Assembly: GCA_951406725.2 (NCBI GenBank)
Contig: OX597830.1
Span: 9,982,001-10,046,000, forward strand
Origin: Octopus vulgaris
Lineage: Eukaryota
Direction: 5' to 3'
DNA length: 64,000 nucleotides
The notes under the pieces were generated by a model. The model was not told the DNA's origin and did no database searches. It was given only the letters and a program-made list of their open reading frames with translations. The translations under genes and the position numbers were made by a program. Numbering within the stretch: the first letter of the stretch is position 1; every line of letters starts with the position of its first letter. This document shows positions 1 through 64,000 of the stretch, one piece after another.

Positions 1-12
1 TTGACTATCCTA

Positions 13-75
<63 letters not shown>

Positions 76-94
76 CATTATTATTATTATTATT

Positions 95-551
95 GAGTGA
101 GAGAGCAGTTCATGCCATCAAAGTGACACTGGGGTAAAATATACGAAGCCCAATATACCCATCATGACTACCCGTCTGATAACAGCACATGACCTTGCAG
201 GTGGGGCCCAGTTAGAATTTTCTTCTGGTCGGGTAGCCGATTTTGCTCAAAAGGTCCCTGAATAAGGTTTGTTTAAGGATGTTGAAAGAACCACCCATGT
301 TTCCAGAGGTGAATTATTCAACCCCAAAAAATCCCTCTCAAAACATGGCTATGATGCTCCCCCACTACTTCTGCTCGTGATCAGAGATGCACTTATCGTC
401 AGCCACTGAGGGACATGCTCAACTGGTTAAGGTCAAACAACTGACAAGCAAATCTGTGGTATTGAGCAGAATATTTGCGTAAGCCCATCTTTTATACCAA
501 GACAAAACAATGTACATGATAACACTTGCAATCAGTTAAGATCAGAAGCCT
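95..551. mobile_element. Copy 1 of the ~555-bp (ATT)n-embedded interspersed element (internal deletion near 180)
   Basis: Starts GAGTGAGAGAGCAGTTCATGCCATCAAAGTGACAC, near-identical to 13515-14068 and 60844-61351; flanked on both sides by (ATT)n. Confidence 0.85.
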
Positions 552-554
552 GTA

Positions 555-602
<48 letters not shown>

Positions 603-929
603 TATTACTGCTTCCATAGAATACGACTGTATGCGGATATCGATTAGTTGCAGTTTACTGGATGTATTTTCTCAAAACTGGAAACCGGAGTGCAAAGCGT
701 TTTCGAATTTAGCAAATATGAACACAATGGTATTACTAAACAGCTTGAACTCTCTGCAAGTGCAGATTCATCAAAATCCCGTTGGTTAAACCTTTATCTA
801 AGGCGATTATTCAGCGAAATTATTTTTATTCCATAGTCGTTTCCGTTTGTACATCATTGTTAGTGGATTTCGCACCACGAACAGGGGCAATGTGACACAG
901 AATATAAGGATTTAACATTCATGCATGAT

Positions 930-1085
930 TGTGTGGTTAAGAGGGTCACTTTGTAATCAGGTAGCTGGAAGTTCGCATCCACTGTACAGCACTTTCAGCG
1001 AATGGCTTCTACTCTAGCCACGAAGCCGGCAAATATTTGCCCAGTGAGCAGATGTGATCGACTTTTGTAAGTCCATCGCATATGT
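930..1085 (+). mobile_element. Degraded tRNA/CORE-type SINE 5' part
   Basis: GTGTGGTTAAG...GTTCGCATCCACTG...TTCTACTCTAGCC resembles the head seen at 59725 and (minus) 53655-53790. Confidence 0.5.
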
Positions 1086-1104
1086 ATGTATATGTATGTG
1101 TACG

Positions 1105-1158
<54 letters not shown>

Positions 1159-1182
1159 ATATATATATATATATGTATATAT

Positions 1183-1500
1183 GGAAAGTTTACGAAAAAA
1201 ACAAGAAACGAAGACAGGTTTTGTACAAAACAAACAGATGTATTAGTATAACGCTCAGGAATAGAAAAAGTCTTTTACGTTTCGAGCCTACGCTCTTCTA
1301 CAGAAAGAGACACATAAAAAAACAAGGAGAGAAAAAATGTGTGTAGTGTCTAACGATCTATCATGGCGACTAGTGCCGGACAGAAGGTGTCAGACAGGAG
1401 AGGGGAAAGTAGGGGAGATAACAAGGTAAAGGTGACCCCTAACACAAAGGTGCCCCCAAAACAAATGTGCGTGTTTGTATAAGAGAATATGTACGTGCGT
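1183..1500 (-). mobile_element. Penelope-like terminal repeat fragment between (TA)n tracts, with a hammerhead-like motif at 1271-1308
   Basis: Reverse complement closely matches 10440-10615; minus strand reads TCTTT CTGTAGA A GAGC GTAG GCTC GAA ACGT A AAAGA. Confidence 0.65.
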
Positions 1501-1702
1501 GTGAAAGAGGGCTGGTGGTCTGGACGTGTATATATATAGATACATACATACACGACACACACAAATATATACACACAAACATATATATGTATAAATATAT
1601 ATACATGTCTCTGTGTATGTGCGTGTGCGTATATATATACGTACATACATTTATATATATGCATGTCTGTGTGTGTGAGGGTGCGTGTATGTATATATAT
1701 AT

Positions 1703-1900
1703 TCTTTTATTCTTTTACTTGTTTCAGTCATTTGACTGCGGCCATGCTGGAGCACTGCCTTTAGTCGAACAAATCGACCCCAGGACTTATTCTTTGTAAG
1801 CATAGTTCTTATTCTGTCGCTCCTTTTTGGCGAACCGCTAAGTTACGGGGAGGTAAACACGCCAGCGTCGGTTCTCAAGCGATGTTGGAGGGACAAACAC
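1703..1900 (-). mobile_element. SINE 3' module ending in a CR1-like LINE tail
   Basis: Reverse complement of ...CTTAGCGGTTCG...TCCAGCATGGCCGCAGTCAAATGACTGAAACAAGTAAAAGA, the same as 59880-60062. Confidence 0.8.
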
Positions 1901-2256
1901 ACACACACAAACATATACACAGATACATACATATATATATATATATTTAAATGGATGACTGAATTATCCTTTGTTTACCGTTAACCTGGAAATTTCAATA
2001 AACAGTTACCAGGGTAGCAAAATTCACGCAAGTAAGACGGATGAAGCGACCTATTCAAAGGTAGAAACTCCGGGTTAATGTGCAGTAATTTGTGTATTAT
2101 AAGTAAATAAATGGAGTTGAACGAAGATGTTATTAAAATTCTTTTACTTTCGACATATGTTTCGAAGACAACATGGTTTTATTCCAAAGGAATATACATA
2201 CATGTGACGGATTTTCAGTTTCCGTTTAACAAATCCAATCACAATGCATACATACA

Positions 2257-2339
<83 letters not shown>

Positions 2340-2380
2340 GTATATATATATATATATAATAGTGCATAAGCGATTTAAGT

Positions 2381-2824
2381 ATTTATACACGAAAGAGGTG
2401 ATCTTTGCCAAGACACTTTACATGCTAGAAAGGGCAGTTAAAGCCTAAACGACGAATAAATGGAATTTCAAAGGGGAAGAAAATAAAAAGTATTTCTGTA
2501 GTTACCATCAATTTTGCTACTGAATCTAACTGCGCTTGCGCTGTGGATTCGAAAATTGTAATGTATAAGTATGCAACACGTATGTTTTCGGTGCTATTTG
2601 CTGCATAAATATGCATTAATTTTAGCGACCTCACTGATGAAGTACGGATGGCAAATTAATCTGTTTGCACATTGATACAGAAACTCGAGTTTGAGGGTTA
2701 CTACAAAAATATTTTTTATTTTCTTTCCCTTTGAAATTCCATTTATTCGTGGTTTGGGCTTTAACTGCCCTTTCTAGCATGTAAAGTGTCTTGGCAAAGG
2801 TCACCTCTTTCGTGTTTAAATACT
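2381..2824. repeat. Imperfect ~125-bp inverted repeat enclosing a hammerhead motif
   Basis: 2381-2506 (CACGAAAGAGGTGATCTTTGCCAAGACACTTTACATGCTAGAAAGGGCAG...) is the reverse complement of 2696-2824. Confidence 0.85.
2629..2696 (+). ncRNA. Type I hammerhead ribozyme motif (canonical core)
   Basis: Stem I CCTCA/TGAGG, core CTGATGA (2634-2640), long stem II (GTA/TAC, GCAAA/TTTGC), GAA (2680-2682), palindromic stem III ACTCGAGT, cleavage triplet GUU. Confidence 0.75.
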
Positions 2825-2922
2825 GAGATTATTTATACACTATTATATACGAAAATATGTTGCCACCAGTATGAAAATTATTCTAAATTTTCTGCCCTTC
2901 GTATTTTCACATACATACATGC

Positions 2923-3002
<80 letters not shown>

Positions 3003-3123
3003 TGCATATACACATATATGTGATAGATAATTTTGTCGCACATGTAGATGTATATATTAATAGTGAAATTTCCTCTGGGAGACGGACTGGCAGGCGGATA
3101 AATAGATAGATAGATAGATAGAT

Positions 3124-3186
<63 letters not shown>

Positions 3187-3460
3187 CGACAGACAGACGG
3201 GCAAACATGCATCTAGGAATACAGATAGGCAGCTGAATCTAGATGTAAATTTATGTAAGTTTATGTAAATACTTAACTTTGCAAGTACTAGAAACATGAA
3301 CATGACTGGATGCTTAATTGAATACGGATCCACAAAGAAGACTGAATAGGAGAGAAAATGAATGAAATGGGAATTAAAATTATTTTATAATAATGCATGC
3401 AGCATTTTGACCACATTTAGGAAATCATGAATCTATTGATGATTAATTAATATTTTATAT

Positions 3461-3514
<54 letters not shown>

Positions 3515-3516
3515 TA

Positions 3517-4310
3517 CTAGCATTAAAGACCCGTCGTTGCCGGGTCATAGTGCAAGTGCATGTATATATGTGTATATATATGTGTACATATTACATGTAC
3601 ATCTATATATATACATCTACACATTAAATGCAAAATACAAATTTATATCTTGATATCGCTAGTGATAACAATACTCAAAATATATAATAAACTGGAATTG
3701 TTACCTCTTCTTTTTCTCTACATTGTATACTTTATAGACAATAGTCTTTTCTTTAATTTAATTTTTTATTATCCATCTGGACTATTCCATTTCTGCACGC
3801 TAATCATATTTTTAATTTATTCCCATTCCCATTCATGTGAAACCATTTATTCAAGCTCAAATCATTGAAGCAATTTTATACAATTGCTATTTTTAATTTT
3901 GTATGTTACGATTATATTATATTTTAGTTTGATTTTAATTATTACTTACTACATATAATTCAATTGTTATTATTATTTTTATTGTTAAAGTGAAAGCATC
4001 TGACATAAAATAGAGAAATATTTTTGTTTCACTTTTAACACGTAATACTGAAATAGTGGAGAAGATATGATATTGCTATAGGTTCGCTCTAGGTTAGAAG
4101 TTGAACTTTATTTTTGCCCATGAAACTATATGGAGCCTAAGTAAGGCATGTGTAAAATTTGAATGAAATTGGTTGTGTAGTTCTCAAGTTTTAGGGAATC
4201 GTATTGGAGAAGATATGATATTGCTCTGGGCTCGCCCTAGGCAAAAAGTTCTCAAGTTTTAGGGAAACACACAGACAGACACATATTCTCAACTTTTATA
4301 TATATAAAGA
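3517..4310 (-). mobile_element. Non-autonomous Helitron-type element
   Basis: Minus strand begins 5'-TC (4310) and ends CTAG-3' (3520-3517); hairpin GACCCG-GCAACGA-CGGGTC lies 7 nt before the CTAG; inserted between A and T with no TSD; internal (CAGA)n near the 5' end. Confidence 0.8.
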
Positions 4311-4324
4311 TTGTTCTACCTTAT

Positions 4325-4475
4325 ATCTTGTTTTAGTCATTGGAAAGCAGTCGTGCTGGAGTATCGTGTTGCAGGGTGAAATCGAAAAATCATCCGCAAG
4401 ACTTATATCTAAGTCCGATATTCATTCTATCGTATCCATTTGCCGAACCACTTAGTTACAGGGACGTAAACAGCT
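4325..4475 (-). mobile_element. Degraded SINE 3' module followed by (CT)n(CA)n
   Basis: TTTGCCGAACCACTTAGTTACAGGGACGTAAAC matches the family at 1703-1900. Confidence 0.6.
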
Positions 4476-4481
4476 CTACTT

Positions 4482-4575
<94 letters not shown>

Positions 4576-4799
4576 TGTTTGGAAATTTGAATCTAACTTC
4601 ACAACAGAAAATGAGATTAAATATATGAGGTGGGAACGAAAATCTAGCCTACAAATGTCTCGTGGGTGAATTTTGTAGATGGGAACTGAACTGAAGCGCG
4701 TCATATAAATATATATATATACGTGTATGTGAGTGTATATTAATATAAGGCACCTGCGCGCTTTTGTGTGTTTCTAATTTCTTTCAAAATGGTATTATT

Positions 4800-4960
4800 T
4801 TATTTATGCTGTCCGTAACTTAGTGGATCGTCAAGTAGAGAATTGATCAAATATGTACCAGACATAAAACGAGGCTAGAGAGTCCGATTTTTTCGGCTAA
4901 ATTCTTGAAAGAGCTGCTCCAGCATGGCGGCAGTCCAATGATTGAAAACAGTGGAATAAC
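4800..4960 (+). mobile_element. Degraded SINE 3' module
   Basis: CCGTAACTTAGTGG...GCTCCAGCATGGCGGCAGTCCAATGATTGAAAAC. Confidence 0.6.
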
Positions 4961-6176
4961 AAAAGACTATATCAAAATTTAACAAAATAACAACAAAAAA
5001 AATGCATAAATAAATGAAATTATATTTCGTAATTCCAATTTTCATTGATTCATCATATTTTGAAAGTGTGGTGAAGAGTAGCACCTATTTTCATCATCTT
5101 AATGCGTTTATGAACTTGTTGGAAGTATTTTGTAACAATTACGAACTCCGGAGAATTGCGGTACCCCACAGGGAAGAGTGTCGTCTGGGAAACCTATATC
5201 CGGCAGGCAGAGCTGATTGAAGACTTTATATTTCACTAACGTCAGTAAATATGAGAGTAAAACTATGAATTGAACAAATTGTTATATTCTACCCTTCTAT
5301 TAAATAATTTAGAACATTTATTACGCGTCAAAAGAAACCTATATTAGAAAAAAAATAATTTAAATTACACATCTTTAATATAAATTTTCTTAGCCATCAT
5401 TTTATTTATTTTTTTTTTTTACTCAAATCTATTTATCTCATATTTAGAATTTTCAGAAATAAACGATCGCTGTCAGCTTCCCTCGTCAGCAAGAAATACT
5501 TCATTAGCGCTATTTAGATAAAGTCTTAATTAATTCAGTATCTTTTCGAACCGAAATAAAATTCGGTCTGGTGATACCGAAATATAACATGGCTACGAGG
5601 TTAGCACTTACAGATAACATGTAGGTTACGTAAGTAACTCCGCTGTTATAATTCAATCCATTTCTTTAATGTATCTATCATTAAACGTCATTAGAAAGTC
5701 ATTGATGTAGCATCGCGGTTCACAGATGAGAATAAATTCACTTCGTTATCAATGCTTAATGCTTTAATTTTATTATCTATTTATTTTTTTTTTATCAGCG
5801 TGATGAGATTAAATGGCTAATGCAATTTCCGTATGATTTAACAAAACTTGCTGGGATCTTACATAACCATATTTCATTTTACTTTTTAGAAGCTTTTACG
5901 TCAATTTGTTTTCCACGTAGCAACCACCACGTGATGGCGTCTAACTTTGGTAACGTAGTGTAGATATGTGTTCCCTTCTCGAGGAAGAACAATGATTGAT
6001 ACATTTAAAAGTAATGTTTTAATGGGAACCGCTATATTTAAGGCATACAGAATTCATAAACATATATGTGAACTAGCATGTTCCTCTTCTTAATTAGAAT
6101 TTAAGAATTTAGTTTGGTCAGATAAATACTCGATAACAAAGGTATGTTTTGGTTAAGGTATATATATATATATATA

Positions 6177-6340
6177 CGATAGGATTCTTTCAGTTTCCCT
6201 CTACCAAATCTACTCACAAGATTTTGATCGGTCCGAGCCTATAGTAGAAGATACCTGCCCAAGGTGCCACACAGTGGAACCGAACCCCAAACTATGTAAC
6301 AGGCTTGATTTCCAGCCTGTTACCGCATACCCAAGCCTGT
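6177..6340 (-). mobile_element. tRNA-derived CORE-type SINE head
   Basis: TTTCAGTTTCC..CTACCAAATCTACTCACAAG...CCTGCCCAAGGTGCCAC; reverse strand has a GGTTC B-box-like motif and CCTTGGGCAGGT. Confidence 0.75.
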
Positions 6341-6343
6341 GCC

Positions 6344-6399
<56 letters not shown>

Positions 6400-6467
6400 A
6401 AGAGAGAGAGAGATTGATAGATACATACATACATACGTGTGAGTGGGTGTTTTTATATATGTATGTA

Positions 6468-6534
<67 letters not shown>

Positions 6535-6683
6535 TTATATATATATATATATATGTTTGTGTGTGTGTGTACATATGTATATATGTATATACGATATTTA
6601 TACACAAAGGGTTTGTAGAAAGCTATGTAAAAATGTGAAATTAGTTAATGTTGGAACAGAGAGTAAATACGAAACCAGCTTAC

Positions 6684-6738
6684 AATATCTGACACATGCA
6701 CACCAAAATAGAAAGGCGATTATATAACCAGAATCCAT
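6684..6738 (-). CDS. Candidate first coding exon of a host secreted or membrane protein (MDSGYIIAFLFWCACVRY + 1 nt)
   Basis: ATG in CCATGG context, hydrophobic signal-like stretch, 55 nt followed by a GTAAG donor (phase 1), in non-repetitive DNA; acceptor near 6764 is weak. Confidence 0.35.
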
Positions 6739-7498
6739 GGAAACGATATCACTGAATGTTCAGCTATGTCTATTTATTTATTAATAAATATTTAAGACAA
6801 AAAATAAGCCACAAAATTTTCTCCAATTTAAAATTTTCATTACTGAGTCTAGTGATACGGTGTATATTCTTGCAACACTACACCCAACCGTTCCTAAATG
6901 CAGTTCTACAGCGAAGCTATCGTTTATACATTTCGCATACTTCTAAGAGAGATCAATTTTCGTTATTTATTTTGCCGTTGTTGACATTAGTTATTAATCA
7001 ACTTGCACCTGTTTTGACTGGAACACTGATCTTTCGAATTTACTATAGCGTGCGGTCTACTTGTATAATACTTACATTGTTCCAGTAGACCGCACACCGT
7101 AGTGTAAGCAGTGGCCCTGTAAACAGCTAACTACAGCATAAATGGCTTAGCAGACCACATACATACACACAATCAAACACACACACACACATATATATAT
7201 ACATACATACACATGCATACTTTGTCATGTGGTGTGATGTCATATTTGCGTTATAGTATGGTGTTTACAGCACCAATTACAGCACAGTGTGCGGTGTAAT
7301 GGAACAATATACATGTCGACCGCACACTGCATTGAATCGTTTAGGGTTTAATTATACAGGGTGCTCTGTTGGTAATGGTATGTGTGTGTGTGATTGTTTG
7401 TGCATTTATATATAATTTTATATACATATACGTACATAAGGCACATGAAGATACATACATATATGTGGTAGGAGACTTCATATGCTATAGCAAATACA

Positions 7499-7556
<58 letters not shown>

Positions 7557-7614
7557 TATATATATATGTATATATATGGACATATATACATATATATATT
7601 TGTGTATGCCTGTG

Positions 7615-7669
<55 letters not shown>

Positions 7670-8424
7670 ATATGTATACATGCATACACACATGCTTACA
7701 TACATGCATATATACATGTTTTGCTAGACTTCATGCCATGCCATAGCGACAATATTCCTCTAATCCGTTCTTTATAGTGTGAATGGTCCTTAACAATTGA
7801 TTATACAAATAGTTTGTATGTTAATTACATGATGTTATGAGAATAATTAGCTAATAAGGTGTTACAATAATGGTACCCTAATAAGCAGTTAATGAAATGT
7901 GATAATAATTAATGAGTAAAAGTAAACGTGACAATAGCACTTTAGTACATGTTTTACTACTAAAGCTTACCGTGTTTCATAACTTCACCTAGTTTTAAAT
8001 AAATTTAAGTAGTCACCACTAGAAATAAGCATTGAAGTTTATTTAAGTCAGTGGGGAAGGCAGTGCCTGAATGAGAACTGTTAATTATTCAATGCTCAGA
8101 GATCTTAATTACTGAATTAGTGACCCTTTAAACCAAGGGTGATCTAAATTGTACTGTATTATTAATAAACTAAACCGAGTGTGGAAAACTTTTCGTGTAG
8201 GAAGGAGTGAATTACAAGTGCTTAAGTATCTGATAAATTGCCTCTATACTGAGAAACAACATTGCGAACTTTCAATTTTACGAAAAAATATCTACGTGAC
8301 TTATATTGAATTACTGGTTTTCATGAAACCTGTTTGTTTCCATAAGAGCTTTTACAAACCTCAATTAAAAACAACTGAGTCCATCGAGATATCGTCCGTG
8401 TAGATGATGCGTTCTCATCTTGAA

Positions 8425-8624
8425 GGCGGCGAGCTGGCAGAACCGTTAGCACGCCGGGCGAAATGCGTAGCCGTATTTCGTCTGCCGTTACGTTGTGAGT
8501 TCAAATTCCGCCGATGTCGTCTTTGCCTTTCATCCTTTCGGGGTCGATGTAATCGACTTAATCCGTTTGTCTGTCCTTGTTTGTCCTCTCTATGTTTAGC
8601 CCCTTGTTCGTAGTAAAGAAACAG
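8425..8624 (+). mobile_element. tRNA-derived SINE with a MetaSINE-like central domain
   Basis: A-box-like TGGCAGAACCGTTAG, B-box-like GAGTTCAAATTCC, GCCTTTCATCCTTTCGGGGTCGAT. Confidence 0.85.
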
Positions 8625-10402
8625 ATGCCTTCTAGTCTTTTCTCTCACTTGGGACTTCTCGAAGCACACCTTTTAATTTCAATGAAATTCGATCGAAACT
8701 TAAATAAGTGCTTGATTAACGGTGCTTCACATAGGTGTACGGTACGTCGTAGGAATTATTCATGGTCCAACCAGTTTCTAGGACAACCGCGAGTGAGAAA
8801 TAAACTCGAGTTAATGAACTTTAGCTATTACATGGCCGCTTAAGTACAGAAGAAGAGATGATGTAGTGTTAAAGCTTATAACATATTATAAAATACGGAA
8901 TCACACTTCTGTCTTGGTCCGGTAGCAATTCTACCAGAAATATCTTGTAAAACCTCTAGCGAGTTTTCGTTTAGCGGAGTATGGACCCAAAATAATCTAC
9001 ACAGTTTGCATTATCACAAAACTGTAAGGCTTCATTTCCGGCTTGCTTTTAGTAGAACAGCTAATCCAGTTACAGCAATTTGTTCACGTCATAAGCACTT
9101 GGTGTTGCTAATATTTTAGAGAACGCATTGTGTCTTTTACACCATCCCACCGGAGAATTAGTCAAATGTCTAACTTAAATCTCGTGGACATACAATTCTC
9201 TTTTATTCCAGTTTCCCTTTACTGAAACAGAAGCCAAAGTGGGGAAGAGACATGTAGATTACATCTTTATATTTGGTCCTAGCATCTTGCACGTTGGATA
9301 ATGTAACCCTGAGTTCTCTGAACATTGAGAAAAGACGGGATGGTCATAGATTTACTTCGATCATAGACCTGATCAAGCAGAGCTACGATCTGAACGTCAA
9401 TCAGTAACGTCAATGGAAGCAATTTCTCTTTTACGTATGACATCGATTAACAGACAAATCGAACTTATGAAATAGGGTTATGAACCGCAATAAATCTATC
9501 GGGCATTTATTCAAAATCTAAATATAAAATTCAACATTGAATATACTCTCTTGTGTTGCCAAAAACTAAAAAATAAATAAATAAAGAGTCAAAATTATTG
9601 AAAAGGTTGCAAGACGCAACGAAAATTTTAGGAAAATAAAAATAAGAAAAAAAAGTAGAAATTTTACCGGTGAGTGTGTTACATTATAAGGCACAAAAAG
9701 AAACTGACTCTCCCCAGACACAATAGAATATGCTTCAATACACGAACTCATATAAAGAATCTTGCAAACCAAATCCAAAACGAAAAATAAATGACAGATA
9801 TATCAAAATATAATATATTCAGCAACAGCAATAAATATCACCACGTTAACAACAATACGCACATGGAAACTGTGTACCAGTCGTAACAATTAGCAAATCT
9901 CTGCGTAGATATCAATCCAAAATATATCAGTCGTGTAAATAACATCATTCTGGCACTTCGTGGAGGAACAAAGACAATGATTATAAACTTGAGTTTGGTA
10001 AGAGACAGCCGTCGTCTTATTGTAAAGCTAAAACGCATAATGTCCTGAGGGATATAGAAGAATCGGAAACTTTATGGAAGTAATGTGCTTAACTTTTACT
10101 AAGATATATTTTGCTATTATATCGCAACGTCGATTGTTGTTGTCATGATGGCATTATTGAAATTGTTCTTGCTGTTGTTCTTTCTCTCGCTTCTGTTGCT
10201 GCTGATTATCCTGTTGTTGCTATTGTTGATATTGTCACTCCACTGTCAGCGATGCTGACACAACCACATTAATATCAATCAAGTCGATCAATTGATCTAA
10301 CTGTAGCGCGATCGTGGCAGGTGAATTAAGCGAGATCAACACTCATACATTAACATATATGCATGCATGCATGCATACATTATACATACATACACATATA
10401 TA

Positions 10403-10439
<37 letters not shown>

Positions 10440-10441
<2 letters not shown>

Positions 10442-10613
10442 TCTTTTCTCTCCTTTTTTTCTCTCCTTGTTTTTACTCTGTGTCCCTTTCTGTAGAAGAG
10501 CGTAGGCTCGAAACGTAAAAGAGTTTTTCTCTTCCTGAGCGTTATACTAATACATCTATTTGTTTTGTACACCACCTGTCTTCGTCTTTTGTTTTTTTTT
10601 CGTGAATTCTCCC

Positions 10614-10615
<2 letters not shown>
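10440..10615 (+). mobile_element. Penelope-like terminal repeat fragment with a hammerhead-like motif at 10486-10521
   Basis: CTTT CTGTAGA A GAGC GTAG GCTC GAA ACGT A AAAG; bounded by (TA)n; second copy at 1183-1500. Confidence 0.65.
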
Positions 10616-10654
<39 letters not shown>

Positions 10655-10661
<7 letters not shown>

Positions 10662-11105
10662 CAATTAGAGACAAAACCACTATTATGCAAATCAAACAAA
10701 GAAAGACTTAATCCAATACATAAACATTTTATATAAATTAAATAAAATTAAATTCGCCACTACAATTGTTTTGTGTCTCTTCTAAGGACATTCATCAGGT
10801 GGTATTCAGATCTTCTATTCAATTTTAAGTTATGAAGTCATAACTTCATAACTTAAAATTGAATAGAAGATCTGAATACCACCTGATGAATGTCCTTAGA
10901 AGAGACACAAACAATTGTAGTGAATTTAATTTTATTTAATTTATATAAAATTTTATGTATTGGATTAAGTCTTTCTTTGTTTGATTTGCATAATAGTGGT
11001 TTTGTCTCTAATTAATATTATATAATATTTTACTATAAAATTGGATTCAGTCCTAAATCTGATTTTTCCCTGTAAATTTGGATTTATTCCCTAATATTTA
11101 TTATT
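10655..11105. mobile_element. Fold-back element (~180-bp arms, centre ~10840) with two hammerhead motifs lacking G12
   Basis: 10655-10837 is the reverse complement of 10844-11022; motifs at 10757-10802 (-) and 10879-10922 (+): CCAC CTGATGA A TGTC..GACA C (A)AA ACAATTGT A GTG. Confidence 0.8.
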
Positions 11106-11119
11106 ATATATATATATAT

Positions 11120-11312
11120 GTAGGTCCCGGGTTGAGTCGGGGTTAACCACAGTAAATAAGGTACTCAATACATAGCAGACTAAATTAATTTATTTTATAG
11201 AAGGAGCTTCTACAGGACTAGAACTGTTTCATTCAAATGAAATCTTCAGGAAGCTCCTGAAGATTTCATCTGAATGAAACAGTTCTATTCCTGTAGAAGC
11301 TCCTTCTATAAA

Positions 11313-11317
<5 letters not shown>
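11120..11317. mobile_element. Fold-back element with back-to-back type I hammerheads
   Basis: Palindrome 11188-11317; minus 11206-11254 reads GCTTC CTGAAGA TTTCATTTGAAT GAA ACAG TTCTAGTC CTGT A GAAGC; plus copy at 11253-11300. Confidence 0.8.
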
Positions 11318-11343
<26 letters not shown>

Positions 11344-11957
11344 ATGCATGTATGTATAATATATATACATATGTACACAGATATACACGTACACATGCAC
11401 ATTCATAAATATATTTATATGTTCACCCATACATGTACACGACAGCGTTCCGTACATTTTCCACTTATTAAAATCATTCAACAGCGTTAGACAAAGTGCT
11501 GCACGATAAGATTGAACTCGAGACAACATGGTTCCGAAGCAGTCTTCTTATCCACACAGCCATTCATTGATAATACAAGCAACTGAACAGTATGTTGAAG
11601 AGAATTGGTTGCAATGATAGAGTTAGGTGTAATTAACCATTGTTTAATTAAGTCCCTAATGAACAATTCAATAACGGACTCAGAGAAGAATGTTTACACT
11701 GGCCAACTTGCGAGAGATTTCCATTATTTCATGATAGAATTAGGACGAACATTTCAATGTTATCGAGCGTAGATACAAACGAGTGGTTAAGAAGACAGCT
11801 TTGGAACTATGTGGTCGTTGGTTTGCTCCTAGATCGGGAGACATTTTGGGGTGATCGTCTTTTACTGTCCACAAGCTAATACGAGAAAAAATGGTGGACG
11901 GAATCAGCGTGGAGCCTGTTACTAGAGTCGTAAGAGCTAGAGTGTAGTCGAATGAAT

Positions 11958-12185
11958 CCAGCACCCAGATTAACACAGCCATTTAATTTCCGAATGAACA
12001 CATCTATCTGCAGTCCAGCTTTAAACAGCCATCTGATACCCAGATTAACACAGCCATCCACCACTGCCCAGGTTAACGCAGCGATCCACTGACCGGGGTA
12101 ATGCAGCTGTCCACTGCGCAATTTAATGCAACCATCCACTGACCGGGTTAGCGTAACCGTCCACTGTCCTGGTTAGCACAACCGT
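11958..12185. repeat. Diverged 25-bp minisatellite
   Basis: CCACTG recurs at 12061, 12086, 12111, 12136 and 12161 (unit like CCACTGCCCAGGTTAACGCAGCCAT); looser units upstream. Confidence 0.85.
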
Positions 12186-13514
12186 CTGGTTCTCAAGCGT
12201 CTTTAGTAGTCTAAAGAAGCATTTTAGGCCCAGTTTGAGAGTTTTAATATCCCGTCTTTCTTTCTTTCCATAGTTCTCTGGGACTCCAAAAGGTTCGAAA
12301 AATGTTTTCCACACACTCGAATGAAGCTTTTAAAAACAAACGCAACACACGAAACACTAGTTTAATTTTGGTCAAACAGCATCATGATAAAAAGAGTTCC
12401 GTTCTTAACCGTTCTGCTTTTCTTTTGAATACAGTTCATCTGCGGATATAATATCCAGCTCGCTCTATTTTAAAATACGTTAGAATATATTTTAAAGGTA
12501 TTTGGTCGTTATCTATATTAGGCCATTCAACCAAGTTATAGCACTGTAGTCGCATAAACGTAAAGGAATGATGATATACATGCTTAGGGAATGATGCCAG
12601 TGAAAACAAATATTTGGATCTTAATGGCTATGAACACGGCACAGCACCGATGACATAAAACATGTCATCCAGCCTTCATCTTGCAAGACAGCCTCCTATT
12701 AAGAGAACCGTCTGCATCTTACAATGATATATAAAACAGAATAAAACAGAATAACACGTGTAAAGACATGTTGTGTCATTCGTATCGTATCGTAGCTGAG
12801 AAAACGGAAGTTGGTTAAGGTTTTACAACAAACAACCAAACAAAGACACTAAAATACACATGATAAGCTGAAAAACCACGTGACAATACGCCAACGTCCA
12901 TCCAAAAATACTCTCAACTAATTCAGACCAAATGGTAGTGCCAGACGTATATACAAGATAATATATCAAAATGGCCTTTGAAAATAAGAATTCATGGAAG
13001 TTATCAAAGAGATGAATAATGCTAGAACTTTAGCTTCTGGCTAATTTTGTGGTTTTTCTTTTAGTAATTCGTTTTTTAAAATGTTGAAATTCTTCCTAGT
13101 AGATCGAAAATATACAAAAACGAAAAATAGAGAGTTCTGGCTCACTATAAACTGCAGAAAGTTTAGGAAGGAAGCCAGGAACATGTCTTATGACAGACTC
13201 AAACAAATAGCAGATGTGTCCTACGAAACACTATACCTTATCAAATGCTATTATATATTTTCTCCCTTTCCATGAAATAAAACTTGCCATCCGCTCTTCC
13301 ATCTTGACACAGGTCTAAACAGGAAGATGGTGCAGTTATTTTTTAACAAAGTATACCATCAGGTTGAATGCTTATAAAACATAAACTTTCTTACTACTAA
13401 ATTTTGACTTCAAATCTCATTAAAATTTAATTATTAGTAATTATTATTATTACTATTATTATTATTACTATTATTATTATTATCATTATTATCATTATTA
13501 TCATTTTTATAATT

Positions 13515-14068
13515 GAGTGAGAGAGCAGTTCATGCCATCAAAGTGACACTGGGGTAAAATATACGAAGCCCAATATACCCATCATGACTACCCGTCTGAT
13601 AAAGGTACACCAGGCACATGCATCACAACCATATGTGCGCGACATGGTGATCTCATATCAAGATAAACAGCACATGACCTTGCAGGTGGGGCCCAGTTAG
13701 AATTTTCTTCAGGTTGAGTAGCCCATCCCGCTCAAACGGTCCCTGAATAAGGGTTGCTTAAGGATGTTGAAAGAACCACCCATGTTTCCAGAGGTGAACT
13801 ATTCAAACCCCAAAGAATCCCTCTCAACACATGGCTATGATGCTCCCCACTACTTCTGCTCGTGATCAGAGATGCACATATCGTCAGCCACTAAGGGACA
13901 TGCTCAACTGATTAAGGTCAAACAACTGACAAGCAAATCTGTGGTATTGGGCAGAATATTTGCTGTAGCCCATCTTTTATACCAAGACAAAACAATGTAC
14001 ATGATAACACTTCCAATCAGTTAAGATCAGAAGCCATGAGAGCCACTGCCTGGTACTGCATCAGGGCA
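13515..14068. mobile_element. Copy 2 (longest, 554 bp) of the (ATT)n-embedded element
   Basis: GAGTGAGAGAGCAG...CCACTGCCTGGTACTGCATCAGGGCA flanked by (ATT)n. Confidence 0.9.
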
Positions 14069-14094
14069 ATTTATTATTATTATTATTATTATTC

Positions 14095-14394
14095 AGTAGT
14101 TTTATTTTTATAGCGTGCTTTCACTTCACTACCGAGCGCAGCTCTGTGTGCCTTGGGTATGTGCTGTGATTTGTTGTGATGCTCTGATGGTTATTGTATG
14201 GAAAGTGTTCTGCGTAGGATGTGTGCAGTGCCTAGTAGTGCAATTTTCTGTATGTTATATGTGTTTGTAAGTCCTGGTGTTTTTGTTATGTATTTGTCTG
14301 AATATTTTTTTATCATGCCTAATGCACCTACTATGATAGGAATTGTTTCTGTTTTTAGGTTCCACATTCTAGTTACCTCTATTTCCAGGTCTTT

Positions 14395-14398
<4 letters not shown>
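14095..14398 (-). mobile_element. R4/Dong-type LINE 3' end (RLE C-terminus and 3' UTR) in (TAA)n
   Basis: Minus frame YKDLEIEVTRMWNLKTETIPIIVGALGMIKKYSDKYITKTPGLTNTYNIQKIALLGTAHILRRTLSIQ*, then UTR and (TAA)n tail. Confidence 0.85.
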
Positions 14399-14473
<75 letters not shown>

Positions 14474-14493
14474 CATCATTATTATTATTACGA

Positions 14494-14640
14494 AGGCGGC
14501 GAGCTGTCACAATCGTTAGCACGACAGGCGAAATGCTTGGCGGTATTTCCCCGGGGTTAACTTTGCCTTCCATCCTTTCAGGCTCGATAAATTAAGTACC
14601 AATAAAATTTCAGGCCTTGTGCCTTTAATAGAAAGGAATG
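14494..14640 (+). mobile_element. Internally deleted Meta-type SINE
   Basis: GGCGGCGAGCTG...GCCTTCCATCCTTTCAGGCTCGATAAATTAAGTACC. Confidence 0.75.
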
Positions 14641-14648
14641 TTATTATT

Positions 14649-14867
14649 AACGTAAAGTATACTAGCCATCTCAATATGGCTAACCACTAAGGGTGGGTGT
14701 TACTGTAGCTTTTAGCCCCAGGAGATCATCGTCTCCAGCTAGCCTTAGGCACACTTTCTGTGCTCTTATGCTATTTGCAAAGGGAGGTCACCCCTCTCTC
14801 GTCAACCTAGATGATACGCACGGACTTAGTGGTTAGCCCTATTGAGATGGCTAGTATACTTTACGTT
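14649..14867. repeat. Fold-back unit with 43-bp inverted repeats
   Basis: AACGTAAAGTATACTAGCCATCTCAATATGGCTAACCACTAAG / CTTAGTGGTTAGCCCTATTGAGATGGCTAGTATACTTTACGTT (1 mismatch). Confidence 0.85.
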
Positions 14868-14934
14868 GTCGAGCAGTTACTGTTTACATCTCGTTCAGAG
14901 ATTTATTAATGTTATTATTATTATTATTATTTTA

Positions 14935-15187
14935 TTGTCTTTGCACATCTTCTAACGCTGGAGATGTACTATGGTATCAGCTGTTTACTACCAGTGAACT
15001 AAGGTAACACACCTTATTTTTCGAGCACCTTCCGCTGTATTGGAGCAGTTCCAAGCAGTGCTGTTTTCTGAAAGCGATCCACCTTTATTGCAGCCCCTAT
15101 TTGTTCCATATACCTCTCAATATTTTACTCACTGTTCCCAGGGCTTTCAGCAACCACAACTGCTTAACCTCCCAAGCTAACCTGTTA
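14935..15187 (-). mobile_element. R4/Dong-type LINE 3' end, second subfamily
   Basis: Reverse complement is homologous to 27938-28180 and 44960-45343 (ALGTVSKNIERYMEQIGAAIKVDRFQKTALLGTA). Confidence 0.75.
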
Positions 15188-15338
15188 ACAGATGTATTAG
15201 TATAACGCTCAGGAATAGAAATATATATATATGTATATATTAATCAATACAAGGGTAGCAAAACATTCAATAGAATTTTTTTTCGCCACTAGCGGTCCAG
15301 TGAGAAAGAGAAAATAGGAACAGACTATATATATATAA

Positions 15339-15825
15339 TTTCAACAATATTAAGGAATGGCCCTGATAGGCTATTCGACTCACCAGAAAGAGCAGCCAAA
15401 CTCAAACTGCTAAATAGTAGTAATTCAGAAATCAAAGGAAAATCAAAAACATTTACCCTAATCATCCTTGGACAATGCATTGTTTCGACGTACTTTTTTG
15501 GCAAACCAGCCTAATTAAATTAAATTTAATTTAATCAGGTCAATCTACCACTGGCTCGTCTCATCGGCAAGGAAGCCAGGAGGAATATTTATTCCTTGCC
15601 GATGAGACGAGCCAGTGGTAGATTGACTTGATTAAATTAAATTTAATTTAATTAGGCTGGTTTGCCAAAAAGTACGTCGAAACAATGCATTGTCCAAGGA
15701 TGATTAGGGTAAATGTTTTTGATTTTCCTTTGATTTCTGAATTACTACTATTTAGCAGTTTGAGTTTGGCTGCTCTTTCTGGTGAGTCGAATAGCCTATC
15801 AGGGCCATTCTTTAATATTGTTGAA
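15339..15825. mobile_element. Near-perfect 487-bp palindrome with two hammerhead motifs (CCGATGA core)
   Basis: Arms 15339-15574 / 15592-15825; plus motif 15593-15700 TCCTTG CCGATGA GACG..CGTC GAA ACAATGCATTGT C CAAGGA; mirror copy at 15465-15573. Confidence 0.85.
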
Positions 15826-15944
15826 AAAAAAAATATATATAAAGTTAATCCAAACATGAAAACACAAAGAGAAAACACAACAACGCGAGGACGTGGAACA
15901 AATGTAGTATTATTGGACACTCAGGAAGGAAGGGAAGAAGAAGG

Positions 15945-15979
15945 GTTTTACATTTCGAGCGGAGCTCTTCGTCAGAAAC
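15945..15979 (-). ncRNA. Minimal type I hammerhead motif in a Penelope-like terminal fragment (15840-16046)
   Basis: GTTT CTGACGA A GAGC TCC GCTC GAA ATGT A AAAC. Confidence 0.7.
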
Positions 15980-16042
15980 ATATGAAAAGGAAAGATCCAG
16001 AGAAGGGAAGACGGAGGAAAAAAATCACCAACGGTACACACG

Positions 16043-16171
<129 letters not shown>

Positions 16172-16557
16172 GTAGATATAGATATAGACAATTTAAACAT
16201 ATATGTACATACACACATATATAAACCTACCTACCTACCTACATACATACATACATACATACATACATACATACATACATACATACATACATACAATCAT
16301 ACATATATAGCAATCATAAAGCAATTATTTATTTTAATTATATATATAGCAAGAGGTATTCAATAAGCTTAGATCAATTTAGTGTTATATTTCTGGACAT
16401 GTCTAACTCACTAGCGCCACCTGGTAAATTTCCCTCAGATACGATTAGGTCATGTGGTGTGTCGCCATTGTCTACTCAACCAAGGAGTTGATAATGGCCG
16501 AACTAATCCAGGCCGTCATTGATATTGCTATCTATAGTTAAACAAAAGACGCGTGTC

Positions 16558-16852
16558 TTAACGGTTAGGGTATTCCGCTCACGGCCATAAGGTCGAGGGT
16601 TCGATTCCTGGGTAGGGCTTTTTGTCCCTGAGCAATACCCTTTATTCCACGTTGCTCCAGTCTACTTAGAGGGCAGAACTGAATACTGGCTGCAATTCTA
16701 AGCGCAGCCTGGTCATATTCTCTGTCCGGCGAAATCTCCCTGAAAACTACGTTAAGGTTACGATTGTCTGTGGGATACTCAGCCACTTGTATGTTATTTT
16801 CCGTTCATCGGATTAACTCGAGCCCTGGTCGTCGTAACCGATGAAGTGCAAG
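16558..16852 (+). mobile_element. tRNA-derived SINE, third family
   Basis: GGTTAGGGTATTC...GGTTCGATTCC (B box)...TGTCCCTGAGCAA...CACGTTGCTCCAGTC; homologous to 37583-37802 and (minus) 56828-57137. Confidence 0.75.
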
Positions 16853-17271
16853 TTTTGTTCCTATTAAACAAACATATTCATAACAATAATTCATATCGAT
16901 TCTTGTTTGTAAATGTGCACCGAAATACCGTATTATTTTTAAACGTATTAGTAGTATTAACAGCAGAGGTTATGCGTTGTAAAATTTGTTTTAATTAATA
17001 TAGTCTACTGTTAACGGTTTATTCAACCAGTCACTGCGATAAATTCGATCTCTAGCTATGAAATAGGAAGTTATTGATTTTGGAAATATTGATTGGATGA
17101 TTGAAATAATCACATGGATATTTCAAGAGAAGCAATACTAAAGTCTATATTAGTGGAGTTTAATCTACAAATATTAACCACTTCTACATACTATATCACC
17201 GAGAATTAATATTTTAGAGTGCATTTCGGCGTAGAGTATTAGATGTATACTTCATACAAAATATTGGTCTC

Positions 17272-17706
17272 AAATTATGGCACAAGCCCAGCAATTACAG
17301 GGGGAAAAGGGGCAGGTCGATGACGTCCACATCAGTACTCATCTTGTATTTATCTTATCGACCCCAAAAGGCATGAAAGGCAAAGTTGACCTCGGCGGTG
17401 TTTGAAATCAGAACGTAAAGACAGACGTAAGTACCGTTAAGCATTTTGCCCGGCGTGCTAACGTTTCTACCAAGTCGTCGCCTTCGCCGTAAAAAAGATA
17501 CCTTTCTACTCTAGGCACAAGGCCCGAAATTTTGGAGGAAGAGACTAGTCGATTAGATCGACCCCAGTACGCAGCTGGCACTTAATTTTTCGACACCGAA
17601 AGGCAATGTCGACACCTCGACGGAATTTGAACTCAGAGCGTAGTGACAGACGAAATACCGCTAAGCCTTTCGTCTGGCGCGCTAACATTTCTGCCAGTTC
17701 GCTCCA
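17272..17706 (-). mobile_element. Two tandem Meta-type SINE copies
   Basis: ATGAAAGGCAAAGTTGACCTCGGCGG, GGAATTTGAACTCAG and GCTAACATTTCTGCCAG in reverse orientation. Confidence 0.8.
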
Positions 17707-18008
17707 CCTATCAACGAATATGCATATATATATATATATATATATAACATGTACATATGGTTAGTTAAATAGATACATACATACATAGACGCACGCATAC
17801 ATGTACGTGTGTGTGCGAGCGTTTGTGTGTATACATATATATATATGCGTGTATGCGTGCGTGTGTGTATGCATATATGTGTATGTACATGGGTGTGTAT
17901 ACATATATATGTGTATGTATGTATGCGTATGTTTCTGTGTGCGTGCGTGTCTACGTGTGTGTATACGTACATGTATATATATATATGTACATATATGAAT
18001 GTATGCAC

Positions 18009-18043
<35 letters not shown>

Positions 18044-18063
18044 CGCATACACACACACACACA

Positions 18064-18128
<65 letters not shown>

Positions 18129-18805
18129 GAACAGCGACAATCAAATTTATGATGTATAGAATCTATATTCGTATCGCATTTCTTTTTACAACTCGCTCGG
18201 AGCATTTTCCTTATTAAATGCTTGCGTATGGTCTTGTGGTGATTTCATAACCTCCAGCTTCCTAATGCATAATACACCGTCGCTGCTGCGACCACGCCAT
18301 TTTCTAACGATTTCCTATTAGGCTTAGCATTAATAACTTCGACATATCAGTCCATAAAGTGTCCATTAGCAACATTCAGATTTTCTGCTGCGTGTAATTT
18401 TGTCATCTGGAAACGATGAGAGATCTTCTTCGGTTTGCTTGTTGAGAACGTTTGATAGGTGTTTCCTCCGTTCATTCATTACAAACCCCAAGTATAACAT
18501 GATACACACACACACATACACACACACACACACACACACATACACACACATATATGCATACGTACATACATATATACACATATATCGCTCCACATATATA
18601 TCTGTCTATTTCTCTCTCTCTCTCTCTCTCCCTCTCTATATATATATATGCGTGTGTGTGTGTGTGTGTGTGTGTTTATATACATACATTTATATATACA
18701 CACTCATATATATATATATATTTCCATATACATATCTGTAACCATGTATGTATGTATATATGTATATATATATAATATATATATATATAGTTATAATATC
18801 ATATT

Positions 18806-18889
<84 letters not shown>

Positions 18890-18890
18890 C

Positions 18891-18927
<37 letters not shown>

Positions 18928-19499
18928 TAGATATATAGATATACATGCACAAACACACACACACACACACACACACATATGTACACTGGGGAGGTTACCA
19001 ATCAGGTTTCAAAATGTTTCTGACGCCGTATATTGAGTCTTGTCACACAGAGCTCTTTCTTAATGATATAATGTCAGGTTGTTTTCTTTAATATCATCGA
19101 GTCTCACTGCTTCTGTGACATTCTCCGATGTGTTTTCATGGGAGGAAATAAACATTAATGTCAATGTGAATAAAGCAGCGATAATGCCAGGCTCAAATTA
19201 CTTCGACTGTAAGATATCGTCCGTTGTCTTGTGATGTGACATCTAAGCGATGAAAGTATCCGTAAGACGAACTGGATGAATATTGAGGTCGAAAGAAGCT
19301 AATCTAGTTGTTAAGGTACGGCTGTTCTACACACTAATACTCTCATTGCTTGTGCATAGAAAGCGTAAATTGAATGAATAATAAAACGGGGGAAAAACTA
19401 GTCTTCCTTTCTGTCAAATAATAGAAAGCTAAAAATAATTTAGAACGGTGAAGTTTTCGCTGAGAAAACCACCTACAATGATAGCATTTTAAAAGCATG

Positions 19500-19760
19500 T
19501 TCCTAATTGCTCGCTGAAGAAAATTGTATACGCAGATTCAATGGTCAGATTTTGAATAGATGTCTCTGGAACATCCTCCGATTGAAAATGCAGACTAGAC
19601 TCACAAAGAAAAGCCTTATTGGAACAGGCGAAGCCACTACCAACCGAAACTCAGATTAGAAGGACGGATAGGGGCTGGCCGTGGCACATTCTAGAGAAGC
19701 TTGTTTTAAACATTGGAACATAAGCTTTTCAATGGACACTTTAAGGGAGACGGAAGCAAG
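19500..19760 (+). mobile_element. Highly degraded RTE-like LINE C-terminal fragment
   Basis: Frameshifted pieces NRCLWNILRLK, PLPTETQIRR and WHILEK resemble the RTE tail motif NRCLRRIL..W...QIRKR.W.WIGH. Confidence 0.4.
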
Positions 19761-19778
19761 GCAGAAACACTATGTGCT

Positions 19779-20656
19779 CTGATCAATAAGTATCCGGACT
19801 ATTGCTGTAATAACAAAGCTAAAGCACAGAGAGTGAAGCCTCCATTGGACACAGATTGGCCTGAAACTCTGATGTGCATGCGCTCTAAGTTTCAATGTTC
19901 TAGCTCACTACTGCTGTTTACAGCAGTGCTTGGAAGGAAGGTGTGTAGCATGCAATCGCTGCATTGAACATGACAGAGAAAGTTGAGCAGAGAATCTGCA
20001 TCAAATTTTGCCAAAAGCTTCGCGATACCTGCTTCAGAGGCCTATGCAAGGTTTTCAAAACGCTTTCATTGTTCTCGACACAATCAAGGGGATCTTGTGC
20101 AACTGAAACCCAAGTGTCATTTTGGTGAGCTGAGCGCAGGTTTGGTACAAACTTGACAGACACGCGTCTCATACCAAAATCTTTAGTGATAATGAACAGA
20201 ACTGAACCATAACTAATCTGCACACCCTCTGATAACTCACGGGCGGTGATTCACCGATTTCCCTTCACACGCGCATTTGCGATTTTTTCTCAGTTCTTCT
20301 TGTAGCGGGCCTCCTAGAACATTCGTCAAAATCGACATTTTTTCAGCCATCTTGGAAACATCTGAACTCGTACACTTGTGTGCGGCTCATACACCCTTCT
20401 CCATATAGATTCTGCAACTTTGTGTAGGCCTCTGAGCAGGTATCGCCATGATAACTTTCTCTGTCATTGTCAATCCGACGATCACACGCTACACACGTTC
20501 CTTCGAAGCATTGCTGTAAACACCGGATGTGAGCTAGAACGTTTAAACTTAAGGTACATGTACAGCAGAGTTCAAGGTCAATCTGTACCAAGCGGCTTCA
20601 CTCTTCGTGCTTCAGCATTGTTACTATGGTAACAGTCCGGATACTTATTGTTCAGG
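19779..20656. mobile_element. Mariner-derived fold-back element built from two 5' ends
   Basis: TIR CTGATCAATAAGTATCCGGACT at left and its reverse complement at right; MTEKVEQRICIKFCQKL on plus; YGEGCMSRTQVYE...ISYGSV..IITKDFGMRRVSVKFVP on minus. Confidence 0.85.
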
Positions 20657-21207
20657 CCATAAAAACTGTAGCACTGGCGGGCAGCTACACATGTTGATAA
20701 ATGCAATTCGTTGCCAAATATCAAGATGATGGCGACCTTTTGTTGGTGCGCTTAAGCTTTAAAGGGAACAAAGAACTTAATGAATGAAGCATGCAAAACA
20801 TACCACCATACAAATAGCATCACCTGAATCGACCATGAATTAATGAGACAGGTAGTTTTGCGATGTTGTAGACGGTCGGTTAACATTTTTTTGTATAGTG
20901 AGAGTTAAAACAATAAAGCCATGAATGTTTGCAACGCCTCCGTGGATAGCGAAGGATAGCGAGGAAGGGTAGCAAGTTGAAACTTCGAAGTTTCTGTCAC
21001 CATTGTGATTGTAACTGTATAATAAATATGCACATTACAAAAAGTAATGTGTAATAAAAAAAACTGCGTATGTGCGAGTATGTGTGTGTATATATATAAT
21101 TATATATATGTGTATATATATACACATATATATAATTATATAACTGTATATATATATAATAGAAATATTAAAATAACTAAGTCTCTCTAAAATTATAATT
21201 ATATATA

Positions 21208-21264
<57 letters not shown>

Positions 21265-21267
<3 letters not shown>

Positions 21268-21593
21268 GGCAAAAGAAAAATTCTAATGCCAAATATGCCG
21301 AAAAAAAGACAGAAATTGTCAATTAACCATTATGATTTATGTGTCTCGAAACAAACCGATAGAAATTTCTAAAAAATGTTAAAGAAATTTCTATCGGTTT
21401 GTTTCGAGACGCATAAATTATAATGGTTAATTGACAAATTCTGTCTCTTTTTTCGGCATACTCGGCATTAGAATTTTTCTTTTGCCCTTATATTGTAAAT
21501 TATTTATAAATTTAACCTTTAAAGGTATTTTTTGATATGCTGGCCATTGATGAAATTTTTTTTCCGAAAAAAAAAAAATTTATCCTACATTAG

Positions 21594-21595
<2 letters not shown>
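21265..21595. mobile_element. Fold-back element in (TA)n (arms 21265-21370 / 21383-21489)
   Basis: AAGGGCAAAAGAAAAATTCTAATGCC... / ...GGCATTAGAATTTTTCTTTTGCCCTT, right arm extended ~100 bp. Confidence 0.8.
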
Positions 21596-21629
<34 letters not shown>

Positions 21630-22016
21630 TCCTACATATATATATATAGGCATATTAACAAGTATTTATAGACTTAATTGATGGTAAGAATCTCTCAAGC
21701 GAGCTGAACACCAGATGGAGTTTAGAGAAGAGCCACCCCACCTTCGGCAAGTATGTCAACTCTTAACTTTTACATCCCAATGGGGCTGTGCTGCATCCAT
21801 GTCATGACTGCTGGGCGCCCTTCTGCTGATATTTTCAAACCATTTTTGTATCGGAGAGATGTGTATTTAACCTGCATGGAGATTTCATCTGCTTGTAACT
21901 TCTCTCCTTTGACTCAACTGATAATCTTGTACTAAAAGAATAAACAACTCTGGTTTCCATGGTAAGACTGAACACGCACCCGCACACACACACACACACA
22001 CACATACACACACACT

Positions 22017-22057
<41 letters not shown>

Positions 22058-22075
22058 TTATTTATTTATATATAT

Positions 22076-22902
22076 AGGGTGATGGGTAAATTGTCGCAGT
22101 TTTTTGTCGTTATATTTTTGATTTCGAGCATGCGCATTATTTGTTTTTAATTTTGTTGCTTACACAGTATAGTAGAGTCAGTTAGGCCTCGTCTCTGAGA
22201 GAAACGGCAACATGGCGCGATTCCCTCTCACAGAAATTCGGAAACGACATGCTGGTACTGCTTGGCATTCGTGCCGGAAGCTTCAATGCGAACATATCAG
22301 AGAGTTTCGGTGTCAATCTGAGGACAGTGTAATCTGAGAGCATGTCCCAAGAGTGATAAAAATCAAACATCCAGTCAACATCACGGTGTCGGACGTGTTA
22401 TACCTCCAATCATCTTCCCACACGGCCTCAGACTCAGCACAGAGGCCTACGTCAAGTGCCTGGAGGAGGTAGTGCTACCTTGGGTCAAGAAGGAGGCTGC
22501 TGAAACACCTTGTGTCAGGTAACAGGACTCTGAACCTTGACACACAAGCAGGAGAACCTAGTCATGGCTGTCAGACAACATCACCTCTAACATCTGGGCA
22601 TCTAACTCCCCAGACTGCAACCCCTTGATTATTAGATGTGGGGCACAGTTGAGCGGGAGACCAACAAAACTCCTTGTAACACCAAATATGAACTGAAGGC
22701 AAGGATTATGCCAGCATTCACCAGCTTAAACAAAGAGACCATCCAGAAGAGTTGCAGGAGATTCCGAAATCGTCTGGACGCAGTAGTTGCGGCCAATCGC
22801 GAAATTATTGAATTAATTTACTCTTTAGTAAATTAGTATTAATTAGAATTAATTTACTCTTCAGTAAATTTAGTAAATTTCAAGATATTTTAATGTAATT
22901 TT

Positions 22903-23000
<98 letters not shown>

Positions 23001-23080
23001 TATAAATCTGCTAAAATGAGATGTCAGTGTTATTTTCATTTTTGCGTAATTTCGACGACAGTTTATTCGACAGTTTATTC
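22076..23080 (+). mobile_element. Degraded Tc1/mariner-superfamily (maT/DD37D-like) transposon
   Basis: IFPHGLRLSTEAYVKCLEEVVLPWVK...QDS...IWASNSPDCNP...MWGTVERETNKTPCNT..ELKARI; in-frame stops and deletions; (TA)n inserted near the right end. Confidence 0.8.
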
Positions 23081-23596
23081 TGTGTGTGTGTGTGTGTTTG
23101 GGTTTTGAGTGATTGTGGGTGTGTGTGTATTGCCTGCAAACGGTATGATCTTGACTAAAATTTGAGAAAAAGCTCCGTTAATTAGTTCTAAACCCAATAA
23201 CATTAACCCGCAAAACATAATTATATTGAATATCCCATTTTAACGTAGAAACTATTTGAAACCTTAATGATTGCTTCCACCAGTTATTGTCAAATATTTC
23301 TTGATTCAGCAAGTCCGACGTATTATATTTCAACATATTAACTATACCCGTTAGTATTTGTTGATAGCACTTACTCATCGTTCAAAAGTGTTGATGTGAT
23401 TGAATTTAAACAAGCGCCGTCTGTTAACGTATATTTGCCTTGGTGTGATCGATGCCTTTCGAAAGATTAGCTGGGCAGAAATTTGATTCACGCTTGCAAA
23501 GTTTACATTTACATTGTATAACTTTTGTATGAGGCAATTTTTCATTTTAGATATGTGGCTGACAATATATTATATTGAGTTCATATATATATGTAC

Positions 23597-23627
<31 letters not shown>

Positions 23628-23864
23628 TGTATGTGTGTGTGTGTGTGTATGTGTGTGTGTGTGTGAGAGAAAGAGAGTGTGTGCAAATGTTTGCTTGTCT
23701 GGAATGTGGTCTGTGTGAGATGTTGAGGATGGTGCAAAAATGTATGGATTGTTAACTTTTGACGTAATCTAATGTGTGTTTGTATATACAAATATGTATG
23801 TTGTTATACACGTGCACTTGTTTGTATAAATATATGTATGCACGCACTTGTATGAGTGTGCACT

Positions 23865-23899
<35 letters not shown>

Positions 23900-24133
23900 G
23901 AAGTATTTATTAAGTATCTTTGAATAAAGTACGTGTCTGAACAAACAAGAACGGATTTATTCACTAAATTGGATCTTGCCGTCTGCATACACTGTAAGAA
24001 TATCGGGTGGAAACAATTCTATGTAGAGTTTGATACACATCTGATATTGTCTGAGTGTGCAAATTAGTTCGTCCCCAAAAGGTGCTTCAATTAAAGCACC
24101 TAATTCAACTGAATCTAAATTACATTTATTTAT

Positions 24134-24214
<81 letters not shown>

Positions 24215-24534
24215 TATATACATATACTCAAATAACCTTTGCATTTGATTTTTTAATGTCTTTACCCCCATACTTTCGTGAGTTGAATTGAGCAAACACT
24301 ATATGAGAGAGATTTTCTTTAAGTATTAGAAATAGTTTTAAAAAGTTTTTTTAGCTACTATTTCTAATGAGTTCAGTATGTGGCAAAGTAATTTATTTTA
24401 CTAAGCCCTTTTATATAATGTAATATATATACATATATATATATATACAGGGTGCATAAGATATTTGAGGTCATACTATGTGGATCCGTAAAGCACTTAA
24501 AGTTTTCCTGCCCTGAAACAAAGAAAAATGAAAT

Positions 24535-24712
24535 GCTTAGTGATATTTGGCCCGTCGCTACGTTATGAGTTCAAACTCCGCCGAAGTCGACTTTGCCTTT
24601 CATCCTTTCGGGGTCGATAAATTAAGTACCAGTTGAGTACTGGGGTCGATGTAATCGACTAGTCCCCGCTCCCCCAAATTTCATGCCATGTGCTTAGAAT
24701 AGAAAGGATTAT
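24535..24712 (+). mobile_element. Meta-type SINE (5' eroded)
   Basis: GAGTTCAAACTCCGCCGAAGTCGACTTTGCCTTTCATCCTTTCGGGGTCGATAAATTAAGTACCAG. Confidence 0.8.
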
Positions 24713-25782
24713 TAATACGTAAACATATGTAAATTATATTTATGTATGCATAGGGCTAGGATTTCTAATGAGACTAAATTTGTGTGTGTGTGCGTGCGTG
24801 TGTGTGTGTGTGTGTGTGTGTGAGTGTGTGTTGTGACTACCAGATGGTTGTCACAGAGGAGATGCAAAACATCGAAATATGGATGTTCTGGCAGCTTCAG
24901 CGCCCGAAGCAGACGATTCTCATCTACCAGCAACCCAAATATACGTGCTTTAATGTACCATGCACCCGTATGAGATAATCTCCAATGGCGAATACAGCAA
25001 TATCCGGTTTCTGACAAAACATTCACGTTAACTTGCTAGTAAAGATTGCGTTTTGGTATTAATCCTGTTTCCGTCTCTAAAAATTAATTATATACGTATT
25101 CGTTTTTAGCGACGAAATTGTTATTAGTTGAAGTTAGCAATCTCTGTATCTACCTTAAAGCATTCTTACTTTTAAAAGCCTTCTAAACTGTGCTATTCAT
25201 CTCTTTCTGGTGTATATTGTAAAAAAAAAACACGCAAAAATATAAAGAGACGAGAATTTTCCAGCAATGGCGGTGGCATTGTTAAATCCAGATTTCTGCT
25301 TCTTTGAACATCATCAGTAACTGGTATCCAGTGGCATCGCATAGTGAGTTAATATCGGCCACTAGCTGATGTAGTTCAACTGTGATTGAAACGCCATTGA
25401 AGTTGCGTTTTACCAACCGGCGAAATTTGTAAATATGCACACAAGCACATTATATAGATAGAAAGATACGTGTATGCATGCATATAATAAATAAATAAAT
25501 AAATAAATATATATATATATATATAAATAAAGTGACTACGAATATTACCTGTCAATACAACTACTGCGTTGATCTCTCAGAGAGATTTTAGAACCGGCAT
25601 TTTTGCTTACACACACACACATATATATAATGGGCTGTGGAAAATGATCGAGGAGATTTTGTACTTCAACGAAGCGTTCTGTTTGTAGTGAATACTGTTA
25701 AATGTATATATATATGAATAGTGACTATATATATGTATATATATATATATTTTATTTAAAGCAGCAGAAAATTCAACAAAAC

Positions 25783-25820
25783 CTGTTACTCTGAGTTTCC
25801 CGTTGCCATTCATCGGACAG
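25783..25820 (-). ncRNA. Minimal type I hammerhead motif (CCGATGA core) in a (TA)n-bounded island (25750-25882)
   Basis: CTGT CCGATGA ATGGCAACGG GAA ACTCAGAGT A ACAG; stem II is weak. Confidence 0.6.
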
Positions 25821-25878
25821 TTTTTGCTAGAATAGAACCGATATGTCAATTCTATCCAGACATTTATGTGTTTACTCC

Positions 25879-25914
<36 letters not shown>

Positions 25915-25920
<6 letters not shown>

Positions 25921-26360
25921 AATGAGGGTGAAAAATCGATATTAATTTAATAATACCATTAATTTGACACCAAGTGGCTTAGCACAAAAAACTACGGAGA
26001 AAATACAAATTTATACATAAATTATTAGAGAGTTATCCACTATGTGGATAACTCTAGTGCTAAAAATAGCTCCGAAGCAACCACAGAAGATCAGTTTCCA
26101 ACTAGAATCAACATACATTTAACGGGAGGAAAGTGAAATACAACGAATAAAATAGATTGACTCTATACAATTGTTTCATTACTAATGTAATATGTAGTTT
26201 TACTTATGAAACAATTGTATAGAGTCAATCTATTTTATTCGTTGTATTTCACTTTCCTCCCGTTAAATGTATGTTGATTCTAGTTGGAAACTGATCTTCT
26301 GTGGTTGCTTCGGAGATTTTTAGCACTAGAGTTATCCACATAGTGGATAACTCTCTAATA

Positions 26361-26366
<6 letters not shown>
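25915..26366. mobile_element. Fold-back element (arms 26017-26179 / 26206-26366) starting in a half-hammerhead
   Basis: Near-perfect inverted arms; both read outward from the centre AT GAA ACAATTGT A TAGAG; related degraded copy at 30680-30850. Confidence 0.8.
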
Positions 26367-26399
<33 letters not shown>

Positions 26400-27388
26400 T
26401 AGTCATATAATCAAGATGATAATGTACCTGTTTAAAATTTATTGAAATTGCAATTTAATTAATGTCTTTAAAATTATTGAGGCCTTATAGTAATTAAAAT
26501 AAGTCTTTGTAAAATATATTTTTCGTAAGAGTAAAACATATAAGCTTTCTGAGAAAGCTGTTTTATTCTGTACAACCCATTTAATAGAATATATAAAACA
26601 GGAGCAATAAGTTATTGTTTACATTAGGAGATTACAATATAATTTATAAGAAAATCAGTTTTGGCTATATTATGTCTTAAACAGGAAATAGGACAATTTG
26701 AATAGCAGGAAACTTTGAATATACTATGAGTTGTCATAAAATGTTGTTTGAGTTAACGTTCAATTATGAAACATATATAAACAGTTAAAAGTAAACGGAT
26801 TGAATAAAAAGAATGGCTATAAATATATTTACGATTGCTTTTTAATGTACATTCTGAATTTAAAATGATTCAAAACAAGATTCAATTCAAAAGATATGGT
26901 TCTGATGTGATACGAATTTAGTAGAACTTATTGCATTTTCTGAAGGGTGGGAACTTTTGAAGCGTAATTATAAGTTGAAATGATCAAAATGTAATTAAAA
27001 TCTGCAATGAAACTGTCAGTGGAGTAAAAGAAGACAAAATGAAGAATTTCAAAAAAACATGAACAAGATTTCAAAATATATAGGTTTTAGTTTCCTCCAG
27101 TAAAGAAGGAATGGTGTTCCAGATTCATCCTGTTTACTAGGGGAAAATCTGAAGATAAAAATTGGACAGAGAACAAACGTGTAGGCAATACAACACTTTT
27201 CTGGTCTGGTTTACATAATTTTTAGTAAATATCAATAGATGTTGTTAGATTTCTCCGGGGAGAAACGTGAATTCTGCATGGAGGCAATGCGCAGGCACCT
27301 GGGTATATATTCTGCATGTTTGTGAGAGGCGTTTTGGGTGGTTGCTCTGTGTATACGAGTGTCCGATGTATATGTTACAGTGAAGGTA

Positions 27389-27625
27389 TATCTATCTATC
27401 TATCTATCCGCTCAGTCGAAGTCGAATCTCGGTTACTCGTTGGAACAGTGTCCTCCAGTCAGTTCTATCCTGGGCCGCTTCTTTCAGATTGGCTATGTCC
27501 ATTCCGGTATCACTCTTGATGGTGTCAAGCCAGCGGGTTCTTGGTCGGCATCCTCCTCTCTTGCCACTGACCAATCCGAGCATGATGTCCTTCTCCAGGG
27601 ATTTTCTCCGCATAATATGAAGGTA
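27389..27625 (-). mobile_element. RTE (BovB-like) LINE 3' end with a (GATA)n tail
   Basis: MRRKSLEKDIMLGLVSGKRGGCRPRTRWLDTIK...AAQDRTDWR..RLSG* directly followed by ATAG repeats. Confidence 0.85.
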
Positions 27626-27894
27626 TATTAGGTGAAATATTTGGGTGTATGTGTGCTACTGTTGCATGAGTGTATATACTTAAAGAGGGTATGGACCATG
27701 TTGAGATGTGCAAAGTTAGTGCGTCAGAGGAAACTGCTTAGCAGTACTACTTCCGACGCTTTACGTTCAGACCTCAAGTCACGCCAAGATCGAATTTACC
27801 TTTTTCGTTTCGCGGTCGACAAAATGAAGTACGTCAACGTAGTTCAATCCTCTTCCCCTAAAATTGCAGGCCTTGTGCCACAAATTGAAACCAC

Positions 27895-27937
<43 letters not shown>

Positions 27938-27939
<2 letters not shown>

Positions 27940-28180
27940 GGTGATATTAGTACCAATAGTTGTCGGAGCCCTAGGAACAGTGAGTAAAAAGCTTGAGAAT
28001 TACATAAAACAAATAGTGGCTGCAATAAGGGCGGAGCACTTGCAGAAAACAGCGCTGCCTGGAACCGCTCGAATACTCTGGATGGTGCTCGAAAAATAAG
28101 GGGTGTTGCCTTAGTTCACTGGTTGTGAACAGCTGATACCCTAGTACATATCCAGCGTTAGAGGCTGTACAAAGACAATA
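27938..28180 (+). mobile_element. R4/Dong-type LINE 3' end in (TAA)n
   Basis: KVILVPIVVGALGTVSKKLENYIKQI...LQKTALPGTARILWMVLEK*, UTR, (TAA)n on both sides. Confidence 0.85.
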
Positions 28181-28182
28181 AC

Positions 28183-28420
<238 letters not shown>

Positions 28421-28449
28421 TAGAAGTTTGTTTTAAAAATTATTATTAT

Positions 28450-28487
<38 letters not shown>

Positions 28488-28491
28488 ATAA

Positions 28492-28524
<33 letters not shown>

Positions 28525-28919
28525 CAGTAGTAGTAGTAGTAGTAGTAGTAGTAATAGTTGTCGGAGGAGGAGGAGCAGTGTGGCGAGCAGACGTAATCGT
28601 AACCGTATGGGATACAATAATAAATGGCATTTTCTTCAGCCACATTTCTTTCTGACTTCAAATTCCACCGAAGTCGACCTTGTCTTTCATCAATCTGGGA
28701 TCGATAAAATATGTATCAGTCAAGTACTAGCGTCAATGTAATCGACTTATCCGTACACTCAAAAACTGTTGCCCTTCTGCCAATACTTATTATTATGAAT
28801 GTTTTTTTTTTTCCTTCTACAATATTTTTCCATTTCTCGCCGAGTGTTTTCCGTACACCTGGGGCAGAGAAGCTCATTGTATGCATTCCCAGATTACACA
28901 CGCAAATTCACAGTTAAAA

Positions 28920-29640
28920 TATGTATTTAAAAAAATGAATAAATAAATGAATTCATGAGTGAATGTTGTTTTCACAGCGATAACGCTCTTCTCAGTACAT
29001 GAGCCGTTCCAGTTAACAAGATTTTTTGCACTTCCTGTAGGGATGGTAAGCCTGGTATCATTTTCAAATATGTTTCAGTACCTTATTTTATCATTCCTAG
29101 AGATCCTACAATCACTGGTACTGTAGTCGCCTTGAGATGCCACATTTTTTCAATTTCTATTTGCAAGTCTTTATATTTACTGATCTTGATAAATTCTTTC
29201 GCCGCCAAATTGTGATCGCAAGGAATACACATGTCAATTAATAAACACACCTTTTTTGTCTGATCTTTTATAATAATATTCGGTTTATTAGTTTTTATAG
29301 TTTTGTCGCTATGTACGGGGAAGTCCAAGAGAATCGACACATTTTCTCCCTCAGTCACAGCTTCAGGATGGTGTTTATACCATTTGTCAGCGGTTTTGAT
29401 TTTATAATGCCGATAGTGTAAATACTGGCCGACTCGGTCATATCTTGCTTTATATTCTACGGGTGCTAAGACTCTACACCCTGAGATTAGGTGGTCTATA
29501 GTTTCAAACTCATCGTTACAGAATCGGCATACCTGCTCTTGTACATTTTTGTAGGCATCTTGGGTGCGTTTGATCCAGTCTGCCTTTTCATTGTATGGGG
29601 TTCTCATCACTCCAGATCCCTTTCCAAAAATTTTCACCTT
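28920..29640 (-). mobile_element. R4/Dong-type LINE fragment: CCHC zinc knuckle and restriction-like endonuclease (ORF 29083-29637, internally deleted)
   Basis: CRFC..EFETIDHLISGC, RYDRV, KWYKHHPE, NKPNIII..K..CLLID, KISKYKDL, VPVIVGSLG. Confidence 0.9.
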
Positions 29641-30560
29641 CTTCCGTTAGGGGTGGATTTTCAATGTTTATTTTTTCTTTCCCCATTTTCCTGTAAAATG
29701 ATTTGGCATTGGATTTGAACATCTTATTTTGCTTTTAGTATTTGACTCTTCTCAAATCTGCGTATTCTGAGCTTTTGCTTGCAATGTGCCTAACACCAAC
29801 GCATTTTAATCAATGTCAACAGCTGTGAATATCTTTAGGGTTTTATGGTATTCTAAATATTTTATTTCACATCAAAAATCACACTATGCAGAAGTTTGCT
29901 TTCCTTGTGACATATTGTTTTACTAATCTAAATAATAAAATATTTTCTCCCGGTGTATAAATTCGTTTGCCCACTTAGTATAGAATAAGAAAGTGTATCT
30001 TTATTTACTTAGTAATAAATTACACATAATTTTGCTAATAATGAAATTTATGAGGACTAAATTACAATAACATAAATATGCTTTTATTCATACATTATTA
30101 AAATATAAATTTACATTACAAATCTAAAACTAAATTATATTAACAATATTCTGCTTCCTTTTGAATACATTTAACCTTTTTTATAACAAGCCGCCATTTT
30201 AAAACATTTTTCAAATTTCTGTTCATTGTTGTTTTATGGTGTACTCTCATATCGTAGACGACTATTGAAGACCATGCAACTATTTTCTGAACAACCTTCA
30301 CAGAGGATTTGTATATAGTAATCAAATTTTTTTGCTGTACATTGGCTCATTGTCACCGTAGAATCGACATTTGCTTATAGAGGTGCGCGGTGTGCCGTAT
30401 GTCGGATGGGAAAATGATATCAGAGCTGCATGAGGCGAAGCGTGTTGTTCGAAAACAGGTTGTATTGCCTTCCTCGTGTGTTGCATTCACCTCTTGCAAT
30501 TGTGAGGACAAACCCCGGTTCACTATGCCACGCGCCTTTATTCACATACACCTATACACT

Positions 30561-30614
<54 letters not shown>

Positions 30615-30850
30615 TTAACACACATATACATATAAATTTATATATATATAAATGGCGTAAAATTGCATAATCCATTTACAGTTAAGCAATTGTGTAGAAT
30701 TAATCTACATTTTTGCTATTTTTCATTTGTCCTGCTCGTTTACGTTCGTAGTTGTGCTAATTCTCCTTGGGAACAATTCTTGGTGGTTGAGACCATTGCG
30801 GATCTGTTTTTAGCACAAGAGCGTCCACATAGTGAACCCTCTCTTATATT

Positions 30851-30895
<45 letters not shown>

Positions 30896-31067
30896 GCGCA
30901 ATGACCCAGTTGTTAAGGAGTGCTGTGTATTAAGTCTATAGAATTGTACGTAAAGTATATGCAGTATATACATACATACATACATACACACATACATACA
31001 TACATACACACATACATACATATATTATATATATATATATATTATTTTTTTATTTATATATATATAG

Positions 31068-32290
31068 ATTTTTTTTTTCTAGTTTCAGCTCAGAGCTGCG
31101 GCCATGCTGATGCACCGCCGTTTTGTGCTACAATGTTATTGCGACGAACCTCGTCTAATATGTGGCACTTGGTGAAGAATGGAGTTTGATACAGCTACTC
31201 TCATTTGCACCTCTTGCCGTGAGGTAGGTTCATCTGGGATTCTTGACAGGAAGATGTCCAGCTTTGATTTAAAAACTGCTACATCTACTTTGTGCAAGTT
31301 CCTCAAACTCTTTGGGAGAATATTAAAAAGCTGTGGGCCCTTGAAACCCAGGCTGTTGCAGTAACTGGTCCTGAAGCGTGATGGCATTGCTGGGATCTTT
31401 GGCACTATGCAGTGTGGTCCCGTTCTAGCATTGGTGTAGCTTACAATGCCAAAATTTGGCACAATTCCTTCCAGGATCTTCCAGACATATATTACTGCAT
31501 ACCTCTCCCGTCTTCTCTCCAGGGAGTAGAGTCTTAGCTGTTTCAACCTTTCCCAGTAGCTGAGCTGTTGCAAAGAGACGATCTTCTTTGTGAATCTTCT
31601 CTGGATTGCTTCAAGGTCCGCTGTTAATTTTACACTGGTGGGTGACCATAGCTGTGAGCAGTAATCCAGGCGACTGAGGACGAATGTCCGCCAGAGGACC
31701 ATCATGGTTTCCTTATCTCTGGTTCTGAATGTTCTTAGGATCCACCCAGCCAGTCGTCTGCACTTTGTCGCCATCCTGGTAATGTGCACTTGGAAAGAGG
31801 TATCATCACTCATGTCGATATCCAGGTCCCTCACAGACTTAGGCTCTGGGATTGAAATTCCCTGTGGACCGGTGTATCCTATAAGTTTAATATTCAGTTT
31901 TGGATGCTGGTAGCGCAGGGCCTGGATTTTTTCAGCATTAAACTGCATATTATTATCCTCAGACCATCTTAAGATTGAGTCCAACTCCTGCTGCAGGTGT
32001 GCAACATCGCTGGGGTTCTGTATTTTCTGCGAGACTTTTGTATCGTCTGTATAGCTGGCCAGAGTGGCTATCCGGGCATTTGAGGGCATATCTGAGAGGG
32101 CCACTATAAAAAGCAGTGGTCCCAAGACAGTGCCCTGTGGAACACCGCTCACTATGTGTGTGTTCATAGAGGTGGCTCCATTAACCCCTTCTGCCTGACT
32201 CCTATCTTTCAGGAAGTCATGCAACCACACTCCAAGTTTTCCAGCTATGCCGAGGTCACGTAGTTTGTGGCATATCATAGCATAGTGCAT
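31068..32290 (-). mobile_element. 5'-truncated CR1/L2-group LINE: RT C-terminal ORF (31136-32290), short 3' UTR and A-rich tail
   Basis: SGVPQGTVLGPLLF, YTDD, W...NNMQFN, LDYCSQLWSP, YWERLKQLRLYSLERRRER; 384 aa without stops. Confidence 0.92.
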
Positions 32291-32589
32291 TAGGTAATCA
32301 TCTTATTCCAATTTCCTTCACTTTTCAATGATTAGCAGATGAGCAACTAACTTTTGATACAGACACAACACAGTTTTTTTGAGGAAAGTTTTAAGGAAAT
32401 ACCCAATAGGTTTAAATTTAATTCCGTGAAATATTCACGGGTCTCGCTACACACATATTAATGAAAACATGTGCGCACAATTTTCTCCATGCTGAATATA
32501 ATATTGCATGGAGAAGGTTGCACAACACTAAGTATTTCAAGTGCCTAATGAATATATAGTCTCCTCTCATACGATTTGTTTTTATAGCT

Positions 32590-33389
<800 letters not shown>

Positions 33390-33768
33390 TGGTGGCGTCG
33401 TTGAGCGGAGATTATTGCAAATTTATATGTATTTATATAAACTGCCGTGTTTATTTTCTTAAATTTTGAATTTGCATCTCATATTACGACTCTTATTTCA
33501 AGTTGGATTAGGTTCTGCAAAGTTCTTTTCTAAATGTACGACATCAATGATTCTGTGTCATGTGACTTACTCTTCAGCCTCAGTCCGCGTAATGGTATTT
33601 CTATCAGCAGTATTAGAGCCTAATTCCTATTGGTTATAGAATGTCGCGTGGTAATCATGCTATAAGCGTAATGACAATAGACTAACTCGTCTCCTGTTAC
33701 GTATATGCATATTTGCATGTATATATACATATATACATACATTCATGCACACACAAACACACAAACAT

Positions 33769-33803
<35 letters not shown>

Positions 33804-34405
33804 GTATTTAAGCAAACACACATGTTTAAATGCATATATGTAATATATAATATACATCAATATACATACCTAAATATGCACTTATATATGTATGTGTGTC
33901 TCTGTGTGTGAGTGTGTATTTATGTATATACATATGTATATGGGTGTGAACGTTAATGGCTGTGTATACTTATATGTGTCTGCACGTACATGTAACATAG
34001 GTCCCTAAATAAAAAGTTTTCGATCGGTTTGAAAATGAGCTTGTGAAAGGTTATCATAAAATGCATGCAGGCATATATACATATATACTCATTCACATGC
34101 AAACTTCTGGATAGACAGACAGCCAGACAGACAGATAGCTAGCTAGCTAGCTAGCTAGCTAGATAGATAGATAGGTAGATACCTACGTACCTACATACGT
34201 ACCTACATGCATACATACATACATACATATATACATACATATATGCATACATACATACGTACATACATACATTCAAAAATACCTTGTTGACGTTGAAGTT
34301 ACAATGAACGAGCTTGGGATTTAGGTTAGAAATCGACTCTTTTTCTCTATTAGCAAGAAATCTTTAAATAAAACTGAACAATGACGTACATACATATACA
34401 AATGT

Positions 34406-34500
<95 letters not shown>

Positions 34501-34552
34501 ATATATATTGATATATATATATATCATATATACACACACGCGCAATCATACG

Positions 34553-34583
<31 letters not shown>

Positions 34584-35239
34584 GAAAGTATGCAAGATTG
34601 ATTATAAATTTTGAACGAACTTTTAACTTTCTTTCACTCAAACCAACATTGTACATTTTTTGACCTATGCTACTCGCCACCGTTCATTACACAAATAATG
34701 GATTTTATTTAGCATATGTCATATAGGGGTATGGTATATTATGATATGCATGTATACTTTGTCTCTTTAGCACTCTTGGAAAGTGTTCTTTGTAGATTAT
34801 AAATTATTGTGCAGCAGACATTTTTCGCGAATTCATAAATGGCCTTGTCATAATGTTTGCCATACAATTTCTCGTAGTTACGTCTAGTTAAGAACTATTT
34901 CTTATATGGTACCCAACAGTTGCAGCAGTAGCAACGGTCGAGCGTACATCTTGGCCGCAGGGTGGGTTAAATTGTATGATATTTTGTTTTTCTACTTTTG
35001 TCTTGTTGCTGCACGTAAATATAAAAACACAGTTATGTGTTTTTATGTATACAAACAAAAAACAAATTATATATATAAATAATATAGACGTGTACATACA
35101 TAGGAAAGTATATATATTATATATATACATATAACAAACAGTGGAAATACGTAAATGAAAGATAACTGCTAGAAGTAAGTGCTGATGAATCATTTGCAAT
35201 TATAAAAAATACGAGCATATGCATCTGTGTGCTTTGTGC

Positions 35240-35313
<74 letters not shown>

Positions 35314-36035
35314 ATGGACGTATGTATGTGTCTGTGTGCGCATGTATGTATTTATATATGCTTGTGTGTGTATTACTATATGCATGTTTGTGCTTATATA
35401 TGTGTATGTGAGAGCGTATTCGAGTATTCATCTCTTTATACATACTCTACCGACACATAGAGTCCGACTGAAATATGGTTGATACAAATATCTCAGCAAA
35501 TTCTTTTACACAGGAATATTGTTTATTCGTTATCTGCTTTTAGGACCACGCTACTGTATAAAAGTGCTCCTTAATTAAGATCCTGGCATATTTACTGCGG
35601 TTATATTCTGCAAAATACTGAGGATCTCCAGAAGTTGCTGCTACGTTTGACCATTATTATGAGTCTTCTTTTGCCTCTAGTTATAATAGTCTTTTGTTTG
35701 ATATCGACGGTACATTCAACGAATATTTGAATATGAAATACTAAGAAATATAATGCATGTATAGTGCCTATCAATATGTAGTGAAAGCAGTTGAGACAAC
35801 AACACCGAGTCCATGTAAATCAAGCAGAAGCAGACAACGAATATTATAAATAAATACATAGAACACAAAATGTTTATTTATCTTTACATATATAAAATGC
35901 GGTACTACCAACACGGCCGCAGTCTACTGAATGCAATAGGTTACACATCGAAGTTACAGATATACACACATCCATCCATCCATCCATCCATCCATACATA
36001 CATACATATATATATATAAATATATATATATAAAT

Positions 36036-36080
<45 letters not shown>

Positions 36081-36113
36081 GGCTAAACTGGCAATATGAC
36101 CATTCCGAAATAT

Positions 36114-36192
<79 letters not shown>

Positions 36193-36475
36193 TCTGTGTG
36201 TATGTATGTATGTATCTGTGCATTATGTTTGCATGTATGTAATATACAAGCATGCCCACGCATTACGCCCTACAATTAAGGGTGCATGATTGCTGAAGAG
36301 ACCGACAAGCGAAACTGAAATTCCCACATGAAGTGAGCTGCGTAAGAAATTTGACTCTACTGCCAGCATTGAGTATTCCAATCACTATATTCTTAAACTT
36401 ACTCAAATTTACACAACCACATACGCACATTCATATATAAATATATAGATTGAGTTTTTTCAAGTATACACACAC

Positions 36476-36537
<62 letters not shown>

Positions 36538-36693
36538 AATATATAGATGCTATAATATGAAATAAATATTAGCAAGTGAAACATGTGAAATGGTGAATAA
36601 ATTACATGAAAATATATTCCAGCCTGCTGCTGTTTGATTTATATATATATTTGACTGCATGTATGTACATGTATACATATGTGCGTATATTTC

Positions 36694-36746
<53 letters not shown>

Positions 36747-36752
36747 TTATCA

Positions 36753-36822
<70 letters not shown>

Positions 36823-37291
36823 TGAGATTTGGAGGGAGATACGAATTCGCATGTCGATATAAATGTGGCTATGCTAGCGGACTGTTATATCTTTCGATGT
36901 CGCTGGTCGAATATATAATAGGTGAGTTTTTTCCTAGCATTTCTAGATTTATGGGAAATATTATGTTGATAAGGAAATGAACTTTACGATTCTAATCCAG
37001 AAACGATCGTCCATAAATGATCCAGTAGACAGTGTGATTTCATTGTCTTCCTTCTTTTTACCATATATGAGTTACAAATACTGTTGTTTGTGGAGACTTA
37101 TTTTTGTAGTAATAGTGATAGTAGCCCATTTGACTGCTACTTCTAATATTTTCGGTATGTGGTTTAAGCATCTTGTTGCAAAAAACCCTTTATTATAATT
37201 ATATAAAATTTTTACCGAATATGATTCTTTCCATACCGAAAGACTACTAGTGAAATTTATTGATTTTATTAAATTAATTATATTTCACCCT

Positions 37292-37369
<78 letters not shown>

Positions 37370-37445
37370 ATATACATATATATATACATCAATCAATCAA
37401 TCATTCAATCAATCTATCTGTCTGTCTTTCTATCTACCTACCTAC

Positions 37446-37532
<87 letters not shown>

Positions 37533-37582
37533 TTCGTCTATCTATATATATGTGTGCGTGTGTTTGTGTGTGTGTGTATATA

Positions 37583-37802
37583 GAGGCGAGTGGTGGTCTT
37601 AGTGGTTAAGTTATTCGGCTCCTGATCGTAGACTTGTAAGTTCAATTCTCGGCGGCGCGTTGTGTCCTTGAGCAAGACACTTTATACCACGTTGCTGCAG
37701 TCCATTCAGCTGGCAAAAATGATTTGTACCTGTACTTGAAACGGGCTAGCCATGTCACATTCTGTCCAACGCTGTATCTCCCTGAGAACTACGTTAAAGG
37801 TA
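37583..37802 (+). mobile_element. tRNA-derived SINE, third family
   Basis: GTGGTCTTAGTGGTTAAG (A box), GTTCAATTC (B box), GTGTCCTTGAGCAAGACACTT. Confidence 0.8.
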
Positions 37803-38391
37803 AACATCATTAATAAATAAAACAAATACCTTACCCAGTGAATAAACACAAATCATGAGCAGCTCAGCCCAGCCAAAAAGAAAGAGGAATATAAGCAAAC
37901 ATGAACCCTTCAATAAAACCACTACAGTCGAAATAACAAAAAAAAAAACACATAACCCACACAACCATTAAAACGAACAAAGAACCATACAAAAACTATA
38001 GTCTTGACCTTCACCTATTCTAGACCAAGCCCTAACCCTGGATAGCGTCTGTCTTTAGAGCTTGGTCTAGAATAGACCAACATAATTAGAGGATAAATCC
38101 ATTGAAATTAATGAATTTTTCAATGGCTAGTATATACAAAGCTTTTTCGTAAAATACATATATAGAAATATGTAATTGTATCGAATAAGATTATACTTAA
38201 AGTCGCATATGCTACGGTGCCTACATGCTCAAAGAAGACGGTAGTTTCTGAGCCATAAAGTTTAGCTGTACCCTATACAATTATATATCTATCTATCTGT
38301 CTGTCTGTCTGTCTATCTATCTATCCGTATGTCTGCCTGTCTGTCTATCTGTCTATCTATCTGTCTGTCTATCTGTCTGTCTGTATGTCTG

Positions 38392-38617
<226 letters not shown>

Positions 38618-39602
38618 AACACCATTCCTTAAAATAACAGGTGACGAGCATGGGAAAATTCATATAGGTAATAATCATTATAGATATATAATAGGATAAG
38701 TTAATTATAATTAAGGGTGCCGAAGAGGTATCACCATGCCAGAAATAGCTGTCAAATCTGACTCTAAAGCCACATGTATGTATATCGAATATATATATAT
38801 ATATATATATATCTGTATGTATGTATTTAATATGTATATATTATATATTTATGTGCAAATCCATATCTCTGTATGTGAGTGCGTGTTCACATAACTTCAG
38901 ATATTTTTTAGTCGTAGCAGCGAAGATTCATTGTCTTTTTGTGAACCTATCTCATTTTCTCTCTTAGATCTCCATTTCTCCTTTCTTTTCTCTCTATTCC
39001 TCTACTCCCACCACCACTCTTCATCTTCATGTCTCCCCCCCCCCCTTTCCATCTGCTTCCCCCACCTCCCTCTCATATATATTTCATAGCTTCGTATTTT
39101 GTGTTGCTTTATTGTTGCTTAATAATTCTATCTCATTTCTTTTTATCAAAGTAAATATCGCCATTCCAACTGCAGCTGTTGTCACTGTTATTAATGGAGT
39201 TTCTCCAGTAGCATTTGCAATTATTTATACCACCACATGTTTTCCCCATTTTCGTTGGTTTTACAACGTTTGCTGAGCTGTTTTTCACAAAAGCAGCGTT
39301 AGATGAAATTCGGTAATGTAGCAGCTACAAGTATTTTGGAACAAACCTCGCCAATATGTCAACAAAACACTTTGAACTTTGACAAACTCCTGACCAACTT
39401 ACATATTTGCACCACGTATCTGTATTGTATCAAAAGTTTTCCTCTTTTTTTAATAATCGGAATAAAACATAGAGTGACTCAAAGGCCGAGAGCTTCGTTA
39501 GTTTCCACTTAGAAAATAAGTAACAAAGTACGACACTGTCGGTCTTTGAGTCATTCTGTGATTTCTGGCGATTATTAAATAAGAAACGTATACATACAGT
39601 GT

Positions 39603-39850
39603 GGAGGCGCAATGGCCCAGTGATTAGGGCAGCGGACTCGCGGTTTCGATTCCTAGACCGGGCGTTGTGTGTGTTTATTGAGTGAAAGCACCTAAAGCTC
39701 CACGAGGCCCCAACTTTCTCTAACTCTTTGTTCCTGTTTCTTAAGTAACGCTGCGATAGATTGGCGTCCCGTCCAGCTGAGGGAAACACTTACGCCACAG
39801 AAACCGCGAAACCGGGCCAATGAGCTTGGCTAGGCTTGAAAAAGGGCGCG
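39603..39850 (+). mobile_element. tRNA-derived SINE
   Basis: GGAGGCGCAATGGCCCAGTGATTAGGGCAGCGGACTCGCGGTTTCGATTCC; the same head occurs truncated at 30893-30925. Confidence 0.7.
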
Positions 39851-39868
39851 TAAATAATAAAATACATA

Positions 39869-40270
39869 CAGTAATCACTCTCCGTATCGCGCTCTCAGCA
39901 CATCACATTTTTTCTGGCTAATATATTTAAATTTATATCGCGGACTCCTCAGTATATCGCAGGTTTCTGCGGCCGATAGGTATTTATATTTTTTTAGATT
40001 TTAATTATTTCTGTAGTAAAATAAGCATTTTCACACCTAAAAATTAATAAATTGACGAATAAAAATAGATTTCAGTACTACACTGTATAACATTAATTAA
40101 AATGTATTAAAAGAAAATACATGTGGAAAACAAAACTCTTGAGGCGACTGTGTGGTGTTGTTTGCATTCATAATAAAATAAATACATGGAAATTATAAAA
40201 TAATTAAATATATATATACAGTACCCTACTGCTTTTGTTTCGCGGATTTACATCTATCAAGGGATTACTG
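39869..40270. mobile_element. pogo/Tigger-type MITE
   Basis: TA|CAGTAATC ... GATTACTG|TA termini with TA TSD; internal ATCGCGG/TTCGCGGA subterminal motifs. Confidence 0.7.
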
Positions 40271-40359
40271 TATTCATGTTCTGAGTCCTTTTTCCCTGCT
40301 TGCATCACCGAATCTGTATTGGATTTAGTTAACACCTTTACCAAAAACTCCCATTTCTT

Positions 40360-40990
40360 TAAAAAAACATCATTTGATCAAAATAAACATCATTAGATCA
40401 AACGAAAAAACATTTGATCTCTAGAAATTTTTTAAATCGTTGAATCAAAATAAACACAATCGGATTAGAATGAACATCATTGGCTCAAATAAAAACAGTC
40501 GCATCGATAGAAATATTTCTGGATCAAATTAAACATTGATGGATCAAAATGAACATCATTGATCAAAGTAGACATCCAGAGTTAGTCATCACCAGACGAA
40601 AAGAAACATCGCTGTATCGAATTAAACATCATTCGCTCAAAGTAAATATTAGATTAACGTAAACATCATTGAATCAACGTAAACATCGGGTTGTTGTTGT
40701 CGTTGTTGTTAAGCAACAAACGGGTAAGGGTGATTAGGTGATGGTCTGGGGCTTAGGGGTGGGAGACCTCAGGCCGTGGAAAAAAAAACTTTTATCGTCT
40801 TGTTGTAGTCGAGGGCTCTTCGTTGACGCCCGACACCACTGGGAGGTGGCCCTCGAAGTCGCTGGAAATGGAGATCTCCAGGTTCAAATTGTTGGACGGC
40901 AGTAAACATCGGGTGAATGTAAAGATGATCGGAAGAAAGTAAATTTTATTTGGATAAAAATAAATATCATTGTATATTCTCAAAATTTCG
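40360..40990. repeat. Degenerate ~20-bp minisatellite (AAACATCATTGGATCAAAAT) interrupted by an insertion
   Basis: AACATCAT and GATCAAA recur at ~20-bp spacing over 40360-40690 and resume after 40902. Confidence 0.75.
40692..40901 (-). mobile_element. Short retroposed 3' fragment with a (CAA)n tail and 13-bp TSD
   Basis: GTAAACATCGGGT at 40679-40691 and 40902-40914; (TTG)n next to the left TSD. Confidence 0.75.
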
Positions 40991-41600
40991 TTTACGCTTC
41001 AAGATCCCTTTGAATGAAGAGCACATAGAACTAATATCTGCACACTATCCATCTGTAATAATAAAATATGAACTCCCATCGGAATTTACATACCATGAAC
41101 AAGACCCCTTCTACACAGCACATTCCTTGGATAATGCAACTACAACTGTAACATAAAAAATACATGTTGGAATATACAGGCAGGGAGAAGTATATAGTGA
41201 GAAGAGAAGAGATAGGTATGTTAGAAGGAAGAGAAATGGTATTGGTCAAAAGGAATGGGTAGAAAAGAAGAATGAAAGAAAGGGGAAGAGAAAATGAAAG
41301 GAGTGCTAGATGGTGGTCAAGATATTGTGAGAGGGTGCGGAGAGGAGAACCATCAGTGAATAAAAAGAATAGGAAGAGATAAGAATGGAAGGAAGGAATA
41401 TGTGTGAAAAGTGGGAGGTGGGGAGATATATTTAAAAGACACTAAGGATAGATAAAGAATGTGGTACGAAATTTTCTAAATGGTATAATTTAATTTTTCA
41501 TTATTGAATTGATAAAAGGTGTTTGTTTCTAATTTATATATACGTACGTACATACATACATACATAAATACATACATACATACATACATACATACATACA

Positions 41601-41635
<35 letters not shown>

Positions 41636-41649
41636 GTATAGAAATTAAA

Positions 41650-42080
41650 TATAAATTACAAAATGGGACAAGAACGCAAAAACACACAAAGAGACGACAC
41701 AAAAAGACAGACGGGTCATTCGAAGCCTCTAATCTTCAGTCGGGAACCGGATCATCTTAGCAATTTCAGCTGATTAATCCTGATATCGTTCCGATACGAC
41801 CAGCCCCAAAGAAAAACTAAGCTACGAGCATTAGATTTCTTGGAAAGAGGATCGAATGTATACGAAACAAGGACAGAATGCCACACGAATATAAATACAA
41901 GAAACAAAAAATAGAAATAAAAAACAAGAATAGTAATAACAGGACATAACAACGGGTGTCTTACGACTTCAGACAATTTTAAACTTATCTTGGCTGGCGT
42001 ATTTTGAAAAAATGCCTTTGCGGCAAACGAAGACAACAGTGTTAACATGGCAGAGGTCAAGCCGAAAAGACCAGAATATA
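41650..42080. mobile_element. Unclassified repeat island between microsatellites, possibly a Penelope-like terminus
   Basis: Complex island bounded by (TACA)n and (GATA)n, with strand-asymmetric composition like the other islands; no clean hammerhead. Confidence 0.35.
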
Positions 42081-42166
42081 CACACAGAGAAGGATAGAGA
42101 GAGAGAGAGAGAGAGATCTAGACAGATAGATAGACAGACAGACAGAAAGACAAATAGACAGACAAG

Positions 42167-42210
<44 letters not shown>

Positions 42211-42225
42211 TAGATAGATAGATAC

Positions 42226-42258
<33 letters not shown>

Positions 42259-42293
42259 GATAGAGAGAGAGAGAGAGAGAGATCTAGACAGAC

Positions 42294-42356
<63 letters not shown>

Positions 42357-42385
42357 GAGATATAGAGAGAGAGAGATAGATAGAC

Positions 42386-42456
<71 letters not shown>

Positions 42457-43331
42457 CACACAGATAGATAAAAATGTTCTAAGCTGCTAACATCATTCGT
42501 TCACTTATCTTCATATTTTCGCCTCTATAATTCCTCTGCCCCTAACTAGAAATCTATGATGTCCCCTGAGTTAACTCAATGATTACTACAAACTATTTTT
42601 TGTACAGATCTCGATCATTATTATCTCTAATACTTCTACCATTATGAAATTCTATGTCGCAACAATTATTTCGAAATATAAAAAATAGAAACAGAAATAC
42701 TTTTTCCAAAAAAAAAAATCAATATTTTTCCCAAAGCAGTTCAATATATACAAACTGGCTTGTCAGACGATTGTGATGTTGGTCTTGGAAAGCTACGCCT
42801 CCCGCAGCTAGTTTAATGTTAACACAGAAGAGAAAAAATCGCTGCCTGATGACGTTCATTTAACTTTGTTATTACGCCAGTGGTTGTCGCTGTAGTTTTT
42901 TGTGTTGTTATTGTACTTGTTGTAGTTCTTTCTTTGCTGACAGTGTTTACAATGTGCCATGAAAGGTTTAAATAATAACCCCGCACTCTCCTCTTCGGCA
43001 TTCACTTTTAAACTAAATAACGCTATGAAATTGAAGAAAATAACCATCAACATTTTAGACATTTCACTTAAAAAAAACTTCAAAATAATTTTTAACTTCT
43101 TTTATTTAATGAAGTAACGCGTCGGGGTGCGCGTGGGTTAGCGTGTGTAAGAATGTTGTAAATGTGTGCGTATGTGTATTATGACCGTAGGGATGTATTT
43201 ATGTATGTACGTACGTATGTACATATGTTATTGTCTGTATGTATGTAAATGTATGTATGTAAGTTAGTAGATAGGTATATATGTATATTTGTAATTCTCC
43301 GTATATATGTAAGTGTATGTATGTGTGTATG

Positions 43332-43424
<93 letters not shown>

Positions 43425-43880
43425 ATATGTAATTCTCTGTATGTAAATATATGTATGTGTGTATGTTGGTAGATAAATATATATGTATATATGTATGCTG
43501 ATGTATGTGTATATATGTATTTCTGTGTATGTATATATGTGCACATATATGTGTGTATATACGCATGTCTGGAAGTACGTCTATACTTCATCAAAATAAC
43601 TATTCTTTATGTTTTCCTCTGCTATTCCATTTTCTGTCTTTACTCTATGTGCGTGTGTATGAGTATACATACCTACATACATGCATATATATATACATAT
43701 GTATTTGTGTATGTGTGTGTGAATCCGTATATTTCAGTAAGTGTGTGTGTATGTGTATATATATATATATATATCTATATATATATCAATTTACTCGCGT
43801 CTCTTAATTTACTTATATTTTAGTTTGAAATTTATCTCCTTCGCCCCCTAGTTTCATTTCTTACTCTAATTTATTCCTCA

Positions 43881-43938
<58 letters not shown>

Positions 43939-44049
43939 TCAGGAATTTATAGATATGTGTGTTTATGTGTGTGTATTCACATATATACAGACATATATAT
44001 ATATGTCTGCATAAGTGTGTTTACGTATGTGTGTATGTGTATTCATGTA

Positions 44050-44108
<59 letters not shown>

Positions 44109-44185
44109 ACTTATGTATGCATGTTTGTATGTCTCCATATATATCTTTTTCTCCCTCTCTCTCTCTCTATCTATGTATCTCACCC

Positions 44186-44230
<45 letters not shown>

Positions 44231-44959
44231 ATACACACACACACACACACATATATATTTATATATATATATACATATATATATATGTATTCGTATATGG
44301 AGGTGTGTGTAGGTGTTTCTGCATAGTCAATATATTTATTTCATGACAAACATTCGTTTTTTTTCCCCCCTCCCCCACCCCTATTCTTTCTCTATTCTTG
44401 ATCTCTCCATTGCTTTGTTTCTTCTCTCTTTCTCTATCACTTTTTAATTCTCATTTATTTTTCTTCTTTCGTTCTTCACTCTTGAATCATTAGGTTTTCT
44501 TTGACTCTTCTTCAACACAATCATTTTTTTTTCCCTTTCAAATTATTTTTAGTCTTTTTTTTAATTTTTGCTGTATTTTCATAATTTTTTTTTTTATTCC
44601 TCTCCCTTTTCTTCAAACCTATCTTTACAGAAGGACAGAATAATATTACTGGGAACTAAATTCGCCTTGGGCTCTCACAAGTCACTCAACAACCACGACA
44701 ACAACAAAAACCACAAAAACAACAACAACAACAACAACAAACTTAACGGCAGCCATTATCTCCTCGTTAACTGTTATGTAGATTAACAATTATTCTTTCG
44801 ATTTTACGTCTTTATTGTTTTCCAAACCGTTTTCTTGTCATCATGCTCTGGACGTTAAATATTTATATCAGTAAGCCGAAGAGAAATATATGATGAAACT
44901 TATCTATATATATATCTGTCATCTCACAGTTGTGTCTTGCGCAACTAATTATAGAAATA

Positions 44960-45343
44960 TCAGCCAGACATAGAATTTATTGAGAAAGAAAGCAAACGAT
45001 GTAGGATCATAGATATAGCATGCCCATCTGACAACGAGTTATGCAATAAGGAAGAAAGAAAAGTCGTTAGATATAACAGGTTAGCTTGGGAGGTTAAGCA
45101 GTTGTGATCGCTGAAAAAGGCGGTAGTAGTACCAATAATTGTCTCGAGAATTAAAAATCTCGAGAAGTATATGGAACAAATAGGGGCTGCAATAATAGTG
45201 GAACACTTGCCGAAAACAGTACCGCTTGGAACCACTCGAATACTCCGGAAGGTGCTGGAATAATAAGAGGTTTTACCTTAGTTCGCTGGTAGTGAAGAGC
45301 TGACACCGTAGTTAATCTCCAGCATTAGAAGCTGTGCAAAGGC
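44960..45343 (+). mobile_element. R4/Dong-type LINE RLE fragment and 3' UTR
   Basis: PDIEFIEKESKRCRIIDIACP.D....KEERKV.RY..LAWEVKQL, then a UTR like 28100-28180 and a (TAA)n tail. Confidence 0.85.
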
Positions 45344-45381
<38 letters not shown>

Positions 45382-45383
45382 TG

Positions 45384-45442
<59 letters not shown>

Positions 45443-45445
<3 letters not shown>

Positions 45446-45655
45446 CCTTTCTACAAGGAGCACAAGGCCTGAAATTTGTCGGGAGGGGACTAGCCGAATA
45501 CATCGACCCTAGAGTCTTTCTGGTCCTTAATTTATCAATCCCGAGAGAATGAAAGGCAAAGTTGATCTCGGCGTGATTTGAACTCGGAACGTAACGACTA
45601 GCGAAATACTGCTAAGCATTTTCTCCAGTGTGCTAACGGTTCTGCCAGCTCACCT
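45443..45655 (-). mobile_element. Meta-type SINE
   Basis: ATGAAAGGCAAAGTTGATCTCGGCG..TTTGAACTC..GCTAACGGTTCTGCCAGCTC. Confidence 0.8.
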
Positions 45656-45669
45656 CAATAATAATGATG

Positions 45670-45824
<155 letters not shown>

Positions 45825-45842
45825 AATAATAATAATAATAAA

Positions 45843-46251
45843 TGCCCCGATACAGTACCAGGCAGTGGCTCTCATGGATGACGATATGTGCATCTTTGAT
45901 CACGAGCAGAAGTAGTGGGGGAGCATCATAGTCATGTGTTGAGAGGGATTCTTTGGGGTTTGAATAATTCACCTCTGGAAACATGGGTGGTTCTTTCAAC
46001 ATCCTTAAACAACTCTTATTCAGGGACCTTTTGAGCGGGATGGGCTACTCGACCTGAAGAAAATTCTAAGTGGGCCCCACCTGCAAGGTCATGTGCTGTT
46101 TATCTTGAGATGAGATCACCATGTCGCGCACATATGGTTGTGATGCATGTGCCTGGTGTACCCTTATCAGACGGGTAGTCATGATGGGTATACTGGGCTT
46201 CGTATATTTTACCACAGTGTCACTTTGATGGCATGCACTGCTCTCTCACTC
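45843..46251. mobile_element. Copy 3 of the (ATT)n-embedded element (inverted, internal deletion)
   Basis: TGCCCCGATACAGTACCAGGCAGTGG...GCACTGCTCTCTCACTC, reverse complement of 13515-14068. Confidence 0.88.
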
Positions 46252-46258
46252 ATTAATA

Positions 46259-46330
<72 letters not shown>

Positions 46331-46976
46331 CAACAACAATAATAATTATAATAATGATAATGATAATGATGGTGAAGATGATAGATTTGCTCTTCCTTGA
46401 GATGATGATGATGCTATTACATATAAAAAATTGGAATTTTCTCTTTTTGAATTCCATAAATCCGAAACTGTCTATAATGCATACTGCTTGGCTGGGAACA
46501 GTTTTCACGTCACATCATTGTAAGTTTAGAGTTTTCACCTTGTAAGAATGACAGCGGAGTTATTACTCAATTATTATTTTCAATAACGAAACTTACACAA
46601 CTTTTTCTTTCATGTAGATCAAGACGATGACCTCAACACGAAAGGCAAAAAAAAAAAATTAAAGTTTCGAAGCAATTTTAAGTGTTTCCCTGTTTGAACT
46701 TCTTTTCCTGACATTTGGTCGTTCTTTTAACTTTGCTTATCTTTTCTTTGCTGCGCTGTTCAGAATTTGGTTAGATCGCATCTTTATCTCCGATCTTCTT
46801 TACTTGACTGTTCTGCCTAAGAGGAGTAAAGCTATAAAAAGAGAAGAGAAGTTAAAAATGGAAAAAAACTAATATCGCAATGTAGATCTCAAGAAGATAC
46901 AAAGTTCCTTTCAACGACAAGATAATGATGTACAAGGAAATGCTAGCAAATGAAGCTTTGTTAATCTTATTATTAA

Positions 46977-47208
46977 GGCGCCGAGCTGGCAGAATCGTTA
47001 GCACACCGGACGAAAGGCTTTGCGGTATTACGTCTGCCGTTACGTTCTGAGTTCAAATTGCACTGAGGTCGATTTTGCTTTTCATCCTTTCGGGATCGAT
47101 TAAATAAGTACCAGTTACGCATTGGGGTCGATGTAATCGACTTAATACCCTTGTCTGTCCTTGTTTGTCCCCCCAATGTTTAGCCTCTTCTGGGCAATAT
47201 AGAAATAA
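46977..47208 (+). mobile_element. Meta-type SINE
   Basis: GGCGCCGAGCTGGCAGAATCGTTAGCAC...GAGTTCAAATT...TTTCATCCTTTCGGGATCGAT. Confidence 0.85.
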
Positions 47209-47317
47209 TTATCAGTGCTGTTTCTGGGAGGTTCGTACGATTGTGATAACATCTCTATATAATAATCACCGATATAAATATTGGCGTATTGGGTGATTGG
47301 CTGCTTAGCTGGTTGGG

Positions 47318-47348
<31 letters not shown>

Positions 47349-47564
47349 TTGGTTGGTTAGTTGGTATTTCCAGTCACGCTTTCCATCGTACATAGAGTGA
47401 GTGAGAATAATATAGAGTAAGAAAAGAGAGGGAAAGTGAGAGGTGAGAGCAAGATAGAATAAAAGAGAGATTACGGGAGAGGTTTAATACAAGAGATGTT
47501 GGATGAGTGTACGTACTAGGCTTGGGTGGCAGGCAATGAGTAATGGAAAACTACTCACGCATGC

Positions 47565-48050
47565 ACCGAGAGAGGATGAATTATGAAAATAGAGGAGAAG
47601 CAGGAGGATAGGAAGAGGAGGAGGGTAGAAAGAGAAGGTGGAGGGTAAGAGGAGAAATAGAGAAATAGGAGGAGAAAGAGAGTTGGAAGAGCAGGAGGAA
47701 AGTAAGAGAAAGAGGAAGGTAAGAAGGAGGGTAGGAAGAGAAGGAGAAGAAAAAGGAGAGTAGGAAGAGGAGGAGAAAGTAAGAGGAGAAAGAGGAAGGT
47801 AAGAAGGTAGGGAGGAGGTAGGAAGAAAAGGAGGAGAATAAGAGGAGAAGGAAGAAGGTAGGAAGAGAAGGAGGAGAGTAAGAAGAGAAAGAGGAGCATA
47901 GGAAAGAAGGATGAGAGGAAGAAGAGAAGGAGGAGAGTAAGAGGAGAAGGAAGAGGGTACAAAGAGAAGGAAGAGGGTAGGATGAGAAGGAGGATGACAG
48001 GAGGAGAAAGAGGGAAGTAGGAGAAAGAGGTGGTGGGAGGAGAAGGAGTA
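47565..48050. repeat. ~480-bp polypurine low-complexity tract
   Basis: Almost only A/G with periodic GTAG/GTAA; produces the spurious L/F/S/P ORF 47555-48079. Confidence 0.9.
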
Positions 48051-48279
48051 AATACCAGCATGTCTGGGAATAGTTTCACAAATGAGAAATTTGATTGACT
48101 TAATTTATTTCCAAAGGAATCATCCTAATTTTTCTTTCGATAATTATTATCGATTTCTTCATTTTGTATAAGCACCAAGAAATTTGATAAATGTTTGATT
48201 ACGATTATTGCCGGTACACCAAATTCCCTGATATTGGCCGTGGTGACAACATTATACTTCCAAATTCGGGCATCATTTA

Positions 48280-48565
48280 TGGGGACGTAAACACACCAGC
48301 ACTGGTTGTCAAGCGGTGGTGGTGGTGGTGGGCAAACACAGACTCAATGATACGGACACAAACACACGTACGCGCGAAGACTCCCACACACACACACGCA
48401 CACAAACACACACAAACACACACACTCACACACATACAACGGTCTTCTTTCAGTTTCCGTCTATTACCTCCACATTGTTCGGTTCGAGGTTATAATTGAA
48501 GGCATTTGATCAAGATGCCACGTAGTGGGACTGAAACCGGAAACCTGTTGTTGAGAAACAAGCCT
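48280..48565 (-). mobile_element. CORE-type SINE with an internal (CA)n spacer
   Basis: GGGGACGTAAACACACCAGC..GTTGTCAAGCG, (CA)n, TTTCAGTTTCCGTC, GCCACGTAGTGGGACTGAA. Confidence 0.75.
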
Positions 48566-50504
48566 TTGTAGTGGATAGGCGCTAAAATATCATCCGAGGT
48601 TTTTATAAACAGCGGTAAGAGAATTTCCTTGTAATGCAATACTTATAATTCCATGTAGATGTGAATAATAGACAACGTACAGAAGGCTTAACAGAACAAT
48701 AATAATTTATGGGAAGAGGAATTGGTGATAGGATTAAATCGAAGCTTGCTTACCGGCAAACCCTGCTTAGCATTCGGAGATAAGGGATAACAGTATCCTA
48801 GGGACTAGAAAGAACAATCAGGCTCCTTGTCATGGGGTCACAAATCCAAGAAGGGCGTATACAGCAATATAGAAATATAAGCCAATTACTTCATAATGTA
48901 AAAATATAGATCGTGACAAATGTTCGAATATAGTTATTAAGTTCTAGACTGTTTGTCCATTAGAAATTTTCTACGTGGTGTTGAGTTCAGACAGAAACAT
49001 GACAACACGTCTTACTCTCCTGGAGGTCAGACTGGAACTGAGGAAAAACCTTTCCGCGCCTCACGACAAGCGGCAGGAGTGTATATCAATGCGCGAGGTA
49101 CAGCGGTTGGCTACACTAAACGTATCACGCATAGATGGATAACTGTTCCGCCAAACGTAAACAGTGCTCCTACACCTCTTACCACAGAGCTACACATGCG
49201 AGTATGCACACACACATTTCTCTCTAACTTAATGTAATGAAATTGTAGCCTGATGATCCGTTGAGCTTCAGCAGCTAATTGCACTTGTAACGTCTAATGC
49301 AGAACTTGCAAAGAACCACAACGCTGAAACATACGTAGGGAAGAAATAATATAAACTTGAGTTTATCATAATTTCTCCTACATTTCCTATGTATATTATA
49401 ACTAGTAACAAATAAACCACTGTACTGGATGCAGACTGCCTGATGCTACTGTAAGTGTAGCCCCTAAACGCAAGATTAGCAGTTGCACATCTAAATATAT
49501 ACATCAGATATACATATAAAGTGTGTACGCACAAATGCACAAACACACACACACACACATACTCACCAGCACATAGTCATACGTACACTTACATATAACG
49601 TATGTATCCACCCGTGTTTGCAAGCCCTGTGTTGTGGGTTTCGTTTTTTCCCTCATTGTAACTCATTAGCGAGTCGTTGAACTCTGTCTCCTTCTGAACG
49701 AAAAACAAAGCAAAATATATTCCCCACCCCCACTAAAATTGCTCCATCTTACGTTACATTTGTTTATCATTCTTTGTCTTTTGTGAGACTTTATTTATTT
49801 TCTGGGAAGCTGTCAAATTTGAACGGGATGGGTTCTCACCAACGTTCCGTTTTGAATGTCAATTAACATTTAACAATATCAAAAAAATATGTTTCGTTTT
49901 GCCTAAATTGGGTGAAAAAGTTAATCAAAAGAAATGCTAACCTTTCCTTCAAATAAACACAAAATGAAATGATACAGAAAATGTCAAGGAATTTCGAAAA
50001 AAACATAAAGAATCGAAAACATGTAATCTAGAATCGTAACTATCAAGAAACATGTATGTATATATCGTTGCTATTATGCAAAAATGTTGTAAGTCCAAGA
50101 CGTTAGTTTTTTTTTCAGAACACGAAAAGATAGTTTCACCACTCCATTTCTTTTTACATTAGCGACATTAGCGACATTTAACCACAATACTTTGTTGCGT
50201 GCATAAAATCAGAACTTCATGCATGTATGATATTTTCAGTGAGAAATATTTTTGCAAAACCGTCATTTGTAGGACTTACTATACTTTTGAGAAATGTTCA
50301 ACCGTTGCACTACACTTTAACAATTGTCATATCTTAGCATCAGAAGTAGCTGGAAATACGATAGTTTGACCAAAAGAACCGGCTATTGCAAGCAGAAATA
50401 AATGTTTAAAAAGACGCATTTGGCCAAATTTGAACATTAGGCAGTTTAACATAATAACAACGATATCTATGTATGTGTGTCTCTTTTGTTCTTTTTACTT
50501 TTGT

Positions 50505-50710
50505 CTCTATTTGTCTCCTCACTACGCTTGACAACCGATGTTGTTATGTTTAAGTCCCCGTAAATTAGTGGCTCTGCTAAAGAGGCCGATAGAATAAGTA
50601 TTGCGCTGAAGAAAAAAAGAAGCCCTCGGATGGATTTGTTTGAAAAAAAAACCTTCAAGGCGGTGCCCCAGCATGGTCACATGACTGAAACTATAGCAAT
50701 AATAATAATG

Positions 50711-50766
<56 letters not shown>

Positions 50767-50945
50767 CCTCTCTACAATAGGCACAAGGCCTGAAATTTGG
50801 AAGGGGAAGGGCTAGTCGAATAGTTCGACCCCTGTACGCAACTGGTACTTAATTTCTTGACCCCAAAAAGATGAAAGGCAAAGTCGACTCAGAACGCAAA
50901 GACAGACGAAATGCCGTGTAAGCATTTTGCCCGGCATGCTAATGA
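50505..50945. mobile_element. SINE 3' module (+, 50505-50695) and Meta-type SINE (-, 50763-50945) facing each other across (ATA)n
   Basis: GCTTGACAACCGATG..GGCGGTGCCCCAGCATGG; ATGAAAGGCAAAGTCGAC..GCATTTTGCCCGGC. Confidence 0.75.
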
Positions 50946-51006
50946 CAGTATAAATATATGTGTATATGTATGTATGTATGTGTATATATATACATACATA
51001 TATATA

Positions 51007-51039
<33 letters not shown>

Positions 51040-51316
51040 AAATATATATATATATATATATACACATTTATATATATATATATATGTATATATACAGAGA
51101 GAGAGAGTGAGAGGGAGAGAACGGTTATGAGAGGTAATGGTGTCAATAAGGCCCGACGGTGTCAGGTGATCTTGGACAGACTCCAGGTTCGATGATTATG
51201 TGAACGAGGAATCCAACGTAGGTTATATATCAGCATGCATATATATAAAAAAAATTTACAGAATGAGATAAAAATCCAAGGCTGTGAAAGATTTTAGAAT
51301 ATTTTTAAATAGAAGG

Positions 51317-51362
51317 TCTTACAGCTGTTTCTAGGATATTTATTATATCCCTTCATCGGAGA
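51317..51362 (-). ncRNA. Type I hammerhead motif (CCGATGA core) in a Penelope-like island (51130-51495)
   Basis: TCT CCGATGA A GGGATAT AATAA ATATCCT A GAA ACAGCTGT A AGA. Confidence 0.7.
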
Positions 51363-51492
51363 TGGTGCAAGAAAATGGTTAAGCAATAGTTATTGTAGAT
51401 AAGATATGAAATAGAGAGTGAAGTGGAGGAATGAAAATAGACGTGAGATATGCAGGGATATTGTATCTGCAGTTCCATTATTTAGGCAGAAT

Positions 51493-51546
<54 letters not shown>

Positions 51547-51691
51547 TCCTGTACCTTGTAAGTTCCAATAGTATTTAAAATTGGTCATTCCAAGCATTGA
51601 AAACGGTGTTATTGAATCAAGGGACTTTTAAGAAAAAAACTCGATTCAATAACGAAATCTCACACTTGGTAAGCAAGCTACTTACCACACA

Positions 51692-51738
<47 letters not shown>

Positions 51739-51777
51739 GTGTGTGTGTGTGTGTGTGTGCGTGCGTGCGTGTGTGTA

Positions 51778-51817
<40 letters not shown>

Positions 51818-51818
51818 T

Positions 51819-51864
<46 letters not shown>

Positions 51865-51880
51865 ATGAATATACATATCC

Positions 51881-51945
<65 letters not shown>

Positions 51946-52857
51946 CATATTTATATGCATATATACAATGTACCACGCAGTGGAACTGAGCCCAGAAATT
52001 TTACGTAATTTCAATGTAGTCACACGGGGGTTCTTAAGCCTTTTGCTATAGAATCTTGTTTATTTGACTCTATGGGATTCTGTCAAAGTTCCCAGTAACC
52101 GTGTAATGGATGCAAATATTTCAACATTCATCAACATATGCACACCTCTATATGGATAGATATATCGTTTGAAGCGAGCAACATCTACTGGGAGTTGTGT
52201 ATCAAGCGTTACAGAAAACCAAGAAGATTCGGTATAATTCCACCCAGTTTTCATGCAAACACTTCAGAATAAATCCAAATCGTGATATGTATTTGGATCA
52301 ATAGGATTTGTTTCAATCTGCGTGTGAGAATCTTTGGTTATGCTTTGTTTAATCCCCAAAGAACTGGTTAATCTTTATCCCAACGAAAGAATTGTGTTTA
52401 TATTTTTTTTAACTAAGCTGGTAGATATCGCAAAACTTAAATTATATTTATGGTCATTTAATTAATCAAAGTTTGAACGTTTAAATTTAAGATTTATTAA
52501 ATGATAATAACTTTCTTCACATGAAATTCATAGAATTCAAGTTGTGGCATTTATGCCGTTCCATATTTTTTCCTTGTAAGAATAGGAAACATTTACCTCA
52601 TATTGTTGAGATATCTTCTAAGGCTTGTCTCATGTCTGCTGTAGTTAATACAATTCGAAATATTACTGTTAATACTGACACTGATGTTGCTAGGATGGTT
52701 CTAGACAGCTTTGGACAAAGGGATCTGTGTCAGGAAAATATGATTAATACCATGGGATTATAGTGAAGGTATTTCTGTAAACACTTCATATACACACCTT
52801 ATGGCTGCAAGGTGTTTTTGCATATTATATATATATATATATAATGTGTGTGTGTAT

Positions 52858-52941
<84 letters not shown>

Positions 52942-53074
52942 TATATATCTGAGTCAGTTTTGCAAACGTATGCAACTTTATAGAAGTTAGATCGTCTATG
53001 AATGATGATTCGGTGGAAATTAACAGTACACTGTTATGTAGGTGAACGTTAACAGTACTGTATTATGTTTTACC

Positions 53075-53564
53075 TTTTATTAGACTGCGGCCATGCTGGG
53101 GTACCGCCTTGAAGAAGTTATAGTCGAATAAGTCGATTCCAATACTTAAATCTTTTTTTTTTGTTTTAGCCTGAATTTTAAAAAATACATATGTATAAAA
53201 AAAGAGAGAAAAAAGAGAAACACCTATAAACCTGACTTGTTTGATCTACAGCATCTCATGGGCAGTTAATGAGCGCAACAGCAGCAGCAGTGCCATCTTT
53301 TTGTGGAACCACAACAGCCATTGTACAGACAGTAAAATGGTGGTGGTGGTGGTGGTGGTGGTGGTGGTGGTGGGGTCAGTATCAATGATGAAAACATGAC
53401 TTTTCTGGGACAAACAACTCGATCAGACTCCCGTGAACATGTACAGAACGCCGTTGTTTTTTTCTTCTTTTTTTTTAAACACTCCAACACCGGTTGTCAA
53501 GCGGTAGTGAGGGACATACGCAGACACAAACAAACAAACACACACGCGCGCGCGCACGCACACA

Positions 53565-53650
<86 letters not shown>

Positions 53651-53790
53651 TGTGTTAGTTTCAGTTTCCATCAACCAAATCCCCTCACAAGGCTTTGGTC
53701 GGCCCGAAGCTACAGTGGAAGACACTTGGCCAAGGGGTCATACAATGGGACTGAACCCAGAATGATGTGGTTGGGAAGCCACACCTGCGC
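53075..53790 (-). mobile_element. CORE-type SINE pieces with internal (CA)(TA)(TG) tracts
   Basis: Head 53655-53790, microsatellite spacer, module 53478-53530, tail 53075-53160. Confidence 0.7.
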
Positions 53791-53814
53791 CTCCACACAA
53801 CTATACCTGAGCCT

Positions 53815-53997
53815 CCACACATGACAACCGATGCTGGTGTGGCTATGTCCCCGTCACTTAGCGGTTCGGCAAAAGAGACCGATAGAATAAGTACTGGGCT
53901 TACAAAGAATAAGTCCCGGGGTCGATTTGCTCGACTAAAGGCGGTGCTCCAGCATGGCTGCAGTCAAATGACTGAAACAAGTAAAAGAGTAAAAGAA
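53815..53997 (+). mobile_element. SINE 3' module, well conserved
   Basis: Nearly identical to 59880-60062; ends in GTAAAAGA repeats. Confidence 0.85.
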
Positions 53998-54422
53998 TAC
54001 TGTTATGGTTGTTTAATTTAACAACGTACTGTAACGTTGCTAAAATTTATGTATCGTGAGGTAGAGGTAAGTTAACTTTATACAACGATATTGGGGAAGG
54101 TGAACAAATTACTTAGTTTAAAGTTAACATAGTACTGCTATGTTCAAGAAAGTGAACATGTTATGATATTGGTTAAAAGTAATAATCTGGGTAAAAGTGG
54201 ACCTATTTTGCTACAACCGATTAACAATACACTGTTATGTTGGTAAATGTTACCGTTGCACCACTTATGTTCAGCAACGTGAACTTACGGTGATTAAAGT
54301 GCAAATTAACTATAGGCATTGGAAGTGAACGCAAGACCACATTCTTCGGAAGTGAATTCTTACCCACACACCCATGACTACGCCTGCAACGTTAACTTTC
54401 CGCACCAGAATATAATCGCTTT

Positions 54423-54839
54423 AAGGCGGCGATCTGGCAGAAACGTTAGCACGCCGGGCGAAATGCGTAGCCGTATTTCGACTGCCGTTACATTCTGAGT
54501 TCAAATTCCGCCGAGGTCGACTTTGCCATTCATCCTTTCGGGGTCGATAAATTAAGTACCAGTTAAGCTCTGGGGTCGATGTAATTGACTTAATCCGTGT
54601 GTCTGTCCTTGTTTGTCCTCTCTGTGTTTAGCCCCCTGTGGGTAGTAAAGAGATAGGTATTTTGTCTTCCGTTACGTTCTGAGTTCAAATTCCGCCGAGG
54701 TCGACTTTGCCTTTCATCCTTTCGGGGTCGATTAAATAAATATTAGTTACGCGCTGGGGTCGATATAATTGACTTAATTCGTTTGTCTGTCTTTGTTTGT
54801 CCCTTCTGTGTGTAGCCCCTTGTGGGAAGTAAAGAAATA
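54423..54839 (+). mobile_element. Meta-type SINE, dimeric form, with a 16-bp TSD
   Basis: TSD AGAATATAATCGCTTT at 54407-54422 and 54840-54855; the B-box/Meta/tail block occurs twice. Confidence 0.9.
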
Positions 54840-55501
54840 AGAATATAATCGCTTTTCACATACATAAGAATATGTCTGTTTAACAGTATTATCTTCATTA
54901 ACACGCGCGCGCACACGCACACACACACGTATGAATTATGGAACACATCTCAGTGACTGGTGACAGTCCACGTGTGCAGTGCAAGGCTCCTCTTTAGTTA
55001 AATCGAATACTGTGAACTGTATTCTTTCTACTGATTTTAATATTGCTGGCGTAGAAAATAGTTGACCAAAGATTCGCTCGTTGGAACAGAACCCCAAACC
55101 ACGTGGTTGTGAACTGGATGTATTAACCACACATCCATGCCCACGCCTGCAACGTTAACTTCTCACATCAGAATATAACTCCTTTTAACATATATAACAG
55201 TTCGCCTATTTAACAGTGTAATATTCATTAACAATCATATTAAAGTTTTGCCTCTATCACAGAACAGATTTGAATGTTACCAACGTAACATTTTTGTTCT
55301 TGTTTTTTTTTTGGTCATTGTTTGTTTTTATTGATGACATTCCCAAGCATTAAATTATTCTAAATGAACCCGTTTGATTCAAACACAGTCATTTGGGTCT
55401 TACATGTAGAGGTCTGCCTGGAGTCATTTGTAAATTCACGAGACAAGTTTATCTCAACGACTCCAGTATGCATATATGCATTTTTATATATATATATATG
55501 C

Positions 55502-55536
<35 letters not shown>

Positions 55537-55650
55537 CATATATACGTACGTATATATATATATATATATATACATATATGTATATACATATATATACATA
55601 TACACATATATATATGTATATATATATATGTGTATGTATGTTTGTATGTG

Positions 55651-55729
<79 letters not shown>

Positions 55730-55733
55730 GTAT

Positions 55734-55799
<66 letters not shown>

Positions 55800-56242
55800 C
55801 CTTGATGCCACTTATCCTCCGCTATGCTTGATCGATGATTACGTCGATCGCAGACGCATTTCTAACAGGCCATTCCCTCATCGTAAACAGTAATTCTCTT
55901 TACGAAATTACAATTTCAAATTCACTTTCTCGCCGCCTCTGTTACCCAGCATCACGACGTCTCAGAACAAATATATTTTATTCTTCTTACACAATTTCAT
56001 TTCCTCTCTGTTGATTGACAGAATGCTACACACTATCTCAGGCTTACAATATTCGGCTTTCTTGAATATCAGTGGCCGCTCCTACACATCCACTGCGGGT
56101 TTCAAAGCACTTCTGTGCATTTATACTTATTTCTCGGCCACTTTATATCGTAACAAGTACAGAGTATTCGGACCTTTATCTTTTGACCTACAGATTTAGA
56201 AAATAATTTTTTGTAACTAAACACTTTCAAACTGGGGCACCA

Positions 56243-56300
<58 letters not shown>

Positions 56301-56357
56301 TGGTGCCCCAGCATGGCGCGGCCTCCAGGCTAAAATATTTTTAAGGATTTAAGGATA

Positions 56358-56389
<32 letters not shown>

Positions 56390-56395
<6 letters not shown>

Positions 56396-56616
56396 AGAAA
56401 AAACCACGTTTTATCAATTCAAAATGAAAAATTAAATTACACCATCTAGAAAATTACATATAATAGAAATATTAAATATAAAAAATATACCGATGATTAA
56501 GTAATGTGCAAAATAATAAATAAAACGTCTATATATATATATTATAATTTGTGAAATTTCATTTAGTATTTCTAAATTGAATTTTTCCCTGTAAGTTTGG
56601 AATAATATTCCCTCAA

Positions 56617-56620
<4 letters not shown>
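56390..56620. mobile_element. Degraded relative of the 10655-11105 fold-back element (outer ends only)
   Basis: TTAGAAAAAACCAC at left and CTAAATTGAATTTTTCCCTGTAAGTTTGG..ATTCCCT at right match 10665 and 11053-11092. Confidence 0.6.
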
Positions 56621-56653
<33 letters not shown>

Positions 56654-56742
56654 TATATATACACCCATATACATATATACATATATAATACACACCCGCA
56701 CACACAAATATATTTATATATATATATTCATATATACATACG

Positions 56743-56815
<73 letters not shown>

Positions 56816-56827
56816 GTACATGCTTAA

Positions 56828-57137
56828 AAGGAGTACTCCGTCGGTGACGACAACGGGGTTCCCAGCTGATACGATCAACAGAAGAGCTTGCTCATGAATT
56901 TAACGTGCAAGTGGCTGAGCAATCCACAGACACGTGTACCCCTAACGATTCAGCGAGACACAGAGTGTGACAAGGCTGGCCCTTTGAAACACTGGTACAG
57001 CTCATTTTTGTCAGCTGAGTGGACTGGAGCAACCTGAAATAAAGTATCTTGCTTAAGGACAAAATGCGTCGCCGGAAATTGAACTCACGACCTTACAATC
57101 GTGAGTCGTATGACCTAACCACAAAGCCACACGCCTT
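56828..57137 (-). mobile_element. tRNA-derived SINE, third family
   Basis: CAGCTGAGTGGACTGGAGCAAC..TCTTGCTTAAGGACA..ATTGAACTC..CCTAACCAC.AAGCCAC. Confidence 0.8.
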
Positions 57138-57390
57138 TACATACATACGTATGTGTGTGTGTGTATATATATATATGTATGTATATAATGAAAATAAGCA
57201 ACAAGTGGTAAAGCAGTACGATCGTTTCATGCAACTCCATTTAATTGAATGGAGTCCACGAAACGATCGTACTGCATTACCTCTGGATATCCTTGTTGCT
57301 TATTTTGATTGTAATCACCCCATTTTGAACTATATGATAATGCCATACCAAATTATGGTGCCTTTAACTTAAGTAGCATATTTAACTGAA

Positions 57391-57459
<69 letters not shown>

Positions 57460-57586
57460 GGAAGGGTGTATGTGTATGCGTGTGCATGTGCTTGTGTGCG
57501 TGTCTGAGAGTGTGTGTGTGTACATGTGTTTGTACGTGTGTCTGAGAGCATAAGTGCAAAAGTGTGTGTTTGCGTGCGCCTGTGTA

Positions 57587-57641
<55 letters not shown>

Positions 57642-58299
57642 CAGAGACAGAGACAGAGACAGAGAGAGATTGTATACATGTGTATGTATGTGCGTAAGCA
57701 GCTATGTGAATTTACAAATGTTAAAATTCTAAATAGCTTTCAAACAACTAGATTTTATCTTCTTTTTCTTTTTTAAGGGCCGGTGGTTTTCTCCACTTTC
57801 TTAAGGGTGTGGTAGGGACTTGAGTATGTAATTGTATACGGTTAACTGTAGATGATGTCTAAATTCCAACGAAAAGCACTTTGTTTTTTCACTTAGGAAC
57901 CAACCCTTTCTCTTTGAGAAAAAAAAAACCAAAAAAAAAAAAACCCAAGAAGCCATAAATATAAAGTCGCCCCTTATATGTGAATATAAAAAATGGGTGC
58001 GCGATTGTATCTGTGTGTACGTGTGCATGTATTTGTTTTCTCGTGTTGACGTGACCTTGGATGACATTGGACGACTTTTCGGTATGCCTTAACATAACGG
58101 CGATATATTTTACAAAGCACTGATATCTTTTGAGACGTTATGACAAATTTAGAGAGAATTCATCCCTCGTTGTCGCTATTTCGTTTTTATTTCTTTGTCA
58201 GACAGATGTTCCAAAGAGAAAACACAGTAGACAACAATTACATACTGAAGTCACGTGCCTTCTACTGTCACGGCTGCCTCCTCTCTTGAGTCTATATCG

Positions 58300-58641
<342 letters not shown>

Positions 58642-59170
58642 TACAAGACAGTGGCTCTCTTGGCTTCTGATCTTAATTTATTGTACATTGTTTTGTCTTG
58701 GTATAAAAGATGGGCTACAGCAAATATTCTGCTCAATACCACAGATTTGCTTGTCAGTTGTTTGACCTTAACCAGTTGAGCATGTCCCTTAGTGGCTGAC
58801 GATATGAGCATCTCTGATCATGAGCAGAAGTAGTGGGGGAGCATCATAGCCATGTGTTGAGAGGGATTCTTTGGGGTTTGGATAATTCAACTTTGGAAAT
58901 AGGGGTGTTTTGTTCGACATCCTTAAACAACCCTTATTCAGGGATCTTTTGAGCAGGATGGGCTACTCGAACTGAAGAAAATTCTAACTGGGCGCCACCT
59001 GTAAAGTTATGCGCTGTTTATCTTGATATGAGATCACCATGTCGCGCACATATGGTTGTGATGCATGTGCCTGGTGTACCCTTATCAGACGGGTAGAAAT
59101 GACGGGTATACTGGGCTTCGTATATTTGTAACTCAGTATCACTTTGATGGCATGCACTGCTCTCTCATTC
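58642..59170. mobile_element. Copy 4 of the (ATT)n-embedded element (inverted)
   Basis: Reverse complement of 13515-14068; (AAT)n on both sides. Confidence 0.88.
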
Positions 59171-59216
<46 letters not shown>

Positions 59217-59281
59217 TTAATAATAATAATAATAATAAGAAGAAGAAGAAGAAGAAGAAGAAGAATAGTAATAAGAATAGC

Positions 59282-59324
<43 letters not shown>

Positions 59325-59369
59325 CTAGTAGTAGTAGTAGTAGTTGTTGTTGTTGTTGTCGTTGTTGCT

Positions 59370-60650
59370 ATAAGCAGAAGGCCTGAAAATTTGGGCGGTG
59401 TGGAAGTCGTCTGTATCGCCCTACCCCTACCCCAACCACAACCACGATTAACACCAATACACTACTGGTACTTAATTTATCAACCGTGAAGAGATGAAAG
59501 GCAATTTTCAACTGAGAACGTAAAGACGGACGAAATACCGTTAAGCATTTTATGAAAGGCTGCAAGCTGGCAGAATCGTTAAAACAAGGCGGCGAGGTGG
59601 CAGAATTGTTAGCACGCCGGGCGAAATGCTTAGCGGCATTCCGTCTGCCGCTGCGCTCTGAGTTCAAATTCTGCCGAGGTCGACTTTGCCTTTCATCCTT
59701 TCGGGGTCGATAAATTAAGTACTACAGCAGGAGCGGCTGTGTGGTAAGTAGCTTGCTTGCCAACCACATGGTTCCGGGTTCAGTCCACTTGTGAGTGGAT
59801 TTGGTAGACGGAAACATGAAAGAAGCCCGTCGTATATATGTATATATATGTGTATGAATGTTTCTCCCCCCATCATCGCTTGACAACCGATGCTGATGTG
59901 TTTATGTCCCCGTCACTTAGCGGTTCGGCAAAAGAGACCGATAGAATAAGTACTGGGCTTACAAAGAATAAGTCCCGGGGTCGAGTTGCTCGACTAAAGG
60001 CGGTGCTCCAGCATGGCCGCAGTCAAATGACTGAAACAAGTAAAAGAGTAAAAGAGTAAAAGAGTACTAGTTACGCACTGGGGTCGATGTAATCGACTTA
60101 ATCCCTTTGTCTGTCCTTGTTTATCCTCTCTGTGTTTGCCCCTTGTGGGTAGTAAAGAAATAGGTATCTCGTCTGCCGCTACGTTCTGAGTTCAAATTCC
60201 GCCGTGGTCGACTTTGCCATTCATGCTTTCGGGGTCGATAAATTACGTATCAGTTAAGCACTGGGGGTCGATATAATCGACTTAATCCGTTTGACTGTCC
60301 TTGTTTGTCCCCTCTGTGTTTAGCCCCTTGTGGACAATAAAGAAACAAGAATAGTTAACACAACGGACTAAATGCTTAACGGCTTGACGTATAGATTTTA
60401 AATTCCGCCAAGGTCGCCTTTAAATTTCAACATTTTAGGGTCGATAAGCAAAGTACAATTTGAGCACTCGAGTCGATGAAATCGACTCTCTGCTCCGCCC
60501 ACTCTTTACGATCTGAGTTCAAATTCCGCCAGTGTCAACTTTCTCTTTCATCGTCCCGGCATCGATAAAATTAGTACCAGGTGGACACTGGGGTCGATGT
60601 AATCAACTTATCCTCTCCCTGAAATTGCTGGCCTTGTGCCAAAATTTGAA
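59370..60650. mobile_element. Cluster of Meta-type SINEs with a nested CORE-type SINE at 59725-60062
   Basis: Host SINE starting at 59588 is split; AGTACTA duplicated at 59718-59724 and 60063-60069. Confidence 0.85.
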
Positions 60651-60746
60651 CTCATCATTATAATTATTATTTTAGTTGTTGATGTTGTTATTTTTCTTGT
60701 GGAAGTTGTTGTTGTCGTCGTCGTCGGCATCATCATTCTTCTTCTT

Positions 60747-60842
<96 letters not shown>

Positions 60843-60843
60843 T

Positions 60844-61351
60844 AGTGAGAGAGCAGTGCATGCCATCAAAGTGACACTGGGGTAAAACATACGAAGCCCA
60901 ATATACCCATCATGACTACCCGTCTGATAAAGGTACACCAGGCACATGCATCACAACCATATGTGCGCGACATGGTGATCTCATATCAAGATAAACAGCA
61001 CATGACCTTGCAGGTGGGGCCCAGTTAGAGTTTTCTTCAGGTGAAATAGCCCATCCTGCTCAAAAGGTCCCTGAATAAGGGTTGTTTAAGGATGTTGAAA
61101 GAACCACCCATGTTTCCAGAGGTGAATTATTCAAACCCCAAAGAATCCCTCTCAACACATGGCTATGATGCTCCCCCACTACTTCTGCTCGTGATCAGAG
61201 ATGCACATATCGTCAGCCACTAAGGGACATGCTCAACTGGTTAAGGTCAAACAACTGACAAGCAAATATGTGGTATTGAGCAGAATATTTGCTGTAGCCC
61301 ATCTTTTATACCAAAACAAAACAATGTACATGATAACACTTCCAATCAGTT
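60844..61351. mobile_element. Copy 5 of the (ATT)n-embedded element
   Basis: Near-identical to 13516-14022; (ATT)n flanks. Confidence 0.9.
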
Positions 61352-61471
61352 ATTATTATTATTATTCTATGTTTGACTTTTGCTTTATGTCTGTACAAGT
61401 TGGCTCCAAGTCTCACCCAGAGACCTCAAGAGACAACAGGTTAGAAGTTCTGTGCCATATATTTGGGTTTT

Positions 61472-62522
<1,051 letters not shown>

Positions 62523-62730
62523 GGCTGTTTTCTCATTACTGCCGTTGTTTGTATTTATCTCACATTTGTTTTTTTTATTATTTGTTGATATTGTTTTGCC
62601 TATCTTTTACAATGAAAATGCCAGATTTTGCAATTGTGTAAAATTTATGACTTTTCAGACAAACACGCGCGCGCGCACACATCCACACAACACACAATGA
62701 CATCGAGATGCATACACACACACACACACG

Positions 62731-63033
62731 CACATATACGCACACATCTTCATACACACAACTACATCCACACACCCCACACACTCCCATATACAAAACA
62801 ACACCCACAGACACACAGACAGATACACAAACACATATACGCACACATCTTCATACACACAACTACATCCACACACCCCACACACTCCCATATACAAAAC
62901 AACACCCACAGACACACAGACAGATACACAAACACATATACGCACACATCTTCATACACACAACTACATCCACCCCCACCTCCTCCTCCCACATACAAAA
63001 CAACACCCACAGACACACAAACAGATACACACA
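62731..63033. repeat. 101-bp tandem repeat, 3 copies, C/A-rich
   Basis: CACATATACGCACACATCTTCATACACACAACTACATCCAC starts at 62731, 62832 and 62933. Confidence 0.92.
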
Positions 63034-63254
63034 CGCACATACACCCACACACACCCACATACACCACACTTAATCGCAAAACCATTCCTTTCGTGTCTCC
63101 GCTCTGCTCTTCTTTCAGAGCTTCTTCGCGACTGATTGTCACAAATCTTGATTTGGTCGTGCCACGACCGACTCATCGATTCCGTTCGTCCATCGATTCT
63201 CCTATTCAATCATTTGTATTCTTAACTATTCCCTCATGCTTATACTCGTACTTT

Positions 63255-63710
63255 CCTTCTTTCACTCATTCATTCATTTGTTTGCGTTTCCATTCGCTTA
63301 TTCTTTCATTCACTCATGATTTCATTTATTCATATGTTCCTTCGCTCATCGTGCATACGTGCATTCGTTCATTCACTCATTCACTTATTCGTTCATATGC
63401 TTATTCACTCATTCATCCATTCGCACATTTGCTCATTCACTCATCCATCTATTCGCACAGTGACTCAATCGTTTTTCATTTGCTCATTCTTTCAATCGTT
63501 CTTTTGCTCATTCATTAATTTAGGAATTCACACATTCGCTCATTCATTCATTTGCTCATTCGCTCATTAATATATTCGCACATTCACTCATTCATTCATT
63601 CACCGCTCATTCTATCAATGATCCATTCGTTCATTAGCGCATTCATTCTGTTGTTTTTTTTTATTCATGCATCCATACACTTAGTAGTTCATTCACTCCT
63701 TCATTTATCC
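63255..63710. repeat. Degenerate (TTCA)n satellite
   Basis: Recurrent CATT/TTCA/CTCA units. Confidence 0.85.
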
Positions 63711-64000
63711 AGCCAAACTTACTGTCTGAAATAAATGAACACCTTTTATCCAGCCATACATTACTGCCTGAAATGAATGAAAAACCCACCCTACCCCTAT
63801 AGTCGTAGACAACGTGGTCTAAGGTTTATGACGTTCGAATCGGGCTCCTGACGTTGAGACTTGTTCGAACCCGCTAGAAATCCTTTGAATGCATATTGTT
63901 AAGCAGAAAATTCATAGCACCCGCTAGCGAGACTGTTCGTTACATGCATTTCGGAGTGGTTATTTCCTCTTCAGCAACAGAGACCGGTAAGTCAGGCGCA

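What the first reader, a model, noticed from the sequence alone, without database searches (positions are those of the whole stretch)
15339..15825. Young 487-bp palindrome with twin hammerheads, a 12-nt palindromic stem III and an extended stem II
The ~235-bp arms differ at only a few positions. Each holds TCCTTG-CCGATGA-GACG[65 nt including AGCCAG/CTGGTT and an AT palindrome]CGTC-GAA-ACAATGCATTGT-C-CAAGGA. The fold-back junction lies 1 nt outside stem I. Any transcript contains one sense ribozyme and its full antisense, so ribozyme folding competes with a long hairpin that could silence it or be an ADAR/Dicer substrate (inference).
Basis: partly seen in the sequence, partly recalled or inferred. 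Interest (0 to 1): 0.75.

Follow-up and report, generated by a model that had tools for sequence, protein, structure and literature searches.

The report
Head-to-head hammerhead retrozyme insertion
This mirror-image stretch is one of hundreds of copies of a small non-coding jumping repeat with a predicted self-cutting RNA motif, and it landed as two shortened copies back to back, a common outcome for this family and a layout already described for Penelope-type retrotransposons, so the palindrome is likely a by-product of insertion and not a switch.

Summary
The palindrome and both hammerhead motifs are real. The layout is routine for the family: 31 of 85 loci sampled without regard to score are head to head, and 26 of those 31 have the tail on one side only. 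That is the published footprint of Penelope-like elements; tandem arrays make the family an animal retrozyme by sequence criteria. In a read-through RNA the antisense arm comes first on either strand, so this copy is predicted to be silenced and is probably dead. Cleavage, expression, editing, the helper element and the junction in raw reads are untested or unresolved. The scan has noted this pattern before in this and other genomes.

The parts
15239..15825 (.). Whole insertion: tail + left arm + junction + right arm
15239..15325 (-). Tail: first ~88 nt of the next monomer, on the left end only (long 3' end)
15326..15339 (-). Internal (TA)n tract that separates monomers; marks the short 3' end
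15340..15595 (-). Left arm: 5'-truncated monomer, positions 218-472 of the L010 reference copy
15465..15573 (-). Type I hammerhead motif, C3 at 15567, predicted cut after 15471
15575..15595 (.). Junction; holds the element's own 14-nt hairpin (15582-15595) and a 4-nt overlap between the arms
15592..15825 (+). Right arm: 5'-truncated monomer, positions 239-472, no tail (short 3' end)
15593..15700 (+). Type I hammerhead motif, C3 at 15599, core CCGAUGA, predicted cut after 15694
15616..15667 (+). Extended stem II arm, rich in G-U pairs, capped by an AT hairpin of variable length
15682..15693 (+). 12-nt self-complementary stem III; pair 3:10 is A-U here, U-A and G-C in other subfamilies
15695..15825 (+). 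131-nt structured 3' region with conserved hairpins, inferred docking site for the reverse transcriptase
15221..15238 (.). Left target (TA)n tract
15826..15841 (.). Right target A8 + (TA)n tract

Best explanation
The locus is a single insertion of two 5'-truncated copies of a 460-490-bp non-coding, hammerhead-bearing repeat, set head to head in a (TA)n tract with a tail on one end only, and likely made by a borrowed Penelope-type enzyme. Shown: family, copy layout, two fixed 3' ends, variable 5' ends, TA targets, tandem arrays, conserved RNA pairing. Inferred: the helper's GIY-YIG nuclease cuts both strands of a (TA)n target; each end primes reverse transcription on the element's RNA, one at the internal TA tract (short end) and one ~100 nt further on (tail end); both cDNAs run through the ribozyme on an uncut, multimeric or re-circularised RNA, stop just 5' of it, and are joined through a few complementary bases at the element's own small hairpin. 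In source arrays the ribozyme probably cuts best as a dimer through its 12-nt palindrome and releases monomer RNA. This copy lacks the 5' half of the monomer and any read-through RNA would bury the ribozyme in a 235-bp hairpin, so it is probably inert.
For: 315 exact copies of the 16-nt core in G000 against 1 control. Of 103 non-redundant loci, 101 hold the family; 37 are head to head and 0 tail to tail; 179 of 209 fragments end at one of two 3' sites. In the 85 loci sampled by pattern, 31 are head to head, with the tail on one side in 26, both in 1, neither in 4. In 16 of 33 one-tailed head-to-head loci the untailed arm holds 12 or more bases absent from the tailed arm, which needs a second priming on the RNA (in 5 of the 16 the tailed arm is only a tail). 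18 of 40 junctions overlap by 1-7 nt. No 5' end lies within 7 nt of the cut, 0 of 47 in the range -60 to +110. Tandem monomers at 474-490 bp spacing. Compensatory changes in stems I and II and in stem III. Inverted 5'-truncated copy with one-sided tail is described for PLEs (bioRxiv 2021.04.23.441226; PMC3846280); a PLE protein cuts and extends both strands and starts internally at two sites (PMC11167929). An intact RT + GIY-YIG family with TA flanks and two 3' ends exists in G000.
Against: The helper is not identified: the 781-aa family shares no nucleotide similarity with the monomer beyond 13 nt, and its RT match is just under the Pfam cut-off. The window itself is among the 17 of 33 loci where the untailed arm is fully contained in the tailed arm, so snap-back copying would also fit here. 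Arms are closer to each other than to any other sampled copy in only 10 of 21 pairs (3 ties, 8 lower). 19 of 40 junctions have 1-47 extra bases and no overlap. The dimer is an energy estimate only, and the covarying pair also lies within the monomer's 4-bp stem. PMC11167929 reports initiation without homology to the target, whereas the short end here sits on a TA tract. In bioRxiv 10.64898/2026.07.22.740005, 8 of 9 predicted retrozymes did not cleave in vitro.
Confidence: 0.8

Rival explanations
1. Same element, but the mirror half is made by snap-back: one cDNA folds at the 14-nt hairpin, primes on itself, and the copy is attached to the other target end at the internal TA tract.
For: All 3 twin-hammerhead palindromes found have their centre at this hairpin region; the right arm is contained in the left; PMC3846280 reads junction palindromes as self-priming (passage).
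Against: Cannot explain the 16 of 33 loci whose untailed arm holds sequence absent from the tailed arm; most head-to-head junctions lie elsewhere in the monomer.
Confidence: 0.1
2. The palindrome is a selected regulatory device: an antisense-gated ribozyme or a source of dsRNA, edited RNA or small RNAs that silence the family.
For: A read-through RNA is predicted to fold into one hairpin of -418 kcal/mol; family sequence is present in contigs of 4 runs guessed to be RNA, with 4 opposite-strand joints; PLE copies give small RNAs in rotifers (PMC3846280).
Against: The layout is the family's ordinary insertion product, the centres differ between copies, and the copy is young, with nothing to show conservation at this site. 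Incidental dsRNA remains possible but would not be a function.
Confidence: 0.05
3. The palindrome moves as a unit, as a fold-back or MITE-like DNA element.
For: A second locus (L016, C5) has the same breakpoints, 218 and 239, and the same tail end.
Against: L016 belongs to another subfamily (93-94% to the window, 97-98% to L010) and has the hairpin in the other orientation at its centre; the ends are asymmetric, and only 3 such loci were found.
Confidence: 0.02
4. Assembly or fold-back read artefact.
For: No contig of 4 public runs spans the junction; the listed pieces stop at 15587.
Against: The arms differ at 3 places, the ends follow the family's short/long rule, the junction has an 11-nt loss at a 4-nt repeat, and 31 of 85 loci share the layout. 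The runs are other samples and contigs break at repeats, so the blank proves nothing.
Confidence: 0.03

Closest known systems
Animal non-LTR retrozymes (Cervera and de la Pena 2020, PMC7229834, passages; Li et al., bioRxiv 10.64898/2026.07.22.740005, parts 1-3 of 5)
   Same: Non-coding, low-GC repeat with a type I hammerhead in each unit; monomers, dimers and short arrays; co-occurs with intact PLEs.
   Different: Monomer of 460-490 bp is above the 150-450 bp given in PMC7229834 (within the 51-972 bp of Li et al.); stem II carries a ~65-nt arm; stem III is a 12-nt palindrome, not a 1-2-bp stem with a tetraloop; head-to-head, one-tailed insertions were not found in print for retrozymes (0 papers). 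Circular RNA not shown.
EN+ Penelope-like element insertions with inverted 5'-truncated pLTR and tail (Craig et al., bioRxiv 2021.04.23.441226, passages; Arkhipova et al. 2013, PMC3846280, passages; Frangieh et al. 2024, PMC11167929, parts 1-2 of 4)
   Same: Head-to-head truncated copies, tail on one end, microhomology at the junction, AT-rich or microsatellite targets, hammerhead ~130 nt upstream of the first 3' end, copies not truncated at the ribozyme cut.
   Different: No RT or endonuclease frame; tail is ~100 nt, not 30-40; the parent pLTR was not found.
PLE hammerheads with palindromic helix III (Cervera and de la Pena 2014, PMC4209133, parts 1-2 of 4)
   Same: Type I topology, self-complementary helix III, predicted dimer; that paper also notes pairs of motifs 100-700 bp apart on opposite strands in Schistosoma.
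   Different: Longer palindrome able to form a 4-bp stem alone; long stem II arm; U4C core in many copies (54 of the 84 motifs with a recognisable core).

Membership tests
Type I hammerhead ribozyme | Core C3 Y4 G5 A6 N7 G8 A9, G12 A13 A14, U16.1 H17 in type I order | tested here: met
   Both arms; 84 of 117 sites with the 16-nt motif have the upstream core, the other 33 being truncated, deleted, mutated or unrelated.
Type I hammerhead ribozyme | Stems I, II, III with compensatory change | tested here: met
   2 of 6 stem I pairs and 3 of 3 stem II pairs change on both sides in 34 copies picked from the 84; stem III pair 3:10 occurs as A-U, U-A and G-C. Copies are related, so these are few independent events.
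Type I hammerhead ribozyme | Match to an Rfam hammerhead model | tested here: not met
   No family at the gathering score; no hammerhead family listed up to E 10. The long stem II arm may be the cause (inference).
Type I hammerhead ribozyme | Loop 1-loop 2 tertiary contact | not tested
   Not examined; stem II has an internal loop after 4 bp that could serve.
Type I hammerhead ribozyme | Self-cleavage | not testable with these tools
   Active monomer fold is 2.7 kcal/mol above the minimum and ~0.5% of the ensemble; estimated dimer is below two misfolded monomers in 9 of 9 copies, by 0.9-12.3 kcal/mol.
Animal non-LTR retrozyme | Tandem units each with a complete type I hammerhead | tested here: met
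   Family level: L068, L079, L086, L088 and 474-bp arrays of a 74%-identical subfamily. The window copy itself is not tandem.
Animal non-LTR retrozyme | No protein coding, low GC | tested here: met
   The one candidate frame from the stem III ATG is shorter than 20 codons in 86 of 147 copies; GC 0.37 over 15472-15693.
Animal non-LTR retrozyme | Expressed as linear and circular monomer RNA | not testable with these tools
   Only contigs of runs guessed to be RNA were available; they cannot show ends, strand or circles.
EN+ Penelope-like element (autonomous) | ORF with RT and GIY-YIG domains | tested here: not met
   No coding frame in the monomer.
PLE-mobilised non-autonomous element | Inverted 5'-truncated copy and one-sided tail | tested here: met
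   26 of 31 head-to-head loci have one tail; 0 tail-to-tail of 101.
PLE-mobilised non-autonomous element | Sequence shared with the pLTR of an autonomous PLE | tested here: inconclusive
   One intact family tested, 5 copies, no similarity; other PLE families in G000 were not examined.
PLE-mobilised non-autonomous element | Target-site duplication | not testable with these tools
   Both ends lie in (TA)n; no empty allele available.

The most novel reading that the evidence does not exclude
This family is a retrozyme whose hammerhead is a dimer-gated switch (misfolded alone, active when two units pair through a covarying 12-nt palindrome) and whose RNA is copied onto both ends of one DNA break by a Penelope enzyme, priming at an internal TA tract and at a tail site, with the front edge of the ribozyme acting as a preferred stop and joining point. 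Twin-hammerhead palindromes would then be a direct readout of how PLE inversions form, testable with a 480-nt RNA and the intact 781-aa enzyme of the same genome.
Probability: 0.35. Interest if true: 0.55.

Novelty: new member of a known kind. Interest (0 to 1): 0.3.

Why it matters
The locus itself is ordinary. The family matters modestly: how PLEs form inverted, one-tailed insertions and whether they mobilise retrozymes are open questions, and this small non-coding family obeys the PLE end rule and supplies many independent junctions. Its hammerhead, with a long stem II arm and a covarying 12-nt palindrome, is a structural variant that Rfam misses and a clean test case for dimer-dependent cleavage. 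Head-to-head copies are also a possible incidental source of long dsRNA.

Tried and rejected
Rfam: nothing at the gathering score; only miRNA-type hairpin models below threshold, caused by the palindrome. A first 34-nt pattern was too specific (7 matches). Genomic trace of cleavage: 0 of 47 5' ends within 7 nt of the cut, so no support for a cut linear template. Small ORF from the stem III ATG (51 codons in this subfamily): not conserved. A GT..AG stretch at about 15710-15756 looked like an intron; no such joint was seen in 4 runs guessed to be RNA, left open. First pair count used a structure misplaced by some columns; repeated correctly. RNAalifold on alignment A1 recovers stem I but otherwise gives the misfolded core pairing, not the hammerhead. 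Helper search: one intact PLE family, no shared sequence. Public runs: no RNA holder listed as such; junction not covered in 4 runs; A>G was the commonest change against copy L012 in all 4 RNA-guess runs but cannot be told from copy variation. One-frame translation of the left flank was uninformative. Literature searches: 'retrozyme' + 'head-to-head' 0 papers; 'retrozyme' + 'octopus', 'hammerhead ribozyme' + 'cephalopod' and 'Penelope' + 'twin priming' + 'inverted' listed nothing that describes this family (listings only, except passages of two papers); PMC13282606 has no mention of ribozymes in its main text. No supplements were read; those of PMC7229834 and PMC4209133 may list such motifs.

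Full report
Observation. The arms 15340-15574 and 15592-15825 are reverse complements at 232 of 234 aligned bases with one 1-base gap, 17 nt apart. Each carries a full type I hammerhead layout with predicted cuts after 15694 (+) and 15471 (-); the same descriptor found 0 motifs in the reversed and 0 in the complemented window. Rfam does not recognise it. The genome G000 is an animal-type assembly of 2.8 Gb; its repeat landscape looks cephalopod-like to me (recalled, not tested).

The unit is a repeat family. A DNA search gave 1963 first-look candidates, 40 of them scored, with matches of 91-100%; the 16-nt core occurs 315 times against 1 control. A real tandem copy (L010) defines a 472-nt monomer plus a ~14-nt TA tract; 18 near-full monomers match it over 453-479 nt. 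The window holds positions 218-472 on the left, continued through the TA tract into the first ~88 nt of the next monomer (to about 15239), and positions 239-472 on the right with no such tail. Both ends lie in (TA)n.

The layout is the family's norm. I dropped 20 of the first 123 loci as duplicates of the same place. Of the remaining 103, 101 hold the family; 37 are head to head and none tail to tail; of 209 fragments, 125 end at the monomer end, 54 at the tail end and 30 elsewhere, 19 of these at about position 445, probably where alignments to divergent subfamilies stop. In the loci drawn from the first 100 of the 315 pattern matches (85 with family hits, mapped to subfamily-matched references), 31 are head to head: tail on one side 26, both 1, neither 4; some of these arms are only a tail. 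An inverted 5'-truncated copy with a one-sided tail is the described footprint of Penelope-like elements (bioRxiv 2021.04.23.441226, passages; PMC3846280, passages), and opposite-strand hammerhead pairs 100-700 bp apart were noted in 2014 (PMC4209133, parts 1-2 of 4). Tandem units with a type I hammerhead define animal retrozymes (PMC7229834, passages), proposed to be non-autonomous PLE derivatives (bioRxiv 10.64898/2026.07.22.740005, parts 1-3 of 5).

The ribozyme fold is conserved at family level. In 34 copies chosen from the 84 with a recognisable core, 94.9% of cells pair; 2 of 6 stem I pairs and 3 of 3 stem II pairs change on both sides; slid controls give 25-49%. Those copies were selected on an invariant stem III, so I sampled it separately: of the first 100 of 250 matches to a gapped pattern, 74 have the window's palindrome, 18 a second perfect palindrome with pair 3:10 swapped to U-A, and 8 a single change (my count); a third palindrome with G-C at that pair has 246 exact matches against 0 control and sits in 474-bp arrays about 74% identical to the reference monomer. 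The 131 nt after the cut hold conserved hairpins with one compensatory pair in 19 copies, and a full monomer folds at z = -5.2. Alone, the motif prefers a misfold in which the core pairs with stem III; the active form is 2.7 kcal/mol higher, about 0.5% of the ensemble. A rough sum puts the double hammerhead below two misfolded monomers in 9 of 9 copies. This suggests dimer-dependent cleavage but does not show it; the covarying pair also lies in the monomer's 4-bp stem.

Mechanism. A purified PLE protein cuts and extends both strands of AT-rich DNA, starts at two internal RNA sites that match the genomic ends, and does not need ribozyme cleavage (PMC11167929, parts 1-2 of 4). The family fits: two fixed 3' ends; no 5' end within 7 nt of the cut (0 of 47); and in 16 of 33 one-tailed head-to-head loci the untailed arm holds sequence that the tailed arm lacks, which snap-back cannot supply. 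The window is one of the other 17, so snap-back is not excluded for this copy. Of 40 junctions, 18 overlap by 1-7 nt, 3 are flush and 19 have extra bases. 5' ends are somewhat enriched in the 30 nt before the core: 17 of 68 against 6.8 expected, p = 0.04 after scanning correction. Three loci in G000 match a pattern for twin cores folded back within 30 nt of stem I (window, C5, C2), each with a different centre, so the palindrome is rebuilt at each insertion. Whether the peak marks a transcription start or a polymerase stop is unknown.

Helper. G000 holds a young family with a 781-aa frame matching RVT_1 (E 1e-6, just under the cut-off) and GIY-YIG (E 3e-6). Five copies end in (TA)n at two sites ~35 nt apart, 2 short and 3 long, the short one at an internal TA tract, downstream of a hammerhead-like motif. 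It shares this design but no sequence with the monomer, so it is a candidate only.

Consequence for this copy. On either strand the antisense arm is transcribed first, and every predicted prefix from 15339 that includes the ribozyme pairs it fully with that arm. The 5' half of the monomer is missing. The copy is therefore probably inert; incidental dsRNA is possible if the site is transcribed, which I could not test. The junction was not covered in 4 public runs; the asymmetric, rule-following ends and 3 arm differences argue against an artefact.

Verdict. A new retrozyme-type family member showing the known PLE insertion footprint. I reached this reading before the look-ups; earlier scan notes report the same pattern in this and other genomes, which is not independent support. 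Interest 0.3.

Noticed in passing
window 15834-16045 (-): End piece of another, very abundant repeat abutting the right target tract, with a minimal hammerhead motif (C3 at 15975, predicted cut after 15949). No similarity to the 781-aa PLE copies.
   Followed up: partly
window 10652-11024, 11181-11325, 21301-21452, 2353-2849, 58682-61330: Further inverted-repeat inserts, several flanked by (TA)n; probably head-to-head insertions of other families. My descriptor found no canonical hammerhead in them.
   Followed up: no
window 25317-25285 (-): Another small hammerhead-like motif with an 8-nt near-palindromic stem III.
   Followed up: no
L174-L178 (e.g. L175 1306-3648; motif at about 4537-4570): Young intact RT + GIY-YIG family with many 781-aa frames in G000, a U3-A8-type hammerhead-like motif and two 3' ends at TA tracts.
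   Followed up: partly
L179, L180 (C1:35672000, C8:9455200): Arrays of up to 5 units of the G-C stem III subfamily, capped by an inverted copy; the best candidates for active source loci.
   Followed up: partly
L117 2105-2165; L186 1630-1760: Head-to-head junctions at or near the front edge of the hammerhead in other subfamilies.
   Followed up: partly
L071, L106, L111, L044, L097, L100: Copies with deletions at the base of stem II that damage the hammerhead, several in one subfamily.
   Followed up: no
window 31139-32302 (-) and 29086-29646 (-): LINE-type reverse transcriptase fragments (RVT_1 E 4e-12; zf-RVT E 0.007).
   Followed up: no
L004 2063-2720 (+): Open frame resembling a PIF1-like helicase piece of a Helitron (label recalled, not tested).
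   Followed up: no
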